From Candidatus Multivorans sp. (lineage in GTDB: Bacteria > Acidobacteriota > Thermoanaerobaculia > Multivoradales > Multivoraceae): a stretch of 64,000 nt of DNA. The position numbers and the translations under genes were made by a program. The notes beneath the pieces are model-generated. The model was given only the letters and a program-made list of their open reading frames with translations, did no database searches and was not told the origin of the DNA. Where the stretch lies: NCBI GenBank assembly GCA_965224025.1, contig OZ245033.1, forward strand, positions 4,736,001 through 4,800,000, written 5' to 3'. How positions within the stretch are numbered: position 1 is the first letter of the stretch; each line of letters begins with the position of its first letter. Positions 1 to 64,000 of the stretch are shown one piece after another.

Positions 1-462
1 CCGATGGTGGCGCGCGTGGCGGGCGCTCTCGGTGAGGCGCCGACGAACGTGACGGCGGATGCCGGCTACTGGCACTCGGAGGTGGAAGAGCAGGTGCGGG
101 AGCTTGGCAGTGAGGCATGGGTATCGACCCAGGGCAGTTCCTCCAGCGAACCCGGTCCCTCTGATGAGAATGCCGACACGATCGACCCGGTCAAGCGGAT
201 GCAGTCGCGTCTCGCGAGCTCCGAAGGGCGTGCTCTATATGCCCGCCGCAAGGCGGTAGTCGAACCGGTCAACGGACAGATCAAGGAGGCTCGAGGATTC
301 CGCCAGTTCTCGTTTCGGGGCTTGGAAGCCGTGCGCACGGAATGGACCCTTGTCTGCTTGTGCCACAACCTCCTCAAACTGTTCGGCCACTGCCTCCAAA
401 CTGCCCAAGAGGCGGCCCATTCAGGTCAACTGGACGGGAATCCGCTGCCCCAAGCCGCCTGA
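1..462 (+). CDS. IS1182/IS5-like DDE transposase, C-terminal part (5' truncated by window edge)
   Basis: Motifs TADAGYW and YARRKAVVEPVNGQIKEARGFRQFSFRGLEAVRTEWTLVCLCHNL, typical of IS1182-family transposase C-termini. Confidence 0.85.
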   Translation, partial: PMVARVAGALGEAPTNVTADAGYWHSEVEEQVRELGSEAWVSTQGSSSSEPGPSDENADTIDPVKRMQSRLASSEGRALYARRKAVVEPVNGQIKEARGFRQFSFRGLEAVRTEWTLVCLCHNLLKLFGHCLQTAQEAAHSGQLDGNPLPQAA

Positions 463-673
463 TGGCCACATCCCGGCCCAGCTATCACGGGCTGACACCC
501 CCCAAACCCAAAGTGCCGACCTCCTCCACTCCCCTACAACTGCGACGAACGCCTCAGCCCGTACCGCAGAGCCCGGATACCTCAGTGCTTGCCCCGCCGG
601 CCAACCTATGGCCTACAAGCTTGCATGGAACAAACGGGTAGGGGTTCCTTGTTGGCAGCGCAGGTTGCGCGAT

Positions 674-1993
674 TCAGGCGGCATGTTCGGTCGGCACGAG
701 AGCCAGATTCAGGCGGCGGGCCTGACGCTGCAGGTTTCTGATTTGTCGTTCGCGTCGGACGGCCTCCATTTCGACGAGGTCGCGCTCGACGTACTCTTCG
801 CCGTGGGTCAGCATGGCGTAGATCAGTCGGCCGAGTTGATGAGCGGTGGCCTTGATGGCCTTCGCCTTCTCCATGTGCTGGAGACGCCGGCGGTGAGAGG
901 CTCCGATGGCGGTCTTGCTGTTGCGGGCTGTGGTGGCGGCTTGGCGCAGCGCCTGGCCGACCCGGTTGGTCTGCTTCACGGGAGGGCCGTTCAGCCGTTT
1001 GTCGCCGCTGATGTTGGTCGGTGGAGCCAGACACAGCCACGAGCAGAAGTTGCCCTGCGAGGGAAACCGGGACAGGTCCGGGCCGATCTCAGCGGCGAAG
1101 GTCAGCGCGGTTTCGACGCCGACCGTCGGAATGGCGACCAGGTCCACGCCGAGCATGCGATGCAGCCGCTTCCGCAGGGCGCGCTCGCGCGCCTTCGAAC
1201 CGGGCGGCGGCGCGTCCTCGACGCCGTCTTGGGCCAGGCCGTCGAGCTCGGCGTCGATGCGCTTCTCGCACATCTCGATCTGGCCTTGCAGCATGTCGTA
1301 GCGGGCCAGCGCCTGGCCCAGAGCGAACAGGTGCTCGTCTCGCCAGTTGCCTTGCAAACTCGCCGCGATCACAGCCGGACCAGCCTTGCAGCGACCGTCC
1401 CGGTGACGGGCCAGCGCCGCGCCGTCGCGCTCGCCGGCGACGATCGCGCGCACGATCAACTGGCCGGTCTTGCCCATGATGTCGCTCAGCACGTTGTCCA
1501 ACTGCACGTTCATCTGCACCAGAGCCTTCTGGATGTGCTGCACCGCGCGGCTGCGGTCGCGGACCAACTGGGCGCGCTGCCGCGTGTACGAACGCAGCGG
1601 ACACAACTCGTCCGGCGCGCGAAACGCACCGCGCAGGAGCCCGTAGCTCATCAACTGCCGGATCCACTGGCAGTCCAGAACGTCACTCTTGCGGCCACTC
1701 ACCTGCTTGGTCGCCCGAGGATTCACCAGATGCACCTCGAACCCCGCCCGGTCCAGCACCTCGAACACCGGAATCCAGTACACCCCCGTCGACTCCAGCG
1801 CCACCTCACGCACGCCGCACTCCTGAAGCCACGAGGCCATCGCCTCGAGGTCCTCCGTGAACGACGAGAAATTGCGCACCGGCCGCTCGAAACGCGACGG
1901 GGCCACCGCCACGTAGTGCTTGCGCTTGCCTACGTCCACACCGGCGCAATCCGGGTGAACGACTTCCAGACGCTCCGCCTTCCGCTTTGCCAT
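674..1993 (-). CDS. IS110-family transposase (DEDD RuvC-like recombinase)
   Basis: CAGVDVGK, VALESTGVYW, GRKSDVLDCQWI, IPTVG, SWLCLAP..NISG motifs; ATG at 1993 preceded by GGGAGG. Confidence 0.93.
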   Translation of the reverse strand: MAKRKAERLEVVHPDCAGVDVGKRKHYVAVAPSRFERPVRNFSSFTEDLEAMASWLQECGVREVALESTGVYWIPVFEVLDRAGFEVHLVNPRATKQVSGRKSDVLDCQWIRQLMSYGLLRGAFRAPDELCPLRSYTRQRAQLVRDRSRAVQHIQKALVQMNVQLDNVLSDIMGKTGQLIVRAIVAGERDGAALARHRDGRCKAGPAVIAASLQGNWRDEHLFALGQALARYDMLQGQIEMCEKRIDAELDGLAQDGVEDAPPPGSKARERALRKRLHRMLGVDLVAIPTVGVETALTFAAEIGPDLSRFPSQGNFCSWLCLAPPTNISGDKRLNGPPVKQTNRVGQALRQAATTARNSKTAIGASHRRRLQHMEKAKAIKATAHQLGRLIYAMLTHGEEYVERDLVEMEAVRRERQIRNLQRQARRLNLALVPTEHAA

Positions 1994-2019
1994 CCCCTGC
2001 CTCCCGTAGATGTGGAATC

Positions 2020-2190
2020 CAATCGTCGCGCTGGGCAGAGACCGCGGCGAAAAGCTCAATCTTGCATACGGGGTCGCGACACAAGCCGCGCCGCCAGCGT
2101 CAGAGCGCCGATCACGGTCCGGGCCAAACTCCTAGTCGGGCGCCAACACACCAGTGCCTGCGCGGCCTCGCTGCCCAGCGCGGCCAACTC
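2020..2190 (-). ncRNA. Putative IS110 bridge-RNA region
   Basis: Non-coding leader closed by a perfect 12-bp inverted repeat (2027-2038 / 2171-2182); contains ATGCAAG, identical to the element's opposite terminus (2061-2067 vs 620-626). Confidence 0.55.
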
Positions 2191-2278
2191 TATGAACCCA
2201 CGACGCCGCTGTAACGTTGGCTACTCGCTGCCTGTTCCCTGCGCGACAGCGCAGCGACAACGCTGCGGACACTCCTAG

Positions 2279-2590
2279 GCCTATTTCAAGCACCGTCAGG
2301 ATCAGTTAAGGCCTTCGCGCCACGCCTTCATCGAAGTCGGTGCTTCCCCTTCGCACGACGTCTTCGACGCACTCGACCGGCTGGACAACCTGTACACATG
2401 GATCGTCGCCACGATGCAGGAAGTACGTTGGGCCGTCTTGATCTCCGAGGGACTCAAGGACAAAGCCGAATCCCCCGCGGGCCGCTCCTTCACGTCGTCG
2501 GCCGAGTGGCTAGCGGCCCTCCGCGCCAAGCGACCAGCGGCGGGGAATCCCCGGCCACACCGTTTGACGGTCGGTCCAACTCGGCCGTAG
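2279..2590 (+). pseudogene. 3' remnant of a gene truncated by the IS insertion
   Basis: Open frame with no start codon (AYFKHRQDQLRPSRHAFIEV...SFTSSAEWLAALRAK...stop) beginning exactly at the inferred IS end. Confidence 0.35.
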
Positions 2591-2734
2591 TCTCTCGGTC
2601 GAGACGCCGGGAGGGTTCCGCAACCCTTCATGCTCTCATTCCGAGGCCCACGCTATGGCGTGGGTCTTCGTGTCTATGGCCTATCTGCGGCACCGGCACC
2701 ACCGCCTGCCCCACGAAGGCGGCTTCACCGTCCG

Positions 2735-2971
2735 AATGGACGACCGCCATGAGACGGCTTCTTCGAGCTCCGAGTCCGGTATGCCTCGTACAGCGCCGGA
2801 TCCGGGTCGACTTCCACCATCTCGCCGTTCTCCACGACGAGAACGCCGGTGCCGTGCCGATGCGCATCCCCAGTGCGCGCGTTGAACGGCCCTCTCCATC
2901 GCCGCGGGAACCGCCCGCATGTCGGGATCGTCGAGCTTGGACACGGGAAGCTGTCTTCCTGTCTCGTTCAC
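2735..2971 (-). pseudogene. Small hypothetical protein with a frameshift (or homopolymer sequencing error)
   Basis: KLDDPDMRAVPAAMERAVQRAHW continues as DAHRHGTGVLVVENGEMVEVDPDP if one base is removed from the G-run at 2868-2871. Confidence 0.4.
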
Positions 2972-3029
2972 TGGCTTGCTCCCGTGGAAGCGCCGTTCGA
3001 CGCAATTCCAATCCGCACGGGGAAACGAT

Positions 3030-3431
3030 CTACGCCAGCGACTCGACGCCTACGGCCGCGGCCGCTTCGGTCAAGCGCCGATCCAGGCTCGCGAGGGCAC
3101 AGTCTTCGCGAATCGCCAGCGCCAGGTAGCTGGCGTCGTAGGCAGTCAGGCGATGGTCGCGCGCCAACTCCATGACGTGACGATCGTCCGCTTCGACGAC
3201 GCTGCGAATGGGAAGCCTGCGCAGCCGCGACAGGGAGACATCAGCATGACGGTCGTCAATGCGGCCCCGCCGCTCGGCCGACAACAGGAGATTCCGCAAC
3301 TAGTGCCAGAAGACGTCCGGGACCTTGGCCGTTTCGGTGCCGAGCCGGTCCAAGGCCAGGTCGGCCAGCGCTGCTTGCTCGTCCGGCAGCACCCAGGCGG
3401 CCGCGACCGAGGCGTCGGGAACGAACGCCAT
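3030..3431 (-). pseudogene. vapC: VapC/PIN toxin with an in-frame TAG
   Basis: MAFVPDASVAAAW...FWH*LRNLLL...LTAYDASYLALA...LASLDRRL; TAG at 3300-3302 where a conserved Glu is expected; TGATG coupling to the antitoxin. Confidence 0.8.
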
Positions 3432-3673
3432 CAGCGGGCGTGTCCCTCGTGGCGCCAAGCCAGGAGTTCCGGGGTCGTCACGGCACGCTGCTTCGCCCGT
3501 TCCCGGCGCAACGTCGCGCACAGCGCGGCATGGTCCCGGTCGTCGACGTGCGGAGTCACGCGGGCAATCGGAGTCGCGCCGCGGCAAATGACCAAGTCCT
3601 CGCCCGCCTCCACATCCGCCAGCAGCGCCGAGAGGTGCGTCTTGGCCTCGCCGATCTTCACGTAACGGGTCAT
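3431..3673 (-). CDS. Phd/YefM-family antitoxin
   Basis: VKIGEAKTHLSALLADVEAGEDLVICRGATPIARV motif; directly upstream of the PIN toxin. Confidence 0.88.
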   Translation of the reverse strand: MTRYVKIGEAKTHLSALLADVEAGEDLVICRGATPIARVTPHVDDRDHAALCATLRRERAKQRAVTTPELLAWRHEGHAR

Positions 3674-3690
3674 GTTCTCCGTGCTCCTCG

Positions 3691-3706
3691 TTCAACCTGA
3701 GTTGAA
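3691..3706. promoter_or_regulatory. Putative TA operator palindrome
   Basis: TTCAAC-CTGA-GTTGAA inverted repeat 18 nt upstream of the antitoxin start. Confidence 0.45.
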
Positions 3707-3772
3707 GGGATGCTAGGCCCCACGCCCAACTTGGTCAAGTGCTTGGTTCGGTACGCGCCGATCCCGCCCCAA

Positions 3773-3846
3773 GCGGTAGCCTTGCCGGCCGGAATCGCGC
3801 TGCGCGAGTACGTCCCGGGCAACCTGATCTACGCCAACGGACACCG
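3773..3846 (+). repeat. Chimeric duplicate of helicase-gene sequence
   Basis: 3773-3790 is identical to 9229-9246; 3791-3846 matches 13368-13423 with one mismatch. Confidence 0.9.
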
Positions 3847-4018
3847 AACGGGCAGTGCCAGTCGAAGGTCTGGGTTCGGCAGTCAAGACGCTTCGCGTCG
3901 GGAAACTCGTGGCCGCGGAGCTGACTGGACTGAGCGCAGGTAGTTTGGCCGTGTGGCACCTTGACTCCGTGGTGGTGACAGGCGGCTAGCAGTCTCTAGC
4001 ACTTTGCCCGCACACCTC

Positions 4019-4288
4019 ATGCACGCCGAAACGCAGCCGCTCCTCGCTGACGAACTGGAGTTCTTCGAGGAGCACTTCGACGACTACGCGACGAGGTTTC
4101 CAGGCCAGTACGTCCTGATCTGCGGTCAAGAGTTGATCGGCGTCTTTATGTCTCGCCGCGAAGCGATCGACGAAGGATACCGACTAGCCGTCCGAAAGAT
4201 GCTGGTCCGCGAGTGCGGCGTCCGTCCCGAGCCAGTGTCCATGCCGAGCCTCTTTCGCGCCTCGGACCTACGTCACACTGCCGCCTAA
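4019..4288 (+). CDS. Small hypothetical protein (DUF5678-like)
   Basis: ELEFFEEHFDDYATRFPGQYVLICGQELIGVF..RREAIDEGY pattern. Confidence 0.55.
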   Translation: MHAETQPLLADELEFFEEHFDDYATRFPGQYVLICGQELIGVFMSRREAIDEGYRLAVRKMLVRECGVRPEPVSMPSLFRASDLRHTAA

Positions 4289-4828
4289 TCGAGGAAACCC
4301 CATCCTCGCTCGCGGTACAGGGCGCGATTCCCCGAGATCAGCGCGTTGGCCTGATCGACGCTGAAGACCTCCGCCTCGAACGTCCCGATCCACTCAGACA
4401 GGCGCTCGTGGTCTTCGTGTTCGGGATCGGCAAGCGCCTCCACCAGGTTCCAGTATCCGCCGACGCCGCCGCAGTCCTCCGGCGGGCAGGCCCGGGCGCC
4501 TTCGATGCAGCGCGGCAGGTCCATTCCACGCGACGGAACCGTCCCTGCGGAAGGAGCGACCCTCTTCTCCACCGTCAGCGCGTGGTGCCAGTCGTCGCCG
4601 AAGTCGTACACGTAGACGAAGCCCGTGCCGACGGGCAGGACGTCGGCCAACACGTGGTCCCGTGCGTTTTCTCCAAGTTCGGGTTCTTCCGCGGAGTACG
4701 GGCTCGGCGTCTCGAACCAGACGCCGCCGATGCCGAACATGGACAGGTGGGTGTCGTGCCAGCCCATGGCGCCCGAGTTCACCCGGCCGGCGTTATAGTC
4801 GAGAAGCTGAGGCTGGGAGTCGGTCATC
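4285..4828 (-). CDS. Plasmid pRiA4b ORF3-family protein, probably N-terminally truncated
   Basis: MGWHDTHL, YVYDFGDDWHH and GARACPPEDCGG motifs; the usual N-terminal WRR segment is absent. Confidence 0.8.
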
Positions 4829-4884
4829 TGACCACCGCCTAGAGACTGCCGGCGAAAGGAACTGAAGGTCTCCAGAGGGGCATC

Positions 4885-5343
4885 ATGGTCCACTTCACAA
4901 TCAACGGACGGAAGTTCGCGTCCCGGGAGAGCCGCGTCACCGTCGCGTGGCTTCTGGAGCAGATAGGGCTGGAGCCAGGCGACGCCGTGCTTGAGCGCTC
5001 GGATACGGGAGAGACGTGGTCAGACCCATCGGCGCTCGTCGAACTGAGGGAAGGGGACAAGTTCGAGGCCAAGCCCAAGAGGGACCCCACGCCTGTTCCC
5101 GAGCCGCGAATCAGCTACACGGTCAACGGCGAGCCTCAAGTCACGGAGAAGACTCCGCTGACCCTAGAGAAGCTCTTGCGTCGAGCGGGCCCCGACGCCG
5201 CGATCGATCTAGGCCAGTTGGAGAGCTACTACCTCGTCAACGTCCGTAGCGGGGTCCGGTACGAGAACCTGGGCGATGAAGTGCCCATCGCTGATGGCGA
5301 CCAGTTCGTGGCGCTTCACGCGGGGCGCACTACGGTCGCCTGA
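4885..5343 (+). CDS. Tandem ubiquitin-like (multi-ubiquitin) protein, BubA-like
   Basis: Two beta-grasp-like repeats (FTING...VELREGDKF; YTVNG...VPIADGDQF) ending HAGRTTVA; first gene of an operon with E2-like and E1-like genes. Confidence 0.8.
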   Translation: MVHFTINGRKFASRESRVTVAWLLEQIGLEPGDAVLERSDTGETWSDPSALVELREGDKFEAKPKRDPTPVPEPRISYTVNGEPQVTEKTPLTLEKLLRRAGPDAAIDLGQLESYYLVNVRSGVRYENLGDEVPIADGDQFVALHAGRTTVA

Positions 5344-5347
5344 ACCG

Positions 5348-5722
5348 GTGCTCGAGACAGTCGCCGGAGAGCTGCGTGGGCTCGATATCGAGGCCCGCGT
5401 CGTTCCTTCCTGGAACGGAGCAGGCGGAGCAGGCATCGTCTTCCCCTACCGAGTGCAGAACGGGCGCTTCAAGGGCCAAACGCTGCTGATCGGCGTGAGC
5501 TTCCAGGAAGACGCCTACCCCGAGTATCCACCACACTTTATTCACTTTCGGGAGCTAGAGGGCACGCACTTCACCAGACACTCGGAGCACGTCTTTGAGG
5601 GCGCGAGGTGGTGGACGTTCAGCTTCCCTCCGAGCGACTTCTGGGACACGCTGGAACCGTCTCAGAAGAACATGCGCACCTACGTCCGGCGCCATCTGCT
5701 TCGCGTCCTGGAGCAACTGTGA
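5348..5722 (+). CDS. Prokaryotic E2/UBC-like protein without Cys (BubB-like)
   Basis: YPEYPPHFIH and WWTFSFPPSDFW motifs; GTG start 4 nt after the Ubl stop; no cysteine from that start. Confidence 0.65.
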   Translation: MLETVAGELRGLDIEARVVPSWNGAGGAGIVFPYRVQNGRFKGQTLLIGVSFQEDAYPEYPPHFIHFRELEGTHFTRHSEHVFEGARWWTFSFPPSDFWDTLEPSQKNMRTYVRRHLLRVLEQL

Positions 5723-7188
5723 CCTTCGAAGCGGCGCTCGTCGAACCAGTTCATGAGGCCGCCTGCGACCATCTCCTCGCCCACCTGCGCTCGGGCAGGC
5801 GGCAGGAGGATCTCTGCTTCGCGCTCTGGCATCCCAGCCGGGGCGCAAGCCGCACGACCGCACTGATCTCGGAATTGGTCCTTCCCGAAGCCGGGGAACG
5901 CATCCTCCACGGCGGTGCCAGCTTCGAGGCCGACTACCTGTCGCGCGCCGTCCGCGCGGCGTGTGAGAAAGAGTGCGGTTTGGCCCTCCTTCACAGCCAC
6001 CCGACACCCGGCTGGCAGCCAATGAGCCGAGAGGACGTAACGGCGGAACGCGACCGGATCGGCGCGCCGGCGCGCGCCACCGGCCTACCCCTCGTCGGGC
6101 TGACCCTCGGCACGGACGGATCGTGGAGCGCACGCTTCTGGCAATGGACCGGCCACGAGTTCGAACGAAGCTGGTGCCGCAAGGTCCGCGTTGTCGGACG
6201 CCAACTGCGGATGACCTACAACGATGATCTGATGCCCCCTCCGCGGCGCCACGACGCGCTGAGGCGGACCATCGACACTTGGGGCGCCGCTCGTCAAGCC
6301 GACCTGGCGCGCCTGCGAATCGGCATCGTGGGACTCGGCAGCGTGGGCTGCCTGGTGGCAGAGACGCTGGCCCGCATCGGCGTTGAGCGAGTCGTGCTCG
6401 TGGACGCTGACCGAGTGGAGGCGCACAATCTCGACCGCCTCCTGTACGCAGGGAAGAACGACGTGGGTCGACTCAAGGTGGAGGTCGCCGCCGACGGACT
6501 GCGCCGCTCCGCGACAGCCGCCGAGTTCCAGGTGGACATCCACGCCGGCTGGCTGCAGCAGCGGGACTGCTTCTCCGCCGCACTCGACTGCGACATCCTG
6601 TTCTCCTGCGTCGACCGCCCGCTGCCGAAGGACCTGATGAACCACATCTCTTACGCTCACTGCATCCCGGTCGTCTTCGGAGGGGTGTTCGTCGACACGA
6701 AGAAGGACGGCACGCTAGGGCAGGCGGCCTGGAGTGTGGTCCGTTCGGGTCCCGGGCGTCGCTGCCTGCGCTGCGACGGCCAGTACACGACATCGGATGT
6801 CGTGCTTGAGCGAGACGGCTCCCTGGACGACCCCAGCTATATCGCCAAGCTGGCCGGCGACAAGCCGCTGAACCAGAACGTGTTCCCGTTCAGCGCCAAT
6901 CTGGCCAGTCTGATGACCTTGGAAATGCTGCGGATGGTGGTCGGCGACGACTGGTGGCCGGAGAACGTGGGCAAGGTCCACTACAGCTACGTGCCGGGAT
7001 CGCTCAGCGTCGCTGACGAACGGTGCCGCGAGCACTGTGAGGTCGAGACTCGCACCGCTCAGGGGGATCGAGCGATCTACCCGTTCCTCGAGGAGACGCC
7101 GCGGCCCGAACAGAAGGAACCTCGTACAGCCTTGGCGCGGTTCGCAGACAGGATGCGACTTTTCTGGCGAAGACTCGCGGATAGGTAG
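5719..7188 (+). CDS. JAB/MPN peptidase - ThiF/E1 adenylase fusion (BubCD-like)
   Basis: N-terminal QEDL...HSHP...MSRED JAB motif; C-terminal GLGSVG, DADRVEAHNLDR, CVD, CLRC and CxxxC; GTGA overlap with the E2-like gene. Confidence 0.85.
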   Translation: MTFEAALVEPVHEAACDHLLAHLRSGRRQEDLCFALWHPSRGASRTTALISELVLPEAGERILHGGASFEADYLSRAVRAACEKECGLALLHSHPTPGWQPMSREDVTAERDRIGAPARATGLPLVGLTLGTDGSWSARFWQWTGHEFERSWCRKVRVVGRQLRMTYNDDLMPPPRRHDALRRTIDTWGAARQADLARLRIGIVGLGSVGCLVAETLARIGVERVVLVDADRVEAHNLDRLLYAGKNDVGRLKVEVAADGLRRSATAAEFQVDIHAGWLQQRDCFSAALDCDILFSCVDRPLPKDLMNHISYAHCIPVVFGGVFVDTKKDGTLGQAAWSVVRSGPGRRCLRCDGQYTTSDVVLERDGSLDDPSYIAKLAGDKPLNQNVFPFSANLASLMTLEMLRMVVGDDWWPENVGKVHYSYVPGSLSVADERCREHCEVETRTAQGDRAIYPFLEETPRPEQKEPRTALARFADRMRLFWRRLADR

Positions 7189-7227
7189 GGGTCCCCCGGC
7201 AGTTTGACGGTCGCCCGCCGGCAGGAT

Positions 7228-7728
7228 TCAGCGGCTGGGAGACTCACCCGCAGCGAACAGCACGCAACGCCGCTCGTCCAGGAACTGTCGTTGCGCGTCT
7301 GCGCCTTCGTCGATCGGGAAGATCTCCCGATGAACCGGGAACCGTTCATGTGCCAGCCGCCTGAGATCCGGCAAGAGGTAGCCGCAGAAGTCCAAGCAGA
7401 GTTTCTGGTCCCGGGATACAAGCACTCGGGCCTCGGAAGCCCACGCCAAGGCGAGCATGTGCGGGTCGTCGCTCTTCATCTTCTCCACGCTAAGTTCGGC
7501 TTCGCGCTTCTTCAGCACCTCCTTCCCGCGCCGCTTGGCATGACCCGCGAAGCGCAACTCGTCGAACAGAGCCGCTGTCCACCCCCTGCCTAACTCCTCG
7601 GCGGCTCGACCTCCCGCCGGGTAGGAGAGCCTGCCATGACGCCGGCGTAGCCAGGCGAGAAGTCGCTTCCCGGCAGGCTTCTTCAGTTCGCCGAAGCAGT
7701 TCTTGTCGACGATGACGGACCAGCACAC
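7228..7728 (-). CDS. PIN-domain-like putative ribonuclease
   Basis: VIVDKN near the N-terminus and SDDPHMLALA...VLVSRDQKLCLDF acidic motif; GTG start 11 nt after the ATPase stop. Confidence 0.65.
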   Translation of the reverse strand: MCWSVIVDKNCFGELKKPAGKRLLAWLRRRHGRLSYPAGGRAAEELGRGWTAALFDELRFAGHAKRRGKEVLKKREAELSVEKMKSDDPHMLALAWASEARVLVSRDQKLCLDFCGYLLPDLRRLAHERFPVHREIFPIDEGADAQRQFLDERRCVLFAAGESPSR

Positions 7729-7739
7729 GACCAGGCGAT

Positions 7740-9038
7740 CTACGGGCCGTCGAACCCGAGATACTTCAGCGTCTCGTCCATGAAGAACTTCCGGTAGCTG
7801 ACCGGCGCTCCCTCTAGGTCTCCGTCGGCGTCGACACGGATTCCGAAGATGGACGACGAGGCGCGGTCCTCCGATCGTTCGAAGTACACGATCCCCAGGT
7901 CTTCCGCCGCGACCTTCCCCTCCTGCAGACAGATGAGAAACCACTTCGGCACGTGGTCGCTGTGGGTCTCGACCAGGAGCCGCCCACCCGCCTCGACCAA
8001 CAGGCCGACCAAGCGGGCCTGCACCGACGGATGCAGATGGCTCTCCGGCTGCTGCAGGAGCAGCGTTCTGCCGTCCGCAGCTTTGTCGATGGACTGAAGA
8101 AGCGGCAGAACGCTCTGGACACCGAAGCCCACGTCGACCATGTTGTGAAGCTCGCCCGAGGCATCGGCCCAAATCTCATAGGTCCCTCCAGGCCCTCGCC
8201 GAAGTGCCAAGTTGTCGAAGAGACTCAGCTTCCTGCCAAGTTCCCGGAATTCCCGGAGTTCGGCGTCGCCAACACCGCGCCCGAACGGATTCGACTCAAA
8301 GGACCGCTCCCGACGCCAGCCGACAGGGTCATTCGCCACGACGTCGAGCAGTCCGTCCTCTGGTGGAAACGGAAACACGTCGCGGAAGAAATTGAAGAAG
8401 CCAGAGACGTTCTTCAAGTCCTCCTCAGAAGACGAACCCGTCTGCTTGCGCCATATCGTCTCATCGCCACTGTAGGGTAGATAGCCACGCCTGACGGCGG
8501 CCGACAGCCACGTACTGAACTGGCGGTACGAGACGATCGACTGCCTGAACTGGAACTCAAACTCCGGGCCGCGAACCTGCCACATTTCCTCGCTGACATC
8601 GCCCGGGGGATCGATGCGAGCCAGTTCAAGCCACGAAGGATCGCCCTGATCCGTCGCAATGGCGAACGCCAACTCCCGTTCCCGGGGGCAGCCGTCCCGG
8701 CCCCTGTCATAGACCACGCGCACCCGCTCGTAGCAGTGGTCGGAGAGAGTTCCTTCCAAGGTGAACTCGGTGGCCCCGGAACGGGCGATCGTCTCGAAGG
8801 ACCCCATCCCGAACGGGGGCCGGTCGAATCGGTTGTCGTCACTGAGGTCTTTGATTCCGTCGCCATCGTTCGGCGTTCCAAGTCCCGCCAGCTCGGCGAG
8901 CACCCGATAGCACGCGAGGAAGGTCGTCTTGCCCGCGCTGTTGTCGCCCACGAGGAGAGCGACCCGTGGAAGACGCGCCTGCTCCGTTCCTTGAAAACAA
9001 CGGACGTTCGTCAAGGCGAGGCTGGTCAGAGCACTCAC
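7740..9038 (-). CDS. ABC-type (AAA_15/AAA_21-like) ATPase
   Basis: NVRCF, Walker A GDNSAGKT, DVGFGVQSVLP, LLQQPESHLHP, VETHSDH; GAGGAGG RBS before GTG at 9038. Confidence 0.88.
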   Translation of the reverse strand: MSALTSLALTNVRCFQGTEQARLPRVALLVGDNSAGKTTFLACYRVLAELAGLGTPNDGDGIKDLSDDNRFDRPPFGMGSFETIARSGATEFTLEGTLSDHCYERVRVVYDRGRDGCPRERELAFAIATDQGDPSWLELARIDPPGDVSEEMWQVRGPEFEFQFRQSIVSYRQFSTWLSAAVRRGYLPYSGDETIWRKQTGSSSEEDLKNVSGFFNFFRDVFPFPPEDGLLDVVANDPVGWRRERSFESNPFGRGVGDAELREFRELGRKLSLFDNLALRRGPGGTYEIWADASGELHNMVDVGFGVQSVLPLLQSIDKAADGRTLLLQQPESHLHPSVQARLVGLLVEAGGRLLVETHSDHVPKWFLICLQEGKVAAEDLGIVYFERSEDRASSSIFGIRVDADGDLEGAPVSYRKFFMDETLKYLGFDGP

Positions 9039-9248
9039 CCGCCCCTCCTCTCGGAGGCACTGGCGAGGCCACGCAGAGCGCCGAAGGGCGTCCGGGACCG
9101 AAGAGAGGCCGGTCTGTCCGTGTTGAAGGCCGCTCCCCGATGTCTTGTCTCGCAAGCGGAGCGCCGCACGATCCACATCATGGCCGCTACCCTACTCAAT
9201 CTCGACAGCCGGTCGGTTGCGGCACAAGGCGGTAGCCTTGCCGGCCCC

Positions 9249-12200
9249 ATGGCGCTGAACCCGGTTGTCTTCACGGAGAAGGTCCTCCAGAGCTTTCTCC
9301 GTTACCAGTTGCGGGCTTATCCGTTCGCGGATCCGCGCCTGCACGGACAGATGCGGGAACTGCTGTCGCTCGACGAGGCGCGCGAGTCGCCGTTGCTGCA
9401 AGGGCCGTTCGTCAGCCTCTCGCGGCCCTTCAGCGGCGGCGCGGCGGTGGCGGACCTGGCGGCCGAAGAGCTGCTCCACCCACACCTGGAGCAGCGGATT
9501 CCGAGCGCCGTCTCGCAGCTCTACCGGCACCAGGAGAAGGCGATCCGCGCGATCGTCGGGGGTCGCTCGACGCTCGTTTCGACCGGCACCGGCTCGGGCA
9601 AGACGGAGTGCTTCCTCCACCCGATCGTCAGTCGATGCCTGCGTCTGCGGGACGAGGGTGCGGCGGCCGGCATCAGCGCCGTGATCGTCTATCCGATGAA
9701 CGCGCTGGCCGAGGACCAGTTGATGCGGTTGCGCTCGCTGCTGGCGGGCACCGGCGTTTCGTTCGGCATGTACGTCGGCAAGACGCCGGAGAGAGAAGGC
9801 GACGTGGGCGGCGTCAGGCTTCCTCCGGGGTCTTCCCGCTCGGACTACGAGGCGCAGCTCGAGGCTGTGCGCGCGGCCAAGAGCGGCGAGAGCGTGTTAC
9901 CGGCCGAAGAGGCCTGCTCGCGGGAAGCGATGCGTTCGGCTGGCGGGCAACCGCGAATCCTGCTCACCAACGTGAAGCAACTGGAGCTGCTTCTCACCCG
10001 CCAGCGGGACGCCGAGCTGTTCCAGAACGCCCGCCTCGACTACCTCGTGTTCGACGAGGCACACACGTTCACCGGCGCCAGGGGCGCCGAGACCGCGTGC
10101 CTCATCCGCCGTCTGCGGGCCTTCTGCGGCCGGCAGGCCGAGGACACGGTCTGCGTCGCCACGTCGGCGACGATCGTCGACGCGGAGCGACCGGAGGCGG
10201 CCCGGGTCTTCGCCTCGCGGTTCTTCGGCGTGCCGGAGGAGTCCGTCGAGACGGTTGCGGAGGACTACGAACAGGAGCTCTGGAGCGAGGAGAGATGGCT
10301 GCCAGCGGCGGCGCCAAACGGGGACACAGCCGAACTGCTGGCCGACTGCGTGAAGGCGGTCGAGGAGGACCAGGGCGGACCCGGAGACGCCATCCGCCGC
10401 TCCTACCGGGCGATCGCCCGTCGGGATCTAGGCGGTGAGCCCTGGCCCGAAGCGCTCTACCGAACCCTGGCGCGGAGCGAGATCGTCTATCGGCTGAACG
10501 AGGCGCTGCACGAGCCGCGACCGCTCCACGAACTGCCGCCGAAACTCCAGGAAGCCCTCGACCGGGAGAGCACGGAGGCCGAGATCCTGGCTTGGCTGAC
10601 CCTGGCCGCCGCGGCGCGCGGCGATGGCCGGCCTCTGCTGCGGCCGGTGGTCCACGGCTTCGTCCGCGGCATTCCCGGAGCGGTCGTGTCCTTTCCGCAC
10701 GGGACGAACGAACCCCGGCTGTGGTTGGCCGCGGAAGACGAGATCGACCACGGCGAGGCGGAATCTGCCGACGAGGCCGAACCGTCGGGCGAAGCGCGGT
10801 CGGCGCATCTGCCCGTGCTCACCTGCACCACCTGCGGTCAGCACTACTACGAGGCCCATCTCGAGGACTTCTCGTTCGGCGGCCGACGCCCCGGCGGCGG
10901 CGAGCCGCATGGGAAAGGTGTCGTCTGGCGAAAGCTCGACGAGGCCCGGCAGGGGAAGCGAGTGGTCCTGGTGGACCGGCTGATCGGCGGCGACGAGCAC
11001 GACGCGGAGGACGAAGACGGTCCGGGCCCGGGACGACGCAACGGGAACAGTGAAGCCGCGAACGTTCTCGAACGGCGAACAGCTCCGATCCACCTCTGCC
11101 GGCACTGCGGCGCGGCGCATGAACGATCAGGCGGGAATTGCTTCGCCTGCGGCGCGCCCGGGCCGCGAATCCGCCTTCACGCCGTCCGTCAGAAGCCGGA
11201 CAGGCCCGGGGTTCTGACGAGCTGCCTCTCGTGCAACGCGTTGGGCGGCCGGGGCGGAGGCGGCCGCTACCGCGAACCGGCGCGGCCCGTGCGCGCCAGC
11301 AACGCCGCCGACGTGCACGTTCTGGCTCAGGACATGGTCCAACAGTCGAAGCGGCGGCGGCTGCTCGTGTTCTGCGACAACCGCCAGGATGCCGCCTTCC
11401 AGGCCGGATGGATGAAGGACCACGCCCGCCGGTTCCGGCTGCGGTCGTTGATGGCGGACGGACTCAAGGATGGGCACGGGTCGGTAGGCGATCTGACCTG
11501 GTTCCTCGACGACACCCTGGAGAAAAACGAGGGACTCTCGCGCGCCCTGATCCCGGAGGTCTGGGTCGTGGCCCGCCGGGAGGCCGCCGGCCAACGCCAC
11601 CGCGACGAGCGGCGAAAGTTCCTGCGCATGCAGGTGCTGCGGGAGATCTCGGAGTCCGCCCGGCAACCCCTGGGGCTGGAACCCTGGGGGCGGATGAAGG
11701 TCGACTACGCCGGCCTGGACGCTTCACTGCCGTGGATCCAGGATCACGCCAACCGGCTCGGGCTGCCGCCGGAATCCATGCGCGAGGGGGTCGCCGCGGC
11801 ACTCGACTACGTTCGCCGGCAGAAGGTCCTCTACGACGCGGAGTATCTGACCTTCACCCGGAACCGCCTCGCCGGCGACCTGGAGATCCAGCAGGGCTAT
11901 CTCCGGCGTTCCGGCGGACCCAAGGGCGTCAAGTTGAAACGCGGCCCCGGCGACGATCCCGGCCGCGTCCTCCAATGGCTGAGCGAGGGCGGCCAGACCA
12001 CGATGAAGCAGATGGCCGCGAAGTGGGGCGCCGAGCCGGAGCAGGCGGAGGAGCTGCTGCGGAGCCTGTTCGAGATGCTGGCCGAGCGCGGCCTGCTGAA
12101 GCAGGTGCAGCTTCTGGGCGCCCGCGGCCGCGCGATGCCGAACGCCAGCGGCGTCTACCAGGTCGACGCCGACCGGATCGAGCTGTCGCCCCATCGCGGC

Positions 12201-15200
12201 GTCTACCGCTGCCGCAGTTGCCGCGCCCGCACGGTCCGCCGGACGCCGCGCGACCGCTGCCCGGCCTGGCGGTGCAACGGCACGCTGGAATGGCTGCGCG
12301 AAGACCCGGACGACTACGACCTGCAGCTCCTGGACGGCGGCTACTCCATGCTCCGCCCGGAGGAGCACACGGCGATGGTTCCGAATCGGGAGCGGGAACG
12401 GCTGGAGAACCTGTTCAAGGGTCGAAGCGACGCGGTGAACTGCTTCGTCTGCACCGCGACCCTTGAACTCGGGGTCGACATCGGCGCCCTGGATGCGGTG
12501 CTGATGCGCAACGTACCGCCCCTGCCCGCCAACTACTGGCAGCGGGCCGGCCGCGCCGGCCGGCGTCATCGGATGGCCGTCGATCTCACGTACTGCCGGC
12601 CCGTGTCTCACGACCGCGCCTACTTCGCCCAGCCCGAGAAGCTGCTTGCCGGCCGAGTCGACCCGCCGGCCTTCAACCTGAGCAACGACGTGATGGTCCG
12701 CAAGCATGTGAACGCCTCCGTCCTCACCGCGTTGCAGCGGCTCAGCCGTGAAGACGCCGCCGCACCGGGCGAACCTCCTTCGGCCGGGAAAGAGCAGATC
12801 CGAACGGCGCTCGAACGCTGCCTGCCGCGCCGCGTCTCGTCCTGGCTGTTCGAGGGCGGCTCCGTGCGTACCTCGCCGTTCGACTTCGGGCCCCTCGCCG
12901 AGGTGATCCGCCGGCACCGGCGCACTCTGCTCGCCGAAGCCGAAGCGGCTTTCGCCCAAGGCTGGCCGGCAGCGGACGCCGCGGCGGTTACGCCGGAGGC
13001 GCTGGGCCGCTGCGTCGACTCCTTCACTGCCGGCCTCGAGGAAGCAGAGCGGTCGCTGCGGCGCCGGCTGGAGTGGGCGCTCGCGCAGATGGAGAGGCTG
13101 CACGAGACCCGCCGCCAGCGCGGCTCGCTCGACCCGGAGGACGACGCTCTGTTCCACCGTTGCGACCGCCTGGTCAAGCGGCTCAAGGGACAGGCGCGCG
13201 CAAACCGCCGCGACGCCCAGGGGCATCACGACGCGAACACGTTCAACGTGTTGGCGGCGCAGGGCTTCCTCCCCGGCTACGGACTTGAGACCGGGTCCGT
13301 CCAGGCGATGGCGGAGGTGCCGGTCTGGCATTCCGGGGCGCTCGCCTTCAACCTGCCCCGGCCGACAGGAATCGCGCTGCGCGAGTACGTCCCGGGCAAC
13401 TTGATCTACGCCAACGGACACCGTTTCGTGGCCAGGAGGTTTCTGCGCGGGGCAGGCAAGGATCGAGAGGAGATGCCAGCGTTCGAGGTCTCGACCGAGA
13501 ACCAGGCGGTGCGGCAATGCGACGCCGGCGCTCCCGCATCGACGATCGGCGGCGGTGCGCTTCGCACGCTTGCGGTCTGTGACGTGGACCTGGCTCATCA
13601 GTCCCAGATCTCGGACGACGAGGACTACCGCTTTCAGATGGCGGTTGCGGTCCACGGCGTGGAACGCGGCGGGCACCGCGGCGGCCGCGCCTTCCACTGG
13701 GGCGAGCAGGACGCCTTACTACGTCAGGGGGTCGAACTGCGCCTGGTCAATGTGGGCTCCTCGTCCGCGATCGGCGACGGTTCCGGTCTGGGATACCCGG
13801 TATGTGCGGTCTGCGGCCAGAGTGTCTCGCCGCTGTCCTCCGAGCGCCAGCAGACGGAGTTCGCCAAGGGCCACCTGGAGCGGTGCGGTCGCCCGGTGGA
13901 TCGGATCGGCTTTCACGCCGACGTCACTGCCGACGTCCTCTCCCTGCCGGGCCTGCCGGAGCCCGCGACCGCTTACAGCGTGCTGGAGGCACTGCGGTTC
14001 GGCGCCGCCGGCGTGCTGGACATGCACCTGGACGACTTGGCAGTCCTGGTCGTGGGCCAAGTCGACCGCCCCCAGGTGGACGCTCTGCTGTGGGACCCGA
14101 TGCCAGGCGGTTCGGGCCTGCTCCATCAACTCGTCGAGCGCTTCGACGAGGTCGCTCAGGCCGCGGAGGCCGTTGTCGACGGTTGCGCGTCCGGCTGCGA
14201 CCACTCGTGCATCGACTGCCTCCAGACGTTCCGGAACGGCTACTACCACCGGCATCTCAGTCGAAAGATAGCGCTGGAGTGTCTGCGTCAATGGGGGCGC
14301 GAACTGTCGTTCTCGCATCCCATTCCCGCCGCCACGCCCGCCGGGGAGGAGGCAACCGCACAGCCAGTGAACGAGGCCGAGCGCCGCCTCAGACATCTGC
14401 TGGTTGCGGCGGGGTTCCCCGAAGGCGTGCGGGGCGAACAGATCAACCTCGGCCCAGGTCTGGGCACGACGACGCCCGACGTCATCTACCGCGGCCACAG
14501 CGGCATGCCCGATGTGTGCGTCTACCTCGACGGCCTGAGTGAGCACCTGCACGGCGATCCCCGCACCGCCGAGCGGGACCGGGAGATCCGGTACTGGCTG
14601 CGCCAACAAGGTTACGAGGTGGTCGAGATCACCGTGACGGACCTGGATGACGCCGGAGCAATGGCCCGCCACTTCGGCCGGCTCGCCATGTACTTGGGCG
14701 CCGATGAAGTTCGGCAGTCCGTCGATGCCGATGACTCGTGGTTCGAAGCGGCGACACCGGAAGCACCTACCGCTACGGCCGCGCCACCGAAAGAGACTCA
14801 AGCAACCCCGACCGGCGTACTCCGCTTCGTCGAGCCGACGCCAGAGAACCGCTACCGAAGGTGCGTGCCGTTGCTGGAAGACCTCGAAGCCGCGGCAGGC
14901 GACTTCGGTGACCCTCATGGCGCCCTGGGCGAGATTGCGGATTCCGAGACGCCCTGGATCGAGGTCGACCCCGGGCGGCAGCTGACGCCCGACATGTTCG
15001 CGGCCAAGGTCGTTGGACGGTCAATGGAGCCGCGGATTCCGGAGGGTTCCGTGTGCCTGTTCCGTAGGGACGTCGCGGGGAGTCGATCCGGGCGGATCGT
15101 GTTGGTGCGGCTACGGGACGCAGTGGACCCTGAAACCGGTGAGCGCTTCACCGTGAAGCGCTATCGAAGCGAGAAGCGCACCGTCGCAGATGGCCCGTGG

Positions 15201-15335
15201 CGGCATCTCAGCATCACGCTGGAACCCCTGAACCCCGAGTTCTCGCCGATTGAACTGCGTGCGGAAGACGAACAGGGGTCGGGTGCTGTCGACGTCCTGG
15301 CGGAGTTCATGGACGTGCTGGCGGAGCGAAGGTAG
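9249..15335 (+). CDS. Large SF2 DEAH helicase with Zn ribbons, DUF1998, PD-(D/E)XK-like nuclease and C-terminal S24 peptidase-like domain
   Basis: LYRHQ, TGTGSGKT, YPMNALA, DEAH, TSAT, TATLELGVDIG, QRAGRAGR; CASGCDHSCIDC; TPDVIY...VYLDG...DREIR; AAAG...GRSM...VKRY...LEPLNP. Probable start MALNP at 9249. Confidence 0.9.
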   Translation: MALNPVVFTEKVLQSFLRYQLRAYPFADPRLHGQMRELLSLDEARESPLLQGPFVSLSRPFSGGAAVADLAAEELLHPHLEQRIPSAVSQLYRHQEKAIRAIVGGRSTLVSTGTGSGKTECFLHPIVSRCLRLRDEGAAAGISAVIVYPMNALAEDQLMRLRSLLAGTGVSFGMYVGKTPEREGDVGGVRLPPGSSRSDYEAQLEAVRAAKSGESVLPAEEACSREAMRSAGGQPRILLTNVKQLELLLTRQRDAELFQNARLDYLVFDEAHTFTGARGAETACLIRRLRAFCGRQAEDTVCVATSATIVDAERPEAARVFASRFFGVPEESVETVAEDYEQELWSEERWLPAAAPNGDTAELLADCVKAVEEDQGGPGDAIRRSYRAIARRDLGGEPWPEALYRTLARSEIVYRLNEALHEPRPLHELPPKLQEALDRESTEAEILAWLTLAAAARGDGRPLLRPVVHGFVRGIPGAVVSFPHGTNEPRLWLAAEDEIDHGEAESADEAEPSGEARSAHLPVLTCTTCGQHYYEAHLEDFSFGGRRPGGGEPHGKGVVWRKLDEARQGKRVVLVDRLIGGDEHDAEDEDGPGPGRRNGNSEAANVLERRTAPIHLCRHCGAAHERSGGNCFACGAPGPRIRLHAVRQKPDRPGVLTSCLSCNALGGRGGGGRYREPARPVRASNAADVHVLAQDMVQQSKRRRLLVFCDNRQDAAFQAGWMKDHARRFRLRSLMADGLKDGHGSVGDLTWFLDDTLEKNEGLSRALIPEVWVVARREAAGQRHRDERRKFLRMQVLREISESARQPLGLEPWGRMKVDYAGLDASLPWIQDHANRLGLPPESMREGVAAALDYVRRQKVLYDAEYLTFTRNRLAGDLEIQQGYLRRSGGPKGVKLKRGPGDDPGRVLQWLSEGGQTTMKQMAAKWGAEPEQAEELLRSLFEMLAERGLLKQVQLLGARGRAMPNASGVYQVDADRIELSPHRGVYRCRSCRARTVRRTPRDRCPAWRCNGTLEWLREDPDDYDLQLLDGGYSMLRPEEHTAMVPNRERERLENLFKGRSDAVNCFVCTATLELGVDIGALDAVLMRNVPPLPANYWQRAGRAGRRHRMAVDLTYCRPVSHDRAYFAQPEKLLAGRVDPPAFNLSNDVMVRKHVNASVLTALQRLSREDAAAPGEPPSAGKEQIRTALERCLPRRVSSWLFEGGSVRTSPFDFGPLAEVIRRHRRTLLAEAEAAFAQGWPAADAAAVTPEALGRCVDSFTAGLEEAERSLRRRLEWALAQMERLHETRRQRGSLDPEDDALFHRCDRLVKRLKGQARANRRDAQGHHDANTFNVLAAQGFLPGYGLETGSVQAMAEVPVWHSGALAFNLPRPTGIALREYVPGNLIYANGHRFVARRFLRGAGKDREEMPAFEVSTENQAVRQCDAGAPASTIGGGALRTLAVCDVDLAHQSQISDDEDYRFQMAVAVHGVERGGHRGGRAFHWGEQDALLRQGVELRLVNVGSSSAIGDGSGLGYPVCAVCGQSVSPLSSERQQTEFAKGHLERCGRPVDRIGFHADVTADVLSLPGLPEPATAYSVLEALRFGAAGVLDMHLDDLAVLVVGQVDRPQVDALLWDPMPGGSGLLHQLVERFDEVAQAAEAVVDGCASGCDHSCIDCLQTFRNGYYHRHLSRKIALECLRQWGRELSFSHPIPAATPAGEEATAQPVNEAERRLRHLLVAAGFPEGVRGEQINLGPGLGTTTPDVIYRGHSGMPDVCVYLDGLSEHLHGDPRTAERDREIRYWLRQQGYEVVEITVTDLDDAGAMARHFGRLAMYLGADEVRQSVDADDSWFEAATPEAPTATAAPPKETQATPTGVLRFVEPTPENRYRRCVPLLEDLEAAAGDFGDPHGALGEIADSETPWIEVDPGRQLTPDMFAAKVVGRSMEPRIPEGSVCLFRRDVAGSRSGRIVLVRLRDAVDPETGERFTVKRYRSEKRTVADGPWRHLSITLEPLNPEFSPIELRAEDEQGSGAVDVLAEFMDVLAERR

Positions 15336-15451
15336 ACTTCCGTGCCGGCAGGAGCACCGCCCCAAGGCCGAGTCCCGCGCCTAGCTTCCTGCCTCTAGTC
15401 AGAGCCAGCACTTCGCCCGCTTCGTGCTGGTGGTCGTCTCTTCCCAATCCA

Positions 15452-16846
15452 ATGTCCGCTACCGGCAGCAACAAAAACACATCGAACCTCATTCGTCTCC
15501 GGCGGGTTGAGGTCGAAGGTCTTTTCGGCATCTACGATCACATGATCGATCTGAACCTGGAAGACCGCGTCACGGTCCTCCACGGACCAAACGGTGTTGG
15601 CAAGACCCACACGCTCGGCATGATCAACGCCCTGCTCAGCAAGAACACGGCCTACTTCAAGCAGGTTCCATGCAAGTTGTTCAGGCTCACTTTCGCGGAC
15701 AGCGTGGTCGAGTTGACGCCCGACCTAGCAGCCTCCGAGAGCCGCCCACAACGCGCCCGACTCACGGTCAAACAGGACGAAGAGCGCCGCTCAGAGATGA
15801 TCTCGCTGGGAACTCGAACAGAGGAATGGGAACACCTGCTTCAATTGCTGCAACGCCGCCGCCCGACCGAAGCCGCGGGACTTGCCCCAGGGAGCGAAGA
15901 ACGGGAAGAGCAGGTTCCCGAGCCTGACATGCAATCAACATTCGGCGCGGGACTTCCCGATGGGGACAACGGACCAGGAGCTCCTTCCTGGTTCGATGCC
16001 TTTCTCGACAAGGCGAACACCTACTTCATCGAGGCGCAACGCCTCGTTCGGACGCGAAAGGACCCACGAGAGCGGCCGATGCCTGGCCCGTACGCCAGCG
16101 CGCTTTTCAACCCGCCTTCCAACCCCGACATCTCGGCATCGTTGACGGTCTTGGAGCGGAGTCGAGAGTTTCGTAATCGGCTTCGGGAAACCTTGGCCAA
16201 CTACGGCAGAAGAGCGCAAGTGCTTGACCAGACGTTTCCCCAGCGACTCGTCAAGGCCACTGGCCGTCTCGGAAACGCTGAACTCAACGAACGCATGAAG
16301 GGCCTTGAAAAAGACACTGAACAACTGAAGGAACTCGGTATCTTCGACGAGGCGACCGAGCACCCCACGCGCCCGTTCGACGCCCGACTGCCCGAGCTGA
16401 ACGACACGCAGGCTCGGGTGATGACGCTCTATGTTCAGGACACCGAACGCAAGCTCGGAGAGATCGCCGCGCTGGCCAGCCGAGTCCGGAGTCTCCTCGA
16501 CGGCGTCAACGGAAAGTACAGGCACAAGAGACTCCGAGCCGATCGGGGGGAGGGGCTTGTCGCGGAGACCGACTCAGGGGAGAAGCTGCCGTTGAGTTCG
16601 CTCTCGTCTGGCGAACAGCACGAACTCGTGCTGCACTACGACCTCCTGTTCCGGGTCCCGGAGAACACGATCGTCCTCATCGACGAGCCCGAACTGTCGT
16701 TCCATGTCTCGTGGCAGAAGCGCTTTCTTCCCGAACTGCTGGACATCGCGCAGTTGTCCCGTTTCGATGCCATCGTGGCTACCCACTCGCCCTACATCAT
16801 CGGCGAACGCGACGACCTGATGGTCGGCCTCGGGGACGCTGCCTGA
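15452..16846 (+). CDS. ABC-type AAA ATPase, PARIS AriA-like
   Basis: GPNGVGKT, LSSGEQH, LIDEPELSFH, ATHSP. Confidence 0.88.
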   Translation: MSATGSNKNTSNLIRLRRVEVEGLFGIYDHMIDLNLEDRVTVLHGPNGVGKTHTLGMINALLSKNTAYFKQVPCKLFRLTFADSVVELTPDLAASESRPQRARLTVKQDEERRSEMISLGTRTEEWEHLLQLLQRRRPTEAAGLAPGSEEREEQVPEPDMQSTFGAGLPDGDNGPGAPSWFDAFLDKANTYFIEAQRLVRTRKDPRERPMPGPYASALFNPPSNPDISASLTVLERSREFRNRLRETLANYGRRAQVLDQTFPQRLVKATGRLGNAELNERMKGLEKDTEQLKELGIFDEATEHPTRPFDARLPELNDTQARVMTLYVQDTERKLGEIAALASRVRSLLDGVNGKYRHKRLRADRGEGLVAETDSGEKLPLSSLSSGEQHELVLHYDLLFRVPENTIVLIDEPELSFHVSWQKRFLPELLDIAQLSRFDAIVATHSPYIIGERDDLMVGLGDAA

Positions 16847-16921
16847 CGTCCGGCGAGCCTCACGCGACCCTGCCGCTCCGCCTTGTGCGGATGGGGTCGA
16901 AGGCCTCATATCGAGAACGCG

Positions 16922-17764
16922 ATGCCGCTCGGGGAGAAGACGCCGGGGATTCTGGCGGCCGAAATCGAGATGCACCGGCAAAGCCACTCGGGCGCCTTCC
17001 TGATCGTCGAAGGCCTTGACGACATGCGCTTCTGGCGCAAATGGCGCCACGCAAATTGCGAACTGGTGGCCGGAGAAGGCAAGGCCAACGTGCTCGGAAG
17101 CGTGCAGCGCCTGGACTTGCGCTTGGTCCCCGGCATCCTCGGGGTGGTCGACAGCGACTACGACACCTTCACCGGAAACGACTTGCCCTCGGCCAACTTG
17201 GTGGCCACGGATGCTCATGACCTGGAGTGTCTGCTCTGTCGTTCTGACGCCCTCGACGCCGTCCTGCACGAGCACGGCGACCCGAAGAAGGTCGAGCGCT
17301 TCCAGAACGAGTTCTGCATGGATGTCCGGCAGGCCCTCCTGGAGCGGGCGCTGGTCTTCGGCCGCGTCAGACTGGCGGCCACTCTCCATGACGCCACCGA
17401 TGTGATGCGCGAGATCAGCGTTCCCAGGTTCCTTGACGAACCCAATTGGGCGGTCGATGGCGACGGCCTCCTGGAAACTGTTGCAAGCCTCTCTGACACA
17501 AAGCCAGAAACGTGGCGAGAACGCGTCGGGGACTTGGTCGCTGAAGATCCATGGTACGTGGCGCGGGGACACGACATCGTCGAGATCCTCCGGTCGGGGC
17601 TCAAGAGGGTCCTCGGCAACCTGCGAAACAGCGTCGGCCGCGAAGACATCGCCAAAGATCTACGACTGGCGGCCAGACGAGAGTGCATGGAAAACACGGG
17701 CCTCTGGGCCGGAGTCGGATCCTGGGAGAACGCCAACCAGCCTTTCTCGATCCTGGCGAACTGA
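16922..17764 (+). CDS. DUF4435 TOPRIM-like protein, PARIS AriB-like
   Basis: LIVEGLDD, GK..V, GVVDSDYD and HDLE motifs; directly downstream of the ATPase. Confidence 0.8.
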   Translation: MPLGEKTPGILAAEIEMHRQSHSGAFLIVEGLDDMRFWRKWRHANCELVAGEGKANVLGSVQRLDLRLVPGILGVVDSDYDTFTGNDLPSANLVATDAHDLECLLCRSDALDAVLHEHGDPKKVERFQNEFCMDVRQALLERALVFGRVRLAATLHDATDVMREISVPRFLDEPNWAVDGDGLLETVASLSDTKPETWRERVGDLVAEDPWYVARGHDIVEILRSGLKRVLGNLRNSVGREDIAKDLRLAARRECMENTGLWAGVGSWENANQPFSILAN

Positions 17765-17794
17765 GTGAACGAATCTCTGAAACGCCGCGAACGC

Positions 17795-17803
17795 TGCTAG
17801 CTT
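17795..17803 (+). promoter_or_regulatory. Extended -10 element (leaderless promoter)
   Basis: TGcTAGCTT 6 nt before the ATG at 17810; no Shine-Dalgarno. Confidence 0.4.
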
Positions 17804-17809
17804 TCTCGC

Positions 17810-20473
17810 ATGCCCACGAAGTCCCGCACCCACGCCCGGCCGCCCGCAGTCTTGCTCGCCGCCCTTGCGCTGCTCGTTGCGGGCACCGCTGCCGCTCAGC
17901 CAGACGCTCAGCCCAACATCATCGTCGTCCTCGCCGACGACCTGGGCGTAGAGACGCTGGGTGTCTACGGCGGGACGTCCTACGAGACGCCGGAGCTCGA
18001 CCGGATCGCGGCGGAGGGTATGCGGTTCGAGAACGGGCACTCGCAGCCGCTGTGCACGCCGACCCGGGTCAAGCTGATGACGGGGCTGCACAACTACCGG
18101 AACTACCGGGAGTTCATGGAACTCGACCCGGCCGACGTCACGTTCGCCCACGTGCTGGCGCAGGCGGGGTACCGGACGGTGATCTCGGGCAAGTGGCAGT
18201 TGACGAACAACCTCTACATGGTCCACGAGGGCGCCTCGCCGCAGCAGGCGGGGTTCGACGAGCACCGGCTGTGGCAACTCCGCCGGGAGGGGCGCGGGTC
18301 GCGCTACTGGGGACCGACCCTGGTGACGAACGACCGCAAGGAGACCTGGGGCGACGACGTCTTCGGGCCCGATCTGACGAACGACTTCGTGCTTGAGGCG
18401 ATCGACGAGCACGCGGCGGCGGATCCGGCTACTCGCAAGCCGCTCTTCATCTACTACCCGATGGCGCTGCCCCACGATCCGTTCGTCACGACGCCGCACC
18501 ATCCGGACGCGGAGTCGAACCAGGAACGGTTCGCGGCGATGGTCGCCTACATGGACCACCTGGTGGGCCGGGTGCGGGCGAAGCTGATCGAGCACGAGCT
18601 GGACCGCGACACGCTGCTCCTGTTCATCGGCGACAACGGCACCTCAACGCGGATCACGTCGGTTCGCCACGGCCGCGAAGTCCTCGGCGGCAAGGGGCGG
18701 TCGCTCCGGACCGGCAGCCACGTGCCGTACCTCGCCTGGTGGCCGGGGACGATCTCCGGCGGTCAGGTGAACAAGACCCTGGTCGACGTCGGCGACGTGT
18801 TTCCCACTCTGGTCGAAACGGCTGGCGCCGGCCTGCCGCCCGGCCTCGACCTGAATGGCGAGAGCCTGCTGCCGATGCTCAAGGGCGGACCGGCGCTCGA
18901 CCGCGATGCCCTGTTCATCCACTACGAGTCACGCTGGTATGCGGGACCGCCGGCACGCTACGCCTTCGACGAGCGATTCAAGCGCTACGACGACGGCCGC
19001 CTGTTCGACCTCGTCGCGGACCCGAGCGAGCAGTCGCCGGCCGACGCCGCGAACCTCCCGCCGGAAGACGCCGCCCGCGTCGCGGCGATCGACTCCCTCC
19101 TGGCCTCCAAGCCCGGAGCGATCCGCTCCGCCGGCGCCTGGCGGCCGCCTACGCCCGCGGTCAACCGGTGGCGGCCGCCGGCCCACCGGCCGAACGTGCT
19201 GCTGTTCGTCGCCGACGACATGACGTACAACGACGCCGGCGCCCTGGGCAACCCCCAGGTCCACACGCCGAACCTGGACCGGCTCGCCGAGCAGGGGACG
19301 ACGTTCACCCACATGTACACCGCCACCGCGATGTGCTCGCCGACCCGGCACATGCTCTACACCGGCCAGTACCCGGTACGGAGCGGCGCCTACCCGAACC
19401 ACGCGAAGGCGAAGCCCGGCACGAAGAGCGTCGTCCACTACCTGACCGGTCTCGGCTACCGGGTCGGCCTGGCCGGCAAGTCCCACGTGGCGCCGGAAGA
19501 CGTCTACCCCTTTGAGAAGGTGGCGGGCCGCGACCTCGACTCGGGCCGGATCGGCGAGTTCATCGGCCGCGACCCGAATCAGCCGTTTGCGCTGATCGTC
19601 GCGTCGACGGAACCCCACCAGCCCTGGGGCAAGGGCGACCCGTCGCGCTACGACGCTGCGTCCCTCGAGCTGCCGGCCTACTTCGTCGACACCCCGGAGA
19701 CCCGCGAGGCCCTGACCCGCTACTACGCCGAGATCACGTTCATGGACGGCCAGCTCGGCCAGGTCCTCGATCTGCTCGAGGAGCACGCGGCTCACGAGAA
19801 CACGCTGACCATGTTCTACAGCGAGCAGGGCATCAGCGGTCCCCTGGCCAAGTGGACGCTCTACGAAGCCGGCATCCGCACCTCCGTCGTCGCCCGCTGG
19901 AGCCACAGGATTCCGGCCGGCCAGACGTCAGCCGCGCTGCTCCAGATCAACGATCTCCTGCCGACCTGGATCGAGGCCGCCGGAGGCACCGTGCCACCGG
20001 AGATCGAGGGCAGGAGCATGCTCGGCCTCCTGCTCGAGCCCGGTCCGAAGCACCGCGACGTGGTCTACGGCATTCAGACGACGACCGGCATCGTCGCCAA
20101 CCTGGAGCCCTACCCCATCCGCTCCATCCGCGACGAGCGCTACAAGCTGATCTGGAACATTGCCCACGAGAACCGGTTCACGAACCTCGTCACCGAGGAG
20201 AACCGGGACGGCTTCTACTTCTCGTGGCGCGACGCCGGCGAGACGGATGCCGCGGCCCGGGCGTTGTACGAGCGGTACCAGCACCGGCCGGAGTTCGAGT
20301 TCTTCGATCTGGAGGCGGACCCCCACGAGCTGGTGAACCTGGCGGATGAGCCGGCGCATCGGGGGCGGCTGGAGGAGCTGCACGCGCAGTTGCAGGCCTG
20401 GATGGAGGATCAGGGGGATCTGGGGCTGCAGACCGAGGTGGAAGCGCCGCAACACCAGACGCGGCCTCGGTAG
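17810..20473 (+). CDS. Secreted tandem double sulfatase
   Basis: Signal peptide; two PN....DD domains with formylglycine motifs CTPTR and CSPTR. Confidence 0.92.
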   Translation: MPTKSRTHARPPAVLLAALALLVAGTAAAQPDAQPNIIVVLADDLGVETLGVYGGTSYETPELDRIAAEGMRFENGHSQPLCTPTRVKLMTGLHNYRNYREFMELDPADVTFAHVLAQAGYRTVISGKWQLTNNLYMVHEGASPQQAGFDEHRLWQLRREGRGSRYWGPTLVTNDRKETWGDDVFGPDLTNDFVLEAIDEHAAADPATRKPLFIYYPMALPHDPFVTTPHHPDAESNQERFAAMVAYMDHLVGRVRAKLIEHELDRDTLLLFIGDNGTSTRITSVRHGREVLGGKGRSLRTGSHVPYLAWWPGTISGGQVNKTLVDVGDVFPTLVETAGAGLPPGLDLNGESLLPMLKGGPALDRDALFIHYESRWYAGPPARYAFDERFKRYDDGRLFDLVADPSEQSPADAANLPPEDAARVAAIDSLLASKPGAIRSAGAWRPPTPAVNRWRPPAHRPNVLLFVADDMTYNDAGALGNPQVHTPNLDRLAEQGTTFTHMYTATAMCSPTRHMLYTGQYPVRSGAYPNHAKAKPGTKSVVHYLTGLGYRVGLAGKSHVAPEDVYPFEKVAGRDLDSGRIGEFIGRDPNQPFALIVASTEPHQPWGKGDPSRYDAASLELPAYFVDTPETREALTRYYAEITFMDGQLGQVLDLLEEHAAHENTLTMFYSEQGISGPLAKWTLYEAGIRTSVVARWSHRIPAGQTSAALLQINDLLPTWIEAAGGTVPPEIEGRSMLGLLLEPGPKHRDVVYGIQTTTGIVANLEPYPIRSIRDERYKLIWNIAHENRFTNLVTEENRDGFYFSWRDAGETDAAARALYERYQHRPEFEFFDLEADPHELVNLADEPAHRGRLEELHAQLQAWMEDQGDLGLQTEVEAPQHQTRPR

Positions 20474-20478
20474 GAGGG

Positions 20479-21471
20479 TCAGGTCGCGGCTTCGCCTTCC
20501 GGCGGCGGGCAGTAGTCGTCGCCGATCGTTCGTCCGCCGTTGCCGTTCGGACGCTCCAGCTTGCCCGCCAGCACCTGCCGAGCCAACTGGTTGGCGCTGA
20601 TCATGGAAACCAGCGCAAGGCCTCCGATGTGGTCCGAAAGGGCCTTGACATCGCCGCCGTCGGCCATCTCCAGGGCATTCACGTACGCGGGTTTTCCTTC
20701 GGCGGTGACCACGGGCGGCGGCAGGGAGCGTTTCAGGTAGGCCCAAGCCATGAGCAACCGGGACACCCGCCCGTTGCCGTCCTGAAACGGATGGGTACGA
20801 ACGAAGCGGTGGTGCAGCCAAGCCGCCTCGACGTTGACCGGATAGTCGCCTTGAAACACGTCCCGACACAAAGCAAAGAAACGGTCCATCTCGGACTGGA
20901 CGTGCTCCGGCGGGCAGTACTCGTGAACCTTCCCGTCAGCGCGTCGCGGGTTGTTGGGCTGCGTCTTCCATCGTCCCTTTGTGCGGAACGGTACAGCAAC
21001 GCGGCGGCCCTCCAGGTCCAGGCCCGTGACCGTCTCCTGGTGGCGTACAAGCAGTTGGTGCCAGCTCTTCACCATGTGCTCCGAGAGCGGACGCCCGCTC
21101 GCAACGTCCTCGAAGACCATGTCGTAGGCAGCCTCCTGGTCCTCGAGTAAGCCCCGGATCGCCTCGTCCTCTAGCCCTTCGAGGGTGTGCGCGCCCATGA
21201 CGCCGGCGAACCCCTCCGCGACCAACTGCTCAGTCACGCCGCGGCGCAACGTGTAGAGCCCCTCGATCTGCCCGGTCTCGATGGCGAAGGCCCGCACACG
21301 CTCACGCAGCCATGACTGCATGAAGCGCTCCTTGGCGGCATCTCGCTTGAGCGCGTCGAGGTGCGCGGCCCAGGTCGCCTCCTGCTCGGCCTGTCCGGGC
21401 AACGCCCAGGGGGCGGCGCCAGCGGGCATTCCCTCAAGCGGCCTCCAACGCCAAGGTTCGTCGGCGGTCAT
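20479..21471 (-). CDS. Fic-family protein
   Basis: HPFQDGNGRVSR motif; start MTADEPW at 21471. Confidence 0.9.
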   Translation of the reverse strand: MTADEPWRWRPLEGMPAGAAPWALPGQAEQEATWAAHLDALKRDAAKERFMQSWLRERVRAFAIETGQIEGLYTLRRGVTEQLVAEGFAGVMGAHTLEGLEDEAIRGLLEDQEAAYDMVFEDVASGRPLSEHMVKSWHQLLVRHQETVTGLDLEGRRVAVPFRTKGRWKTQPNNPRRADGKVHEYCPPEHVQSEMDRFFALCRDVFQGDYPVNVEAAWLHHRFVRTHPFQDGNGRVSRLLMAWAYLKRSLPPPVVTAEGKPAYVNALEMADGGDVKALSDHIGGLALVSMISANQLARQVLAGKLERPNGNGGRTIGDDYCPPPEGEAAT

Positions 21472-21477
21472 CGCCTG

Positions 21478-21483
21478 ATTGTA
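21478..21483 (-). promoter_or_regulatory. -10 box of a leaderless promoter for the Fic gene
   Basis: TACAAT 6 nt before the ATG; no Shine-Dalgarno. Confidence 0.45.
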
Positions 21484-21494
21484 GTGGCGGCGCC

Positions 21495-23354
21495 CTACGC
21501 CGCCGTCTCCTGCTGGGCGTACTGCAACTGGTACAGGCGCCAGTAGACGCCGCGGAGGTCGAGGAGTTCGTCGTGGGTGCCGTGCTCGCAGATGGCGCCG
21601 TGGTGGAAGACGTAGATGCGGTCGACGTCCTTGATCGTCGACAGGCGGTGGGCGACGACGATCGAGGTCTTGCCCTCCATGAGGTGCCGGAGGGCGTCCT
21701 GAATCAGGGCCTCGGTCTCGGTGTCGACGCTGGAGGTCGCCTCGTCCAGCAGCAGCAGTTGCGGTTCGCGCGCCAGGGCGCGGGCGAAGGAAAGCAACTG
21801 CCGCTGACCGGTCGAGAAGTTGACGCCGCGCTCGCTGACCTTGTGCTGCCAGCCGTTCGGCAGCCGCTCGATCAGCTCGTCGACGTGGGTCGCCCGGGCC
21901 GCCTCGTCGACCACATCGTCGTCCACGTCGCGGCCGAGAACGATGTTGTAGCGCAGGTCGCCGTCGAACAGGAAAACGTCCTGGAGCACGAAGGCCAGCC
22001 GGCGGCGGAGTTCGGGCTTCGGAATCTCCCGGATGTCCCGGCCGTCGACGCGGATTGCACCTTCCTGGAGCTCGTAGAGACGCGCCAGCAGCTTGAGCGT
22101 GGTCGTCTTGCCGGAGCCGGTGTGGCCGACGATCGCCACCCGCTCGCCGGCGGCGACGCGGAAGGAGACGTTGCGCAGGACCGTCTCCGCGCCGTACGAG
22201 AAGGTCACGCCGTCGAACTCGACTTCGCAGCCGCCGCGTTGCGGGCCGGCAGCGGCCTCGGCCGGCGATTCGATCCGCCCCTCCGGTTCCCGCGGCTCGT
22301 CGAGGAGCTGGAACACGCGTTCGGCGCTCGCCATCGAGGACTGCATCACCGAATACTTGGCGGACAGGTCCATCAGCGGCCGGAAGAAGCGGCCCATGTA
22401 GTCGGTGAAGACGTACATCGTGCCGAGCGTGATCTCGCCGACGCCGAGCAGTCTGGCGCCGTACCAGAAGATCAGCGCCCGGGTCAGGTTCGTCGCCAGA
22501 TCGACGGACGAAAACAGCAGGGCGTCGTAGCGGATCGAGCGCAGCCAGGAATCGCGGTGGGAGGCGTTCTCGCGCTCGAAGTCCCGCTGGTTCCGCCGTT
22601 CGCGGGCGAACAACTGGACCACCTTCATGCCGGTGATCGTTTCCTGCAGGTGAGCGTTCAGGCGCGCGATCTTGACCCGGACCTCCCGGAATGCCTCGCG
22701 CACCTTGTAGCGGAAGATCGCCGCCGCAATTCCCAGCAAGGGCACCAGGGCGAGGGCCGCCAGGGCCAGACGGGGTTCCATCGAAAACAGCATGGTGAGA
22801 ATCACGACCATCACGAACACGTCCGCGACCATCGCAATCACGCCGGCCGAGAACATCTCCGCCAGGTTCTCCAGGTCGTTCGTGAGCCGCGTCACCAAGC
22901 GGCCCACCGGGTAGCGGTCGAAGAAGCGCATCGGCAGACGCTGGACGTGATCGAACAGCGTCCTCCGGACGTCGCGGATCGTGCGCTGGCCGAGCGAGAT
23001 CATGGTGAAGGCGCGCAGCCACTCCATGGTGAGCGTGAGCATCGAGATGCCGAGCACCAGGATGAACATCCAGGCCAGCGGCGGCAGGCCGAACCGCGGC
23101 ACGACGAAGGGGGCCATCCACCCCACTTCCGACGTCGCGACACCCTCGGTCAGGTAGTTGAGCGCCGCGCCCACGACCAGCGCCGGCATCAACTCAAGCA
23201 CCGCACGCACCGGCACGAGGGCGAAGTTGAAGCCGATCCAGCCCCGGTAGGGCCGCATGAACGGCCAGAGCCGCTTGATCAGCTCGCTGTCGTAGACCTT
23301 GCCGAGGTCGCGCTCGCGGCCCGGCCCGACGGCTTCGCTCCGTTCCTCGCTCAC
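21495..23354 (-). CDS. ABC exporter subunit, permease plus ATPase (MdlB-like)
   Basis: Transmembrane domain, GHTGSGKT, FSTGQRQ, LLLDEATS, AHRLST. Confidence 0.92.
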   Translation of the reverse strand: MSEERSEAVGPGRERDLGKVYDSELIKRLWPFMRPYRGWIGFNFALVPVRAVLELMPALVVGAALNYLTEGVATSEVGWMAPFVVPRFGLPPLAWMFILVLGISMLTLTMEWLRAFTMISLGQRTIRDVRRTLFDHVQRLPMRFFDRYPVGRLVTRLTNDLENLAEMFSAGVIAMVADVFVMVVILTMLFSMEPRLALAALALVPLLGIAAAIFRYKVREAFREVRVKIARLNAHLQETITGMKVVQLFARERRNQRDFERENASHRDSWLRSIRYDALLFSSVDLATNLTRALIFWYGARLLGVGEITLGTMYVFTDYMGRFFRPLMDLSAKYSVMQSSMASAERVFQLLDEPREPEGRIESPAEAAAGPQRGGCEVEFDGVTFSYGAETVLRNVSFRVAAGERVAIVGHTGSGKTTTLKLLARLYELQEGAIRVDGRDIREIPKPELRRRLAFVLQDVFLFDGDLRYNIVLGRDVDDDVVDEAARATHVDELIERLPNGWQHKVSERGVNFSTGQRQLLSFARALAREPQLLLLDEATSSVDTETEALIQDALRHLMEGKTSIVVAHRLSTIKDVDRIYVFHHGAICEHGTHDELLDLRGVYWRLYQLQYAQQETAA

Positions 23355-25264
23355 GACGACTCTTCCCCGGGCCCAGTCCGCGGCACGCCGGCCACCGTGC
23401 CGGCGTGGCCCGGATCCGGAACGAGGACGCCGCCATCGCCCAGCGCCATCCGCGCGCCCGATGACGGGCGCTCGGACTGGTTCGCGGTTGGCGCGGGATC
23501 GCGCCAACCGGGTTCAAGCTCGGACAGCAGTTCCTGGCGACGGTGCAGGCGGGCGTAGAAGCCGCCCAAATCCACCAGTTCCCGGTGCGTCCCGCGCTCC
23601 GTGATGCGGCCGTTCTCTAGCACGACGATCTGATCGGCGCCCCGCACCGCCGAGATGCGGTGCGCGACGATGAAGCAGGTGCGGCCGCGCCGCTTCCCCT
23701 CGATGTCGCCCAGGATCGCCTCCTCGGTGCCGTGGTCGACGCTCGACAGCGAGTCGTCGAGGATGAGGATCGAGGGGCGCAGGATCATCGCCCGCGCCAG
23801 GGCCACTCGCTGGCGCTGGCCGCCCGAGAGGGTGACCCCGCGTTCGCCGACGACGGTGTCGAAGCCGTCCTCGAATTCTTCGATCTCCCGTTCGACCTGG
23901 GCCCGCGCCGCGGCGCGGCGCACCTGCTCAAGATCGACATCGGGGACGCCGTAGCGGATGTTCTCGGCCACCGAGATGGAGAACAGGAAACTGTCCTGCG
24001 GCACCATGGCGATGCTCGAACGCAGCACCTGGACCGGCATTCGGTTCAGGTCCACGCCGTCGATCAGGATGGCGCCGTCGTCGACCTCCAGGATCCTCGG
24101 CACCAAGCCGACCAGGGTCGTTTTGCCCGACCCCACCGGCCCCACGATGCCGACCGTGCTGCCGGCTTCGACCACCAAGTCTATCCCAACGAGCGCCGGC
24201 AGGTAGCTGCCGGGATAGGTGAAGGTCAGGTTGCGGAACTCGACCCGGCTGGCCACTTCCGAAACCTCCGCGACATCCTCCCGGTCGCGGATCGAGGGCA
24301 CGATGTCCAGCACCGTCCCCAACCGCTCGAGCCCCGCGAGCCCGCGCTGGGTGATCGAGACGACGAACCCCAGCATCATGGTCGGGAAGGTCAGCATCAC
24401 GATGTAGCCCCAGAACAGCCACAGATCCTCAACGCCGAGCAGCCCCGCCTGCACCCTCTGCCCTCCCAGCCACAGCACAAGGGCGGCCGAGATGGACGGC
24501 ACCACGCCGACGGAGGCGAACATCGTCGTCTGCATGACGCCGACCTTCATCATGCGCCGGAACAGCTCCTGGTTCTGGTCGTCGAAGCGGTCGCGCTCCA
24601 GGTCAGGCAGGTCGTAGGCCTTGACCACCAGGGCGCCGGAGGCGTTCTCCTGCACCACGGTCGAGACCTTGCCGAGCTGCTCCTGGCCGGCCAGGTTGGC
24701 CTGGAACATGTACCGGCTGTAGTGCCGTGTAACGAGCACGAAGATCGGAAAGGAAGCCATCGACCAGAGGGTCAGCACGGCGTCCACGCGCAACATGACC
24801 ACCAGGGCGCCGAGGAACAGCACAGGCGTCTGCAGGAGGTTCAGGAAACCCATGCCCAGGAACATCCGGATGCTGTTGATGTCGTTCACGGCACGCGACA
24901 TCAGATCGCCGGTGCGGTGCGCCAGGAAGAAGGACTGCGGCAGGCTCTGCAGGTGGGCGAAGTAGTCGTTGCGGATGCGGTACTCGATCTGGCGGCCGAT
25001 GTTGAACATCACGATCCGCGAGAACAGCCTTGTTGCGGCCAGGCCGCCCGCGGCCAGCACCAGGAACAGCACCTCGCGCTGGAAGCTCTCCGGGGGGCCC
25101 TCGAGCGCGGCGACGATGTTCCGCCCGGCCAGCGGAATGAGCTGGAAGAAGGCGACGTACAGGAGCGTGAGAACCCCGCCCAGGACGTAGGCGCCGGGCG
25201 CCAGGCGCATGTACGCGAACAGGCGGGCGAGCGGCTTCTGGCTTCCTCCCGACTCACCGTCCAT
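23351..25264 (-). CDS. ABC exporter subunit, permease plus ATPase (MdlA-like)
   Basis: TGDLMSR, GPVGSGKT, LSGGQRQR, ILDDSLSSVD; GTGA overlap with the partner gene. Confidence 0.92.
   Translation of the reverse strand: MDGESGGSQKPLARLFAYMRLAPGAYVLGGVLTLLYVAFFQLIPLAGRNIVAALEGPPESFQREVLFLVLAAGGLAATRLFSRIVMFNIGRQIEYRIRNDYFAHLQSLPQSFFLAHRTGDLMSRAVNDINSIRMFLGMGFLNLLQTPVLFLGALVVMLRVDAVLTLWSMASFPIFVLVTRHYSRYMFQANLAGQEQLGKVSTVVQENASGALVVKAYDLPDLERDRFDDQNQELFRRMMKVGVMQTTMFASVGVVPSISAALVLWLGGQRVQAGLLGVEDLWLFWGYIVMLTFPTMMLGFVVSITQRGLAGLERLGTVLDIVPSIRDREDVAEVSEVASRVEFRNLTFTYPGSYLPALVGIDLVVEAGSTVGIVGPVGSGKTTLVGLVPRILEVDDGAILIDGVDLNRMPVQVLRSSIAMVPQDSFLFSISVAENIRYGVPDVDLEQVRRAAARAQVEREIEEFEDGFDTVVGERGVTLSGGQRQRVALARAMILRPSILILDDSLSSVDHGTEEAILGDIEGKRRGRTCFIVAHRISAVRGADQIVVLENGRITERGTHRELVDLGGFYARLHRRQELLSELEPGWRDPAPTANQSERPSSGARMALGDGGVLVPDPGHAGTVAGVPRTGPGEESS
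23445..23515 (+). repeat. Two-hairpin dispersed repeat, copy 1 (inside the ABC gene 3' end)
   Basis: GCCATCCGCGCGCCCGATGACGGGCGCTCGGACTGGTTCGCGGTTGGCGCG..CGCGCCAACCGGGTTC, similar to three other copies. Confidence 0.9.
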
Positions 25265-25353
25265 GGCGGGGGACCATACCAACGCGCTTCCCCCGATCGC
25301 CCTGCCGCTGGGGTAGGCTGCCGCAGCTTTCCCCGCCCGCCCACTGCCAATCC

Positions 25354-25992
25354 ATGAAGCTGCACTGGTTCGTCTTCCTCGCCCTGATCGGCATGTGCCT
25401 CACCGTGGGCGCGGCCTTCGTCACGCCGCAGACGCCCTACGAGGACGTGGTCCTGGAGGACGGCACGACCGAGCGGGTGATCAAGAGCCGCGGCTTCGAG
25501 CACGACCGCTTCGCGACCATGCGCCAGGGCGGGTCGGGCGCCGAGCGCCACGCCACGACGCTCTGGATCGGCTGGGCGTTCGTGATCTTCCAGGTGCTCT
25601 TCTTCGGCGGCTGCCTGGCGATGGGCATGGAGCGGCGCCGAGCGGGCGGCGCATCCCTGGGACCGGCCAAGCGGCCGCTGATCGTCGGCACCCTGGTTCT
25701 GGCCGCGATCTTCACCGCGCTCGTGTTCTCGTACCAGCGCTACGCCACCGAGGACACGCACACCCTGTTCCTGGGCTTCCCCAGGCCCACGGCGTGGGTG
25801 TTCTACGCGGTGTGGCCGTTCCCGGTGTTCCTGATGGTCGTCTACATGCGGATCTTCGACCGCTGGTTCTTCACCGAAGAGGACGAACGCAAGGTGGCGG
25901 AACTCGCCGCGGCGCAACGCCTGAAGGAGAGAGAGAACCGGAAGGAACTTGAAGCCGGCGGCAGCGACGCGGCCCGGGCGGGAGGCTGCTGA
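25354..25992 (+). CDS. Membrane protein, probable symporter accessory subunit
   Basis: About four hydrophobic segments; TGATG coupling to the symporter gene. Confidence 0.7.
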   Translation: MKLHWFVFLALIGMCLTVGAAFVTPQTPYEDVVLEDGTTERVIKSRGFEHDRFATMRQGGSGAERHATTLWIGWAFVIFQVLFFGGCLAMGMERRRAGGASLGPAKRPLIVGTLVLAAIFTALVFSYQRYATEDTHTLFLGFPRPTAWVFYAVWPFPVFLMVVYMRIFDRWFFTEEDERKVAELAAAQRLKERENRKELEAGGSDAARAGGC

Positions 25993-27479
25993 TGGAAGAG
26001 AGCCGCAACGCCGTCGTCCTGACCTGCCTCCTCATCTACTTCGCGCTGTGCATCGGCGTCGGCATCTGGGCGCTCAGGCGCACGAAGTCGTCCCAGGACT
26101 TCTTCATGGCCGGCCGCGAACTCGGCATCATCGTCACCGCCTTCGCGCTCTTCTCGAGCACGCTCTCCGGCTTCGGTTTCGTCGGCGGCCCCGGCCTCGT
26201 CTACAGCCAGGGCATGACTTCGGTGTGGATGATCGTCTGCGGCACGGTGGCGAGCTGCTTCACCTTCTTCCTGGTGGCGAAGCGGCTGCGCATCTTCTCG
26301 GAGGTGTACCAGACGGTGTCGCTGCCGGACACCGTGGCGCTGCGCTACCAGAGCGAGACCAGCCGATTCCTGACCGCCGTGGCGATCATCCTCGGCGTCG
26401 TGGGCTACCTGGCGGCGCAGATCATGGCGATGGCGGTGGTGCTGCAGGAGATCCTGAACAACGTCGACGGCATGCCCCACGTGAGCCTCGGCGCCTCCAT
26501 GGCCATCTCCGTCGCCGTCCTCGTCTTCTACTGCGTGACCGGCGGCATCATCGCCGGCGTCTACACCGACGTCGTCCAGGGCGCGGTGATGGCGATCGCC
26601 GGCGTGCTGGTGGTCATCGCGGCGATAGGCGCGGTCGACGGCGGCATCGCCGGCGGCGCCATGACGCTGGTGAACGACGATCCGGAGGCGATCGGACCGT
26701 GGGGCACCCTCGGCATCATGGGGGCGCTGTCCTACTACCTCCTGTTCGTGGTCGGGGCCTGCGGACAGCCCCACATCATCACCAAGCTGATGATGAACAA
26801 GCGGATCCGCCAGTTCAAGCAGATCTTCATGGTCAGCGCGATCGCCGGCTTCTTCGCGGCGCTGCTGTGGATCGCGATCGGCTTCGCGATGCGGGCGCTG
26901 GTCGTGGCCGGCGACCATCCCGAACTCGGGCAGCCCGACGACGCGGCATATGCGTTCCTCCAGGCGTACGCCCATCCGATCCTGGCCGGCATCGTTTTCG
27001 CCGCTCTCTTCGCCGCCATCATGTCGACTGCGGACGGCTTCCTCAACATCGGCGCCGCCGCGATCATCCACGACATTCCCAAGGCGCTCTTCGGCAAGCC
27101 ACTCAAGAAGGAGCTGTTCTGGGCCCGCGTGGCGACCCTGGGTCTGGCCGTGGGCGCGGCGCTCTTCGTGAGCCTCTCCAAGGAGGACCTGGTCGCCCTG
27201 CTCGGCACTTTCGGCTGGGGGACGTTCGCCGCCGCGCTGGTGCCGACGGTGGCGATCGGTTTCAACTGGAAACGCGCGACGGCGCTCGCGGCGAACGTCG
27301 CCATCATCTCGAGCCTCGCCGTGAACTTCTTCATCGAGATCGCGGGGATCCAGGTGCCCCACGGCATCCACGGCGGCGCCATCTCGCTGCTGCTCTCGCT
27401 GACCCTGTTCTTCGGCATCTCCCTGCTGTCGAAACCGCGGCCGCTTCCACGCGAGGTGGACGCGATCCTCGATCTGTAG
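25992..27479 (+). CDS. Sodium:solute symporter (PutP/PanF-like)
   Basis: DFFMAGR, SGFGFVGGPG, YTDVVQG, AAIMSTAD; many transmembrane helices. Confidence 0.92.
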   Translation: MEESRNAVVLTCLLIYFALCIGVGIWALRRTKSSQDFFMAGRELGIIVTAFALFSSTLSGFGFVGGPGLVYSQGMTSVWMIVCGTVASCFTFFLVAKRLRIFSEVYQTVSLPDTVALRYQSETSRFLTAVAIILGVVGYLAAQIMAMAVVLQEILNNVDGMPHVSLGASMAISVAVLVFYCVTGGIIAGVYTDVVQGAVMAIAGVLVVIAAIGAVDGGIAGGAMTLVNDDPEAIGPWGTLGIMGALSYYLLFVVGACGQPHIITKLMMNKRIRQFKQIFMVSAIAGFFAALLWIAIGFAMRALVVAGDHPELGQPDDAAYAFLQAYAHPILAGIVFAALFAAIMSTADGFLNIGAAAIIHDIPKALFGKPLKKELFWARVATLGLAVGAALFVSLSKEDLVALLGTFGWGTFAAALVPTVAIGFNWKRATALAANVAIISSLAVNFFIEIAGIQVPHGIHGGAISLLLSLTLFFGISLLSKPRPLPREVDAILDL

Positions 27480-27492
27480 CAGCAATCCGCGA

Positions 27493-28434
27493 ATGACGGT
27501 TTCGCCCAACTTCCAGCGCTCCAGCCCCGCCACCGACCGCGGCTTTGCCGATGTCGACGCGGTCGTCGCCGCCCTGCGCGCGGAGGACTACATCGCCGAA
27601 CGGGACCTCGCAACCGCGATCTACCTGTCGCTGCGCATGGGCAAGCCGATCTTCCTGGAAGGCGAACCCGGCGTCGGCAAGACGGAGGTCGCCAAGGTCC
27701 TCTCGCGTTGCCTGGGCTCCGAACTGATCCGGCTCCAGTGCTACGAGGGGCTCGACGTTTCGACCGCCGTCTACGAGTGGAACTACCGCCGGCAGTTGCT
27801 CCACCTGCGCGGCGTGGAGGCGGCCGGCGGAGGCGACGCCCGGGGCGCCGTGGACGACGTCTTCTCCTCCGACTTCCTGCTCGAGCGGCCCCTCTTGCGC
27901 GCCGTCCAGACGAGCCGCGGGGGCGAGGCCCCGCCGGTCCTGCTGATCGACGAACTCGACCGGGCCGACGAAGAGTTCGAGGCCTACCTGCTCGAGATCC
28001 TGGCCGACTTCCAGATCACGATCCCCGAGATCGGCACGGTCGCCGCAGAAGAGCCCCCGGTCGCGGTCGTCACCTCGAACCGCACCCGCGAGGTCCACGA
28101 CGCGCTGAAGCGCCGCTGCCTCTACCACTGGATCGACTTCCCCGACTACGAAAAGGAAGTCCAGATCGTGCTGCGGCGCGTACCCGAGGCGCCCGAACAC
28201 TTCGCCTCCCAGATCGTCCGCCTGGTGCAGGCGCTGCGCGAGGAGGACCTGTTCAAGCAGCCGGGCGTCGCCGAGACCCTGGACTGGACGAACGCCCTGA
28301 TCGCCCTCGACCAGGAAACGCTTTCCGACGGCATCCTCCGCGACACCCTGGGGGTGCTCCTCAAGTACCAGGACGACCTCGACAAGATCGACGACGAGGC
28401 GGTCCGCCGGCTACTCCGGAAGAGCCAGTCGTAG
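27493..28434 (+). CDS. MoxR-family AAA+ ATPase (CoxD-like)
   Basis: LEGEPGVGKT, RLQCYEG, LLIDELDRAD, TSNRTREVHDALKRRC. Confidence 0.92.
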   Translation: MTVSPNFQRSSPATDRGFADVDAVVAALRAEDYIAERDLATAIYLSLRMGKPIFLEGEPGVGKTEVAKVLSRCLGSELIRLQCYEGLDVSTAVYEWNYRRQLLHLRGVEAAGGGDARGAVDDVFSSDFLLERPLLRAVQTSRGGEAPPVLLIDELDRADEEFEAYLLEILADFQITIPEIGTVAAEEPPVAVVTSNRTREVHDALKRRCLYHWIDFPDYEKEVQIVLRRVPEAPEHFASQIVRLVQALREEDLFKQPGVAETLDWTNALIALDQETLSDGILRDTLGVLLKYQDDLDKIDDEAVRRLLRKSQS

Positions 28435-28486
28435 CCGCTTCGTCGCGGCGCGTTTGACCTGCTCAGAGACCCACTGCTGCCGTGAT

Positions 28487-28503
28487 CTAGCTAAACTAGC
28501 TAG
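28487..28503. promoter_or_regulatory. Putative TA operator palindrome
   Basis: CTAGCTA-AAC-TAGCTAG inverted repeat just upstream of the antitoxin start. Confidence 0.55.
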
Positions 28504-28515
28504 GTAGGGGGAAAG

Positions 28516-28746
28516 ATGCTCGTCAACATGCACGCCGCCAAGTCGCAATTGTCGAAGCTCATCGTCGCCGCCGAAGCGGGCGACGACGTGATCATCGCCC
28601 GCGGGGGCAAGCCCGCGGTGAGGCTGGTTCCCGTGACGTCGAAGACGTTCCGTTTCGGCAGTTTGGCCCATTTGGTCAAGTCCGTGCCTGACTTCGATGA
28701 AGCGATGGACGACGCCGAGTTGGCTCTCTGGGAGGGAACGTCCTGA
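28516..28746 (+). CDS. Phd/YefM-family antitoxin
   Basis: VNMHAAKSQLSKLI..AEAGDDVIIARGGKPAVRLVP. Confidence 0.9.
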   Translation: MLVNMHAAKSQLSKLIVAAEAGDDVIIARGGKPAVRLVPVTSKTFRFGSLAHLVKSVPDFDEAMDDAELALWEGTS

Positions 28747-29138
28747 GTTCCGTACTGCTCGACACTCACGCGTGGATTTGGAGTCTCATGGAACCAGGGC
28801 GTCTCACCGGCGCCGCGAAGGCTGCGGTGCTCGATGCCGACGTGGTCTATGCCAGCCCGATCAGTGTCTACGAGGTGACGAGAAAGGTGCGACTGGGCAA
28901 GTGGCCGGACATGGCGCCGCATGTGGACGCCCTGGTGACCGAGACCGAAACGCTATCCGCTCCCTTCACTCGGGCCATTGCAGCTCGTGCCGGCATGCTC
29001 GGCTGGGTGCATCGCGACCCGTTCGATCGTCTCATTGCCGCTTCCTCGATCGAGCTGCGTTGCCCGCTGATCTCCAAGGACGCCGCGTTCGATGCGCTCG
29101 AAGGGACGCCGGGCTGGCAGGGACGGATCTGGTCTTAG
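28743..29138 (+). CDS. vapC: VapC/PIN toxin (only a CTG at the expected start)
   Basis: SVLLDTHAWIW, SPISVYE, HRDPFDRLIAA, LISKD; overlaps the antitoxin stop as CTGA. Confidence 0.82.
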   Translation: MSSVLLDTHAWIWSLMEPGRLTGAAKAAVLDADVVYASPISVYEVTRKVRLGKWPDMAPHVDALVTETETLSAPFTRAIAARAGMLGWVHRDPFDRLIAASSIELRCPLISKDAAFDALEGTPGWQGRIWS

Positions 29139-29346
29139 CCGCCCCTCCCCCGCACTGCGGGACAAGAGGGGCGGCCACCGAGTCTCATCATGACCCTCCC
29201 TGAACGCTCACTGCGCTCCCGCCGCCGCCGTGGCGGCGCCGGCTCCGGCTGCTGAGCGTGCGGGCTACACGAAAACCGTTGTTGTTGTTGCGGTTGTCGG
29301 TGGTGTTCCTGTTGCGGTTCGCGGAGCGGAGGTTCCTCGGTTTGTT
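29138..29346 (-). mobile_element. Orphan diversity-generating retroelement (DGR) template-repeat 3' half plus spacer remnant
   Basis: 29346-29254 reads NKPRNLRSANRNRNTTDNRNNNNGFRVARTL with 10 AAC codons out of 31, followed by GC-rich hairpins; no reverse transcriptase, avd or variable-repeat gene in the window. Confidence 0.8.
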
Positions 29347-29349
29347 GAC

Positions 29350-30546
29350 ATGCCAACGGTGACTGAAGCAGGAGCGCCGGCCCACGGCCACCTGCTCCGC
29401 AACATCGTGCTCTTCGGACGCCTGCTGCGGGTGGGCAGCCTGGACGTGACGCCGACCCAGCTCCGGGACTGGGTGGCGGCGCTCGAACTCGTCGACGTTG
29501 CCCGCAAGCGCGACGTGAAGGCGGCGGCCCGGGCCGTCCTGGTCAGCCGGCGCCGCGATCTGCCGTGGTTCGACAAGGCCTTCGAGCTCTTCTGGCAGGC
29601 ACGCGACCCGCGGGAGCTCGAACAGCTCGAACTGGGCCTCCTGGTCCAACGCCACACGGAGCGGACGAAGCGCGCGGCGATCCAGAAGCTGGCGCGTGGC
29701 GACAACGAAGGCGACGGCGACGGCGACGGCTTAATGGAGACCGACCGCACCGCGCGCACGGCCCTCTACAGCGCTCGCGAGGCGTTGCGGCAGAAGGACT
29801 TCGCCCTGCTCGAAGGCGACGAGCTCGACGAGATCAGGCAGTTGATGGCGTCCATGCACTGGCAGCTCGAGACGCGCCGCACGCGCCGGCTCAAGCCGAG
29901 CTCCGGGGGCCACCGCCTCGACCTGCGCCGCACGCTCCGGCGCAACCTGGGCCACGGCGGCGAGTTGATCGACCTCGTCGGCCGCGACCGCAAACACCGG
30001 CGGCGGCCCCTGGTGCTGCTCTGCGACATCTCCGGCTCCATGAAGCCCTACTCGCGGCTGCTGCTCCACTTCATCTACGCCGTCTCCCACCCCAGGTCCG
30101 CCGACCCTGGCATCTCCAGGGTGGAAGCCTTCGCCTTCGGCACCCGCCTCACCCGCCTCACGCGCGAACTCGCCGAACGCGACCTCGACCGGGCGCTCCA
30201 GGCCTCCGTCCACCGGATCGAAGACTGGGGCGGCGGCACCCGCACCGGCGAGGCCCTGCGCGAGTTCAACTTCGTCTGGGGCCGGCGCCTCCTCGGCCAG
30301 GGCGCCGCCGTCCTCATCATCAGCGACGGCTGGGACCGCGGCGACATCGCCCTCCTCGGCAAGGAAATGGAACGCCTCCACCGAAGCTGCCACCGCCTCA
30401 TCTGGCTCAATCCGCTTCTGGGCTCCCCCCGCTACGAGCCCCTGACCCGCGGTATTGTGGCCGCCCTCCCCCACATCGACGACTTCCTCCCCGTCCACAA
30501 CCTGGCGAGCCTGGAGCAGCTCGGCGACCTGCTGGCGTCGCTGTAG
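29350..30546 (+). CDS. VWA-domain protein (CoxE-like)
   Basis: FGRLLR, LCDISGSM, FAFGTRLT, GGGTR, IISDGWD, WLNPL, FLPVHNLASL; ATG at 29350. Confidence 0.92.
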   Translation: MPTVTEAGAPAHGHLLRNIVLFGRLLRVGSLDVTPTQLRDWVAALELVDVARKRDVKAAARAVLVSRRRDLPWFDKAFELFWQARDPRELEQLELGLLVQRHTERTKRAAIQKLARGDNEGDGDGDGLMETDRTARTALYSAREALRQKDFALLEGDELDEIRQLMASMHWQLETRRTRRLKPSSGGHRLDLRRTLRRNLGHGGELIDLVGRDRKHRRRPLVLLCDISGSMKPYSRLLLHFIYAVSHPRSADPGISRVEAFAFGTRLTRLTRELAERDLDRALQASVHRIEDWGGGTRTGEALREFNFVWGRRLLGQGAAVLIISDGWDRGDIALLGKEMERLHRSCHRLIWLNPLLGSPRYEPLTRGIVAALPHIDDFLPVHNLASLEQLGDLLASL

Positions 30547-30611
30547 CGCGGCGATGTCGGTGGCGCCCGCCGGCTGGTCGGCGGCATGAGGGGGTCAACC
30601 CCAGGTGCCGT

Positions 30612-30681
30612 GCCATCCGTGCGCCCGCTGACGGGCGCGCGGACTGGTTCACGGGTGGCGCGCATCGCGCCACCCGGGTTC
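30612..30681 (+). repeat. Two-hairpin dispersed repeat, copy 2
   Basis: GCCATCCGTGCGCCCGCTGACGGGCGCGCGGACTGGTTCACGGGTGGCGCG..CGCGCCACCCGGGTTC. Confidence 0.9.
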
Positions 30682-30849
30682 GCGCCTGGTCGGAGGGCGG
30701 GGGGTTGCGCGCACTCCACTCCGCTCGCTCCGGTTGGGCATCGTTTGCCCTCGCGTCGTTGCGCGTCGCTCGCTTCGAGTCCGCTGGGACCCTCCCCACG
30801 GCCCCCGGACTGCGCCGCCGCAGCCTCTCGCCGACGCCCTCCAGGCCGC

Positions 30850-31157
30850 GTCGAGCCCGACTGCTCCGGCTCGCCTTCGGGGAACAGGAAGATCGTGCTG
30901 CTGACCGCGTAGCTGCCCGACGCGAAGCTGCCCGGGTCCCAGAAAAAAACGCCAGGACCGGCGAAGACATGCCAACCGGGCCGCATGACGACGAACCGCC
31001 TCTCCCGGGTGCCGTCCGAGTCGTTGAAGTGGACCTTCCAGTATGCGGGGCGCTCCAGGTTGTGCCCCGACTGGGCCGATATCGGCGAGGCCGTGGCGAA
31101 GACAACGGCAGCCACCGCGGCTACACACCACACCCTTTGAAGATGACGCATCGACAC
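30850..31157 (-). pseudogene. Truncated secreted protein; N-terminal part only, running into repeat-derived sequence
   Basis: Signal peptide plus RFVVMRPGWHVFAGPG...SGSYAVSSTIFLFPEG, then low-complexity palindrome-encoded sequence. Confidence 0.45.
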
Positions 31158-31172
31158 CCCTTCTGCTCCTGG

Positions 31173-33398
31173 TCAGGGCTCATAGATCAACCGCAACTCA
31201 GCCGCGATGTTCGCCCCGTCGTCGGCAAACAGCTCCTCGCGCGCAAACCAGCCCGGCTTCATGGCGCCGGGTGAGAACAATTTCTCGGCCTGATCCCGGT
31301 AGTGGGGCGAGTCGGAGCGATCGCTCTGGCCGATCGGGGGCTGGGTGTAGCTCCGGATCGGGTTGCTCCGGATGACGACTTCGGTCGAGGTCTGGCCGCG
31401 GTTGCCCCAACGTCTACCGTCGGCGCGCGGCTGACTGAACCCCACGGAACGGAGCGTTGCCATGCCGGCCTCGCCGAGCGAGCCGCCGCCGACCGGCCAG
31501 GAGACCACGTCCGCCGAGTCCTGGCGGCCGACCCGGAACACGTCGCCGAAGGTTGCCTCGAAGCCCCCCGGGCCTGAGTGCAACGCCTCGGCCGCGGCAT
31601 CGACCGCCTCGACCAGCTCCGGCAGTTCGTCGTCGCGCAGTCCAAGCGGCTCGGGCGCCTCGCGGATGAGCTCCAGGTAGTCGTTGACGCGCGCGGTCAT
31701 GTCGTTCATCCGTTCGGCGCCTACGAGGCCGCGCAGTGCTTCACGCCACCGGAAGTAGGCGAGCGCGCCTTGCGAGTCCGGCTCGGAGACGCCGTTCCAC
31801 TCCCCGATGCGACGCGCTACCTCGGCATGGTCCGCTGAACGCTGCCCCGAGACGGCGGCTTCCGCCCGCCGCAACTCCTCCACCCAGCACTCGAACTTGT
31901 AGACCGAGCGGTCGAGCGCGAGTTCCACGATCTCCTCTTCGCTCCACTTGCCCCCGGCTTCCCGCGTCGCCTCCAGGCGGGCGATCGCGCTCGCGCCACG
32001 CTGATGGGTGTACAGAGCGGGCTGGTTGTACAGATACGCCGGGTAGCGGTCAGGAACGAGCGGCGAGCCGACCAGCATCGTGTCCGGCCCTATGTTGTTG
32101 TTCTGCATGTACCCGCGTTCCGGGTTGAGCAGCGACATCAGATCGGACGCCGGATGGATGCCCAGCCATTCCGTGTCGGAGGTCGATCCATCGACCGGCC
32201 GGCGCCAGTCGTAGCCCTGGGGACGGATCGGCACCCGGCCGGTGCGCTGGTAGTAGATGTTGCCCCCGGTGTCGGCGATCATTACGTTCTGCGGCATGAT
32301 CTGGCGCACATCCAGGGCCTTGGCGGCGCCCAGGTAGTCCTCGGCGACCATGAAGTGGTACTTGGACTCCAGATAGCCGATCTCCTCCTCGTAGGCCAGG
32401 GCGGCGGCCCAGGCCTTGTCGCCTTGCCGCGCCACGATCGGGCCGTGGTGGGAGTACCAGAACGTCGCCTCGCGCGGCGACTCCTCGCCGGCGACCCGGA
32501 CCTCGACAGTGCGGCTCTTCATCCGCCGCCACTCGCCGTCGTACAGGTAGCGGCTCGGATCCTCCGGATCGAGGGTCAGTTCGTAGGCGTCGGCCGTGTC
32601 CGGCCCGCCGGTCGTATGGGCCCAGGCGACATGCTCGTTGTGGCCCAGGTTGACGTAGGGGAAGCCCGCGGTTGCGAAGCCGCTGATGTGGATGTCGCCG
32701 GCATGGAGGCGCACCTCCCAGTAGCGGTGGCGGCCAAGCCAGGACAGGTGCGGGTCGATGATCAGCGCCGCGGCGCCGAAGGTGGTCTGGTCCGGCGCCA
32801 GCGCGATCTGGTTCGAGGCCCGCAGGTCGACGTCGAAGCTCGGTTCGATGCCGACCGCCCGCAGATCGGAGCGCGCCTGCCCCGCCGGCCAGCTCCAGAT
32901 GAATTGCCGGCTGAAGGCGACCGGCATGTAGACGTCGACCTTCCGGCTGCCCCACCACTCCGGCACTTCACCGGGATGCGCTTCCAGGTAGGCGTTGATG
33001 CCATCGATGAACGCGGCCAGGTGTCGCCGGAGCTCCGGGTTGAGCTTCGCCTCGTAGTGGCGTTTCGCCGTGCCGTAGTGATCCCACATACGGGAATCGA
33101 GGTCGGACCGTACCCAGCGGTCGTTGTCGCCGGGCCCGAAGGCGGCGGCGTACTCGCCGAGCCCGAAGAGGTAGTTCTCGAGCAGTTGCGACAACCGATC
33201 CTCGGCCATCGCCCAGCCGGAAGCGTAGAGCCCGGCCTCGGCGGACTCGGCATAGATGTGGGGGACACCCCAGGTGTCCCGGTAGACCGTCGCCTCCTCG
33301 CCGTCTCCGCCGGGCGGCGCACAGGCCGCGACCAGCGCCAGCAGCGGTACCGCGAGGAGCGCACGGCAAGCCACCCGCGGCCCCGATTCGTCCGCCAT
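31173..33398 (-). CDS. Penicillin/AHL acylase-family Ntn hydrolase (lipoprotein)
   Basis: RDTWGVPHIYA, G.AMAEDRL, catalytic SNQIA, DPHLSW, AWAHT, NPERGYMQNNN; lipobox LVAAC. Confidence 0.9.
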   Translation of the reverse strand: MADESGPRVACRALLAVPLLALVAACAPPGGDGEEATVYRDTWGVPHIYAESAEAGLYASGWAMAEDRLSQLLENYLFGLGEYAAAFGPGDNDRWVRSDLDSRMWDHYGTAKRHYEAKLNPELRRHLAAFIDGINAYLEAHPGEVPEWWGSRKVDVYMPVAFSRQFIWSWPAGQARSDLRAVGIEPSFDVDLRASNQIALAPDQTTFGAAALIIDPHLSWLGRHRYWEVRLHAGDIHISGFATAGFPYVNLGHNEHVAWAHTTGGPDTADAYELTLDPEDPSRYLYDGEWRRMKSRTVEVRVAGEESPREATFWYSHHGPIVARQGDKAWAAALAYEEEIGYLESKYHFMVAEDYLGAAKALDVRQIMPQNVMIADTGGNIYYQRTGRVPIRPQGYDWRRPVDGSTSDTEWLGIHPASDLMSLLNPERGYMQNNNIGPDTMLVGSPLVPDRYPAYLYNQPALYTHQRGASAIARLEATREAGGKWSEEEIVELALDRSVYKFECWVEELRRAEAAVSGQRSADHAEVARRIGEWNGVSEPDSQGALAYFRWREALRGLVGAERMNDMTARVNDYLELIREAPEPLGLRDDELPELVEAVDAAAEALHSGPGGFEATFGDVFRVGRQDSADVVSWPVGGGSLGEAGMATLRSVGFSQPRADGRRWGNRGQTSTEVVIRSNPIRSYTQPPIGQSDRSDSPHYRDQAEKLFSPGAMKPGWFAREELFADDGANIAAELRLIYEP

Positions 33399-33412
33399 GC
33401 CGATCCTCCTCC

Positions 33413-33970
33413 TCAACCCGCCGGTTTCTTCGCCGACTTCGGCCGAAACGCCTTGATCCGCGCCTCGTTCGTCGTTAGGTACGGCCCGCCGATCAGGTCC
33501 ACGCAATACGGAATCGCAGGAAACACCGCGTCGAGACACTCCCCGATCGCCTTCGGCTGGCCCGGCAGGTTGACGATCAGCGACGAGCCGCGGACCGCCG
33601 CCGTCTGCCGCGAGAGGATCGCGGTCGGGACGGCGAGAAGCGACACCTGCCGCATCAACTCGCCGAACCCCGGCATCGGCTTCTCGCACACGGCCAGGGT
33701 CGCCTCCGGCGTCACGTCGCGCGCCGCCGGCCCGGTGCCGCCGGTGGTCACGACGAGACAGCAGCCTTCGTCGTCGCAGAGTTCGCGCAGCGCCGCAGCG
33801 ATCTGTTCGACCTCGTCCTCGACGACGCGGGCACACGGCTCCCAAGGCGAAGTCAGGACCTCCGCCAGGTAGTCGCGGATCGCCGGCCCGCCATGGTCCT
33901 CGTACACGCCGCGCGAGGCCCGGTCCGAGACGGTGACGATGCCGACGTGAGCCGTCGCGGGTTCCGGCAC
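33413..33970 (-). CDS. mog: Molybdopterin adenylyltransferase
   Basis: VSDRASRGVYED, TTGGTGPAARDVTPEAT, PTAILSRQ, NLPGQPKAI. Confidence 0.93.
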   Translation of the reverse strand: MPEPATAHVGIVTVSDRASRGVYEDHGGPAIRDYLAEVLTSPWEPCARVVEDEVEQIAAALRELCDDEGCCLVVTTGGTGPAARDVTPEATLAVCEKPMPGFGELMRQVSLLAVPTAILSRQTAAVRGSSLIVNLPGQPKAIGECLDAVFPAIPYCVDLIGGPYLTTNEARIKAFRPKSAKKPAG

Positions 33971-34019
33971 AGCGTTACCGGTCAAGCACGCCAAGGTCAC
34001 TCAGAACGAGGCCAACCGG

Positions 34020-34514
34020 TCACGAAAGACCGAAGAGGCGAACGAAAACGGCGACCATGGCCGCCACGTTCATCCTCATGGTCCACTTCATCACGCCAAG
34101 CTGCGACCGGATCGCCGCCACTTCACCCTCTAGACCGGCGAACCGCTCCTGCGCCTCGGTGCGGAACGACGCAATCTCTCCCCGGAGATTGGTCCTCGCC
34201 GATCCCACCTCCAGGCCGATACTGGCTCCCAGCCTCGTCTCCACCGACTCGATCTTGCCGCTCAGATCCGTTCGGACCGACTCGATTTCGCCTCTCAACT
34301 CCGACCTGACTGTAGCGACTTCACCTCTCAGTTCCGTTCGGAACTCAGCGAACTCACCCGTGGGGTCCGACCGCAGCAGCGCCAGATCGTCCTTCGTGGC
34401 CAGGCGTTCATCGGCGCGGTTGATCGCCTCGACGATGGCCTCGGCGTGCGCCGGCTCAATGCCGGCCTGCCTGAAGGTCCGATGGGTGGCGAGTGTGTCT
34501 ATCCTGCTGGCCAT
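34020..34514 (-). CDS. DUF1640/CCDC90-like coiled-coil protein with C-terminal membrane anchor
   Basis: DTL...AG...AEAI..ATKDDL head, 11-residue coiled-coil repeats, KW before a hydrophobic tail. Confidence 0.75.
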   Translation of the reverse strand: MASRIDTLATHRTFRQAGIEPAHAEAIVEAINRADERLATKDDLALLRSDPTGEFAEFRTELRGEVATVRSELRGEIESVRTDLSGKIESVETRLGASIGLEVGSARTNLRGEIASFRTEAQERFAGLEGEVAAIRSQLGVMKWTMRMNVAAMVAVFVRLFGLS

Positions 34515-34638
34515 TGATCTGCCCTTGGGTGCTTTCGACAAGGGGTGCCCGAGGGGTCCGGGAGCAAGGGCTCCGAGAGTACCACCAGCCCGCCGGAAGA
34601 CGCCGGGTTCAGGACAGTCGTTGATACCCTCTCCGGCC

Positions 34639-35247
34639 GTGCCGGACCCGAAGAAACACCCGCGATTGCACGAACTGAAGGCCCTGCTCCAGGAGCGGAG
34701 CATCGCCAAGGGGGACTTCGTTCTCACCTCCGGTGCGCGCTCGCACTACTACTGCGACACCAAGGCGACGGTGCTGTCTCCCCGCGGATCGCGGCTGATC
34801 GGCGAGGCGCTCTGCGAGCAGCTCCGGCCCTTCGGCGTCGATGCCGTCGGCGGGCCCGAGGTCGGCGGTGCCTACTTGGCGACGGCCGCATCCGTTGCTA
34901 GCGACCTGGAAGGGCCGCCTCTGTTCGGGTTCCTGGTGCGCAACAAGGCGAAAGGCCACGGCACGAGCGCCCGGATCGACGCCTCCTACCACCCGGACGG
35001 CCGAAAGCTGATCGCTGAAGGGCGCCGAATGGCCGTCGTCGACGACGTGGTCACTTCGGCCGGCTCGATCATCCGCGCGATCGAGGCCGTGCAGGCCGAG
35101 GCCTGCGAGGTCGTCGCGGTATCCGCGGTGGTCGATCGCCAGCAAGGCGGCGGCGACCTGCTGCGCAGCCGGGGCTTCAACTTCAGGCCGCTGTTCCTCG
35201 CCGACACCGAGGGCAACCTGTCTGTCTACTCCGGAGACGGGAAGTGA
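34639..35247 (+). CDS. pyrE: Orotate phosphoribosyltransferase
   Basis: GDFVLTSG..S.YY.D, VR..AKGHGT, VVDDVVTSAGS, VVDRQQGG. Confidence 0.9.
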   Translation: MPDPKKHPRLHELKALLQERSIAKGDFVLTSGARSHYYCDTKATVLSPRGSRLIGEALCEQLRPFGVDAVGGPEVGGAYLATAASVASDLEGPPLFGFLVRNKAKGHGTSARIDASYHPDGRKLIAEGRRMAVVDDVVTSAGSIIRAIEAVQAEACEVVAVSAVVDRQQGGGDLLRSRGFNFRPLFLADTEGNLSVYSGDGK

Positions 35248-37460
35248 AACCGAGTCGCACGACCCGCCACGATTCGTCCGTCACCGCAGCCACGCTCGCG
35301 ATCGGGCTGGCTGCCCTGACCGTAACCGGAATCGCCACGGATCCCGCCCCGGCCCACGTCCGCATCACGACGGACATCAACTTCGCCGACGACGTGCGCC
35401 CGATCCTGCGCCGTTACTGCATGCCCTGCCACAACCCGAAGGGGTCGGCGCCGAACTACATCGACCTGACCACCTACGGCAACGACGCGAGGCCGGGCGC
35501 CCGCGCCTGGGCGGTGGCGATCGAAGAGGAACTGCTCACCGGCCGCATGCCGCCGTGGACCGCCGACGCCCGCTACGACCACTTCCGCAACTCGCGTCGC
35601 ATGAGCCAGCGCGAGATCGACATCCTGGTCGCCTGGGTTCAGGGCGGCGGTCCCCAGGGACCGCGTCGCAACCTGCCTCCGCCGCCGGAGTTCACGGAGG
35701 AGGAATGGGTGCTCGGCGTCCCCGACCTGGTGCTGGAACCTGCCGACGAGACGATCGTCGAACCGGGTCAGCAGACCGCCTCCGGCCGCGAGGTCCTCGC
35801 CGTCGAGTTCGAGCAGGACGCCTGGATCACCGGCTACGAGTTCCGGCCGCGGCACCCGGGCGTCGTCTACCGCATGGCGGCCTGGGTACACGATCCCGAG
35901 GACGCCCCGCCCGAGCAGCTCGAGGTCGAGGTCCAGGTCCCGTACGACCCGTTCCGCGACGAGGATGAACCCGAGCCGACCCGGACGCGGACCGCCACGG
36001 CCGGTCCCCAGTTCCTCGGCCAGTGGTTGCGCGGCGACGATCCCGTTCTGCTGCCGGACGGCGCCGGCAAACGGCTGCGCCGCGGCTCGACGATCGAACT
36101 CCTGGTCGAGTACCGCCGGCGGCCGAACGACGATTCGCGAACCCTCATCCGCGACCGTTCTAGCCTGGGCCTGTTCCTGGCCCAGACCGAGGACGAGGTC
36201 GAGCTGTGGGTCGAGAGCGCGCGGGCCGGCGGCAAGGTCGCGCTCAAGGGCCGCCGCGCCGCCCGGCCGCAGACCGCGAGCCTGACCCTCTCCGAGCGAG
36301 CCCGCCTGATCGGACTGCACCCCGACGTCGGCGACCGGCTCGCCAGCATGGAGGTCCGCGTCCACTTCCCGGACCAGCGCGTGCAAACGGTGCTCTACGT
36401 CCCCGAATACAACCCCGAGTTCCCGGCCTCCTACCTGTTCGAGGAACCCATTCACGCACCGCCGGGCACCCGCGTCGAGCTGGTCGGATCCTTCGACGTC
36501 GGGAAGGCGAAGGAAGCCGTGGTTCAGCCGTTCGCCCTCCACGTCGACTACGAGCTCGACGATCACCTCGTGTTGCCGGAGATCTTCGAGCCCCGCGAGC
36601 AGCCGCAGACCCGCGGCGGCATGCTGACCGGGGCGTTCGGCGGTCCCGCTACCGGCGGCGCACCCGGCAGCGCGCCGGCGGCTGGCGGGCTCGATCCCGC
36701 CGATCCGAACGCCGCCGCGCACATGGACCACAACCCGCTCCACGGCGGCCAGTTCTTCATGGCGGCGAACAACTACCACCACCTGGAGGGCGCCCTGCCC
36801 CGGCCCGGCGAGTTCCGCCTCTACGTCTACGACGACTTCAAGCAACCGGTCGATCCACGGAACTTCGGTGGCGACATCGTGTTCGAGGCGTGGAACGAAG
36901 AGACGGAGGGTTGGGACGAGACCCGCTACGCGATGGCGCCCGTCGTCGGCAGCGACTACCTCCTCTCCGAGATCCCCGAAGAACTCCCCGGCGAGTTCTT
37001 CGCCCACGTCTGGCTGGCCGGCGAGCAGCAGCGCTACGACTTCTACTTCGAAGAGACGACGGTCGAGCCCGTTGGCGGCGGCTCGCGGAGCACGGCGATC
37101 CGGGCCGGCCCGCACAGCCACGAGCGGCCGCCGATGACGATCCCGAACGATCCGGTAGCGATCATGGCGCTGATGGCCAACAAACGGGACCGCGTGCGCG
37201 CCCAGATCGAGAACGGCGAGTGGCTCACCCTCTACGTGCCCGCCTTCGACGCTCGCGACCTCGCCGAAGTGCTGCTCGACCGGCTGGCCGGCCTGAGCGC
37301 CCGGCAGCGCGGCCAGGCGCGCAAGGCCATCGGCCGGGTCATGCAGAGCGCCGCCGAACTCGACCGCAGCGGCGACCTGGCCGACCGGGCGCGGGCGCAG
37401 CGGGCGTTCGAGCGCTTCAACGGCGGCGTCCGCGAGCTGGACGACGTGATCAGTCCATAG
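35244..37460 (+). CDS. Secreted c-type heme protein with monooxygenase-like fold and His-rich C-terminal domains
   Basis: Signal peptide, CMPCH...RMPPW, W..G.PDL; HMDHNPLHGG, HHLEG, PHSH. Confidence 0.7.
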   Translation: MKPSRTTRHDSSVTAATLAIGLAALTVTGIATDPAPAHVRITTDINFADDVRPILRRYCMPCHNPKGSAPNYIDLTTYGNDARPGARAWAVAIEEELLTGRMPPWTADARYDHFRNSRRMSQREIDILVAWVQGGGPQGPRRNLPPPPEFTEEEWVLGVPDLVLEPADETIVEPGQQTASGREVLAVEFEQDAWITGYEFRPRHPGVVYRMAAWVHDPEDAPPEQLEVEVQVPYDPFRDEDEPEPTRTRTATAGPQFLGQWLRGDDPVLLPDGAGKRLRRGSTIELLVEYRRRPNDDSRTLIRDRSSLGLFLAQTEDEVELWVESARAGGKVALKGRRAARPQTASLTLSERARLIGLHPDVGDRLASMEVRVHFPDQRVQTVLYVPEYNPEFPASYLFEEPIHAPPGTRVELVGSFDVGKAKEAVVQPFALHVDYELDDHLVLPEIFEPREQPQTRGGMLTGAFGGPATGGAPGSAPAAGGLDPADPNAAAHMDHNPLHGGQFFMAANNYHHLEGALPRPGEFRLYVYDDFKQPVDPRNFGGDIVFEAWNEETEGWDETRYAMAPVVGSDYLLSEIPEELPGEFFAHVWLAGEQQRYDFYFEETTVEPVGGGSRSTAIRAGPHSHERPPMTIPNDPVAIMALMANKRDRVRAQIENGEWLTLYVPAFDARDLAEVLLDRLAGLSARQRGQARKAIGRVMQSAAELDRSGDLADRARAQRAFERFNGGVRELDDVISP

Positions 37461-37507
37461 GCCACCCACGGAGGAGGAGGTTCCCGGACTTGCGCTCACT
37501 TCCCACC

Positions 37508-39907
37508 GTGGTTGGCTCGCGATTCCTCGCTATCTCCCTGGCCGTTCTGGCCGGCTGTGCGCCTGGAGACGAACCCCGCGATGCACCGGGGCCCGTCCCG
37601 GAGGTCGAACCGGAGCGGCTACCGACCTGGGAAGACCTCGCAGGCGACATCGAAACGAGCCGCCTGAACGTCGTTCTGGTCACGATCGACACCTTGCGCG
37701 CGGACCGACTCTCCAGCTACGGCTCGGAGCAGGTTGCCACCCCCCACATGGATCGCCTCGCCCGGGAAGGGGTGCGTTTCTCGAACGCCGCCACCGCGGT
37801 GCCGTTCACCCTGCCGGCCCACACCTCGATCATGACCGGCACCTACCCGCCGTTCCACGGCGTGCGGGAAAACGTGGGCTACTCCCTCGACGAGACGCTT
37901 CCCACACTCGCCGAAGAGCTGTCCGCGGCCGGATGGGCAACGGCGGGTTTCGTCAGCGCCTTCGTCCTCGACTCGCGCTGGGGCATCGGCCGCGGTTTCG
38001 ATCGCTATCGCGACGACTTCCAGCTCGACCCGAACAAGCCGTCCATCAACGTCGGACAGGTGCAGCACGACGGGCGCGACACGATCGAGGAGGCGTTCGC
38101 CTGGCTCGACGAGCCCCGAGACGCTCCCTTCTTCCTCTGGGTCCATCTGTTCGAGCCCCACGACCCCTACACGCCGCCCGAGCCCTACCGGTCCCAGTAT
38201 CCCGAGCGGCCTTACGACGCGGAGGTGGCCTACACCGACTCTCTCGTCGGCCTGCTGCGCGAAGGCCTCGAGAATCGAGGCGCGCTCGACGAGTCGGTGT
38301 TCCTCCTCACGTCCGACCACGGCGAGGGACTCGGCCAGCACGGCGAGGGCTTCCACGGCTACTTCATCTACGACTCGACCGTCCGCGTTCCCCTCATTCT
38401 GCGCCTGCCCTTCGGAAACTTCGAAGAAGGCGTCGTCGACGAAGCGGTCAGCCACGTCGACATCCTGCCGACCGTCCTCTCGATCGTCGGCCGGGAGGTG
38501 CCGGCAGAGGCGCAGGGCATGGATCTGCTGCCCCTGATCCTGGGCCGGGAAGCGGCATCGCCGCGGGAGGTGTACACGGAGTCGTACTACTCCCTCTACC
38601 ACTACAACTGGGCGCCCCTGCGCTCGATCCGCACCGAGTCCGAGAAGTTCATCGAAACGACGAACCAGGAGCTCTATCTGCTGCGAGAGGACGCGGATGA
38701 AGCGAGCAACGTGCTGCTACAGAACCGGGATCTGGGGCGGTCTCTGCGCGACCGCCTGCTCGCCTACTCCCGCGGACTGAAGTCATCGGGCGACCGGTCC
38801 GGCGGCCGGCCCGACCTCGATACCGAGACGCTGGCGCAACTGCGGGCCCTCGGCTATCTGGCGGGCCGCGCCAGCGGTGGGGTCGACGAGGACGACGGAG
38901 TCGAGCGAACGGATCCGAAAGAGAGGATCGCGGTCCACCGGGCGATCATGGAGGCGCAGAGCTTCATCGGGCGCGGCGACGAAGAAGGAGCCGAAGAGTA
39001 CCTGCGTGCCGCCCTGGCTCTGGACGACAACATCGTCGACGCGAATCAGATGCTGGGCGGCATCGTCGGACGCCGGGCAGACGAGGCTGCGCGGCGCGGA
39101 GACGTGGCAGCTTCAGCGGAACTCAACCGCCAGACGCTCGAGCTCTACCAGCGGGCACTGGCGCTGAACCCGGAACACCAAGCGTCACTGCTCGGACTCG
39201 CCACCGGCTACTGGCGGCTCGGCCGGCTCGAGGAAGCGCTGGTGGGCTTCCATCGGCTGGTGGAACTCGCCCCGTACGAGTCGAACGCGGCGATCGCGAT
39301 GAGCGACATCTACGCTGATCTGGACCGCCTCCCCGACGCCCTCCGCGTTGTCGAAGCGGCCGCCGCCGAAGAGGTGGCGCCGGCGTGGATCCACAATCAG
39401 CACGGCGAGCTCCTGGCCCTGCTGGGCCGGAGCCGGGAGTCGTCCGTCCACTTCGAGAGAGCGATCGCCAAGAACCCGGAGATCGGTCAGCCCTACTTCA
39501 ACCTCGCGCTGACTCATGAGGAGGCCGGCCGACCGGAAGACGCCGCGGCGGCCTACGAACAGACGATCAGGCACGCGCCCTATCACTTCCGCGCCCAGTT
39601 CAACCTGGGACACGTGTACGGCCGGCTCGGGCGGCCCGAGGATCACCTGGAGATGTGGCGCGCGGCGATCCGCTCAAACCCGGAATTCGTTCTCGGCTAC
39701 TACCACCTGGCCAAGCTCCACATGGATCGCGGCGATGACCTGGACCGCGCCGAGCTGCTGGTCCGCGAGGGGTTGCGCCGCGATCCGGACGGCGCCTTCG
39801 GGCCGTTCGGCTACTTTGTCCTAGCCGACATCCTCAACCGGAAGGGACGCCTGCCCGAGGCGAGGGAAGCGGTAGAGAGCGGTCGCCGCCTGCAAGCCCG
39901 AGGCTAA
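37508..39907 (+). CDS. Sulfatase-like hydrolase with TPR repeats (lipoprotein)
   Basis: LAGC lipobox, VTIDTLRAD, TLPAHTSIMTG, EPHDPY, SDHGE, LRALGY, C-terminal TPRs. Confidence 0.9.
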   Translation: MVGSRFLAISLAVLAGCAPGDEPRDAPGPVPEVEPERLPTWEDLAGDIETSRLNVVLVTIDTLRADRLSSYGSEQVATPHMDRLAREGVRFSNAATAVPFTLPAHTSIMTGTYPPFHGVRENVGYSLDETLPTLAEELSAAGWATAGFVSAFVLDSRWGIGRGFDRYRDDFQLDPNKPSINVGQVQHDGRDTIEEAFAWLDEPRDAPFFLWVHLFEPHDPYTPPEPYRSQYPERPYDAEVAYTDSLVGLLREGLENRGALDESVFLLTSDHGEGLGQHGEGFHGYFIYDSTVRVPLILRLPFGNFEEGVVDEAVSHVDILPTVLSIVGREVPAEAQGMDLLPLILGREAASPREVYTESYYSLYHYNWAPLRSIRTESEKFIETTNQELYLLREDADEASNVLLQNRDLGRSLRDRLLAYSRGLKSSGDRSGGRPDLDTETLAQLRALGYLAGRASGGVDEDDGVERTDPKERIAVHRAIMEAQSFIGRGDEEGAEEYLRAALALDDNIVDANQMLGGIVGRRADEAARRGDVAASAELNRQTLELYQRALALNPEHQASLLGLATGYWRLGRLEEALVGFHRLVELAPYESNAAIAMSDIYADLDRLPDALRVVEAAAAEEVAPAWIHNQHGELLALLGRSRESSVHFERAIAKNPEIGQPYFNLALTHEEAGRPEDAAAAYEQTIRHAPYHFRAQFNLGHVYGRLGRPEDHLEMWRAAIRSNPEFVLGYYHLAKLHMDRGDDLDRAELLVREGLRRDPDGAFGPFGYFVLADILNRKGRLPEAREAVESGRRLQARG

Positions 39908-39911
39908 GGAG

Positions 39912-40454
39912 CTAGGCCGGCAGCTCGCCCACCAGCTCGAACCAGACCTGCACCTTGCCGTCGTGGACGAGGTACATGGCCGTGATGTTCGAGGTCGTCG
40001 GACCGTTCTCGGTCGTGAAGCTCTCCTCCCGCTCGTGGATCACGAGGTGCCCGAGCACCCGCTCCCGGGTGATCATCAGGTCGGGATCGGTCAGGCCGCC
40101 CATCAACTGCTTCATGTTCTCGAGGATCACCTCGCCGCCTTCGGTCATCGACCGCGCCCACGGCCCTTCGGCCGCGTGGGTGATGAACCGGGCGTCGTCG
40201 GCCACGACGCTGGCGAACGACTCCCAGTCGCTCGTCTCGAGCGCCTTGACGAAGTCGCGGGCCGTCTGCCGGTGCGCGACTTCCGCCTCCGTCAGACCCG
40301 CGTCGTCACCTGCCGAAGCGGACTGATCCGCCGCCTCTGCCACCCCGGCTTCCTCCGCCGCCGGGGCACAAGCCGCGGCGACGATTCCGAGCGGGGCCGC
40401 AGCCAACAGAGCGCGGCGGTCGAAGGGCAGTGGCGTCTCGGGCTTGGTCGTCAT
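39912..40454 (-). CDS. NTF2/SnoaL-like (limonene epoxide hydrolase-like) Tat lipoprotein
   Basis: DRRALL...AAAC leader; VIHEREE and VHDGKVQVW motifs. Confidence 0.65.
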   Translation of the reverse strand: MTTKPETPLPFDRRALLAAAPLGIVAAACAPAAEEAGVAEAADQSASAGDDAGLTEAEVAHRQTARDFVKALETSDWESFASVVADDARFITHAAEGPWARSMTEGGEVILENMKQLMGGLTDPDLMITRERVLGHLVIHEREESFTTENGPTTSNITAMYLVHDGKVQVWFELVGELPA

Positions 40455-40557
40455 GTCAACAGAGCTCCCTTCTCGGTCATTAAGACTAGCGCCGCCAAAC
40501 CTGTCGCAGGCTCCATGTTTGGCCCCAGCCCCCACCTCACCAGGACCTTGCCCCGCG

Positions 40558-40627
40558 GAACCCGGGTGGCGCGCTCGCGCGCCACCCGCGAACCAGTCCG
40601 TGCGCACGTCTGCGGGCGCTCGGATGG
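40558..40627 (-). repeat. Two-hairpin dispersed repeat, copy 3
   Basis: Reverse complement CCATCCGAGCGCCCGCAGACGTGCGCACGGACTGGTTCGCGGGTGGCGCG..CGCGCCACCCGGGTTC. Confidence 0.9.
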
Positions 40628-40660
40628 AACTCGCTCCGCAGCGTTCTGCGGCGCAAGCTC

Positions 40661-43480
40661 CTAGAACCCCAGACTCAATCGCAGCGCCAGCCGACGAGGC
40701 AGGTAGTAGAGGCTGGGTACGGGTTCCGTTGGATAGCGCCCCAAACTTGCGTTTGACCAGTAGTAGAAGCCATCCTCGTCCAGGGCGTTCAGGAGCTGCA
40801 GGTCGACACCGAGCTTGACGCGGTCGCCGAGCGGGAACTGCCGCGAGAGAGCGAGGTCGATGAAGGTCTTGTCCGGCATCCGGCGGTCGCCGGTGTACGG
40901 CTCGAGGGGCACAGTCACCACGCCCTGGCTCAGGCGAACGCGCGCCGCGTGCCGCCACGGGCGGCCTTGCTCATAGTTGAGGGCTCCGACCGCCTTGAGC
41001 TGCCAGGGCAGCTCGACCATTCCCTGAGCCCTGAACACCCACGGGCGGTCGCCCTGTGAGAAGCCTCCCTGGTAGAGGTGATGGTTGGGGTCCCTGCCCT
41101 CCGAGCTGGTGTAGAAAGCGACGTTCCCGTTCTGCTGGAGCGGGCGAGGCTGCACTCCCTTCGATTCCGACCAGCCGAGCGAGGAATCGAGAGACCAACG
41201 GCCGGTGTGCCGCTTGCGGAAGGTGAGAAAGACCCCTTTGTAGTCCTGCTCGAACTTCGTTCCCGGTGGGGCGTTGGCCGCCGAGCCTGGGTCGTTGGCC
41301 TTGCGTAGCGTCGGTTCTGTGACGACGCTCTTGAGCATGATCGTCTCGCCCGTCAAGGGATTGACGTAGGGAGTATCCTCGTACTCGCCGTCGCCCTGGA
41401 TCTGCCAGCCGATCAGGTCCGTCGTTTCGCTGAGGACGACCTGGGCGCCGAATGCGAACTCTCCGACCTGCTGCTCGTAGCCGACGGCGAACTGGTCGGT
41501 CTGCGGCCGCTTCATCCCCTTGACCGGCAGATCGAAGTCGTCGTTGTCGACCGTCCTGAAGTAGGTGAAGGGGCCGTGGCGGTTGGGGCTGTTGCCGAAG
41601 CGCGCGGGCGGCCGGTTGGGGTGCGGCTGGTTCCACATGGAAACGACGTTCATCTCGTGGTACCTGCCGGCGGAGGCCCGCAGCACACCTTGCCGGTCCC
41701 CCTCGCCGACCTGATAGGCGAGGCCGAGGCGCGGGTCGACGCTCGAATAGTCGATGACGTCGGGATAGTGAGGCGTGAACTCTCCGGTGGTCACGCCGCA
41801 GTTGAGTTCACTACAAAGGTAGGACTCGAGGATCGGTTCGGAGGGAATCTCGCCCTTGTCCTGGTCGGCGCGCACGCCGAGATGCAGCGTCAGCCTGTTG
41901 CTGATGCGCCACGAGTCGTCCACGTAGAACCCAAGAGACTCCGTGTCGCCGCCGTAGTAGTGCGCTGCGCGAGTGTAGATGTAGTAGTTGGCCCCGAACT
42001 TGTAGTAGTACTTGCCGCCGAAGCCGGGATAGACGGCGCCGGCCTGCTCGCCGGTATTGCTGTACTGGAAACCGAACTTGAACTCGTGGCTGCCGTTCAG
42101 GTCGTCGGCGAAGTGGGTCACCTTGGCGTGGCCGCGCTGCCACCACACGGGGTAGAGGTAGGGATACGTGGGACCGCCGCTATGGGTCGGAACAGCCGTG
42201 TTGTAGTCGATGAGGGGCGGATCCAGGCTGCCGGTCGCCGAGACGTTGCGGTCCTTGTTGATGATGTCGTAGAAGTTGGCCTCGAGCACCGTGTTGTTGC
42301 CCACCACCGACTGGAAGCCGATCCGCCAGTAGGGGATCTCCTCGTACTCGCGGCTGAAGGCCCCCGGATTCGTCTTGAAGGTCCCGGAACCGCCGGACTG
42401 GATTTCCAGGTCCTCGAACCGGCCGTGAGCCGTCAGCGTGTTCGAGTCATTGATCGACCAGTCGAGCTTCAGGCTGGTGTGCGTGGCCTTGTCGCTGCGG
42501 ACGAACTCCGCAATCTCGCCCGGCTCTATCAGCAGGTCTTCCTTGGTCGTGGCGGCGGCGAAGAAGAACAGCTTGTCCCTCTTCAGCGGCCCGCCCAACC
42601 ACAGGCTGTTGTTCTCGAAGGTGTCTCTCAGGAAGCCCTGCTCTTCCCCGGCCGCGTTCTCGGCCGTGGCTCCGGTGGCAGTCGTGTCTTCGAACTCACC
42701 GGTGTAGGCGAACCGCCCCTGGAAGGTGTTGGTTCCCGACTTGGTGACGATGTTGACCGCGGCTGAGGTCATGTTGCCATACTCGGCCGGGGCGCCGACG
42801 CCGAGCACCTGGATTTCCGCGATGGTGTCGGGATCGGTCCAGCCACCGAAGATGTTGCCGCTGTCCGGAAAGCTGCTGTCGAGTCCGTCGACGTTCCAGG
42901 CCACGGAGGCCTGATCGCGACCGTATCCCGTGGTGTGCCCCGCATACGCGCCGACGTTGCCGAGACGACCGGGCATGCTCATGCCGGGAGCCATCAGGGC
43001 GAGCTCCTGGAAGTTGCGCTGGGTTGTCGGCTTCGCGTCGATGAGTTCTTCGGAGTAGCTGACGCTGCCCGAGGAACTCGTCACGTCAAGGACCGGCGCC
43101 TCCGAGGTCACCGTGATCGCCTCCTCGACCCCTTCGACCCGCATCGTGAAGTCCACGACGGCGACGCCGGAGATCGAGACGCGGACGCCTTCCACCGTCT
43201 CGGTTTCCAGGCCGTCGAGGGTCGCGGTCAGGGTCACGGAGCCGGGCGGGAGTCCGGGGATCAGCCAATCACCGTTGACGCCCGACACGGATGTGCGTTC
43301 GCCACGCACGATGTCGCCCGTGGCCTGCACCAGCACTCCGGGCAGCGGTTCGCCGTCGGCCGACCGAACCGTGCCGCGTACGCTGCCGACGTTCTGGGCG
43401 TAGACCGCTGTCGACGCAAGGAGCGCCGGAACAACCACGGCGAAGACGGACTTCGCGGCGAAACGAGGAGACGACGTCAT
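40661..43480 (-). CDS. TonB-dependent receptor (Oar-like, N-terminal carboxypeptidase-regulatory-like domain)
   Basis: Signal peptide, G.PLPGV, EAITVT, APAEYG, NIVTKSGTN, PRLGLAY, C-terminal Phe. Confidence 0.9.
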   Translation of the reverse strand: MTSSPRFAAKSVFAVVVPALLASTAVYAQNVGSVRGTVRSADGEPLPGVLVQATGDIVRGERTSVSGVNGDWLIPGLPPGSVTLTATLDGLETETVEGVRVSISGVAVVDFTMRVEGVEEAITVTSEAPVLDVTSSSGSVSYSEELIDAKPTTQRNFQELALMAPGMSMPGRLGNVGAYAGHTTGYGRDQASVAWNVDGLDSSFPDSGNIFGGWTDPDTIAEIQVLGVGAPAEYGNMTSAAVNIVTKSGTNTFQGRFAYTGEFEDTTATGATAENAAGEEQGFLRDTFENNSLWLGGPLKRDKLFFFAAATTKEDLLIEPGEIAEFVRSDKATHTSLKLDWSINDSNTLTAHGRFEDLEIQSGGSGTFKTNPGAFSREYEEIPYWRIGFQSVVGNNTVLEANFYDIINKDRNVSATGSLDPPLIDYNTAVPTHSGGPTYPYLYPVWWQRGHAKVTHFADDLNGSHEFKFGFQYSNTGEQAGAVYPGFGGKYYYKFGANYYIYTRAAHYYGGDTESLGFYVDDSWRISNRLTLHLGVRADQDKGEIPSEPILESYLCSELNCGVTTGEFTPHYPDVIDYSSVDPRLGLAYQVGEGDRQGVLRASAGRYHEMNVVSMWNQPHPNRPPARFGNSPNRHGPFTYFRTVDNDDFDLPVKGMKRPQTDQFAVGYEQQVGEFAFGAQVVLSETTDLIGWQIQGDGEYEDTPYVNPLTGETIMLKSVVTEPTLRKANDPGSAANAPPGTKFEQDYKGVFLTFRKRHTGRWSLDSSLGWSESKGVQPRPLQQNGNVAFYTSSEGRDPNHHLYQGGFSQGDRPWVFRAQGMVELPWQLKAVGALNYEQGRPWRHAARVRLSQGVVTVPLEPYTGDRRMPDKTFIDLALSRQFPLGDRVKLGVDLQLLNALDEDGFYYWSNASLGRYPTEPVPSLYYLPRRLALRLSLGF

Positions 43481-43694
43481 ACGAACCTCCGTGGGCGCAA
43501 AATTTCCAACGCCGTCAGAGTGACAGCGTTCCGGTCAGCGGTCAAGGAACTTTTCTTAGCGAATTTGAGCGAACCTGAGAATGCTCGTATCCGCCTTGAC
43601 TTCCCCTACCTTGTCCGGCACAGTGAATCGACCAAGAGACAGTCGAGAAGGTGGCTCCGGGATGGTCGGGGCCGCCTTGTCGGAGGAGGAAGAC

Positions 43695-44213
43695 ATGGGT
43701 TTGGCGCGACTTCTCGCCTGCGGATCCGTAACGGTCACGCTCCTTGCCGCCTCGGCAGCGGCCGCCGACTCGCACGAGGTGGCGAACCCCGCCTGCAAGG
43801 CCGCTCACCACCTGGTCGGCGAATGGGAGGTCCACGCCGGCGACGGCACGCTGATGGCCGAAGTCGTGTGGGAACTGGGGTCAGAAGGCTGCTACCTGGT
43901 CGAGGAGTGGATGACCCGCATGGAGGGCATACGGGACTTCTTCTGTGTTCTCGTCTACAGCGACACGCGGGACAACTGGAGCTATCTCTCGGCCTCGGGG
44001 AAGCCCGGCGGACAGCGGATGCGCTTCGAGAACGGGAACATGGTGGACAACGAGTTCCGCTTCGAGACGGCCGATCTCGACGAGGGGACCATTGGCCGCT
44101 TCAGCTTCTTCACGCTGCCGGACGGCCGGCTGCGCGAACTCTCCGTGCTCTCCACCGACGGCGGAGAAACGTGGGAAACCGAGTACGAGCTGTTCTGGAC
44201 CCGAAAGGAATAG
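43695..44213 (+). CDS. Secreted beta-barrel hypothetical protein (DUF1579-like)
   Basis: Signal peptide, LVGEWEV, STDGGETW; GGAGGA RBS. Confidence 0.65.
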   Translation: MGLARLLACGSVTVTLLAASAAAADSHEVANPACKAAHHLVGEWEVHAGDGTLMAEVVWELGSEGCYLVEEWMTRMEGIRDFFCVLVYSDTRDNWSYLSASGKPGGQRMRFENGNMVDNEFRFETADLDEGTIGRFSFFTLPDGRLRELSVLSTDGGETWETEYELFWTRKE

Positions 44214-44215
44214 GT

Positions 44216-45397
44216 ATGAAGAGGACGTTCTTCGCGCTGGCGCTCGTCGCCTCGATAGGGCTCGCCGGCGTTCCCGCTTCGGCACAGATCGACCCGGCCT
44301 CGCTGCCGGAGCCGCTGACCACCGCGACCCTGCCGGACAAACCGGACGGCGCGCACTGGGTCTGGATCGCGTCCTTCGCGAACTACGCGCACGCGGACCT
44401 CATCGATGCCGACACCGGCACCCTTCTCGGCACGATCGAACTCGGCTACCAGGGCCTCCTGCCCCAGCTCCCCGGCTCGGGCGACGAGTTCTACAACCAC
44501 GCCGTCTACATGACGCGGGGCTACCACGGCGACCTCGTCGAGGTGGTCGAGATCTTCGATGCAAGAACACTCGAGATCAAGGGGGAAATCCCGATCGACC
44601 CGCCGAAGGCGATGCGGGGTCTGGCTAGCATCAACCTCACGACTCTGACCGACAATGACCGCTTCCTGATCCAGTCGTTCTTCACGCCCGCCCTGAGCTT
44701 CGGAGTCGTCGACCTGCAAGAACACAAGTACGTCGGCGAGATCGAGACCGGCGGCTGCGCGCACACGATGGCGGCCGGCCCCCGCCGGTTCCTGTCGCTG
44801 TGCGGCGACGGATCCGTGCTGACCGTCGACCTGGACGAGAACGGCGCGGAGAGCGGAAGAGAAACCCACCCAGGCTTCTTCGACGCCGAAGGGGATCCGC
44901 TGCACCCCACTGGCGCGAGATCAGGGGACGCGTGGTACTTCGCCTCGGTGCGCGGCGTGATGCACGCCGTCGACACGAGCGGCGGCGAGATCTCCTTCCA
45001 GGAACCCTGGACGTTTCGTGAGGAGGACGACGCCGGGGTCTGGGTGCCCGCCGCGCCGAACCAGCACATGGCCGCCCACGCCGCCTCCGGCCGCCTCTTC
45101 GTGCTGATGTCCGTGGTGCCCGATCTCGAGCGCAAGCCCGGCGGCTACGACTTCCACCGCGGCTTCGGCTTCGAGACCTGGGTGTTCGACATCGAGAGCC
45201 GTGAACGGGTCGCGCGCTACAAGATGGACAAGGCCGCGGCCGCGATCGCGGTGAGCCAGGACGACGCGCCGCTCCTCTATGCCACCACCTATAGCCACGT
45301 CGACATCTACGACGCGAACACGGGCGAGGTGACGCGCACTCTGAACCCCGACGTGGAGGTCAGGGGCGTCCTCGTCATGATTCAACCTTGGGACTGA
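44216..45397 (+). CDS. mauB: TTQ amine dehydrogenase large subunit
   Basis: Signal peptide; YMTRGYHG, EIPI.P, FFTPA.S.GVVDL, GC....GP..F.SLCGDG, IAVSQDDAPLLY; heads the mauE/D/A cluster. Confidence 0.82.
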   Translation: MKRTFFALALVASIGLAGVPASAQIDPASLPEPLTTATLPDKPDGAHWVWIASFANYAHADLIDADTGTLLGTIELGYQGLLPQLPGSGDEFYNHAVYMTRGYHGDLVEVVEIFDARTLEIKGEIPIDPPKAMRGLASINLTTLTDNDRFLIQSFFTPALSFGVVDLQEHKYVGEIETGGCAHTMAAGPRRFLSLCGDGSVLTVDLDENGAESGRETHPGFFDAEGDPLHPTGARSGDAWYFASVRGVMHAVDTSGGEISFQEPWTFREEDDAGVWVPAAPNQHMAAHAASGRLFVLMSVVPDLERKPGGYDFHRGFGFETWVFDIESRERVARYKMDKAAAAIAVSQDDAPLLYATTYSHVDIYDANTGEVTRTLNPDVEVRGVLVMIQPWD

Positions 45398-45404
45398 AAC
45401 CGCA

Positions 45405-45965
45405 GTGAGCCTCGGTATCGACCCGGTCGTCCAGCTCGGCGTGCGCGTCCTGCTCACGCTGCTGTTTCTCGGCACCGCCGTGCACAAGCTGCGCGACCCG
45501 CGGACGACCGCGGCGATCACGTCCCGCTACCTGCGGAGTTTCGGCCTGCCTCGATCACCCGTACTCGCCGCCTTCGTGACCACGGTCCTGATCGCCGCCG
45601 AGTTCGTCGCCGCGGGGCTTTGCGCGGTCTATCCCTCGGGGGTGGCCGCCGCCGGCCTGGTTGCGGGGCTACTCGGCGTTTACGCACTGGGCATGACCGT
45701 GAGCGTCGCGCGCGGAATCGCACCCGAAGACTGTGGCTGCTCGTGGGCCGGCACGACCGGGCAGCCCGCGGGCTGGGCTCTCGTGTGCCGGAATCTCGTT
45801 CTGATCGCCGTTGCCCTGCTGCTGGCGCTGTCGGCGGCCGCGCGGCCGCTCAAGTTCGCCGACTACGCCGGCGCCTTCTCGCTCGGCGTCTTCGCCATCG
45901 CCATGTACGCTACCGCGGACGTGCTCATCGCCAATCACGGTCTGCTCCGGGAGCAAGCGTCGTGA
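45405..45965 (+). CDS. mauE: MauE-family membrane protein
   Basis: AVHKLRD, RG..DCGC and RNLVL motifs; cluster position. Confidence 0.85.
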   Translation: MSLGIDPVVQLGVRVLLTLLFLGTAVHKLRDPRTTAAITSRYLRSFGLPRSPVLAAFVTTVLIAAEFVAAGLCAVYPSGVAAAGLVAGLLGVYALGMTVSVARGIAPEDCGCSWAGTTGQPAGWALVCRNLVLIAVALLLALSAAARPLKFADYAGAFSLGVFAIAMYATADVLIANHGLLREQAS

Positions 45966-46600
45966 CGACTTCCGTCGGCATCCTGTTCGCGATCATGGGC
46001 TTCGCGATTCTCTGTCTGGCCGTGCTGACCTTCGCGCTCGCGCGCCAGATCGGCGTGATCCACCAGCGGATCGGTCCGGTCGGCGCGCTGGCCCTGAGCA
46101 AGACGGTGCGCGTCGGCGAGAAGTCGCCGGAGTTCCGGCTCGACGCCCTGGACGGCGAAGCGGTCGTCCTGGGCGCTCCCGATCCGGATGGCAAGAGCAC
46201 GTTGATCACGTTCCTGACGCCCAAGTGTCCCGTGTGCGCCCAGCTCCTTCCGGCGCTCCGATCCATCGCGCGGGAGGAGTCGAACTGGCTGCGACTCGTT
46301 TTCGCGAGCGACGGTGACCCGGCGCAGCACGCTGAGTTTCGAACCAGGAGCCGGCTCGACGACTTCGCCTACGTGCTCTCGCCGGAACTCGGCATGACGT
46401 ATGAGATCGGCAAGCTCCCCTACGGCGTGCTGCTCGACGAGAACGGGTTCGTCGCGGCGCAAGGGCTCACGAACAGCAGGGAGCACGTGGAGAGCCTGTT
46501 CGAGGCGAAGCGGCTGGGCGTCAGTTCAATCCAGGAGTTTCTCGAGCACCAGGAAAAAGGCCGGGTGCTCATTGCAGGGGGTTCACAACAACCATCGTGA
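45962..46600 (+). CDS. mauD: MauD thioredoxin-like accessory protein
   Basis: LARQIGVIHQRIGPVGAL, CPVC, ASDG, KLPYGVLLD, GLTNSREHVESLFEA. Confidence 0.92.
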   Translation: MTTSVGILFAIMGFAILCLAVLTFALARQIGVIHQRIGPVGALALSKTVRVGEKSPEFRLDALDGEAVVLGAPDPDGKSTLITFLTPKCPVCAQLLPALRSIAREESNWLRLVFASDGDPAQHAEFRTRSRLDDFAYVLSPELGMTYEIGKLPYGVLLDENGFVAAQGLTNSREHVESLFEAKRLGVSSIQEFLEHQEKGRVLIAGGSQQPS

Positions 46601-46608
46601 GGTTTGCC

Positions 46609-47127
46609 ATGAACTGGTTCGACAACATTTCGATTCGGGCGGCGACCCGTCTGGCCGACAGGACCTCCCGGCGATCGGTGCTGGGTTCCATCGGTAGCGC
46701 CATCGCCGGCGGCGTTCTGCTGCCGCTGCTGCCGGTGGACCGGACCTTCGCGCAGGAAGCCGCGGACGACGCGGCCGAACCCATGCAGGATCCCATGCAG
46801 TGCGACTACTGGGCGTACTGCTCGGTCGACGGCTGGCTCTGCGGATGCTGCGGCGGTTCAACGAACTCCTGTCCACCGGGGTCCAAGGCGGCGCCCATCA
46901 CCTGGACGGGCACCTGCCTGAATCCTGCCGACGGCAAGAGCTACGTCGTCGCCTACCACGACTGCTGCGGCGCCTTCCCCTGCCAGCGCTGCTACTGCAA
47001 CACGAACGAGGGCGACACCGCGCGCTATCACCCCCAGCGTTCGAACTCCGTCCTCTGGTGCGGGAACGGCGGCGCTCCGTTCGGCTACCACTGCACGATG
47101 TCCCGTATTCTCTCCGTCGCCGAATAG
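46609..47127 (+). CDS. mauA: TTQ amine dehydrogenase small subunit
   Basis: Tat SRRSVL; CDYWAYCSVDGWLCGCCGG, CPPG, TWTGTC, YHDCCG, VLWC, YHCT; both TTQ tryptophans present. Confidence 0.92.
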   Translation: MNWFDNISIRAATRLADRTSRRSVLGSIGSAIAGGVLLPLLPVDRTFAQEAADDAAEPMQDPMQCDYWAYCSVDGWLCGCCGGSTNSCPPGSKAAPITWTGTCLNPADGKSYVVAYHDCCGAFPCQRCYCNTNEGDTARYHPQRSNSVLWCGNGGAPFGYHCTMSRILSVAE

Positions 47128-47140
47128 GACTCCCCCACTC

Positions 47141-47611
47141 GTGCGTTCCGAGGTACACCGCGAAGTGCATCGCCCGCTCGTTCTGCTCACGATCCTCGTC
47201 GTGTGCGCGAGCGCGGCCGCGGCCGGAGCCGAGGCGGACGACGCGGACACCTACCGTCTCGCTCACCTCGACTACATGCTGCACTGCCAGGGCTGTCACA
47301 TGGCCGACGGCTCCGGCGTGGAAGGCACGGTCCCTCCCCTGCCCGGCGAGGTGGGCAAGTTCATCTCCAGCCCGGAGTGGCGCGACTATCTCGTCCAGGT
47401 GCCCGGCGCCTCCCAGGCCCTGATCGACGACGAGGCCCTGGCCAGGTTGATGAACTGGATCGTCAGGCGCTTCGATCCCGAGAACGCAAAGGACCTGAAG
47501 CCCTACGAGGGGGACGAAGTGGGGCGACTGCGCCGTCAACCCGTAACCAACCCGACCGAAGTGCGCCGGCGAATCATCGAGGACATCCAGGGCTCGACTT
47601 CCGAGGACTAA
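47141..47611 (+). CDS. Monoheme cytochrome c
   Basis: Signal peptide, YMLHCQGCH, YLVQVPG. Confidence 0.85.
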   Translation: MRSEVHREVHRPLVLLTILVVCASAAAAGAEADDADTYRLAHLDYMLHCQGCHMADGSGVEGTVPPLPGEVGKFISSPEWRDYLVQVPGASQALIDDEALARLMNWIVRRFDPENAKDLKPYEGDEVGRLRRQPVTNPTEVRRRIIEDIQGSTSED

Positions 47612-47616
47612 CGCCG

Positions 47617-48150
47617 CTACCTCCGCACCCGGGGTCCTTCCGGCGCAACCTCCTCGAAGCGTTTGATCCCGCCGGCCTCGTCGTGGCGCCCCAACTGTTC
47701 GAGCGTCTGAGCGAGTTCGAACAGGAGGACGTCCTCCGGCAGGTGGCTCTCACCACTCTCCACCAGGCCCTCGAGTCTGCCAGCCAACTCCTCGAGCCGG
47801 CCTTCTTCGCGGTCCAGGTAGATCAGGTTCATCTCGGCGTCCGCCGCGAACTCGCCCGGGCCGCCCTCGGCCAGCCTCACCCAGAGCGTGCGGGCCTCCG
47901 CGAACCTGCCGTTCGCGGCCTCCAGTTCAGCGAGATGGCCGTGCGCGGTCCACGCCGCCGAACTGCCGCGATAGTCCTCGATCAGGCGTTCGAAGCGCCG
48001 CCTGGTTTCCTGCATCCGGCCCGGTATCCGGCTTGTCACCAGGGCGTCGGCGAGGGCCGCCTGCGCGCGATTGTCACGAACCGCGCGGCCTACCAGCACC
48101 CCCCCGGCCGTCAGCACGACCAGGACCAGGACCAGGACCACGCTCCGCAT
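47617..48150 (-). CDS. Membrane-anchored TPR (YfgM-like) protein
   Basis: N-terminal transmembrane helix followed by helical repeats; start uncertain. Confidence 0.55.
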   Translation of the reverse strand: MRSVVLVLVLVVLTAGGVLVGRAVRDNRAQAALADALVTSRIPGRMQETRRRFERLIEDYRGSSAAWTAHGHLAELEAANGRFAEARTLWVRLAEGGPGEFAADAEMNLIYLDREEGRLEELAGRLEGLVESGESHLPEDVLLFELAQTLEQLGRHDEAGGIKRFEEVAPEGPRVRR

Positions 48151-48259
48151 CCGCCAGCGCCGCCGCCGCGCTCTCGCCCTTGATCGCATCGTTCTTCCTC
48201 GGCACACGTAAGCTGACGGTCTGGTCGTAACTATAGTGTCAAGGAGTAGAGAACCCCGC

Positions 48260-49939
48260 ATGGAGAACGCAAGGCAAGTCCAGAGGCTGCAGCAGCCCGC
48301 CTGGTGGTTGCCCGCCTCCTTCACTCTCCTGCTGCTTCTGTTCGCCCTGCTGCCGCAGTTCCGCGCAAGCCCCGAGCTGACCTGGTCGATCTGGGGAGCC
48401 TGTGCCGCGCTCGCGGTTCTGCAAGCGCGCCTGCTGGTCAACTCCGGGGAGGGCGGCCGCGAACTGAAACTGAAGGTCTCTCTCATTCCCTCGCACTACG
48501 TGCAGGCGTTTGTCCAGACCTGCATCTACGTCTACTGGGGCCTGTACTGGGAGCAGATGCGACACCAGGCGGCGCTGATCCTCGCGCAGATCGTCTTTGC
48601 CTACGCCTTCGACATGCTCGTCAGTTGGTCGAGGCGCAACACCTGGCACCTGGGTTTCGGGCAGTTTCCGATCATTCTGAGTACGAACTTCTTCCTCTGC
48701 TTCAAGCAGGAGTGGTTCTACCTGCAGTTCGCGATGATCGCCGTCGGCATCCTCGGCAAGGAGTACTTCCGCTGGAACCGGGACGGCCGCAAACGGCACA
48801 TCTTCAATCCGTCGGGCTTCGCCCTGTCGGTCTTCTCGCTGGGCCTGATCCTCTCCGGGACGACGGACCTCACCTGGGGAGCCCAGATCGCGACCACCCT
48901 GGCCAACGCGCCCCACATGTTTGTCGCGATCTTCCTGGCCGGTCTGGTCGTCCAGTTCTTCTTCTCCGTGACGATCGTGACGCTGTTCGCGGCAGCCGCC
49001 CTGGTGGTGGCGAACCTGGTCTACTCCAGCTTCACGGGCGTCCACTTCTTCGTCGACGCCAGCATTCCGATCGCCGTCTTCCTCGGTCTTCACCTGCTCG
49101 TCACCGATCCGTCGACGTCTCCGCGCAGCAGGTTGGGAAGCGCGGTCTTCGGAGCGCTCTACGGCCTCAGCGTCTTCGGCCTCTTCGAGTTCCTCCGCCA
49201 GGTCGACGTCCCGCTCTTCTACGACAAGCTTCTGTTCGTGCCGGTGCTCAACCTCTGCGTGCCGCTGCTGGACCGGCTCGGGAAGTCGCGCCGGGTGGAA
49301 GGTCTTCGCCTCTCGGTGCTGCTCCAGGCGACCAGGCCGCGCCGCGTGAACTACGCCTTCATGGCCGTCTGGATCGGGCTCTTCGGCTGGATGCTGGCCT
49401 CGAACTTCGTGGGCCGCGCCCACGAAGGCGACGACTTCCGCTACTGGCAGAAAGCGTGCGACGAAGGCAAGCGTTTCGCCTGCGAGAACCTGGTCACGAA
49501 ACTCCAACTCACCTGCAACAGCGGCGGCGGCGAGGAGTGCAACATGCTGGGAGTGCTGTTCAATCGGGGAGAGGTGGTGCCGCTCGACCCACTGGAGGGC
49601 GTCTCCTACTTCGACCAGGCCTGTCGCGGCGGTTTTCACAAGGGTTGCCAGAACGTCGTCATCCAGGCCTTCTTCGACGGCACCGTGACGGTCGCTTCCG
49701 GCGGAGTTTCCGATGCGATCGCGCAGCTTCCGAGCGGCTGCGAAGACGGCGAGAGCATGAGCTGTTTCCTGCTCGGCTACGCCCACGTGCACGGGCACGG
49801 CGTACCGAAGGATGTCCCCCTGGCCCAGGACCTCCTCTCCACCGCGTGCAACCTGGGCGAAGCCGCGGCCTGCGCGGAACTGGAAAAGGGGCTGGGGACC
49901 CTCTTCTTCCCGCCCGGCAGCAGGCCGAACGACCCGTAG
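48260..49939 (+). CDS. RnfD/NqrB-like membrane protein with C-terminal Sel1-like repeats
   Basis: Many transmembrane helices with HIFNPS and TDPSTSP; Cys-rich AC..G...C repeats. Confidence 0.7.
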   Translation: MENARQVQRLQQPAWWLPASFTLLLLLFALLPQFRASPELTWSIWGACAALAVLQARLLVNSGEGGRELKLKVSLIPSHYVQAFVQTCIYVYWGLYWEQMRHQAALILAQIVFAYAFDMLVSWSRRNTWHLGFGQFPIILSTNFFLCFKQEWFYLQFAMIAVGILGKEYFRWNRDGRKRHIFNPSGFALSVFSLGLILSGTTDLTWGAQIATTLANAPHMFVAIFLAGLVVQFFFSVTIVTLFAAAALVVANLVYSSFTGVHFFVDASIPIAVFLGLHLLVTDPSTSPRSRLGSAVFGALYGLSVFGLFEFLRQVDVPLFYDKLLFVPVLNLCVPLLDRLGKSRRVEGLRLSVLLQATRPRRVNYAFMAVWIGLFGWMLASNFVGRAHEGDDFRYWQKACDEGKRFACENLVTKLQLTCNSGGGEECNMLGVLFNRGEVVPLDPLEGVSYFDQACRGGFHKGCQNVVIQAFFDGTVTVASGGVSDAIAQLPSGCEDGESMSCFLLGYAHVHGHGVPKDVPLAQDLLSTACNLGEAAACAELEKGLGTLFFPPGSRPNDP

Positions 49940-50002
49940 CGAGAGCTGCTCGATCAGCGGAAACTGCGCGCAAACTCCGCCGACACGATAACTTCGGCCG
50001 CC

Positions 50003-50650
50003 ATGATTCACTACCGCCCGATGACGATGTCCGACCTCGGCAACGTCCCCATCGACTGCCAGGGAACGGAGGCCGCAGTCGGCAGCCGAATCGCCGACCT
50101 CGGAGCGAGCGCGATCCTCGCCTTCGACGGCGAACAGCACGTAGGCCAACTCCAGTTCCGCCGCTACGACCAGGCACTACGTTCCCCCGACGGCATCATG
50201 GATCCGTCCTACTGGGGCGACTTCCAACAGGCCGACGCCCCGTCCTTGCCGGAGGAAACTCTCAACCTGTTCTGCTACCACGTCGGCCAGTTGGCGAACG
50301 GTAACGCCCGCGACCCCCACTACCACGGACGAGGCATCGGCGTGGCGCTTCTCAGGGAGTTCCTGCGCTGGGGCGACGAAACCGGCGTCGAGGCCACCGT
50401 CGCGAAGGCTCTGCCGCCCTTCCGTCCCCTGGGTGTACTCATGGGTGGCCACCCGGCCTCGGTCTACGAGGACCACGGGTTCGAGGTCGCCGCCCGCTGG
50501 TGCGACCGCGACCTGCGCGATCGGCTTCCCAACGTTCTCGCCGGCGAACATGGTGACGGCGTCGCAAGAGAGCTGCGGGACCTCCACGATCATGGGCCCA
50601 CTCTCGACGCGCTTGCCGAAGTGGCGATGGTCGTACGGCGGCGCCCGTAG
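50003..50650 (+). CDS. GNAT-family acetyltransferase-like protein
   Basis: YHGRGIGVALL and VYEDHGF motifs. Confidence 0.7.
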   Translation: MIHYRPMTMSDLGNVPIDCQGTEAAVGSRIADLGASAILAFDGEQHVGQLQFRRYDQALRSPDGIMDPSYWGDFQQADAPSLPEETLNLFCYHVGQLANGNARDPHYHGRGIGVALLREFLRWGDETGVEATVAKALPPFRPLGVLMGGHPASVYEDHGFEVAARWCDRDLRDRLPNVLAGEHGDGVARELRDLHDHGPTLDALAEVAMVVRRRP

Positions 50651-50726
50651 ACACCGGCCAACGTCGTCCGAAGTCCTGCTAGGCTCTGACCCCTTCGAGT
50701 CACCAGCATCTGTCGGGCCCACGGCC

Positions 50727-52466
50727 GTGTCTCTCCCTCCCGATCGCCGCTCCCACGCCTTCGGCCCCTACCTGCTCGATGTCGGGCAACGGCGGCTACT
50801 GCGCAACGGGAAAACCGTGCCGCTCCGGCCGAAGATCTTCGACACCCTGCAAGTACTGGTCGAGAACCATGACCGCCTCCTCTCCAAGGAGGAACTGATG
50901 GTGATGGTCTGGCCCGACGCGGAAGTGGATGAGAGCAACCTCGCGCACAACCTCTCCGTGCTCCGGAAGATCCTGGGACAGAACGAGAAGACGAAGTACA
51001 TCGCTACTCTTCCGGGTCGCGGCTACCGCTTCGTTGTGCCGGTAGAAGCTGCTTTGGACGGCTCGATCGCGGTCCGGCCCTTCTCCAACATGAGCCCGGA
51101 CCCTGAGCAGGACTTCTTCTGCGACGGCGTGGCGGAAGAACTCATCGACGCACTGGCAAGCGTCGACGGGCTCCGGGTCGTCGGCAGAACGTCGTCCTTC
51201 GACCACCGGCTGAGGGACCGCAGCAGCCCGGACGTTGGCCACAAGCTGGGCGTGTCGGCCATCCTGGAGGGCAGCGTGCGGAAGGCGGGCGAGCGCCTTC
51301 GGATCTCGGCACACCTGATCCGGACATCAGACGGCACCCAGCTCTGGTCCGAGCACTATGACCGGGAACTCGGGGATGTCTTCGAGATCCAGGAGGACAT
51401 CGCGCAGGCGATCGTCGACCGTTTGCGATGGAAGCTCCTGGGACCGCATACCGGTCCCGTTGTCAAGCGTCCGACGGAGAGTCAGGAGGTGTACCAGCTC
51501 TATCTGGAGGCGCGGTACCACCTGGGCACTCAAAAGGGCGACCGCCTGAAGCAGGCGATCGCACTCCTGGACAGGGCACTCGAAATGCAGCCGGACTTCG
51601 CGCAGGGTCATGCCGTGCTCGCTCTCTGCTATGGGGTGCTCGCAGTGGACGGGTTCCTGAAGGTCGAAGAGGCGGCGGCAAAGGCCGAGGAAGCGGTGAA
51701 CAGGGCGTTGGAACTCAACGATACGACCGCCATCGCCTACCGGGCATGCGGTCTTCTGCGCGCCGCGCTCCAATGGGACTGGCCGGCGGCGCAGCGGGCG
51801 TACCTGCGCGCGCTGCAACTCGACCCCGGGAACCCCAACGCCCGGTTCTCCTACGGGCATTACTTCCTGGCGCCGGTAGGCCGCCTGGACGAAGCGGAAC
51901 AGGAACTGAGGGCCGCCACGCATCTGGATCCCCTCGCCCCGATGCTGCGTCGAAGTCTGTCTTTCGTCTACTACCTGTCCCGTCGCTACGAGGAGGCGCT
52001 CGCCGAGGCTCGGCGAACGCTCGCCATCGATAGCACCTACCCGGCGACCCGATCGCTGGCGGCAGCTTGCTACATGGCCATGGACCGCCCGGAAGAAGCG
52101 GTCCGTGAGCGCCAGATCTATCTCCGCAACGCCGGTCGTCCGAATGACGCCGACACGATCGGAAGCACCTTCGAGAAGGAGGGCGAGCCGGGAGTCCTGC
52201 GCTGGACCGCGGCGCGTCTATTGAAGCCGGTCGCCGGCCAGAATGCTCACTACGACTCGCTGGCGATCCTGTACGCCTGGCTGGGCGAACGGGAAGCGGC
52301 TCTGCGCTGGCTCGAAGAAGCGATCAGGGTCAGGCGCGGAGTCGCCATGTGGGCGAAGGTGCATCCCGCGTTCGACGAGCTACGCTCGGAGTCGAGTTTC
52401 CACGAACTGCTCGATCGCATGGGGGTCACCGATCCCAGCGTCGCGACGCCCGGCGCCGCCGGGTAG
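50727..52466 (+). CDS. Winged-helix (CadC/OmpR-type) regulator with TolB-like and TPR domains
   Basis: LRPKIFDTL, VWPD, LRKIL, LPGRGYRF, IAVRPF.N, GRTSSF, LEGSVR, TPR repeats. Confidence 0.88.
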   Translation: MSLPPDRRSHAFGPYLLDVGQRRLLRNGKTVPLRPKIFDTLQVLVENHDRLLSKEELMVMVWPDAEVDESNLAHNLSVLRKILGQNEKTKYIATLPGRGYRFVVPVEAALDGSIAVRPFSNMSPDPEQDFFCDGVAEELIDALASVDGLRVVGRTSSFDHRLRDRSSPDVGHKLGVSAILEGSVRKAGERLRISAHLIRTSDGTQLWSEHYDRELGDVFEIQEDIAQAIVDRLRWKLLGPHTGPVVKRPTESQEVYQLYLEARYHLGTQKGDRLKQAIALLDRALEMQPDFAQGHAVLALCYGVLAVDGFLKVEEAAAKAEEAVNRALELNDTTAIAYRACGLLRAALQWDWPAAQRAYLRALQLDPGNPNARFSYGHYFLAPVGRLDEAEQELRAATHLDPLAPMLRRSLSFVYYLSRRYEEALAEARRTLAIDSTYPATRSLAAACYMAMDRPEEAVRERQIYLRNAGRPNDADTIGSTFEKEGEPGVLRWTAARLLKPVAGQNAHYDSLAILYAWLGEREAALRWLEEAIRVRRGVAMWAKVHPAFDELRSESSFHELLDRMGVTDPSVATPGAAG

Positions 52467-52514
52467 TCACGCACGCGGCAGCGGGCCGAACCGCAGGATC
52501 CGCAGGCTCTAGAA

Positions 52515-53144
52515 CTAGAAATCGAGCGACATCCGCATCTCCATGGGTATGCCGTTCTGGTGCGGTATGGGCGCCACCGTTTCGGTCAGGCACTCCATTC
52601 CCAGGGAGTTGTAGAAGCCGACCGCCGGTGTACCCGAAAGAACGTCGAGATGCACGCCGCGGAGCCCGGCGCTCTTTGAGTCGTCGATCGCCCTGTGCAT
52701 CAACTGCTTGCCGATCCCCTCACCGCGACGCGACTCCACGACGGCGAGCGCGTGAACGTAGTAGACCGCCGACGGAATCGCGACGTTCAGGTAGCTGGCC
52801 AGATAGGCGGCCCGTCCGATCTCGCCGAGCTGCTTCCCCGTGACCCGGCCCGACTCGATCAGAGGCGCCCAAAGGGGTCCCAGCGTCTTCTTGCGCGTGG
52901 CGAACTCCGGGCCGCGAAAGCCGATCTCGATCGCGAGGAGTTCGTCGCCTTCGACCGCGATCGTCGTGCAGTCATAGCCGAACAACGTGCCCGCTACCGG
53001 CCACGAGGCCTTGACGATCTCGTCGTAGTACTCCCGGCCGCCGAACTGGTACTCGTATGTCGTCGGACCGGTCTCGTAGACGAGGTCTGCGACTTCGTCC
53101 GCCCACTGCCGCGCATGTGCCTCGGTTGCCTGCATGATCTCCAT
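52515..53144 (-). CDS. GNAT-family acetyltransferase
   Basis: LAV..RRGEGIGKQL, LDV...PAVGFYNSLG. Confidence 0.8.
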   Translation of the reverse strand: MEIMQATEAHARQWADEVADLVYETGPTTYEYQFGGREYYDEIVKASWPVAGTLFGYDCTTIAVEGDELLAIEIGFRGPEFATRKKTLGPLWAPLIESGRVTGKQLGEIGRAAYLASYLNVAIPSAVYYVHALAVVESRRGEGIGKQLMHRAIDDSKSAGLRGVHLDVLSGTPAVGFYNSLGMECLTETVAPIPHQNGIPMEMRMSLDF

Positions 53145-53234
53145 TGCTGCGCTCCTTTCCCTGGTTGTCAGGTCTCGGTGGATGAGAACACGATCGCTTC
53201 GGCCTGTCGTGCGCCGCCGGCGGTAGCGCCGCCG

Positions 53235-54968
53235 CTACTCCTGGCCATGGATGCGCCTGGAGTCGAAATCCATCCAGGTGACGAGCCACTTGCCGTCGCG
53301 CTTGTTCACCAGCATCTCGAGTCCGAAGTCCAGCCCGGTGGAGGTGATCCACCGGGTTCCGGTGACCTTTGCCGTGCCGTTCTCCCACTCGACCACCATC
53401 TCGTCGCTCGGCGTCTCGCTGCCGGCGGTCGAACCGAGGTAGTCACGGAAGACATCCTTGTCGGCGCCGCTGTAGGACCTGAAGTCCTCGCCCAGATAAG
53501 TCCACATGAGGTCCATGTCGCCCGCCGCCATGGCCTTCAGCATCGCGCGAACCGCCACCTTGACGGCCTCGGTGTCCTCCTTGCCGCCGGCGGCCTTGTC
53601 AGCCAGGGCAGGGCTCGTCGCGGCGGGTTGGTCCCCTGCCTCCGTGACTCGCGTCGCGGCCAGATCGAAAGCCGCCAGGTGCTCCTCGTCCTTCACGTAG
53701 ACCCGGGACCCCGAGAGCGCCACATGGGACCACGTCGTGCTGTCGGCCACTTCCCAGGAAGCCAGTTCCCTGTACCCGGACGGATCCGCCGCGATCACCT
53801 TGAGTTCTGCTTCGTCCGTTAGCACGAGGAGGCGGTCGTCGACCGCGATCACCGACGCGTAGGCCGCCCAGCGGCCGGGCCCCTGCCAGACGATTTCCCC
53901 GGTGGCGGGGTCGAGACAGACGAAGGTGCCGGCCCTCTTGTTCGAGCGGAAGTACAAGTGGTCGCCGACCAGCACCGGAGAGTCCATGTAGAGCTCCGCG
54001 TCGGTCGTCTTCCAGACCTCGCTCACGGCCCAGGCCGCGGCGGGCTTGGCCGGCGGTTCGACCTTGATCGCCGCGGTCCCCCACTGGTAGCCCGAGAGGA
54101 TGAAGTTGCCGTCGTAGCGGAGCGTGGTTGGCGTGTTCTGCTGGAAGGCCGTCGTGAAGGGGAGCGACCACAGCGGATCGCCGTCCGTGGCCCCGACGCC
54201 GAAGAAGGACACGTCGTCCAGGGTCACGATCTGCCGAACGCCGCGGTGGTCGAACGCCACGGGCGAGGCGTACGCGGGCGGCCCGTCGACGCGCCACACT
54301 TCCTCGCCGGTCTTCTTGTCGTAGGCGACCAGCGCGCCCTCGTCGCCCTGCTGCTCGTTGCCCGTGGTGCCGATCGGCACGATCAGCAGACCGCCCTCGA
54401 TCAATGGCGACGAGGCGGTTCCCCAGATCGGGTACGGCTCGGTGTAGAGGTCGTCGAAGGTCTTCTGCCAACGCACTTCGCCGGAGTCGGCGTCCAGGGC
54501 CAGGAGGCGTTCCCGGATGCCGAAGCTGTAGACCGAGTCCCCTTCCGCCAGCATGGTCGACTTCGGACCCGGGCCGTACTGGATGGCCGCGGTTCTCGGC
54601 GCATAGGAAACAGCGTAGCTGTGCCGCCACAATTCCTCGCCGCTCGAAGCCGAAAGGGCGAGCACGACTTCCTCTTCGCCCTGCCGCGCGTGCACGAAGA
54701 CGCGGTCGCCGACCACGATGGGCGAAGACTGACCGCCGCCGACACGGACCTTCCAGAGCTGATGGAGAGCCGCGGGAAGCTCGGCAGGGAGTTGGCCTCC
54801 AACCGCCTGTCCGTCCCGATTCGGCCCCCGCCACTGCGGCCAGTCGGAACCGTGTACGGCAGAGCCGAACGTCATCGCGCCTAGAACGAGCAGCGTGGCC
54901 GCCCCTCTTCCGATCGGCCAGCGTCCTCCTCTCGGCTCGAACCGTCCCGATTGCGGTGCTCCGGCCAT
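53235..54968 (-). CDS. PQQ-like beta-propeller protein with C-terminal NTF2-like domain
   Basis: DWPQWRGPNRDG, SSPIV, repeated D..TG...W motifs. Confidence 0.85.
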   Translation of the reverse strand: MAGAPQSGRFEPRGGRWPIGRGAATLLVLGAMTFGSAVHGSDWPQWRGPNRDGQAVGGQLPAELPAALHQLWKVRVGGGQSSPIVVGDRVFVHARQGEEEVVLALSASSGEELWRHSYAVSYAPRTAAIQYGPGPKSTMLAEGDSVYSFGIRERLLALDADSGEVRWQKTFDDLYTEPYPIWGTASSPLIEGGLLIVPIGTTGNEQQGDEGALVAYDKKTGEEVWRVDGPPAYASPVAFDHRGVRQIVTLDDVSFFGVGATDGDPLWSLPFTTAFQQNTPTTLRYDGNFILSGYQWGTAAIKVEPPAKPAAAWAVSEVWKTTDAELYMDSPVLVGDHLYFRSNKRAGTFVCLDPATGEIVWQGPGRWAAYASVIAVDDRLLVLTDEAELKVIAADPSGYRELASWEVADSTTWSHVALSGSRVYVKDEEHLAAFDLAATRVTEAGDQPAATSPALADKAAGGKEDTEAVKVAVRAMLKAMAAGDMDLMWTYLGEDFRSYSGADKDVFRDYLGSTAGSETPSDEMVVEWENGTAKVTGTRWITSTGLDFGLEMLVNKRDGKWLVTWMDFDSRRIHGQE

Positions 54969-55122
54969 GATCCGTCCCTCCCGTCCTATGTCCTGGGTCG
55001 CTACACGTTGTCCGAGTCCGTCCCGCGGCGTCAAGGGACTTTCCTTAGCTCACCTTAGAGAACTTTTGCACACCGCTGCCCGCCGCCTGCGCCTGACCCC
55101 GGGCCGGCCGCCACCGCACTCC

Positions 55123-55194
55123 GCCATCCGTGCGCCCGATGACGGGCGCCCGGACCGGTTCGCGGTTGGCGCGGCGGACGCGCCAACCGGGTTC
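55123..55194 (+). repeat. Two-hairpin dispersed repeat, copy 4
   Basis: GCCATCCGTGCGCCCGATGACGGGCGCCCGGACCGGTTCGCGGTTGGCGCG..CGCGCCAACCGGGTTC. Confidence 0.9.
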
Positions 55195-55326
55195 CTGTTC
55201 GCCCAGGCCCACACGCGCAGGACCCAAAGCTGCTAAGGTACGCGCTTCGTGCGTCCGCCAGCCAGGCCGGCCGGCGCACGAACCGCAAGACAGCCAGCAT
55301 CAGCAACGCGAGGGAAGACGGAAGAT

Positions 55327-55632
55327 ATGGCCACCAAGGCATCGGTCGCCAAGAACGAGCGCCGCAAGAAGATCGTCGAGAGGTACCGGGAACGGAGGGA
55401 AGAGTTGCGCGCCCTGGTCAGGGACGAGCGTCTTCCCCCCGAGCAGCGCTTCCAGGCGCAGCTTCTCCTGAACAAGCTGCCGCGCGACGCCAGTCCGGTC
55501 CGCGTGCGCAACCGCTGCGCCGTCACCGGACGGCCGCGGGGCTACTACCGGAAGTTCGGCCTGTCGCGCATCGCCCTGCGGGACCTGGCTCTCCGCGGCG
55601 AGCTCCCCGGCGTGATCAAGGCAAGCTGGTAG
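55327..55632 (+). CDS. rpsN: 30S ribosomal protein S14 (long, Zn-independent type)
   Basis: [51 protein letters not shown]; 101 aa, one Cys. Confidence 0.97.
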
Positions 55633-55636
55633 ACCC

Positions 55637-56203
55637 TCAGCCCCCGAGAGCCGCGGCCAGCCCGGCCAGCATCCGCCGCTCTTCCCGGGACACGCTGCCA
55701 AGGCCCAGGAAGCCGCCAGCGGCTTCCGCAACCACCTGCGCGCGGTTCATGATGTCGCCGCGCACCGCCGCGGCGTCGTCGTCGCCCAGTTCCGCAACCA
55801 GCGCCGACGCGTAGCCCTTCCAGGCTTCAAGCAGCTCGACGCCAGGACGACGCTCAAGCCAGGCGTCGAGCAGCTTGGCGGCGGTCGACCCCCTCGTCAC
55901 TCCCGCGTCCCTCGCCGCCTTCAGGATGGCGTCCCGCTCTCCGGCGTCCATCGCATCGTCGGCCCAGGCGACCTCGATCAGCGGCACGAGGCCCACCGCC
56001 ACCAGCGCCTCGCTGTGCATTCCGGCGTCCAACAGAGCGCCGAGGACTTCCCTGTGCGCGATCCCCGATGCCGCCGCCAACTCGTCGATCTGCTGCTCCC
56101 GTTCCTTCTGGGCCCGCAACTCCCCGATCAGCTTGCGGTCCATGTTGCGAAAGAAGGCTTCCTCCAGGGAATCACCACGTTCACGGAGGGCATCGGTGGT
56201 CAT
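55637..56203 (-). CDS. TerB-like hypothetical protein
   Basis: LEEAFF, PLIEVAWAD, VAEAAGGFLG. Confidence 0.7.
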   Translation of the reverse strand: MTTDALRERGDSLEEAFFRNMDRKLIGELRAQKEREQQIDELAAASGIAHREVLGALLDAGMHSEALVAVGLVPLIEVAWADDAMDAGERDAILKAARDAGVTRGSTAAKLLDAWLERRPGVELLEAWKGYASALVAELGDDDAAAVRGDIMNRAQVVAEAAGGFLGLGSVSREERRMLAGLAAALGG

Positions 56204-56360
56204 CTGACTCGCTTCCTATTGGGTCGGGACGTGAGATCTCGGGGCCAAAAGCGGCGGCATCGTAACACCCTCCGCACCCGCTGCCCGGTGCTACGATCGG
56301 CCTTCTCTTCGTCCAGCTTCGGTCGATACGCAACAGCCTCTGCACAGGGAGACAACGACC

Positions 56361-57383
56361 ATGTTCGATCTTCACGCGCCGGGTCGCGGACGGGTTCTGC
56401 TCGGCCTCCTCATCATCTCGCTGGCGTCCGCGCCGGTCGCCGCCCAGACGGTCTGCATGCCGACGTTCTTCATGGACGCCCTCGCCGATCTGGGAGAAGA
56501 GCACGAGAACCTGAGCCTGGCGGGGGTCGACGACGACCTGGATCCGAGCGACTGCGACGGGCTGATCGCCGGCTACCGCGGCATCGAGAACTTCCTGGTC
56601 GCCGACGGCAAGCTGCGCTGGATCCAGAGCAACTCGGCCGGCGTCGAGGGCTTTCTCGAGATCCCCGACCTGCGCGACAGCGACATCGTGCTGACCAACG
56701 CGAAGATCATCCAGGGCCCCGAGATCGCCGACCACGCCTTCGCCCTGCTGCTCAACTTCACCCGCAACATCAAGGCATTCAACGCCCAGATGCCCGAGGG
56801 CTGGAACAGGAACCAGGAGCTGCCGATGATCGAGCTCAGAGGCAAGACGGCGCTCGTCATCGGCCTCGGCGGCATCGGCACACAGATCGCGCAGCGGGCC
56901 GCCGCCTTCGGCATGACCGTGATCGCGGTCGATCCGAAGGACATCCCCATCCACCGCGACGTCGCGTACGTCGGCAAACCGGACGAGCTCGACGATCTGT
57001 TGCCGCGAGCCGATGTCGTCTTCTCCTCCGTGCCGCATACGCCGGCCACGGAGGGCCTGATCGGCGCCCGCCAGTTCGAGCTGATGAAGCAGGACGTCTA
57101 CTTCATCAACATCTCGCGCGGGAAGATCGTCGACACGGGCGCCCTGGTCGCGGCACTCGAAAGCGGCAAGGTCCGCGCCGCCGGCCTCGACGTCACCGAT
57201 CCCGAACCGTTGCCCGCCGACCATCCGCTGTGGACGATGTCGAACGTGACGATCACGCCTCACCTGGCGACGATCTCGGACCGGCTGGAGGAACGGCGGA
57301 TGCAGTTGCTGCGGGACAACGTCACCCGCTTCGCCACCGGCAGGCCACTCCGCAACGTCATCGACAAGCAGGCCGGCTACTAG
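56361..57383 (+). CDS. D-2-hydroxyacid dehydrogenase with apparent signal peptide
   Basis: GLGGIG, INISRG, LDVTDPEPLP, ITPH. Confidence 0.9.
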   Translation: MFDLHAPGRGRVLLGLLIISLASAPVAAQTVCMPTFFMDALADLGEEHENLSLAGVDDDLDPSDCDGLIAGYRGIENFLVADGKLRWIQSNSAGVEGFLEIPDLRDSDIVLTNAKIIQGPEIADHAFALLLNFTRNIKAFNAQMPEGWNRNQELPMIELRGKTALVIGLGGIGTQIAQRAAAFGMTVIAVDPKDIPIHRDVAYVGKPDELDDLLPRADVVFSSVPHTPATEGLIGARQFELMKQDVYFINISRGKIVDTGALVAALESGKVRAAGLDVTDPEPLPADHPLWTMSNVTITPHLATISDRLEERRMQLLRDNVTRFATGRPLRNVIDKQAGY

Positions 57384-57391
57384 ACCACTGG

Positions 57392-58150
57392 GTGCGCCGG
57401 CCCGAAGCGTTCCTCGCCCTCCTGCTCTGCGCCGCGTCCGCGGCCGCCCAATCGGCCGCGGATGATCCGGCGGGCTCCTGGACGCCTTTACGTTCCGCCA
57501 CATCGGCCCGATCGGCAACCGGGTTTCCGCCGTAGCCGGAGTGCCCAGCGAAGAGGCCGTCTACTACGCCGGGGCCGCCTCGGGCGGCCTTTGGCGCACC
57601 CTGAATGGGGGGTGTCTCATGGGAGCCGATCTTCGACCGCCACGACGCCGCGTCGATCGGTTCGATCGCGGTGGCGCCCTCCGATCCCGAACGTGATCTG
57701 GGTCGGCACCGGCGAGAGCTTCATCCGCAGCAACATCTCGATCGGCAACGGCGTCTACCGTTCCACGAACCGCGGAGACGGCTTTGAACACCTCGGGCTC
57801 GACCTCACCGGCCGCATCGGCCGGATCATCGTGCACCCCGACGATCCGGACACCGCCCTGGTCGCGGCTCTCGGCCACGCCTACGGGCCGCAGGACCGCG
57901 ACGAGGCGGCACGCGGCGTCTTTCGTACTAGCGACGGCGGCGCCACCTGGGACCACGTCCTGTTCATCGACGCGGACACCGGCGCCATCGACCTCGCCTT
58001 CGCGCCGGACAACCCGCGGATCGTCTACGCCGCCGCCTGGCAGATCGAGATCCGCACCTCCGGCCGCACCAGCGGCGGCCCCGGCAGCGGCCTCTACCGC
58101 TCCCGCGACGGCGGCGCCACATGGGAGCCCCTCGAAGGCGCCGGCCCGCC
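57392..58150 (+). pseudogene. BNR/VPS10-type glycosyl hydrolase fragment, frameshifted and truncated
   Basis: RHIGPIGNRVSAV, GAASGGLW, WEPIFD, WVGTGE, S.DGGATW lie in different frames; the family-like sequence stops near 58150. Confidence 0.8.
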
Positions 58151-58290
58151 GAGATCGCCCGCCGCGTCGCCCTTTTCCGCCGCGGCGAACACGAGGAGAT
58201 CGAAGGCGCCGGCCACATGGTCCACTATGACGCCCCGGACCAACTCGTCGAGTCGATCCGGGGCTTCATGGAAGGCCTGCCTCCGGACGG

Positions 58291-58737
58291 CTAGGAGCCG
58301 CTGTTTCCGATCTCGACATGCACCGACCACCAGGCAAAGTTCTGGCCGCCCGTGTCGAGTTCGACATCCTGCATCTCGCCGGCAGCCAGAGTGACGTTCG
58401 GCGTGGGGCCCAGTTCCGTTCCGTTCGACAGGTGGATCTCGACCCGCACATTCGAGATGGCGCTCCCGGTCATGTTCGTGATCGTGCCCTCGAACCTGTC
58501 GCCGGGCCCGTAGTGAGACATCACGAGGTCGACGCCCGAGCGGCTTTCGTAGGCCGTGTCTCCGGGGTTGTAGCGGTTTCCGGACTCGCCCAACTCACCG
58601 CCTTCGCCTTCGCCGCCCTCGCTGCCTTCGCTATGTCCGCTCCCTTCCGCTCCCTCGCCCACGTCGGTGGGGCCACGGAAGTTGTCGCAGGCCGCCAGGG
58701 CCAGGATCAGGAACACTGGCATCAGCACTTTCTTCAT
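58291..58737 (-). CDS. Small lipoprotein (FxLYD-like Ig fold)
   Basis: MKK...LAAC lipobox; GTITN.T....NVRVEIHL; GGAGG RBS. Confidence 0.7.
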   Translation of the reverse strand: MKKVLMPVFLILALAACDNFRGPTDVGEGAEGSGHSEGSEGGEGEGGELGESGNRYNPGDTAYESRSGVDLVMSHYGPGDRFEGTITNMTGSAISNVRVEIHLSNGTELGPTPNVTLAAGEMQDVELDTGGQNFAWWSVHVEIGNSGS

Positions 58738-58865
58738 TGGGCTTCCTCCAGTTTGTTCGTTCATGGTGAACAGCTCATCCAGCATGAACACACTGGAGGT
58801 GCAACCAACATGCCAGGAGGCTGCTCTGGGCCTCCATCACCGGACAACCGGCGGACAAATGTCAG

Positions 58866-59933
58866 TCAGCGGGCATCGTCGGCGCCGAACATCTGGCGGA
58901 GCAGATCGGCGAGGCGGTAGCCGGCCAGGGCGGCGCGCCTGAGGGAGGTTTCGTAGGCGAGTTGGGCGTAGGCGCCGGGGGGTGCTTGACCACGTGCAAG
59001 GTCTCGGGGATAGAGGGACGTGCGGACGATCCGGTTCGACTCGCGGGCCCAAGCTTCGAAGTCGCCGGACTTGAGATTGGCGCGGGCGGCGTCGTCGAGA
59101 GGGTGGCGTGAGCGGATCTCCTCGGCGATCCGGTCCTTGAGGGCCTCGAACTCGCGGTCGCGGGCTTCTCCGAAGGCTGTCCAGAACCGTCCGGGGGACG
59201 GCGGCTGGGTGGATTCGCTGGTGAGGCGGGCGAGCACGCGCTGCCGGATTCCGGCCCGGAACGGGCCGTCGAGGGCGCCGTCCCAGAAGGCGTGGAGGTT
59301 GCGGTTCCACTCGTCCAGGCCAAAGCCGTTGCCGCCGCGGTCGCCTTCTCGCTCGGCCCGCTGCTCGGTCACGCGCGAGGCGGCGTGGAGCGGTTGGTGA
59401 ACATCGCCCACGAGGTGGAAGATCCAGGCCAGGTGGATCGCGCGCTCGTCCGGCCGGCCGGAGGTGTCGGCAACGGACAACGCGAGTTCGCGCAACTGGC
59501 TCACGGCGTTCGGCTCGGGCACGGGCAGATCGGTATCGTGAGCGCTTCCATCGGCGCCCTGGCGCCAGGTCCAGCCGATGTAGTGCCAGGTCGGTCGGTT
59601 GTACCTGTCGAGTTCGCGAGCCAGGTCGGGCCAGTAGGCGGCGCGCTCGAACAGGATGCGGTCGCCGTCCTCAGAGCTCCCGGCGTCGTCGAGGCGGTAG
59701 GCGAAACGCCCGCAGCCCCGTCGCCGCTCCTGGTTCAGGTCGAGACAGTGCATCAGGCTGTAGCGCGGAGCCTCCCGGAACAGGGCGAGGACGCGTTCGC
59801 GGACCTCCGGTTCGAGTTCCTGCCAGGCGATCCGGGCCACGAGCTCATGGCCGAAGTCGTTCCAGGCGTGGGCGGAGGAGGTAGCCGTCAAACTGACGGT
59901 AGCTGCGAGTAGAAGCGCTCGTTGGAACGACAT
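58866..59933 (-). CDS. S1/P1 nuclease
   Basis: W...GHE, WPD, WHY, HLVGDVHQPLH, DRGGN, NLHAFWD, AGYRLA. Confidence 0.93.
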   Translation of the reverse strand: MSFQRALLLAATVSLTATSSAHAWNDFGHELVARIAWQELEPEVRERVLALFREAPRYSLMHCLDLNQERRRGCGRFAYRLDDAGSSEDGDRILFERAAYWPDLARELDRYNRPTWHYIGWTWRQGADGSAHDTDLPVPEPNAVSQLRELALSVADTSGRPDERAIHLAWIFHLVGDVHQPLHAASRVTEQRAEREGDRGGNGFGLDEWNRNLHAFWDGALDGPFRAGIRQRVLARLTSESTQPPSPGRFWTAFGEARDREFEALKDRIAEEIRSRHPLDDAARANLKSGDFEAWARESNRIVRTSLYPRDLARGQAPPGAYAQLAYETSLRRAALAGYRLADLLRQMFGADDAR

Positions 59934-60132
59934 GGGGCGAGTGTACAGAGAACGGGCTCGCCGCTTCGCGGCATCGCGCCTGATGCGGACCAGAAGGTCC
60001 GCGCACCCAGAGAAAGGGCGTCAGCAGGGATGCCACTCTCTACTGCAACCGCCAAGTCGTCACAGCGGCGCACCCAGTGTTTCGGTTGATAAAGTGCCCG
60101 CCGGTCCGATCCCCGGCGAAGCCTGCTCTACC

Positions 60133-61662
60133 GTGTCCAGCGTTCAGAACTTCACGCTCTACGACGTTCTCGTCCGCAACCAGGCGGCGTTCGGCGACCG
60201 GCTCGCCCTGGTCACCGAGGACGGCGAGGAGCGAAGCTTCGCCGAGCTGCACAGCCGCGTGGACGCGTTGGCCGCGGGCCTCGACGGTTGCGGTCTCGTG
60301 GCTGGCGACCGGCTCGCCGTCCTGGCCCAGAACTCCGCGGCCTACGTGGAGCTCTACTTCGCCTGCGCCCGCCAGGGCATCGTGGTCTACCCGGTCAACT
60401 GGCGGCTGCAGAAGGGCGAGATCGAGCTCCTGATCCGCGAGCGGGCAAAGCCGAGCGCCTTCGTGGTCGGCGCCGACTTCCTGGACTCCGTGCCGGGCGG
60501 ACCCGGCGACGACGCGATCCCCCACTGGTTCCAGTTCGGCGACGACCCGGCATCGGGCTACAGCTCCCTCGACTCGATCTACGGCGACGACGACGCCGAG
60601 GACCTGCCGCGCCCCGAGGTGGCGGCGGACGAACCGTTCGCGGTCATCGCGACCGCGGCCGTCGACGTCATCCCGCGCGGCGCCCTGCTCAGCCACTCGA
60701 ACCTGGTCTGGGCCAACCTGCAGGAGATCGCGTCCCTGGGCCTGGAGCGCTCCGACCGCAACCTGGTCGCCCTGCCGCTCTTTCACATCGCCGCGCTCGG
60801 CCACCTGCTGAGCGTCCTGCACGCCGGCGGCGCGAACGTGATCACGGCAAAGTACGACCCCGCGCAGGCGGTCGAACTGATCGACCGCCACCGGATCACG
60901 ATGATCAGCGATTTTCCTCCGGTGCTCGCCACCCTGCTCGACGCGGCGTCCGCGGCCGGCAGCCGCCTGCCCAGCCTCCGGCACGTGACCGGCCTCGACG
61001 CACCGGCCACGATGGAGCGGCTCCACGAGGAGACCGACGCCACCTTCTGGGCCGGCTTCGGGCAATGCGAGACCAGTGGCTTCGTGACGATCCAGAACGC
61101 CCGCGAACGCCTGGGCTGCGCCGGCAAGGCGGCCGAGCTGTGCTGCGTGCGCCTGCTCGACGACAACGAACGCGAAGTGCCCGCCGGCGAGGACGGCGAG
61201 ATCGTCGTCCGCGGACCGCTGGTGTTCCTCGGTTACGACGGCCAGCCCGACGTCACCGCCCACACCTTCCGGGGCGGCTGGCACCACACCGGCGACATCG
61301 GCCGTTTCGACGAAGATGGCAACCTCTTCTACGTCGCCCGCAAGCCCGAGAAGGAACTGATCAAGCCCGGCGGCGAGAACGTCTATCCGGCCGAGGTCGA
61401 AGCGGCGATCCTCGAACTGGACACCGTCCGCGCCGCCTGCGTGTTCGGTGTCAGCGACGACCGCTGGGGCGAAGCGATCCGCGCCGTTGTCGAAGCGGAT
61501 CCTGAAGCCGGTCTCGACCAGGAAGCCGTACGGGAGCACGTCGGCTCGAGAATCGCCCGGTTCAAGCGTCCGCGCGACGTGATCTTCACCAGCGAACTGC
61601 CCCGCTCGGACAAGGGCGAGGTCGACCGAGCCGCGGTCAAGGAACGCTGGGGAGACACCTAG
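60133..61662 (+). CDS. AMP-binding acyl-CoA ligase
   Basis: PLFH, FGQCET, HHTGD.G, IKPGGENVYPAEVE, WGEAI; atypical P-loop TAAVDVIPRG. Confidence 0.9.
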   Translation: MSSVQNFTLYDVLVRNQAAFGDRLALVTEDGEERSFAELHSRVDALAAGLDGCGLVAGDRLAVLAQNSAAYVELYFACARQGIVVYPVNWRLQKGEIELLIRERAKPSAFVVGADFLDSVPGGPGDDAIPHWFQFGDDPASGYSSLDSIYGDDDAEDLPRPEVAADEPFAVIATAAVDVIPRGALLSHSNLVWANLQEIASLGLERSDRNLVALPLFHIAALGHLLSVLHAGGANVITAKYDPAQAVELIDRHRITMISDFPPVLATLLDAASAAGSRLPSLRHVTGLDAPATMERLHEETDATFWAGFGQCETSGFVTIQNARERLGCAGKAAELCCVRLLDDNEREVPAGEDGEIVVRGPLVFLGYDGQPDVTAHTFRGGWHHTGDIGRFDEDGNLFYVARKPEKELIKPGGENVYPAEVEAAILELDTVRAACVFGVSDDRWGEAIRAVVEADPEAGLDQEAVREHVGSRIARFKRPRDVIFTSELPRSDKGEVDRAAVKERWGDT

Positions 61663-61668
61663 ACGGTC

Positions 61669-62727
61669 GTGGCGGAATCGCCGCGGCCCGCCACCGACGC
61701 CGGCCTGGAGGTCACAGGGATCGAGAACGCGATCCTCGACCTGCTGGTGCGGGTCGAGGACCGGCATCTGGACGAGATGGGCCTCGACAAGGGGATCATG
61801 AAGCTTGTTTCCGCGGACGAGCAGGAGGCGATCCTCGATCACGTCCTCAATCGCGACGGTGAAGTCCTCGAGCCCGAGATCGAGGCCGGCGGCTCCTGCG
61901 CCAACGTGCTGCGCGCCGCGTCCCTGCTCGGCGTGGAAACGAGTTACAGCTCAGCGGTCGCCAACGACGACACGGGCCGGCTGTTCGAGCACGGTCTCGA
62001 GGCGAGCCGGGTGCGCAACCGCCTGGCCCACATCGACGGCGTGACCGGAACCTCGGTCGTCCTGGTCACGCCCGACGGCGAGCGGACGATGAACACACAC
62101 CTCGGCGTCTGCCGCCAGTACCGCGCCGCTCACGTGCCCGAGGACGACATCCGCCGGTCGCGCATCTTCTTCACCACGGGTTACATCTGGGACACGCCGA
62201 ACCAGATCGACGCGATCGAACACGCGATCGAGGTAGCGCGGGAGGCCGGCGCCAGGCTGGCCATCGACCTGGCCGATCCGTTCGCCGTCGGCCGGTCGAG
62301 AAACCACCTCCTCCGCCACAAGGAACACGGCTTCGACATCCTGTTCGCGAACGCCGAGGAGGCGCGCATGATGACCGGCCTGGAGCCCGAAGCCGCGGCC
62401 CGCGAACTCAGCGAGACGATCGAGGTGGTCGCCATAAAAGACGGCGTCCGCGGGGCCTGGGTGCGGCGGGGGGATGAAGTCCACCACGTCCCCGCCCACC
62501 GGGTCGAGGTGGTCGACACGACGGGCGCCGGCGACTGTTTCGCCGCCGGCTTCCTCCACGGCCTGCTGCGCGAACTGCCGGTCCGCACCTGCTGCGAGAT
62601 CGGTATCGCAATGGCCGCCGATACGATCACGCACCTGGGAGTCAAGCTGTCGCCCGACATCCGGGAACGGCTGACATCAATCGAACACCAGCAGCAACGA
62701 CACCAGCAACGGCAAGCCGCTCAGTGA
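61669..62727 (+). CDS. PfkB-family (adenosine kinase-like) kinase
   Basis: AGGSCAN, PDGERTM, FANAEEA, DTTGAGDCFAAGF. Confidence 0.92.
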   Translation: MAESPRPATDAGLEVTGIENAILDLLVRVEDRHLDEMGLDKGIMKLVSADEQEAILDHVLNRDGEVLEPEIEAGGSCANVLRAASLLGVETSYSSAVANDDTGRLFEHGLEASRVRNRLAHIDGVTGTSVVLVTPDGERTMNTHLGVCRQYRAAHVPEDDIRRSRIFFTTGYIWDTPNQIDAIEHAIEVAREAGARLAIDLADPFAVGRSRNHLLRHKEHGFDILFANAEEARMMTGLEPEAAARELSETIEVVAIKDGVRGAWVRRGDEVHHVPAHRVEVVDTTGAGDCFAAGFLHGLLRELPVRTCCEIGIAMAADTITHLGVKLSPDIRERLTSIEHQQQRHQQRQAAQ

Positions 62728-62741
62728 CAGGAGAAGTGCTC

Positions 62742-64000
62742 ATGAATCGGCACACCGCCCGCATCGAGGATTCGCCCCCAAGACGGGACGGCCCAAAGCG
62801 CCCCAGCCCGCGGTCGACCGTCGCCGCTGCGTTCTGCTGCTTCGCCGCCGCGGCCCTGCTGGCGCCGACCGCCCTGAGCGCCCAGGAGACGACCGCGCTC
62901 AAGCCGCACCACGTGGCGACCCTCCGCGGCGTCGGCACCGTCGAGCTCTCGCCCGACGGCAGCCTCGCCGCATACCTCCTGGCCGTGCCTCGGCGGCCGC
63001 TCGACGAAGACAGCGGCTCGTCCTGGACCGAACTCCACGTCCTCGACATGAGCGAACCCGGCGCCTCGCGCCCGTACATCACCGGCGAAGTGAACGTCGG
63101 CCGCCCGACCTTCCGGGGCAACGACGAGGTCCTCTACACGGCCCGCCGCGCCCCCGACAAGACGTCGGCGCTCTACGGCATCCCCCTCGCCGGCGGCGAG
63201 AGCCGCAAGCTGGTCGAGCACGAGGTCGGCATCGGCTCGTACGTCCTGTCGCCGGACGGCAGCCGGGTCGCCTTCCTGGCTCGCGAGGAAACGAACAAGG
63301 ATCTGAAGAAGCTCCGCGACCAGGGATTCGACCAGGAGATCTACGAAGAAGACCGTCCCCTGACCCGGCTCTGGATCGCGGATGTCCCCGCGCTCGACGC
63401 CGACCGGCACGACGAGGCGTCCAAGCCCGTCCTGGTCGAGGCGGTCGAGGGCTCCGTGCTCTCCGTGGTCTGGAGCCCGACCGGCGACCGCTTCGCCGCG
63501 GTCACCACGCCGACCTCCCTCATCGATGATTCCTTCACCAGCAAGAGCGTCGTGGTCGTCGATGCCCCCGCCGGCGAAGAGCTCTCCGTCGCGGGCGCCT
63601 TCCGCGCCATCGGCAAGCTCGGCTCCGCCCTGTTCAGTCCCGACGGCCAGCGCATCGCCGCGGTCTCGGCAGCCGATGAGAACGACCCCGCGGCGGGCCG
63701 CCTGATCGTGCTCGAGGCCGTTGACGGCGAGCCGAGCGACCTGCTGCCCGACTTCGAGGGGCATGTCGCCTCCTTCGCGTGGGAGGACGAAGAGCACCTG
63801 CTCTACAGCGCGTCCGTCGGCGTCTGGAGCACCTTCGGCCGGGTCTCCGTCTCTGGTCAGGCGACGACGCTGATCGAGCCCGGCGGTCCGATCAGTCTCA
63901 GCTTCAGCCGGGCCAGGGGCGGCGGCGCGCTGGCCCTGGTTTCGGAAGGCCCGGATCACCCGCGCGAGATCTACCGCTACGACCCGGCGGACCCGCAGAC
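62742..64000 (+). CDS. S9-family peptidase, N-terminal beta-propeller (3' truncated by window edge)
   Basis: AGGAG RBS, signal peptide, repeated SPDG/WSP blades; the catalytic domain is not in the window. Confidence 0.7.
   Translation, partial: MNRHTARIEDSPPRRDGPKRPSPRSTVAAAFCCFAAAALLAPTALSAQETTALKPHHVATLRGVGTVELSPDGSLAAYLLAVPRRPLDEDSGSSWTELHVLDMSEPGASRPYITGEVNVGRPTFRGNDEVLYTARRAPDKTSALYGIPLAGGESRKLVEHEVGIGSYVLSPDGSRVAFLAREETNKDLKKLRDQGFDQEIYEEDRPLTRLWIADVPALDADRHDEASKPVLVEAVEGSVLSVVWSPTGDRFAAVTTPTSLIDDSFTSKSVVVVDAPAGEELSVAGAFRAIGKLGSALFSPDGQRIAAVSAADENDPAAGRLIVLEAVDGEPSDLLPDFEGHVASFAWEDEEHLLYSASVGVWSTFGRVSVSGQATTLIEPGGPISLSFSRARGGGALALVSEGPDHPREIYRYDPADPQ

Follow-up and report, generated by a model that had tools for sequence, protein, structure and literature searches.

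The gap between a coxD-like and a coxE-like gene of Candidatus Multivorans sp. very probably holds the inactive remnant of a chromosomal diversity-generating retroelement (DGR) of the order target-avd-RT-TR-spacer (architecture B2), left behind by one deletion. We analysed a window of 64,000 nucleotides (contig OZ245033.1, positions 4,736,001 to 4,800,000, numbered from 1 below) together with the rest of the assembly and the genomes of congeners. The reading as a DGR remnant is supported because a homologous template repeat (TR) and spacer occupy the same coxD–coxE gap in congeners that bear a reverse transcriptase (RT), and because the deletion could be mapped. A preliminary description, made from the letters of the window, had offered two possibilities, a DGR scar or a stand-alone template RNA working in trans. 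The first is sustained by the homology of TR and spacer to RT-bearing DGRs in the same gap and by searches of the assembly that found no DGR RT or Avd. The second fares badly: no RT or Avd was found in the assembly, the upstream operon is gone, and the variable repeat (VR) found elsewhere in the genome was copied from a longer TR.

The template repeat remnant, its spacer and its neighbours

On the minus strand, positions 29253 to 29347 carry the 3′ 95 nt of a TR, recognized by homology to congener TRs, which are 123 nt long in three congeners. Positions 29346 to 29254 read NKPRNLRSANRNRNTTDNRNNNNGFRVARTL and include ten AAC codons. The 96-nt stretch contains 31 adenines, against 16.3% A genome-wide, in a genome of 67.6% G+C. 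The preliminary description had singled out this A-rich minus-strand repeat and its ten AAC codons, and it is borne out by the sequence and by a genome-wide count of codon windows: ten AAC codons per 31-codon window occur nowhere else in the 5.14-Mb genome when both strands and all frames are counted. The AAC-rich stretch is not due to chance. Three further windows with nine AAC codons were rejected as templates, two of them lying in Asn-rich ORFs and one being a simple repeat.

The 3′ end of the remnant has the TR-type form GCCCGC, shared with 8/8 congener TRs in our alignment (A1), whereas VRs have GCCCGG (the remote VR of this genome, the VR of G054 and one VR of G056); we take this 3′ TR/VR marker to correspond to IMH*/IMH. 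Every template adenine has been kept. All 31 agree with congener TRs, at positions where the VRs differ; there are no private substitutions in the 95 nt, and the remnant equals the G055 TR at all columns aligned in A1, from the junction to the TR 3′ end. Remnant and spacer together (29137–29347) are 91–95% identical over 188–211 nt to seven RT-bearing congeners (G049, G050, G052, G053, G054, G055 and G056); for the elements of G024 and G045, whose adjacent RT is internally deleted, the figure is 87%. Given the TR-form marker and the homology to the TR and spacer of RT-bearing cassettes, the stretch is therefore a TR followed by its 3′ spacer, and no gene fragment.

The spacer is complete at 116 nt (29137–29252, minus strand), homology with congener elements extending to 29137/29138. 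It ends in a GC-rich hairpin (29138–29175, minus strand) that is kept in eight of the nine aligned elements; a 10-bp outer stem (29138–29147 with 29166–29175) encloses a 5-bp inner stem, and the 3′ arm overlaps the vapC stop codon on the plus strand. This 10-bp stem had been reported in the preliminary description along with the motif GTTCAGGGAGGGTCATGATGAG between the hairpins, and both are present in the sequence. The structured segment had also been thought to lead into the RT gene, which the comparison with congeners corrects: it is the 3′ spacer that comes after the TR.

A plausible fold was predicted for the spacer, in which the TR 3′ end (29253–29259) would pair with 29204–29210 and an inner hairpin would form at 29219–29242. 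RNAalifold returned 41 consensus pairs for the nine elements, with compensatory change in two only and a covariation term of +0.68, from an alignment that diverges too little for covariation to back or reject the fold. The genome under study has a G-G mismatch at one inner-hairpin pair and a few further private changes in the spacer, and none in the TR.

The gap is bordered on its left by a coxD-like MoxR AAA ATPase gene (27493–28434, plus strand; Pfam AAA_5, E=1.1e-11), the product of which shows 92–96% amino-acid identity in the seven congener loci with a coxD match. It is followed on the same strand by a Phd/YefM-type antitoxin gene (28516–28746; Pfam PhdYeFM_antitox, E=2.2e-7; 94.7% identity in G054) and by its partner, a vapC-like PIN toxin gene that is convergent with the TR and spacer (28788–29138; Pfam PIN, E=6e-9; 95.7% amino-acid identity to the G054 copy). 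This vapBC pair is a neighbour and lies outside the DGR. A second vapBC-like copy is present in the genome (C1:2006381–2007034) and is 88% identical to positions 28483–29136 of the window.

To the right lies a coxE-like VWA gene (29350–30546, plus strand; Pfam VWA_CoxE, E=6.7e-68), whose N-terminus matches congeners from the same ATG and whose native upstream region has been replaced by antisense TR. An ORF with a GTG start runs in frame through the antisense TR (29230–30546, plus strand) and encodes 438 aa, compared with 398 aa from the ATG at 29350; over-extension of CoxE by 40 residues is a possible gene-caller error. No CO-dehydrogenase subunit gene adjoins the coxD/coxE-like pair, the putative neighbours of which (25992–27479 and 31173–33845) are, named by sequence, a sodium:solute symporter and a penicillin-acylase-like protein. 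"MoxR-VWA pair" may be a safer name than coxD/coxE.

Intact cassettes in congeners and the proposed deletion junction

A search of 40 relatives revealed a match in G024 to the repeat plus 96 nt beyond it (87% identity over 191 nt), and the full-length DGR RT frames of the genus were traced with the RT C-terminal fragment of that genome. The G024 locus itself (L018) was dropped as an intact reference, its RT being internally deleted with a 176-aa frame left. Weaker PF00078 matches (L025, L026 and L029) were rejected as partner RT; they are long ORFs lacking LPIGNLTSQ and YVDDF. These two motifs are found in the RT frames of G052, G053, G054 and G056. In G056, the RT is recognized by Pfam RVT_1 (E=3.5e-18) and the Avd by bAvd (PF22296) and, with 106 bits for a cut-off of 80, by NCBIfam NF033474.

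In G052, G054 and G056, tblastn gave the order coxD-(vapBC in G054)-TR/spacer-RT-Avd-target-coxE, the DGR being on the opposite strand, and in G049, G050 and G055 the coordinates likewise place RT and TR/spacer between coxD and coxE. Avd precedes each congener RT, and the TR comes after, overlapping the 3′ end of the RT open frame. Comparison of the G054 TR (123 nt, 34 A) with the VR next to it gives 17 differences at adenines and a single one at another base, where GCCCGC stands in the TR and GCCCGG in the VR. Such adenine-specific differences indicate canonical DGR behaviour in this family.

A hand tally of gap states among 41 congeners showed the gap to be empty (≤150 nt) in about 15 and to hold a single FGE-sulfatase gene in 11, vapBC only in two (G012 and G022), RT with TR/spacer in six and a partial RT in one (G048); the state was other or unclear in six. 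The loci compared were positions 27493–30546 of the window and L030–L034, L047–L049 and L056–L061 of the congeners. A TR/spacer in the gap without RT was seen in the genome under study only, the six congeners with TR/spacer in the gap (6/6) also having RT there. The vapBC-only gaps of G012 and G022 were checked for a relic of the same kind, and none was found. A gap so polymorphic (empty, target, TA pair, full DGR, relic) could be used to date DGR gains and losses.

Further arrangements are found in the genus. In G002 and G017 (L012 and L013, ~1400–1500), a 30-nt match to the TR 3′ end and spacer start stands right after the stop of the target gene that occupies the coxD–coxE gap (93% identity), which suggests that these "target-only" genomes once had a full cassette and lost avd-RT-TR. 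G024 (L018, C6:158000–176000) and G045 (C1:2204412–2204987) each have an Avd-like ORF and an RT reduced by internal deletion to a 176-aa frame ahead of a TR/spacer. In L018 this decayed DGR sits within an array of FGE-sulfatase domains, at least five of them, whose ends are VR-like; the array occupies a different chromosomal site, between argS-like and ftsZ-like genes. In G005 (L032, C12:1–6400), two FGE-sulfatase targets flank a putative nucleotidyltransferase and HepT-like gene pair (named by sequence), a frameshifted Avd lies at the contig end, and a short coxE-like fragment adjoins a spacer-like remnant.

The deletion junction was placed at 29347/29348 by a three-way comparison with the TR side and the coxE side of G054. 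Left of it, the TR sequence is as in G054; right of it, the sequence is that of G054 from 2 nt ahead of the coxE ATG onwards, into coxE itself. The junction is blunt, with microhomology of at most about 1 nt. Blast against G054 showed that positions 5140 and 8370 are joined and that ~3.2 kb is absent, comprising the target–coxE intergenic region, the adjacent target, avd, RT and, at the 5′ end of the TR, 28 of its 123 nt. The 5′ part of the TR, the RT, avd and the adjacent target were probably lost in one deletion of ~3.2 kb, as judged from this sequence comparison. We infer a deletion rather than an insertion, the polarity being set by parsimony, with six congeners carrying a full cassette at the site and about 15 an empty one. 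A recent deletion would fit the undecayed TR and the kept spacer hairpins, which do not prove inactivity.

That the template is cut beside the coxE ATG had been seen in the preliminary description; TR homology indeed stops at 29347, 2 nt before the ATG (29350–29352). Its proposal that the TA pair occupies the former place of the RT is contradicted by G054, which carries the same vapBC beside an intact cassette and has its RT on the coxE side. Since the order in the family is avd-RT-TR, the former place of the RT was upstream of the TR, on the side now taken by coxE, and since vapBC is 95–96% identical to the pair beside the intact G054 cassette, the TA pair did not replace the RT. G054 has a segment of 553 nt, missing here, that separates the vapC stop from the spacer hairpin (L049, reverse complement 4377–4930); this segment contains a 50-codon ORF, a putative NYN-domain N-terminal fragment (named by sequence).

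Could the junction be an assembly artefact, a mis-join or a collapsed strain variant in an organism that carries the full cassette? The source metagenomes hold many related FGE-sulfatase sequences, and TR/VR repeats can mislead assemblers. However, the junction sits inside a 5.05-Mb contig and joins two sequences, the TR and the coxE upstream region, neither of which repeats the other, and searches of the whole assembly gave no second copy of the RT, of Avd or of the TR 5′ part. We therefore hold an artefact to be very unlikely.

A remote variable repeat and the search for RT and Avd

A DNA search of the same genome with positions 29130–29360 (minus strand) gave one other match, C1:2639925–2640020, which is 85% identical over exactly the repeat and lies 2.1 Mb from the TR remnant. 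It differs from the remnant at 14 of 96 nt. Template adenines, 31 in number, account for 12 of these (hypergeometric P=1.3e-5), and the C/G marker known from G054 is one of the two other positions. The match makes up the 3′ end of an ORF of 343 aa whose residues 110–339 form an FGE-sulfatase domain (Pfam E=8.9e-64) and whose C-terminus reads ...GFRVARTLTP*, the VR ending 8 nt before the stop codon. Downstream of it is a 10-bp GC hairpin with a 4-nt loop, CCAAGGGGGG-CTTG-CCCCCCTTGG. The preliminary description had seen no RT, avd or VR in the 64 kb, which stands, the one VR found being outside the window; it had also envisaged gene 3′ ends elsewhere in the genome that differ from the template at its adenines, and the 3′ end found here does so for the most part (12/14).

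Besides the TR and this VR, a scan of the genome that left the adenine positions free and tolerated at most 22 mismatches among the 65 others gave no further VR. The remote VR aligns to full congener TRs for about 28 nt past the 5′ end of the remnant, with two more A-to-T differences there. This homology and the A-to-T changes in the lost part of the TR imply that the VR was written from a full-length TR, before the deletion. At the syntenic site, the target gene is absent in G054, G052, G053 and G049, and G056 has a truncated copy. A remote VR-bearing gene of this kind would be missed by RT-centred DGR finders.

In X1 and X2, two metagenome runs of one sample (14 and 10 million contigs), the VR is covered over its full length by exact contigs that show 0 differences, at a depth of 12–17 (X1) and 35–37 (X2), like the flanks, although contigs drop rare variants. 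Runs X3–X11, which have small shares (0.05–0.07), were left out of this comparison, and run X12 yielded five partial contigs from other organisms.

The preliminary description had looked to the rest of the genome for a DGR-clade RT and Avd; profile and tblastn searches found neither in the 5.14-Mb assembly. The sole RVT_1 match (C1:4442667–4443302) is a truncated group-II-intron-type RT with QGAPISPLLSN, which scores 184 bits against TIGR04416 (cut-off 300) over model positions 63–279 of 353. With the G056 RT as query, tblastn returned this group-II-type ORF only (28% identity, E=1.6e-8), and the RT C-terminal query gave 0 matches in the genome. For Avd, the best tblastn match to the G056 protein had E=0.026, PF22296 gave 0 matches and the best PF05635 match had E=0.27. 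In the locus C1:4441167–4444802 (L009), the group-II-type RT adjoins a putative IS256-family transposase fragment (named by sequence).

Among the features of functional DGRs, the genome thus shows a TR/VR adenine pair, the 3′ marker and a C-terminal FGE-sulfatase VR with its hairpin; RT and Avd were not found in the assembly. The assembly has three contigs, 100% completeness and 5.66% contamination, and is probably a metagenome bin, since the source runs are metagenomes.

These results bear on whether the remnant might still be a functional stand-alone template RNA, used in trans on the remote FGE-sulfatase gene by an RT and Avd encoded elsewhere in the genome or on a missing replicon. The full match to the G055 TR, the complete spacer, and the VR-type 3′ marker and GC hairpin of the remote VR are all compatible with such a role. 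With an assembly that is probably a metagenome bin, the RT could sit on an unbinned replicon or in a co-existing strain, and chromosomal DGRs with remote targets >100 kb from the RT are documented by Wu et al. 2018 (PMC5758913). Yet RT and Avd were not found in the assembly, the operon that transcribed the TR has been deleted, antisense coxE now lying upstream, and the VR is also substituted at adenines of the 28-nt segment lost from the remnant. In addition, 6/6 congeners with TR/spacer in the gap, of 41, have RT there, and the VR is unchanged in the exact contigs of two runs, a weak point as contigs hide rare variants. We consider a template functioning in trans highly improbable.

A shade less probable again is that the truncated TR and spacer are expressed, for instance by read-through antisense to coxE, and used by an RT and Avd from an unassembled replicon or phage. 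If true, a 95-nt orphan template would be rewriting a target 2.1 Mb off, and DGR template and enzyme would be inherited separately.

Scarcely credible, too, is a decayed 3′ end (VR) of an ordinary FGE-sulfatase gene of the coxD–coxE gap, with no template involved: 11 congeners do have a single minus-strand FGE-sulfatase gene there whose 3′ end is 80–85% identical to the stretch, but that 3′ end faces coxD whereas the stretch abuts coxE, the 5′ side of the gene, and the stretch has the TR-type GCCCGC with no stop after RTL, is followed by a 116-nt spacer that is 91–95% identical to post-TR and not post-VR spacers, and has all 31 adenines as in congener TRs, where VRs differ.

Proposed history and known systems

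We favour an inactive DGR remnant left by one deletion, for which the following history can be proposed. In the ancestor, the DGR would have occupied the minus strand of the interval from vapBC/coxD to coxE, a place that it keeps in congeners today. By analogy with the family, an error-prone RT would have copied the avd-RT-TR transcript of the intact element, misreading adenines, and the cDNA would have replaced the 3′-terminal VR of target genes for FGE-sulfatases (C-type-lectin fold); the ancestral targets would have been the adjacent gene and at least one remote gene, at C1:2.64 Mb. A single deletion of ~3.2 kb would then have joined TR nucleotide 29347 to the 2 nt preceding the coxE start codon, with 95 nt of the TR and the whole spacer surviving. 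Deprived of RT, Avd and the upstream operon, the remnant would no longer support diversification and is presumably inactive at present, and the remote VR would be frozen as last written.

By itself, the remnant would matter little, as a dead fragment of a well-described retroelement class. It would also offer a clean natural case of DGR death, in which a template, a spacer and a remote VR, now frozen, outlast one blunt deletion, and sister species show what the intact, ancestor-like state looks like.

The Bordetella phage BPP-1 DGR serves as the mechanistic model. It presumably has in common with this DGR family a directional marker at the 3′ end of TR and VR, a GC hairpin 3′ of the VR and a structured RNA spacer after the TR. 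We take the two to differ in gene order and setting, BPP-1 having avd-TR-RT and a phage tail-fibre target, and this family being chromosomal, with the order avd-RT-TR and with the 3′ part of the RT open frame overlapped by the TR. Adenine mutagenic retrohoming from TR to VR, as described for BPP-1 (PMC3240598 and PMC5703328), would be a further likeness.

The closest match in architecture is with the B2 class, which Wu et al. 2018 (PMC5758913) define as avd-RT-TR. The same survey gives a CLec1 VR in an FGE-sulfatase domain as the largest target category, exemplified by Treponema denticola TvpA, and reports remote targets >100 kb from the RT in chromosomal DGRs. The congener gene order, the bAvd-type protein, the C-terminal FGE-sulfatase VR, the adenine-specific differences and remote targets at such a distance all agree with this portrait of B2 DGRs (PMC5758913). 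Unlike the functional B2 DGRs covered there, the genome under study keeps only 95 of 123 TR nt and the spacer, and RT, Avd and the adjacent target are absent.

In the literature searched, we found no description of an RT-less orphan TR with a remote VR. The nearest parallel is provided by the "degenerate" DGR loci of Thiohalocapsa PB-PSB1, where, according to Dore et al. 2024 (PMC10907252), key machinery is missing or pseudogenized and the repeats persist. Unlike the genome studied here, in whose assembly searches gave neither a complete locus nor a DGR RT, Thiohalocapsa keeps one complete locus per class, which could serve the degenerate ones, and its rearrangements are IS-linked (PMC10907252), in contrast to the single blunt deletion proposed here. 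With degenerate DGR loci already published (PMC10907252), we conclude that the coxD–coxE remnant is a further, decayed example of an element type that was already known.
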